Below are positions 1-10,765 of a stretch of DNA of 10,765 nt, one piece after another. Source of the stretch: Candidatus Hadarchaeota archaeon (lineage in GTDB: Archaea > CAYQAE01 > CAYVLA01); NCBI GenBank assembly GCA_964621445.1, contig CAZUNO010000039.1, positions 6,983 through 17,747 on the forward strand, written 5' to 3'. Positions within the stretch are counted from its first letter, which is position 1, and the number at the start of each line of letters is the position of its first letter. The position numbers and the translations under genes were made by a program. The notes below the pieces were generated by a model, which worked only from the letters and a program-made list of their open reading frames with translations, was not told the DNA's origin and did not search any database.

Positions 1-86
1 GGAACATCGATCCACTCGATTGAGACGGCGATTGGAGTTAGCATTAGAGAGAACATTACCAGGAAGGATATGGCAGATAGCTTCAA
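1..86 (-). CDS. 5' end of a secreted/signal-peptide protein gene running off the left edge (partial)
   Basis: TTG at 86-84 opens MKLSAISFLVMFSLMLTPIAVSIEWIDVP..., a basic residue followed by a hydrophobic stretch, as in a signal peptide. Differences from the second copy (3305-3220) are an ATG/TTG swap, three synonymous changes and one Leu/Met change, supporting this frame. Confidence 0.65.
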   Translation of the reverse strand, partial: MKLSAISFLVMFSLMLTPIAVSIEWIDV

Positions 87-134
87 GGGGATTACCGTTA
101 TTTGGGTCTTGATCGTTTTGAAATATTTTATGGG
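1..134. repeat. Direct repeat copy 1 (may extend beyond the window)
   Basis: Aligns without gaps to 3220-3353 (offset 3219). The first 55 bp are identical; I count 14 mismatches over 134 bp by hand. Confidence 0.95.
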
Positions 135-240
135 CTCGTTATCCACTTCAGCGGAGGTCCTCTGATGATTTGGAACCGAAGATATGTATTCCAGAGAGTT
201 GGTGTTGATGCCAGGCCTCGGCGCTTCTTCATAGGGGGCC

Positions 241-402
241 ATGGGAGAAGCATCCAATGAACATTTGTTAGCTATTAAACAAATATTATTTGAGCCAATA
301 ACAGGCTGGATTTTGAAGGAATGGAAAGGTAATCACAGAGACGAACTGAAGGAACAGGGCATTAGCGTCGAGAAGTTAAGAAGGGACGACGTAGATGTTT
401 GA
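241..402 (+). CDS. Small 53-aa ORF; possibly the N-terminal half of a frameshifted gene
   Basis: ATG 241 preceded by AGGGGG; MGEASNEHLLAIKQILFEPITGWILKEWKGNHRDELKEQGISVEKLRRDDVDV*. Its stop overlaps the next TTG (TTGA, 399-402). Not in the supplied ORF track. Confidence 0.45.
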   Translation: MGEASNEHLLAIKQILFEPITGWILKEWKGNHRDELKEQGISVEKLRRDDVDV

Positions 403-560
403 TCCCACGAATCGCAAGAGGAATGTGGGAAGGAATATTAAGGATGAAAGAAAGCAAGTATCGTGCAATGCTGCTTTTCGATAGGAAGAAAATGCAATTA
501 TATTATTTGCCTCCATCAAGGGGGTTCTATTATTATGGTCAATCTGTATATAGGAACTGA
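399..560 (+). CDS. Small basic 53-aa ORF; possibly the C-terminal half of a RelE/ParE-like gene
   Basis: MIPRIARGMWEGILRMKESKYRAMLLFDRKKMQLYYLPPSRGFYYYGQSVYRN* (TTG 399, alternative ATG 423). Stop TGA 558-560 overlaps ATG 560 (TGATG). The RelE resemblance is by eye only. Confidence 0.45.
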   Translation: MIPRIARGMWEGILRMKESKYRAMLLFDRKKMQLYYLPPSRGFYYYGQSVYRN

Positions 561-1045
561 TGAAAGTGGAATGGGGATATCGGGAAATGGAGGAGCACAA
601 GTTCTCGGACATATCGAATAATCTTCATCTAGGGCGAATTGCCAGCAGGATAGCTTGGGCCCTCGAAGATTACCGTGAGGATTCGATTTCAGATTTCCTT
701 GAACGACATGGATCGGCAATCATCGCAGCAAAAAAGCTCGTAGAGAAGATTGAAGAGGGCGCCGATAAGATAAATCGGCCGACGTTGACTGGGGGAGACA
801 TTGTTGAGACAATTGAAGTATATGATAAAGTGGTAGGTACCGGAGGACCTCTTGAGGGTAGCGAGCGTCTTAGTGAGTACAGAGAAACATTGGCCAAGAT
901 GGCACGGGAAGAGAAAGTAGAACTATCAGAAGCTTTAGCTGTCAAGAAATTTTTCTACGAAACAGGCGTTAGATGCTTGAGAGAGGCAAACGAGCATCTC
1001 ACTTCCGATGAAGAGGGGGAGCCAGGTTGGCATCTCCTGATATAG
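560..1045 (+). CDS. Hypothetical acidic, probably alpha-helical protein (161 aa)
   Basis: Long ORF with E/K-rich, protein-like composition; overlaps the next gene by 19 nt. Alternative ATG at 587. No family recognised. Confidence 0.8.
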   Translation: MKVEWGYREMEEHKFSDISNNLHLGRIASRIAWALEDYREDSISDFLERHGSAIIAAKKLVEKIEEGADKINRPTLTGGDIVETIEVYDKVVGTGGPLEGSERLSEYRETLAKMAREEKVELSEALAVKKFFYETGVRCLREANEHLTSDEEGEPGWHLLI

Positions 1046-2457
1046 CCAATATCTCAAAGAATGATTTACTGGCAGATCTTGAATCGTCGCTCCAGAAGTC
1101 TTGGGCTATTCAGGAGAGATTGGATACCCTCACACTTGAGCAGTATCCGACACAAAGTGCCGAAGATCTAATTGGCGCACTCAAAAATATTCTGAAAGTC
1201 ATAGTAACTTCATTGAAGACATGCCATTCGGAGTTGGAAATCGGCCACTTGCAGCCGACAGACGGTCTATCACTCTTCGCGAGGACTCTTAGTGCCTCAA
1301 CGTCGCAGTTGAGCGCCTATTCAAAGTACATTGAGTTCGCGAGAACGGAGGATGTACCTTGGGGAATATCATTTCTGATAGATGGTCTTGTGGTCGAGAA
1401 TTTCGGTGCCAATGCTAGATTCCTTCTTAGGGCTCGCCCAGACTACAACTATAGCTACAACGAATTGCTTGATCAGCTGAAGATACTCGCGGAGGACATG
1501 GAAGCTGGCTTGAGGGAGTTCTTTACTGACAGCCTGGATGTTGATCAGATCGTGGAGGATGTGGAGTCATCGTTGGGAGACCTGGGTGACTACTTCATCG
1601 TTGTGAGTTTTCCCGCTGTCGAACGAGATAACATACTACATCAGTGCCTACTTTTACACGAAGTCGGCCACTTTCTTGACGAATTCTTTAACATATCAAG
1701 ATCTATCAATATATCTATGGATTCTCACATTCCGAGACCTTCCTCGGATGCTGGTTTCAGAGTCAAGAGAGAGCTGCTTTCTAGGGCTTTTCGATGGGTG
1801 AAGGAACTCACGGCTGATCAGTTCGCTTTGGGTCTTGTCGGACCTGCTTTTCTGTCGGCATTCGAGGAACTGACGGTAAATCAGTTCGGATTCGATGAGT
1901 ATAAGCAGACACACCCACCTGTACGGATGCGATTGGATGCAATGCTTAAGCGAATGGAGGGGATGGGGAGTGATTCATCAGATGTTGGAAGCGTAATTCA
2001 GGCGAGGATGATTGAGTTGAAAGACCGTTTAACAAGGAATCCCGAGCCAGCCCTTGAGACACGGGTCGAGATTCTCTCTGGCACGGTCATGGACGTAGTA
2101 GACGAAATAATCGACGAAGTGGAGTCTAAGCTTGGCAACAATTCATTTGATATTAGAGACCATGTGGAAGAGATCGAGGGGCTGAAAACGCGGATATGCT
2201 GGCACATAGCACCCAATGAAAGAGTCTGCGCGGTAGGAAAAAGAAAATTTCAGGCAGATCCAAGGTCTATCCTGAATGCAGGATGGCTAACGATTATTGA
2301 TTCTACCAGATTCGATGTTTTCTGTCGATCGCTGAATTTTGAAGGTATTAAGGGCCGGTGGCTTGCCCGAAAGAAAATCAGCGACCTTGTGAAGAAAGCT
2401 CTTGACAGTATTGAATTCCAGGCATGGTGGGCCAAAATAAGGGAGCGACTCCAATGA
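1027..2457 (+). CDS. Putative soluble zinc metallopeptidase (gluzincin, M48/M56-like motifs), 476 aa
   Basis: HEVGH (HEXXH, nt 1657-1671), downstream ELTADQFA (third-ligand Glu, nt 1804) and THPPVRMR (nt 1909-1932), in the order typical of M48-like peptidases. TTG start preceded by GAGGGGGAG. No evident signal peptide or TM helix. Confidence 0.8.
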   Translation: MASPDIANISKNDLLADLESSLQKSWAIQERLDTLTLEQYPTQSAEDLIGALKNILKVIVTSLKTCHSELEIGHLQPTDGLSLFARTLSASTSQLSAYSKYIEFARTEDVPWGISFLIDGLVVENFGANARFLLRARPDYNYSYNELLDQLKILAEDMEAGLREFFTDSLDVDQIVEDVESSLGDLGDYFIVVSFPAVERDNILHQCLLLHEVGHFLDEFFNISRSINISMDSHIPRPSSDAGFRVKRELLSRAFRWVKELTADQFALGLVGPAFLSAFEELTVNQFGFDEYKQTHPPVRMRLDAMLKRMEGMGSDSSDVGSVIQARMIELKDRLTRNPEPALETRVEILSGTVMDVVDEIIDEVESKLGNNSFDIRDHVEEIEGLKTRICWHIAPNERVCAVGKRKFQADPRSILNAGWLTIIDSTRFDVFCRSLNFEGIKGRWLARKKISDLVKKALDSIEFQAWWAKIRERLQ

Positions 2458-3062
2458 TACTATCCAAAGACATGATCATTTCGAGGCTTTACCACGATGA
2501 TGAAAGTGAACGTCTGACCATCACACCCCTTGATGATATGCAGATTGGCCGCTCTTCGGTGGACCTCCGCTTGTCCAACCGCTTCATAGCAATGGAAAGA
2601 GTGAATTGTGCCACCTACGATCCAAGAGAAGATGACAAGATAGAAGCGTACCAGAAGAAACTGACGGGCCAATATGGCAAGGCTTTGTATATGCATCCCC
2701 ACCAGATTCTTCTAGGTGGAACCGTTGAATATCTTAGACTGCCATACAACCTCTCGGGCGAAGTCATAGGAAAGAGCTCTTGGGGAAGGCTGGGGGTGAT
2801 AGTTGCCACAGCAACGAGAGTATGGCCAAAATATGCAGGCATTCTCACATTGGAACTCATCAACAGTGGCGAGGTTCCAGTAGCGCTATATCCAGGAAGT
2901 GAGATCGTGCAGATGGCGTTTCGGGAATCCAAGGTCTCAGAAAATGAGCAATCAAGAAGTGACAAGCTGGAAGTAGGTAAATACTCATGTTCCATAGAAC
3001 CTGGCTTCAGTCGTCTGAGCGATGATCCTTTCTGGCGTGGACTGAGGGAGGGTTCCATGTGA
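2454..3062 (+). CDS. dcd: dCTP deaminase-like protein (trimeric dUTPase fold), divergent, 202 aa
   Basis: MILS start, SVDLRL, TVEYLRLP, GKSSWGRLG, LTLELIN..PVALYPG..IVQM and a C-terminal GKY...SR match Dcd motifs. Start placed at 2454 because of the ATGA overlap with the upstream stop and the family-typical N-terminus. The DPG motif reads WPK. Confidence 0.9.
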   Translation: MILSKDMIISRLYHDDESERLTITPLDDMQIGRSSVDLRLSNRFIAMERVNCATYDPREDDKIEAYQKKLTGQYGKALYMHPHQILLGGTVEYLRLPYNLSGEVIGKSSWGRLGVIVATATRVWPKYAGILTLELINSGEVPVALYPGSEIVQMAFRESKVSENEQSRSDKLEVGKYSCSIEPGFSRLSDDPFWRGLREGSM

Positions 3063-3128
3063 ACGACATGGTCAGGAAAGTTAGGTCATAGTCCCCACAT
3101 AAACATTTGGATGTGTATGCATTCAAAA

Positions 3129-3305
3129 TTAATCGAACCTATCCACGAGGTGGGCTCCGTCGGAGGCGGTCAGCACCCAGATTTTCCCGGGGTCCTGGAA
3201 GAGGGCCACCGCCTCGTGGGGAACATCGATCCACTCGATTGAGACGGCGATTGGAGTTAGCATTAGAGAGAACAGGACCAGAAAGGATATGGCGGATAGC
3301 TTCAT
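3129..3305 (-). pseudogene. 58-aa signal-peptide ORF, probably a truncated copy of the gene starting at 86
   Basis: MKLSAISFLVLFSLMLTPIAVSIEWIDVPHEAVALFQDPGKIWVLTASDGAHLVDRFD*. AAGGT lies upstream of the ATG. Third codon positions are GC-rich like the core genes, ending abruptly at AT-rich DNA near 3130. Confidence 0.55.
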
Positions 3306-3353
3306 GGGGATTACCTTTAGTGGGATCTGGATTATTCTGAAATATCTTATGGG
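3220..3353. repeat. Direct repeat copy 2
   Basis: Matches 1-134; covers the upstream region and first ~29 codons of the minus-strand ORF. Confidence 0.95.
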
Positions 3354-3649
3354 TAAGTATGGGGCGAATGCCTACTATTCCTAGGGAGTTCGAGGGCAAT
3401 GGGTTGAAGTAGGTAACAGGTCTTGAGAAATTACTATTGGAGGGAAAGGTATGGTATAGTTAGTATCGCTACGAGATTCTAGAATAGGAATTGTCCACTC
3501 CTCTTCCTTTTTCATGGCGGATTCATTTTGGTAATAAACCAATTAGCTAGCTAAAAGAGAAGGATCTTGATAATTTAGATCCAATGGGATGCTTGCTTTA
3601 ATTCCATCAATATCTTAAGATGGGGATGATGAAATGGGCAGGGCTAGAA

Positions 3650-3669
3650 GTGAAAAAGTGAAAAAATAA
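3650..3669 (-). terminator. Possible oligo-U terminator for the minus-strand 2-TM gene
   Basis: Minus strand reads TTATTTTTTCACTTTTTCAC about 100 nt after the stop at 3772. U-tracts terminate archaeal transcription, but the region is generally AT-rich. Confidence 0.25.
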
Positions 3670-3771
3670 GCACGGTCATAGTAATACTCTGGCCCTATGT
3701 GTTAGCATTTAACCCGGCCTTCGAGCGGTTTACCGAATACTCGATGATTAATAAGGCTAGAGACCTTGCTT

Positions 3772-4998
3772 TTATTCCATTACTTTATATACTCCTTGAG
3801 TGATTCTCTGATAGTTCCTGGCAATGGATACTCCAATGAGATAGACAAGCCCCATGGAAGTCATGTAGGCCAGAACGATGAGGCCAGCTACAAGGCAGAT
3901 TTTCGTCAAGGAATTTATGGCTGGTGCTTGTTCAATACACTTGGTCAAAGCCTTTGAGACGCCCATTACAAAATAATTTAACATATCAAGTTCCAGGACT
4001 GATGCCCAGACGGCTATTGCAACTGAGAGCCCAGCACCAAGAAATCCTAGTGAAATTAATAACTGGGTTTGTCCAAATGAACCATATAGGTCTGCCATAT
4101 CTTCATACCAGTTTTCCTTGATTTCAAGTCCTTTTAGGAAATTGTTACCGTCTTCCGCGGGATCATAGGAGAAATATCTTCGACATTTGGAAAGAAAGGA
4201 ATCTAGGAATACCTGTATGCCCATTGCATTAATTGATCGTGAATGAGTACGTGCTAAATTCATTCGGGTTTCCATAATTTCCTTCAGAGTGGAAATAGAT
4301 TTTGGGAATAGCCAACCCCATGGAGGGCCTTGGGATTGCTCTTGAATTAATTGGGACTGGTTTCGAGTTTCTTGAGTTTGTCCTGAACTACGTTCTAAAC
4401 GGGAATTTATGTAATTCTTTAAATTGAATGCTAATCGTAGAACCAATTTCTTTATCTTTGGTGGGTACTCCACCAAAAACCTTGGCATATACTTCCCGGA
4501 AAATCCTAAGTTTTCATAAATTTCTGTCTGGCGCGTAAGGTCCCTTATCATCCTAACACGCCAAGTTACCCGAACTTTGAACTGGTCGTTAAATTCGTTT
4601 ACGTATCTATCATGGAGATGAGCTGCAACTTTGTCCAACATATCCTCATTAAAACTGCCAAAATAGCAGAAGTCAGGCCTGAGCTGATGGGGGAAAAGAT
4701 GTCTATGCACTGCCTTCTTAATTGGGATATATATCTCTGTAAAAAAGTCATTCTTAATATAAGCTGAGGGATTCCCGTTCTTTGTCTCTACAAAAACAAA
4801 ACCCCCTTCATGAATTACAAGAATACTATCATCCAAAGATAGATTTTTGCTTAGGTTCTTGATGGGTTCATATTTCCGGTTCTCGTTTTTGGGCAGGCAT
4901 GGGTCCTTGAGTTTAAAACAAATATATTCGCCCTCTAGACATTTTTTGAGTGCATAACCGTTTGGTATCTTTTGTTCCGACTTTTCAACAAAAAGCAT
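3772..4998 (-). CDS. Hypothetical membrane protein: large soluble region plus two C-terminal TM helices (408 aa; true N-terminus probably in 4935-5087)
   Basis: Long ORF with hydrophobic segments LLISLGFLGAGLSVAIAVWASVL and ICLVAGLIVLAYMTSMGLVYLIGVSI and a Q-rich linker. No convincing SD at ATG 4998. Confidence 0.8.
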   Translation of the reverse strand: MLFVEKSEQKIPNGYALKKCLEGEYICFKLKDPCLPKNENRKYEPIKNLSKNLSLDDSILVIHEGGFVFVETKNGNPSAYIKNDFFTEIYIPIKKAVHRHLFPHQLRPDFCYFGSFNEDMLDKVAAHLHDRYVNEFNDQFKVRVTWRVRMIRDLTRQTEIYENLGFSGKYMPRFLVEYPPKIKKLVLRLAFNLKNYINSRLERSSGQTQETRNQSQLIQEQSQGPPWGWLFPKSISTLKEIMETRMNLARTHSRSINAMGIQVFLDSFLSKCRRYFSYDPAEDGNNFLKGLEIKENWYEDMADLYGSFGQTQLLISLGFLGAGLSVAIAVWASVLELDMLNYFVMGVSKALTKCIEQAPAINSLTKICLVAGLIVLAYMTSMGLVYLIGVSIARNYQRITQGVYKVME

Positions 4999-5087
4999 TT
5001 TTTGGATAATTCCCGAATTCTATGGAAATCTTCTTTTGAGAAGAAATGGAGCATCGGCACCCAGTGTGCATATAAGAGGCTCACCAA
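4935..5087 (-). CDS. 50-aa ORF with strong SD; likely the frameshifted N-terminus of 3772-4998
   Basis: AGGAGG (5098-5093) lies 5 nt before TTG 5087 and 8 nt before GTG 5084; MVSLLYAHWVPMLHFFSKEDFHRIRELSKKCFLLKSRNKRYQTVMHSKNV*. The downstream ORF is in the -1 frame and overlaps it. Confidence 0.5.
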   Translation of the reverse strand: MVSLLYAHWVPMLHFFSKEDFHRIRELSKKCFLLKSRNKRYQTVMHSKNV

Positions 5088-5105
5088 GGTGTCCTCCTGG
5101 AATTC

Positions 5106-5480
5106 TTACATGGTGGTCATGATCATATCTGTGTCAATGGCCTTTCCTTCTACTTTATTATCATACCCTCTGGTTACTCTCCTAATGACTTTGTACTCTT
5201 CCATTCCGAGGTCCGAAACAGAGAAACGGAGGGGAGATTCAACTACCATTTCAACGGCATTATCACCAACAAGGGCATATAAATTAGACTCAAGGCCCTT
5301 TTCTAGGTCATCTTCAAAAGAGAATTTCACCTTGTCGAAAGGATTGGGTAGTTTCTGAAGTCCGCCATTTTCAATATCCTTTCTAATTTCTTGGAGCGTT
5401 TTGGGCTTTTTTTGCGTGGCTAGGTATACTAGAAGCAATTCCAAATCCGTCAACTTTAGTTCCCCTGATTCTAGAGCCAT
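5106..5480 (-). CDS. Small hypothetical protein, possibly winged helix-turn-helix (124 aa; 131 aa from ATG 5501)
   Basis: LTDLELLLVYL..KPKTLQEIRKDI and FSVSDLGMEEY resemble the first helices and wing end of wHTH domains. GGAGGG 8 nt before ATG 5480 favours this start. Confidence 0.65.
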   Translation of the reverse strand: MALESGELKLTDLELLLVYLATQKKPKTLQEIRKDIENGGLQKLPNPFDKVKFSFEDDLEKGLESNLYALVGDNAVEMVVESPLRFSVSDLGMEEYKVIRRVTRGYDNKVEGKAIDTDMIMTTM

Positions 5481-5865
5481 TCTTCTATCCCTCCATTCCA
5501 TAGTAAATTATTATATCAAGTGCGATTTGATCTTGGAGATATATCTGAGCGATGAAGCCATATCTATGTATTTGGTACAATTATCAATAATGAAAATAAA
5601 CACATTATTGATATGCTTCAAACCTCCTATTAAACTATTTGTCATTGATTGGAATGTAGTCCTCCGAATGCTGCCCATGCTATATCCTGGATAAAGAATG
5701 ATATTTTATCATCATTTTAACTCTTAACTATATCCTAATAACCAGGTTTTTCTGTGTAAATTTCTTAGATTTAATTCGTATGCCCATCCTTTAACCATCG
5801 AGTCGATAATGATATGAAATGACAGCCCTTTGGGACGAAAGATGAGCCTAATAAATGATCATTAT

Positions 5866-5880
5866 AAGATAATCTTAAAT
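5866..5880 (+). promoter_or_regulatory. Putative archaeal BRE/TATA promoter for a leaderless transcript
   Basis: AAGATAAT-CTTAAAT with the TATA-like box 24-30 nt upstream of ATG 5904; no SD before that ATG. Confidence 0.4.
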
Positions 5881-5903
5881 CCCAAGTATTATCCAGAATT
5901 ACC

Positions 5904-7148
5904 ATGCCTCGCGAATTCTTTAGAATCCTCCTCCTGGCGTTCCTGGTCCTAATCCTGGCCACGGCTCGGGGCCAGAGGATCAAGGCACTGGTAACCGGAA
6001 AGGTGGATGCGGAGACCAACCCCCTTATCAAGTGGTTCGAACAGGAGCCATCTGTGGATGCGACCGCGGTCATAACCAGGCCAAGCGGTCTGATAAAGAC
6101 CAGGGACATCCAGAGATTCGTGAGGCTCTACTTTCCAAGAAACTATCAGCAGCTCAAAGAATACGAGTTCATACTTCTCCATTCCCCCGAGATGTACCAC
6201 CTCACCAGGGAGCAGGATCGCTGGATGCACGACGCCATCCTGGAGGGTTCTGGTGGCCTGGCCGCTCCCGCCGGGCTAAGCGACCACGTAGATATCCAGA
6301 ATGCCTGGATCAACTCCATGGTCCAAAAAGCCCTGCCCAACGACTTTGAATCCGTGATTGCCAGTGGAGGCCGCAGGGGTCAGACCCCCTTCCACATAGA
6401 GGTTAACCGTGATTTCCCGGAGCCGGTCCTGACCCCATTCGTACCCCTGGGGATCGAGAGCTTCCCTGGAGCCGGCGGCAACATGATAATCGGTAGGGAG
6501 GGTAGCGCCATCCTTGCATGGCAGATCGGCGACTCTCTGGGAAGGGTTCCCTATATGATTGCCTGGGATTACGGCCAGGGAAGGGGCATGACCCTGGCCG
6601 ATTCCCTCCACCTTACCTTCTGGAGCGATTACATCTCCCTGAGCAACCCGGCATATGATGCCTCCCAGAATCCCTACGGTCTGGATATACTGATGAACAT
6701 GGTTCTGTACCTGACCCGAAGGGACCTTCCAACCGAGGTCCTCGTCCTTCACAAGATCAGGAACTCCTTCGTGAAGTACAGGACCCAGATGTCCCTCCTT
6801 GTCTCGCTGGCCGATTTCGCTCAGAAATTCGGGGCCGATAGCAGTCAGATGTGGGATTTGGTGTCCCCCATTAGCGATAAGGCCGAACGGGCCGAGGAGA
6901 TGTATATGGAACAGGATTTTCAGGGCTGTCAGCAGCTCATGGACTCGATTTTCGATGATCTATCCCAGGCCGAGTTGCGGGTTATCAGCATGAAGGAGAG
7001 GGCCCTAATGTGGGTCTATGTGGCGGAGGGGCTAACAATCACCGCCGTATTCATGGTCTCCAGCTTCGTTCTATGGACGGTGATGGTCAGGAGAAGGTTG
7101 TACCGGACGGTTGGGGCCAGCCAGCTCGAGCGAAGGGAAGGCAAGTAG
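5904..7148 (+). CDS. Membrane-anchored extracellular protein, possibly class I glutamine amidotransferase-like fold (414 aa)
   Basis: N-terminal signal peptide (RILLLAFLVLILATARG); alpha/beta core (YEFILL, ILEGSGGL, AWDYGQGRGMT); helical stalk; C-terminal TM helix followed by RRRLYR; GC-rich third positions. Fold call is by resemblance. Confidence 0.8.
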   Translation: MPREFFRILLLAFLVLILATARGQRIKALVTGKVDAETNPLIKWFEQEPSVDATAVITRPSGLIKTRDIQRFVRLYFPRNYQQLKEYEFILLHSPEMYHLTREQDRWMHDAILEGSGGLAAPAGLSDHVDIQNAWINSMVQKALPNDFESVIASGGRRGQTPFHIEVNRDFPEPVLTPFVPLGIESFPGAGGNMIIGREGSAILAWQIGDSLGRVPYMIAWDYGQGRGMTLADSLHLTFWSDYISLSNPAYDASQNPYGLDILMNMVLYLTRRDLPTEVLVLHKIRNSFVKYRTQMSLLVSLADFAQKFGADSSQMWDLVSPISDKAERAEEMYMEQDFQGCQQLMDSIFDDLSQAELRVISMKERALMWVYVAEGLTITAVFMVSSFVLWTVMVRRRLYRTVGASQLERREGK

Positions 7149-7219
7149 AGATGGTCCTGAATATCCCAATTAAGGTTCTGACTGGTCCTAGCCGGTTGAC
7201 CGACAGCTTGAAGCGGGTA

Positions 7220-9019
7220 TTACTCGTTATACACCCGGATCTCGTATATTCTGGCCAACTGGTCCCCGTTTGTAGCCTCCACCGTGACCCTGATCGAGCT
7301 GGTTTTGACCCGGTCGAACCGCACGATGTTCTGTCTCTGGAAGTTTTTCTTCCTACTGGCCAGGTCCCTCCACTCGCCATCCCCGTCCAGATATGTTACT
7401 GTATAATCCCTCACGCAGGTGGGCATCCCCCCCAGCTTGAATTCCTTGAAGAATTTCATCTCCCGAATCATGGTGTCGAAGGTGAGATGCACGGTATTGA
7501 AGCTGATGGGCTGGTCCCAGTCCAGCTGGATATATGCTGGCCGGTACATGGATATCGGTTTCGACATCCACATGTTCTCGTCGCCCTCCCTGCCCCGGGA
7601 GAGACCATCAATCACCTTATCCGCGGAATGGAGGTAGCCGGAAGCTGGGTCCCGGTATTCGGAAGAGGCCGTGACCCGGGCCTTTGGGGCCAGGTCCTCT
7701 GGATCCTGGTTCCGGACCCCTGGAATGTGACAATCGTGCTTGAGCAATAGTTGCTGAAGCTCCTCGATGTGGTCCCTTCCCACCTCCCTGGGGTTCTTTC
7801 CGTACTTGTTGCATAGGTAGGCCGCCGTTCCCACCGCCTGCCCTCCCACGCCACAGGTTCTAATCAAACGGATCGAGCCGTGCGCAACGTGGGTGGCGCT
7901 GATGATCCTGCCGGCCATGAACATGTTTTCGATGTTCTTCGAGTAATAGGATCTATAGGGGATAGGGTAGGGCTTGTCCAGATGGGTGTAGTCCAGGAAC
8001 TTCCGCTTGGCGTAGAAACCGTCCGGGTTGTGGACGTCAATCGGCCAGCCGCCGTAGGCCACGGCATCCCCATATTCCGTCGGGTCCGTCACATCACCTT
8101 GGCTCAGGACGTAGTCTCCCACCACCCTGCGGCTCTCCCTCTTCCCGGGGACGGAGCCAACCCAGGAGAGGGCAAAGTTCTCCGCCCCATAGTCGCCGTG
8201 GTTCTTGATGTGATCCCATACCCCGTACAGGATCTTGAGGAGTTCATCCCGGATCTCCATGTTCTCCGCGATGGTGTTCATCCTGGCTCCCAGCTCGATC
8301 CAGAGCTGGTGGTTGTAGAGGGACTTCACACGCTTGGGAAGGTCCTCCTTGTTTGGATAGCTATATGCCCAATCGGGGGGCGTGAAAGGGGTCGGCCTCC
8401 CCAAGTCCTTTACCCGGAACATAAGGGTGGAGCCCATGGTTACGTCCGATGGTTCCTCAGGGGCCAGGCTCTCCCCAAACTCCTCCCTGGCCTCCGTGCC
8501 TCTCATGATTTGGGCACCTGAGAGGGCGGCGATCGATCCGTCTCCCGTTGAATCCACGAACAGGTTGGAGAGAAAACGGAATCTCTTCTCCGTGGAGAGC
8601 TGGGCTGCCAGGACCGAGCGGATTGAGTTGTCCGTTTCCATCTCCACCGAGTAGGCGTGGGCGTTCAGGTAGAGGTTCACACCGGTTTCCTTGACCAGAT
8701 TTTCCAGGGTGGCATCGGATATCGAGTTCCTCCACTTGACCTCATGGTTGTAGTAACGATTGAGGAGATCGATCTCCTCCACGATACCGGTTTCCCTGGC
8801 GTGCCTGAAATCCCGGCCCGCCCCTCCCATGAGAAGCCCGATCTCGGATGAGGCGTTCCCACCGAGAACCGGCCTGTCCTGTACCAGGGCCACCTCTAGA
8901 CCAAGACGGGAGGCGGCTATCGCGGCCGCACACCCGGCTATCCCGCCGCCGATTACCGCCAGGTCCACGCTCACATCTTCCAGGGGGAATGATTTGTAGC
9001 CGCTCATTGGAGTATCCAA
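7220..9019 (-). CDS. FAD-dependent oxidoreductase (FAD_oxidored-type) with C-terminal discoidin/F5-8-like domain, 599 aa
   Basis: DLAVIGGGIAG (GxGxxG), RPVLGGNASSE, FVDSTGDG, PGKRESRR and AGRIISATH motifs. The C-terminal ARVTASSE..VIDG..W.S..RIYEIRVY is typical of a discoidin-like beta-sandwich. Start TTG 9019 or ATG 9007, with GGAGG upstream. Confidence 0.9.
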   Translation of the reverse strand: MDTPMSGYKSFPLEDVSVDLAVIGGGIAGCAAAIAASRLGLEVALVQDRPVLGGNASSEIGLLMGGAGRDFRHARETGIVEEIDLLNRYYNHEVKWRNSISDATLENLVKETGVNLYLNAHAYSVEMETDNSIRSVLAAQLSTEKRFRFLSNLFVDSTGDGSIAALSGAQIMRGTEAREEFGESLAPEEPSDVTMGSTLMFRVKDLGRPTPFTPPDWAYSYPNKEDLPKRVKSLYNHQLWIELGARMNTIAENMEIRDELLKILYGVWDHIKNHGDYGAENFALSWVGSVPGKRESRRVVGDYVLSQGDVTDPTEYGDAVAYGGWPIDVHNPDGFYAKRKFLDYTHLDKPYPIPYRSYYSKNIENMFMAGRIISATHVAHGSIRLIRTCGVGGQAVGTAAYLCNKYGKNPREVGRDHIEELQQLLLKHDCHIPGVRNQDPEDLAPKARVTASSEYRDPASGYLHSADKVIDGLSRGREGDENMWMSKPISMYRPAYIQLDWDQPISFNTVHLTFDTMIREMKFFKEFKLGGMPTCVRDYTVTYLDGDGEWRDLASRKKNFQRQNIVRFDRVKTSSIRVTVEATNGDQLARIYEIRVYNE

Positions 9020-9128
9020 TCCTCCGAAATCCCTTGAAATATCCTTCCCGCCGCCAGGGAGGTGCTGAAGAAATCTGCTACTCCGCCTTTATGTACCCGG
9101 AAGGCAAGTCTAGAGAAATATCGATCGC

Positions 9129-10292
9129 TTATTCAGCTCTGGGCAGACCATCCTCTTCAGCTAGCCCCTGAACGTAAATGAGTAAACCCAGGGAAATTAC
9201 CGCCACGGTGACGAAGGATAATACCAGAACCAACTGGGATGTCGTTAGCTGGTAATACACGGCAATGGTATCCATCGCCCCGTGAGCTATGATGAGACCC
9301 ACAAGAGCTTTCACGCCCCACCCCTCGCCGTAGGCGTAGGCCATTACCGCCGTTGTACAGCCGTGGAATACGGTGACCAGGAACCTCTCGGCGAGGCTGA
9401 GGAGGGACCAGTGAACGGGCAGACTGGTTAGCGGCGCCCCCGCCTCCAGGATGCCCAGAACCGGGATAAGAACGGCCTCACCCAGACCAAACCCGAGCCC
9501 TATGAAGGCCGCGGTTTTCACTGCTTTGCCCCTGGCCGGGAGGTACCTGATTACCTCCTGGAAGATCCCCGCAACGAACCCTAGATATAGGATGGAGATG
9601 ACCGTGAAGATCAATCCCCCATCCAGGATCTCGGAGTTCGATTTTACTCCCAGGGCCAGGAAGGGAAGGTTCTGTATGGTTGGCTGCACCAGTATGGTAG
9701 CCACGGCCAGGAGAACCCCGATCAGTATCTCCACGGTCCTGATTTCCTGGAACCCAAACAGGTAATGAAATAGCAGAAACGCCAGGACGGCGCCCAGGGT
9801 GGAAAAGGCTATGGCGGGAAGGTAGGAGACTATATCGCTCACCAGGCTCCCCTCTCGCTTGACATTGGTGGTCCAGATGCCCGCGAGTTCGTAACCTACA
9901 TTCGTTTCACTGAACACCAGCCTGAGAGTGACCACGGCATCCTCGAAGGATACATCATAGTAGGCCCTTGTGTACTCCACCCCTCCTTCCTTTACCGAGT
10001 CCTCCTTGACGAATTGATAATCCTCGAGCCGTCCATGTTTGGAGATAAACCCATCTCTAAAACCATCGAACTCGCTTGAATCAAAAGCTTCCCTCATTTC
10101 GCTGCTCAGATACGGCTCAAACTCCGAATAATTACCGGACTCCAGGCCGGCGAAAAAGGAATCGGATATATTCAGGTAGGATCTCTCGGCGTGCACGGAG
10201 ATAACGGTCGAACAAACCAGAAGCGCTAACAGGCCAAAAACCATTGAGGTTTTTTTCAAGCTACCCCGGGACATTACAGCTACCAGATACAT
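9129..10292 (-). CDS. YhfC/PrsW-like intramembrane protease with N-terminal extracellular domain (DUF3887-like), 387 aa
   Basis: Signal peptide, then a ~115-aa soluble domain, then about 7 TM helices with FQEVIRY, GLGFGLGEA, ERFLVTVFHG and AHGAMD motifs. Start may be ATG 10274, which has TTTTTAAT about 30 nt upstream. Confidence 0.85.
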   Translation of the reverse strand: MYLVAVMSRGSLKKTSMVFGLLALLVCSTVISVHAERSYLNISDSFFAGLESGNYSEFEPYLSSEMREAFDSSEFDGFRDGFISKHGRLEDYQFVKEDSVKEGGVEYTRAYYDVSFEDAVVTLRLVFSETNVGYELAGIWTTNVKREGSLVSDIVSYLPAIAFSTLGAVLAFLLFHYLFGFQEIRTVEILIGVLLAVATILVQPTIQNLPFLALGVKSNSEILDGGLIFTVISILYLGFVAGIFQEVIRYLPARGKAVKTAAFIGLGFGLGEAVLIPVLGILEAGAPLTSLPVHWSLLSLAERFLVTVFHGCTTAVMAYAYGEGWGVKALVGLIIAHGAMDTIAVYYQLTTSQLVLVLSFVTVAVISLGLLIYVQGLAEEDGLPRAE

Positions 10293-10765
10293 CCCTCCTC
10301 GATTAAAAACCTTCTCTGAAATTTATCAGCATCCAAGATAACGCTTAGTTTCCATATCAGTCGAGATAAAAATGGGGATATTGATAAACTGATATCAAGC
10401 TCTGATCTAGTAGCTTTCGGCACTCGAGATATTCACAAATCAAAGTACTCTAGGGTTGCCGTGTGCCTATCGCCCGGCATTCATAACGTAGTAAAAAACC
10501 AGTTGGGTTGTTGTCCTCCGAGAGTGAATCGCTAAGCCGAGAGTTCGGCTCCTTCAATATATGGAATGGATATTCGGCATATCGGAAGAGTTGCTCTAGC
10601 CATGTCTGAAGGAGCTAAGGATACCATCGTCCTGATGTCTTGGTTTTGAAAAGTTTTTATCCTTTGCTAAAATAATATTCTTCAGGATCACTTCAACAGA
10701 TAACAGATTTTTTTATAAAATATTTAACTTTCAGACCGATAGAGTTTTTACACAATTATACAATC

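Follow-up and report, generated by a model that had tools for sequence, protein, structure and literature searches.

A conserved three-gene module of a dCTP deaminase, a zincin and a helical partner, apparently undescribed so far, in a Hadarchaeota genome

We analysed a 10,765-nt stretch of a Candidatus Hadarchaeota archaeon genome (hereafter, the window), in which five overlapping open reading frames (ORFs) lie between two copies of a direct repeat. The features are as follows.

1..134, no strand: direct repeat copy A, the right-hand 134 of about 221 nt; upstream region and first codons of a GH9 gene
241..402, plus strand: ORF1, acidic, 53 aa; a small gene that may be real, outside the general module
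399..560, plus strand: ORF2, 53 aa, basic; a doubtful gene
560..1045, plus strand: ORF3, subunit A; a 161-aa acidic (pI 4.9) helical protein of an unnamed family
1027..2457, plus strand: ORF4, subunit B; a 476-aa soluble M48-like zincin
2454..3062, plus strand: ORF5, subunit C; a 202-aa dCTP deaminase (Dcd) of the trimeric dUTPase fold
3133..3353, no strand: direct repeat copy B, full 221 nt

All five ORFs were present, and each overlapped the next, by TTGA (ORF1/ORF2), TGATG (ORF2/ORF3), 19 nt (ORF3/ORF4) and ATGA (ORF4/ORF5). The ORF listing begins ORF5 at an earlier ATG at 2424; the N-termini of homologues agree with a start at 2454. The G+C content was 0.41–0.48 over positions 1–3000 and 0.55–0.61 beyond 5750, compared with 0.517 for the whole genome. 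The ORF chain, the low G+C content and the flanking direct repeats were all as the initial annotation had described them, coordinates and overlaps included.

Within the window, positions 1–134 and 3220–3353 are 90% identical, and the repeat occurs at no third place in the genome. Its true length is about 221 nt; the extra 87 nt of copy A (93% identity) lie left of the window, past a 100-N scaffold gap, and the two parts of copy A are contiguous in a contig of a related strain. The repeat consists of the promoter region and the first ~58 codons of the adjoining minus-strand GH9 glycosidase gene. At copy A this gene is intact and extends leftward out of the window over the scaffold gap, and copy B holds a truncated 58-codon 5' piece of it (3129–3305, minus strand). 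In one contig, the 3' end of the cassette runs through a hybrid repeat into the cassette's 5' start. An exact 55-nt stretch common to both repeat copies means that this circle- or tandem-like joint may have arisen as a chimera in assembly. Genomes of the same family were too distant for an empty-site comparison, since their GH9 protein is only about 55% identical. The module was found in none of three same-family genomes, and 60 relatives searched gave one weak match. Neither the ORF listing nor a profile search placed an integrase or replication gene within the cassette, and the window contained no tRNA genes or Rfam families. A sigma-70 promoter and terminator scan of the window, with a model ill-suited to an archaeon, returned hits at shuffle level only. 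The cassette looks like an acquired, repeat-bounded, low-G+C insert carrying an extra Dcd copy; its composition, its repeat borders and its absence from the three same-family genomes searched agree with acquisition.

The two upstream ORFs were poorly conserved. ORF1 had a single homologue at the equal relative position in locus L055 (38% identity over 37 aa), and jackhmmer found no further one among 80 related loci. ORF2 had no homologue among the same 80 loci and no family match, and scattered small deletions affect its start (390–399) in the related strain's contig. The conserved chain is therefore ORF3-ORF4-ORF5. None of ORF1 to ORF4 matched a model in PADLOC, PHROGs or NCBIfam.

ORF4 comprises an N-terminal helical bundle (residues ~1–185), an M48-like zincin core (~186–310) and a C-terminal helical domain, and its AF2 model had a pLDDT of 95.2. 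The core carries the zinc motif HEVGH (H211, E212 and H215) as well as E260 and D264; across 81 aligned family members there is no variation at H211, E212, E260 and D264, and conservation of H215 is 90% or more. We infer that E260 is the downstream glutamate zinc ligand. No membrane helix was suggested, the highest 19-residue Kyte-Doolittle mean being 1.39, and the soluble zinc metallopeptidase first read from this ORF holds at the level of sequence. As in the M48 peptidases Ste24/ZMPSTE24 and HtpX, HExxH is followed by a glutamate on the next long helix; unlike them, ORF4 lacks membrane helices and has two large flanking helical domains without a clear structural relative. The match to Peptidase_M48 (PF01435) reached 15.6 bits (E 0.015), under the gathering threshold of 20.3, and weak Pfam M48 matches occurred in 17 of the 81 family members (best 5.2e-5). 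Leaving aside generic matches, the structure closest to the catalytic region was ZMPSTE24 (6bh8_A), to which residues 186–307 aligned with Z 5.1, rmsd 4.5, 107 aligned residues and 21% identity. Foldseek returned no PDB match at E ≤0.001 for the whole model or for residues 186–476, and no solved relative emerged when PDB sequences were searched by profile. Pfam M78 (PF06114) and U49 (PF10463) were absent among the 25 best-listed families for the 81 members at E ≤1; an ESM-Atlas lead (0.79) pointed to clusters in which 12–23% of members carry Peptidase_U49. In VIA-align of the whole model, residues 2–195 gave generic helical-bundle matches alone, all with Z ≤10.6, among them the MLKL four-helix bundle (Z 9.1), talin, THATCH and CAMP factor. 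A pore-forming role was not inferred from these matches, as their Z lies below the noise that VIA-align states for helical proteins. The ORF4 family, for which Pfam has no model, numbers 639 cluster representatives at E ≤0.001.

ORF5 matched DCD/dUTPase families alone. It scored 112.2 bits against TIGR02274, the NCBIfam equivalog for dCTP deaminase (cut-off 92.8), and 105.7 bits against PF22769 (3e-30; cut-off 27), confirming the divergent dCTP deaminase of the initial annotation. Its subtype is marked by a GRSSWGRLG-type motif and TLELxN. Residues S108, S109, R112 and E134 are invariant in the 25 aligned Dcds of the subfamily, ORF5 included; we take S108, S109 and R112 (GRSS..R.G) and E134 (TLE) to be the catalytic positions, with roles as in E. 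coli Dcd. With these motifs intact, ORF5 is predicted to be a catalytically competent dCTP deaminase. It shares with housekeeping Dcd and bifunctional Dcd-Dut the fold family, the Ser/Arg/Glu positions and the TIGR02274 assignment. However, it differs from them in that a quick tree puts it in a well-supported clade (SH-aLRT 99) separate from the canonical Dcd copies found in the same genomes, its subtype is linked to, or fused with, a zincin and a helical protein, and the module is patchily distributed. The host genome has three DCD-family loci, that is, two besides ORF5, one of which adjoins rpl3/serS; the cassette Dcd is not the only copy. Two metagenome scans with the Dcd returned no relative.

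ORF3, whose acidic character had been noted from the start, belongs to a family encoded directly 5' of the zincin gene and overlapping its start. Its comparison with 26 equivalently placed ORFs by hhalign gave a probability of 95.8% (E 7e-9). It had no ESM Atlas match, and a homologous-protein search returned its own record alone. When ORF3 and ORF4 were co-folded, the ipSAE was 0.64 and that of the best control 0.00; by approximate counts with self-made alignments, 58 of 80 solved complexes reach this mark, as do 2 of 110 mismatched pairs. Agreement between runs covered at least 28% of contacts, and the partner pLDDT was at least 59. In the predicted complex, ORF3 sits against the N-terminal helical bundle of ORF4, at a distance from the HExxH site. 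Co-folding had been proposed at the outset, and the docking of ORF3 on ORF4 is what it supported. The upstream proteins had also been suggested as peptidase substrates, a suggestion that found no support: ORF1 and ORF2 are not conserved, and the predicted ORF3 dock is distant from HExxH. A conserved C-terminal tryptophan in the ORF3 family was considered as a substrate tail and rejected. It is no evidence for such a tail, because it coincides with the zincin start codon, NTG-G being read as TGG in the ORF3 frame; ORF3/zincin overlaps of 24–36 nt are consistent with this.

An ORF4 homologue lay directly 5' of this Dcd subtype, or was fused to it, in 54 of 80 archaeal and bacterial loci (a scripted count of 50 adjacent and 3 fused, with L073 added by eye). 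Pairwise fusions of both kinds, ORF3-ORF4 and ORF4-Dcd, exist. The ORF4 homologues of 599–931 aa (14 of 21 scanned) carried a C-terminal PF22769 domain in 14 of 14 cases, and the N-terminal ~150 residues of a 605-aa Freyarchaeial zincin matched the ORF3 family (hhalign 96.4%). Judged by gene order and overlap, ORF3-ORF4-ORF5 is one conserved, translationally coupled module, and the coupling of peptidase and Dcd put forward in the initial annotation is conserved. An ordinary dcd beside an unrelated hypothetical protease gene, with no functional link between them, would be one rival. The adjacency in two domains of life, the two kinds of fusion and the co-fold contradict it, and we consider it extremely improbable.

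We hypothesize that the three proteins form a complex for conflict or defence in which a protease gates a dCTP deaminase; we hold this reading tentatively, at slightly less than even confidence. ORF3, ORF4 and ORF5 would constitute one complex, in which the Dcd is coupled to an M48-like peptidase bearing the helical subunit. The deaminase would be the output, converting dCTP to dUTP, so that replication is starved of dCTP and dUTP is raised. The peptidase and helical subunit would gate the deaminase on a signal, most plausibly virus infection. The linkage, the fusions and the predicted docking speak for this reading, as do the catalytic residues kept in both enzymes (81 zincins, 25 Dcds) and the rare, patchy occurrence of the module with varied flanks, as prophage cargo and, here, as a repeat-bounded extra copy. 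Genes next to other copies also speak for it; they include E1/E2 with a CapH-like HTH protein, a type IIG R-M system accompanied by SocA, HEPN/MNT, and IS110 with IS66. However, clear defence or mobile neighbours were seen at only about 5 of 21 sampled loci (raw count). No PADLOC model matched the five ORFs, which also counts against the conflict or defence reading.

Part of the evidence points instead to homeostasis of the dNTP pool (dUMP/dTTP supply) by a dCTP deaminase holoenzyme in which ORF4 and ORF3 are regulatory or assembly subunits. The peptidase would then serve maturation or turnover of Dcd, and the window copy would be a horizontally acquired second or third dcd. We regard this explanation, the main rival, as rather unlikely, but it accounts for several observations that weigh against a conflict or defence role. 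In the Asgard class of G061, an ORF4 homologue was present in 10 of 11 genomes, with synteny to translation-related genes kept, so that the module there is near-core. Nucleotide-metabolism genes adjoined 4 of the 21 sampled loci, namely a second dcd (L019 and L028), dUTPase_2 with PyrI (L025) and dNK (L032). Among nine zincin-Dcd genomes checked, the module Dcd was the sole PF22769 match in two (G062 and G070), and the other match was only weak and short in G064 and G067. Of 55 ORF4-family ORFs, 21 lacked HExxH, among them those of all 10 Jord/Frey/L007 loci, indicating that proteolysis is not always needed, and the zincin motif was lost in several lineages with the Dcd motifs intact. In a Bacillota clade of 23 loci, this Dcd subtype occurs without a zincin; a ~270-aa ORF 5' of the Sulfobacillus Dcd could not be shown to be a zincin remnant (hhalign 2.3%). 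That ORF5 passes the equivalog cut-off is also in keeping with pool homeostasis.

The distribution of the module fits homeostasis less well. Outside the Asgard class of G061 it is extremely rare and patchy; in the order of G062, one weak match was found among 120 other genomes. In Solirubrobacterales, where flanks are unrelated, 11 of 24 loci had no flank homologue in any other locus, and prophage, IS-flanked and R-M-adjacent copies occur. Other Dcd genes are present besides the module copy in the host and in at least G063, G066, G068 and G069. In addition, HExxH...E is kept in the 81 aligned members, which points to selection for catalysis. On the conflict or defence reading, the exceptions would be lineages such as Jordarchaeia and some Armatimonadota: their peptidase motif has degenerated, and they apparently keep the module as a resident regulated Dcd.

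The prophage copy (L087) bears on a further rival: a selfish addiction-type module, in which ORF3/ORF4 check a Dcd toxin acting through dCTP loss and uracil in DNA, or else a virus or provirus dNTP-remodelling set. This copy lies in a P2-like prophage with the integrase and regulators on one side and a Gp49-like toxin/antidote pair, the portal and the terminase on the other. Passages of two reports place a P2-like cargo hotspot between gpA and gpQ (PMC9122126, PMC13586616), and the L087 copy is cos-proximal cargo adjoining the portal, near the gpA-gpQ hotspot. A 155-aa ORF 5' of this copy did not resemble ORF3 (0.3%). Movement of a compact coupled operon alone into varied contexts, the neighbouring toxin-antidote pair, the repeat-bounded insert with its circle- or tandem-like joint, and a phage dCTP deaminase family as the nearest PHROG to ORF5 are what a selfish or viral set would lead one to expect. 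However, a zincin accompanied only 1 of 21 Dcd loci on viral contigs, and by tblastn ORF4 had no counterpart among 50,697 phage records and 72,556 plasmid records, and the L087 zincin had none among the phage records. With no integrase or replication gene in the cassette and a joint that may be chimeric, we consider this rival improbable.

Depletion of nucleotides is well established as an antiviral strategy, with examples ranging from bacteria to human SAMHD1, and AvcD of Vibrio is reportedly a defensive dCTP deaminase. The proposed output of the module would be the same as that of AvcD and of the defensive dCTP deaminase of E. coli, in that dCTP deamination denies the virus a DNA building block, and in each case the activity must stay off until infection. 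Passages of Tal et al. (10.1101/2021.04.26.441389) describe the E. coli enzyme as a single gene with a zinc cytosine-deaminase domain and an N-terminal kinase domain; ORF5, in contrast, has no such domains and is a PF22769 Dcd of the trimeric dUTPase fold with two protein partners. As far as that account extends, the statement in the initial annotation that known defensive dCTP deaminases have another fold is correct. ORF4 invites comparison with other conflict systems as well. In ImmA/ImmR, CapP/CapH and the Lit peptidase of prophage e14, a zinc peptidase serves a conflict system as its switch or its executor, and ORF4 may act likewise in its module; however, compared with ImmA/ImmR and CapP/CapH, the module lacks an HTH repressor partner and has a nucleotide enzyme in its place. 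In staphylococcal pathogenicity islands, a phage-encoded trimeric dUTPase is the trigger that acts on the Stl repressor. There, too, a protein of the trimeric dUTPase fold acts by protein-protein contact in mobile-element conflict, whereas the Dcd studied here belongs to the module itself, with catalytic residues kept, rather than being a phage trigger.

A more specific form of the conflict or defence reading is that the module is an immune complex so far overlooked, with the Dcd trimer as its base and perhaps (A-B-C)3 in composition, in which the soluble peptidase and its helical subunit, acting as sensor, unleash the Dcd upon infection. The module would have spread horizontally in Archaea and Bacteria, and the Asgard Jordarchaeia would have domesticated a protease-dead form as a resident regulator of their own Dcd. 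We hold this specific form as possible but doubtful, with less confidence than the general reading. PADLOC (2023 models) matched none of the five ORFs to a named system and a literature search found no description, in line with the initial annotation, which had assigned no named system. The three-gene dCTP deaminase-zincin module with its helical partner is apparently undescribed so far.

If the conflict or defence reading is true, nucleotide depletion would acquire another, unrelated enzyme fold that removes dCTP, together with a protease-based layer of control, and archaea, in which the defence systems tested are few, would gain a candidate system. Regardless of role, two unnamed families are defined, the ORF4 zincin and the ORF3 helical partner, both of which go with a distinct Dcd subtype, labelled plainly as "dCTP deaminase" in databases. 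The protease-dead, near-core form of the Asgard class provides a natural comparison for the passage from an accessory module to a housekeeping regulator.

The initial annotation had read an unbroken chain of five overlapping ORFs, lying in AT-richer DNA bounded by direct repeats. The ORF listing of the window confirmed all coordinates and overlaps, as follows.

241-402, + strand: ORF1
399-560, + strand: ORF2
560-1045, + strand: ORF3
1027-2457, + strand: ORF4
2424/2454-3062, + strand: ORF5; the ATG at 2454 agrees with homologue N-termini
1-134 and 3220-3353: matching parts of direct repeat copies A and B, 90% identity
3129-3305, minus strand: dead 58-codon GH9 fragment in repeat copy B

The composition and the repeats were also borne out: G+C is 0.41-0.48 in this cassette against a genome mean of 0.517, and the five ORFs lie exactly between the two 90% identical copies. 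No further copy of the 1-134/3220-3353 repeat was found anywhere in the 3.2-Mb assembly. A 100-N scaffold gap lies directly left of the window start, and left of it 87 nt more match window 3133-3219 at 93%; therefore, the repeat is ~221 nt long. It comprises the upstream region and opening ~58 codons of the minus-strand gene next to it, which encodes a secreted GH9 glycosidase of 880 aa; copy A is the head of the intact gene, and copy B is a dead fragment of it. Right of copy B (3354-5750), G+C is lower still (0.35-0.42), before rising to 0.55-0.61 further right; two minus-strand ORFs there, 3772-4998 (408 aa) and 5106-5501 (131 aa), had no match in Pfam, NCBIfam, PHROGs or PADLOC. The acquired island may extend beyond the cassette.

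Contigs from two public runs of one study contained 77-87% of the window's sampled words at a depth of ~3-7. A 761-nt contig of run X2 starts at the cassette 3' end (2607), runs through a hybrid repeat resembling copy B on its left and copy A from 3275 onward, and then has 14 letters that match window 135-148 exactly, at the cassette 5' start. This joint has the form expected from an excised circle or tandem copy and is a hint only; a de Bruijn-graph chimera is just as likely because the switch falls inside 55 nt exactly common to both copies. In a contig from a second study (run X4, 90-95% alike), both parts of copy A are contiguous, and small deletions occur at 390-399. Another X4 contig covers the 3' part of ORF3 (window 812-1054) with 1 difference in 243 nt and shows unrelated sequence from 1054, shortly after the ORF4 start, which may reflect recombination at that point or, in a related strain, another zincin allele.

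By sequence, ORF5 is a dCTP deaminase (Dcd) of the trimeric dUTPase fold (3e-30 against PF22769; 112.2 bits against TIGR02274, cut-off 92.8). It represents a subtype with its own signature round the catalytic Ser/Arg and Glu; S108, S109, R112 and E134 were invariant across 25 subtype sequences. A quick ML tree set all module-type Dcds apart from canonical copies (SH-aLRT 99), with ORF5 on a long branch within the group. The separate canonical dcd that the initial annotation wished to see checked was looked for, and the genome has three DCD-family genes including ORF5. The second (180 aa) adjoins rpl3 and serS and is likely the housekeeping Dcd. Thus, the cassette adds a further Dcd copy within a low-GC insert bounded by repeats. 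The third lies elsewhere.

C41:12655-13062 (contig C41; L003 1300-1911), minus strand: third DCD-family gene, 203 aa, PF22769 1.3e-20

This protein has a C-terminal extension of ~50 residues, GRMGLRSKFTRKG in place of GRSS..R.G and SLSLFN in place of TLELxN, so that its catalytic Glu appears replaced, and it is possibly a Dcd-like protein without catalytic activity. Three paralogues without a Pfam match (window 5904-7148, +; 2397-3662, +, in L004, another DCD-family locus of this genome; L003 2647-3384, -) have a common C-terminal membrane anchor with the basic ending ...MV(R/K)RRLY, and all lie close to DCD-family loci.

ORF4 had no family in Pfam, NCBIfam, PHROG or PADLOC, yet it has many relatives: an exhaustive HMMER search returned 639 cluster representatives at E <= 0.001 and 135 at <= 1e-10. 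Across 81 aligned members, H211, E212, E260, D264, P297 and R302 were invariant, and G214, H215 and G272-P273 nearly so. The AlphaFold2 model is all-helical and confident (pLDDT 95.2, pTM 0.93), with three parts.

~1-185: N-terminal bundle
~186-310: small strand-plus-two-helix core bearing HExxH and E260
C-terminal part: helical domain

Peptidase_M48 matches were weak: 17/81 members gave one, the best at 5.2e-5, and ORF4 (0.015) fell short of the gathering score. The sole non-generic structural match of a separately folded 186-476 model was ZMPSTE24, an M48 enzyme (Z 5.1, rmsd 4.5, 107 residues, 21% identity, over ORF4 residues 186-307), and no hydrophobic segment of ORF4 reached membrane-helix strength. 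The conserved motifs, weak M48 matches, ZMPSTE24 likeness and lack of a membrane segment together point to a soluble, M48-like zincin, a likeness short of established M48 membership.

ORF1 had a single homologue, upstream of an ORF3-like gene in locus L055, and ORF2 had none in the 80 Dcd loci examined. Direct searches found no database relative of ORF3 (161 aa, pI 4.9); its residues 12-159 matched a profile of 26 same-position ORFs from other loci (hhalign 95.8%, E 7e-9). Co-folding, which had been proposed from the sequence, gave a pass for ORF4 with ORF3 against controls, with a median ipSAE of 0.64 and no more than 0.00 for any of three controls; at least 28% of contacts agreed between runs, and partner pLDDT was at least 59. 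The ipSAE mark was reached in calibration by 58/80 solved complexes and 2/110 mismatched pairs, counts that are only rough here because custom alignments were supplied for both proteins. The interface sets ORF3 residues 16-36, 50-56 and 133-147 against ORF4 helices 78-97 and 150-165, so that ORF3 is predicted to sit on the ORF4 N-terminal bundle, off the HExxH site.

A scan for the Dcd subtype, with one genome per species, confirmed 328 stretches, from which the best 80 loci were retained. Conservation of the peptidase-Dcd adjacency, the lack of which would have refuted the reading of the initial annotation, was found: a zincin is directly upstream or fused in 54/80 loci (best 80 of 328). The ORF4-family HMM matched the same-strand ORF immediately upstream in 51 of them and a fused gene in 3; the script counted 50 + 3, and L073, overlooked through an over-long ORF call, was added. 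Among the 26 zincin-less loci of these best 80, 23 belong to a single Bacillota/Sulfobacillus clade, and in 2 the upstream DNA is too short. A Pfam scan of 21 ORF4 homologues found a C-terminal DCD domain in 14/14 of 599-931 aa and 0/7 of 403-575 aa, and the first ~150 residues of a Freyarchaeia zincin gene of ~605 codons resemble the ORF3 family (hhalign 96.4%, E 1.4e-9); thus, ORF3-ORF4 and ORF4-ORF5 fusions both exist. Genes overlap by a few to ~36 nt throughout. Gene order and models show ORF3-ORF5 as a three-gene unit (the module) whose products are repeatedly fused and predicted to bind, and it is highly improbable that a functional link is absent. In a Terriglobia MAG (L039 1489-2814, +), the module Dcd gene has 441 codons, ~2x the usual length, and forms an extremely long tip in the tree.

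The ORF4 homologue was found in 0/3 same-family genomes, with one weak match (E 1.7e-5) among 60 relatives searched. The order of the Solirubrobacterales chromosome G062 likewise gave one weak match among 120 other genomes sampled; nonetheless, 24 Solirubrobacterales species carry the module, and the ±5-kb flanks of their loci are mostly unrelated, 11 having no flank homologue in any other. Defence proximity, which the initial annotation had asked to be scored, held for a minority only, with defence or mobile neighbours in ~5-6/21 sampled loci, a raw count uncorrected for background. These neighbours are a type IIG R-M enzyme and SocA-type antitoxin (L018), E1/E2 and a CapH-like HTH protein (L055), a ThiF/E1-like gene (L076), an HEPN/MNT pair (L021), a methylase and PDC-S69-like nuclease (L035), and IS110 and IS66 transposases (L013). 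The zincin-Dcd pair occurs in 1/21 viral-contig Dcd loci, a P2-like prophage (L087), flanked to one side by an integrase and regulators and to the other by a Gp49-like toxin and its antidote, the portal and the large terminase. In two reports, P2-like phages have a defence hotspot lying between gpA and portal gpQ (PMC9122126, PMC13586616); no gpA gene was seen within 10.5 kb at L087. An addiction-type or virus-auxiliary module, which this single prophage copy brings to mind, appears rather improbable. Low spread, unrelated flanks, the prophage copy and the defence/IS neighbours count for an accessory, mobile module.

Loci L021 (Planctomycetota MAG) and L022 (Hydrothermarchaeales MAG) have nearly identical fused zincin-Dcd genes; their Dcds are sister tips (branch lengths 0.14 and 0.02), with a common downstream homologue, a sign of very recent transfer between domains or of a binning error. 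L076, labelled Acidobacteriaceae, is nested within the Solirubrobacterales clade.

The main rival, a regulated housekeeping Dcd holoenzyme, is unlikely in our estimate, yet several observations, beside the small share of defence neighbours, count against a pure defence reading. Of the 21 sampled loci, 4 have nucleotide-metabolism neighbours: dUTPase_2 and PyrI (L025), a deoxynucleoside kinase (L032) and, in two Bathyarchaeia loci, a divergent canonical dcd (164-168 aa) directly upstream of the three-gene module.

L019 3189-3695, - strand: canonical dcd
L028 3394-3888, - strand: canonical dcd

Therefore, two Dcd types are neighbours there, and they may use a common control region. The class of G061 (Jordarchaeia/Freyarchaeia) has the ORF4 homologue in 10/11 genomes; genes for a TGS GTPase, SpoU and THUMP methyltransferases and ribosomal protein L10e are its syntenic neighbours, in conserved order. 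HExxH is missing in exactly those syntenic loci, and is deleted or altered in Armatimonadota loci, L019 (DEFGH) and L021 (HEIGQ); it is kept in 34/55 ORF4-family ORFs, some of the 21 without it being fragments. Judged from their motifs, the patchily distributed forms of the module keep the catalytic residues of both enzymes. We checked 10 genomes for other Dcds, 9 with the pair and one, Sulfobacillus G065, with just the Dcd subtype. G062 and G070 have no PF22769 match other than the module Dcd; G064, G065 and G067 have just a weak, short match besides; G063, G066, G068 and G069 have a strong second Dcd, and G061 a 173-aa copy.

Defensive dCTP deaminases are described as stopping phage replication by draining dCTP (bioRxiv 10.1101/2021.04.26.441389); therefore, we tentatively favour a protease-gated nucleotide-depletion module for conflict with viruses or other mobile elements, at somewhat under even chances. 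The output would be the Dcd trimer, controlled by the zincin and helical subunit, the latter (ORF3) being a putative sensor, inhibitor or structural component; Dcd without restraint would deplete dCTP and cause a surge of dUTP in the cell. The Asgard and Armatimonadota forms would have lost protease function on domestication, although the reverse order may also hold. Some other explanation of the module is improbable. Full-text literature with few subscription journals gave no description of a Dcd-fold deaminase coupled to a metallopeptidase, and a supplementary-table listing is possible; source annotations label the zincin a "hypothetical protein" and give "dCTP deaminase" for the fusions. 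The module would attack or control the nucleotide pool through a deaminase, a known kind of mechanism, and it is built from two unnamed families.
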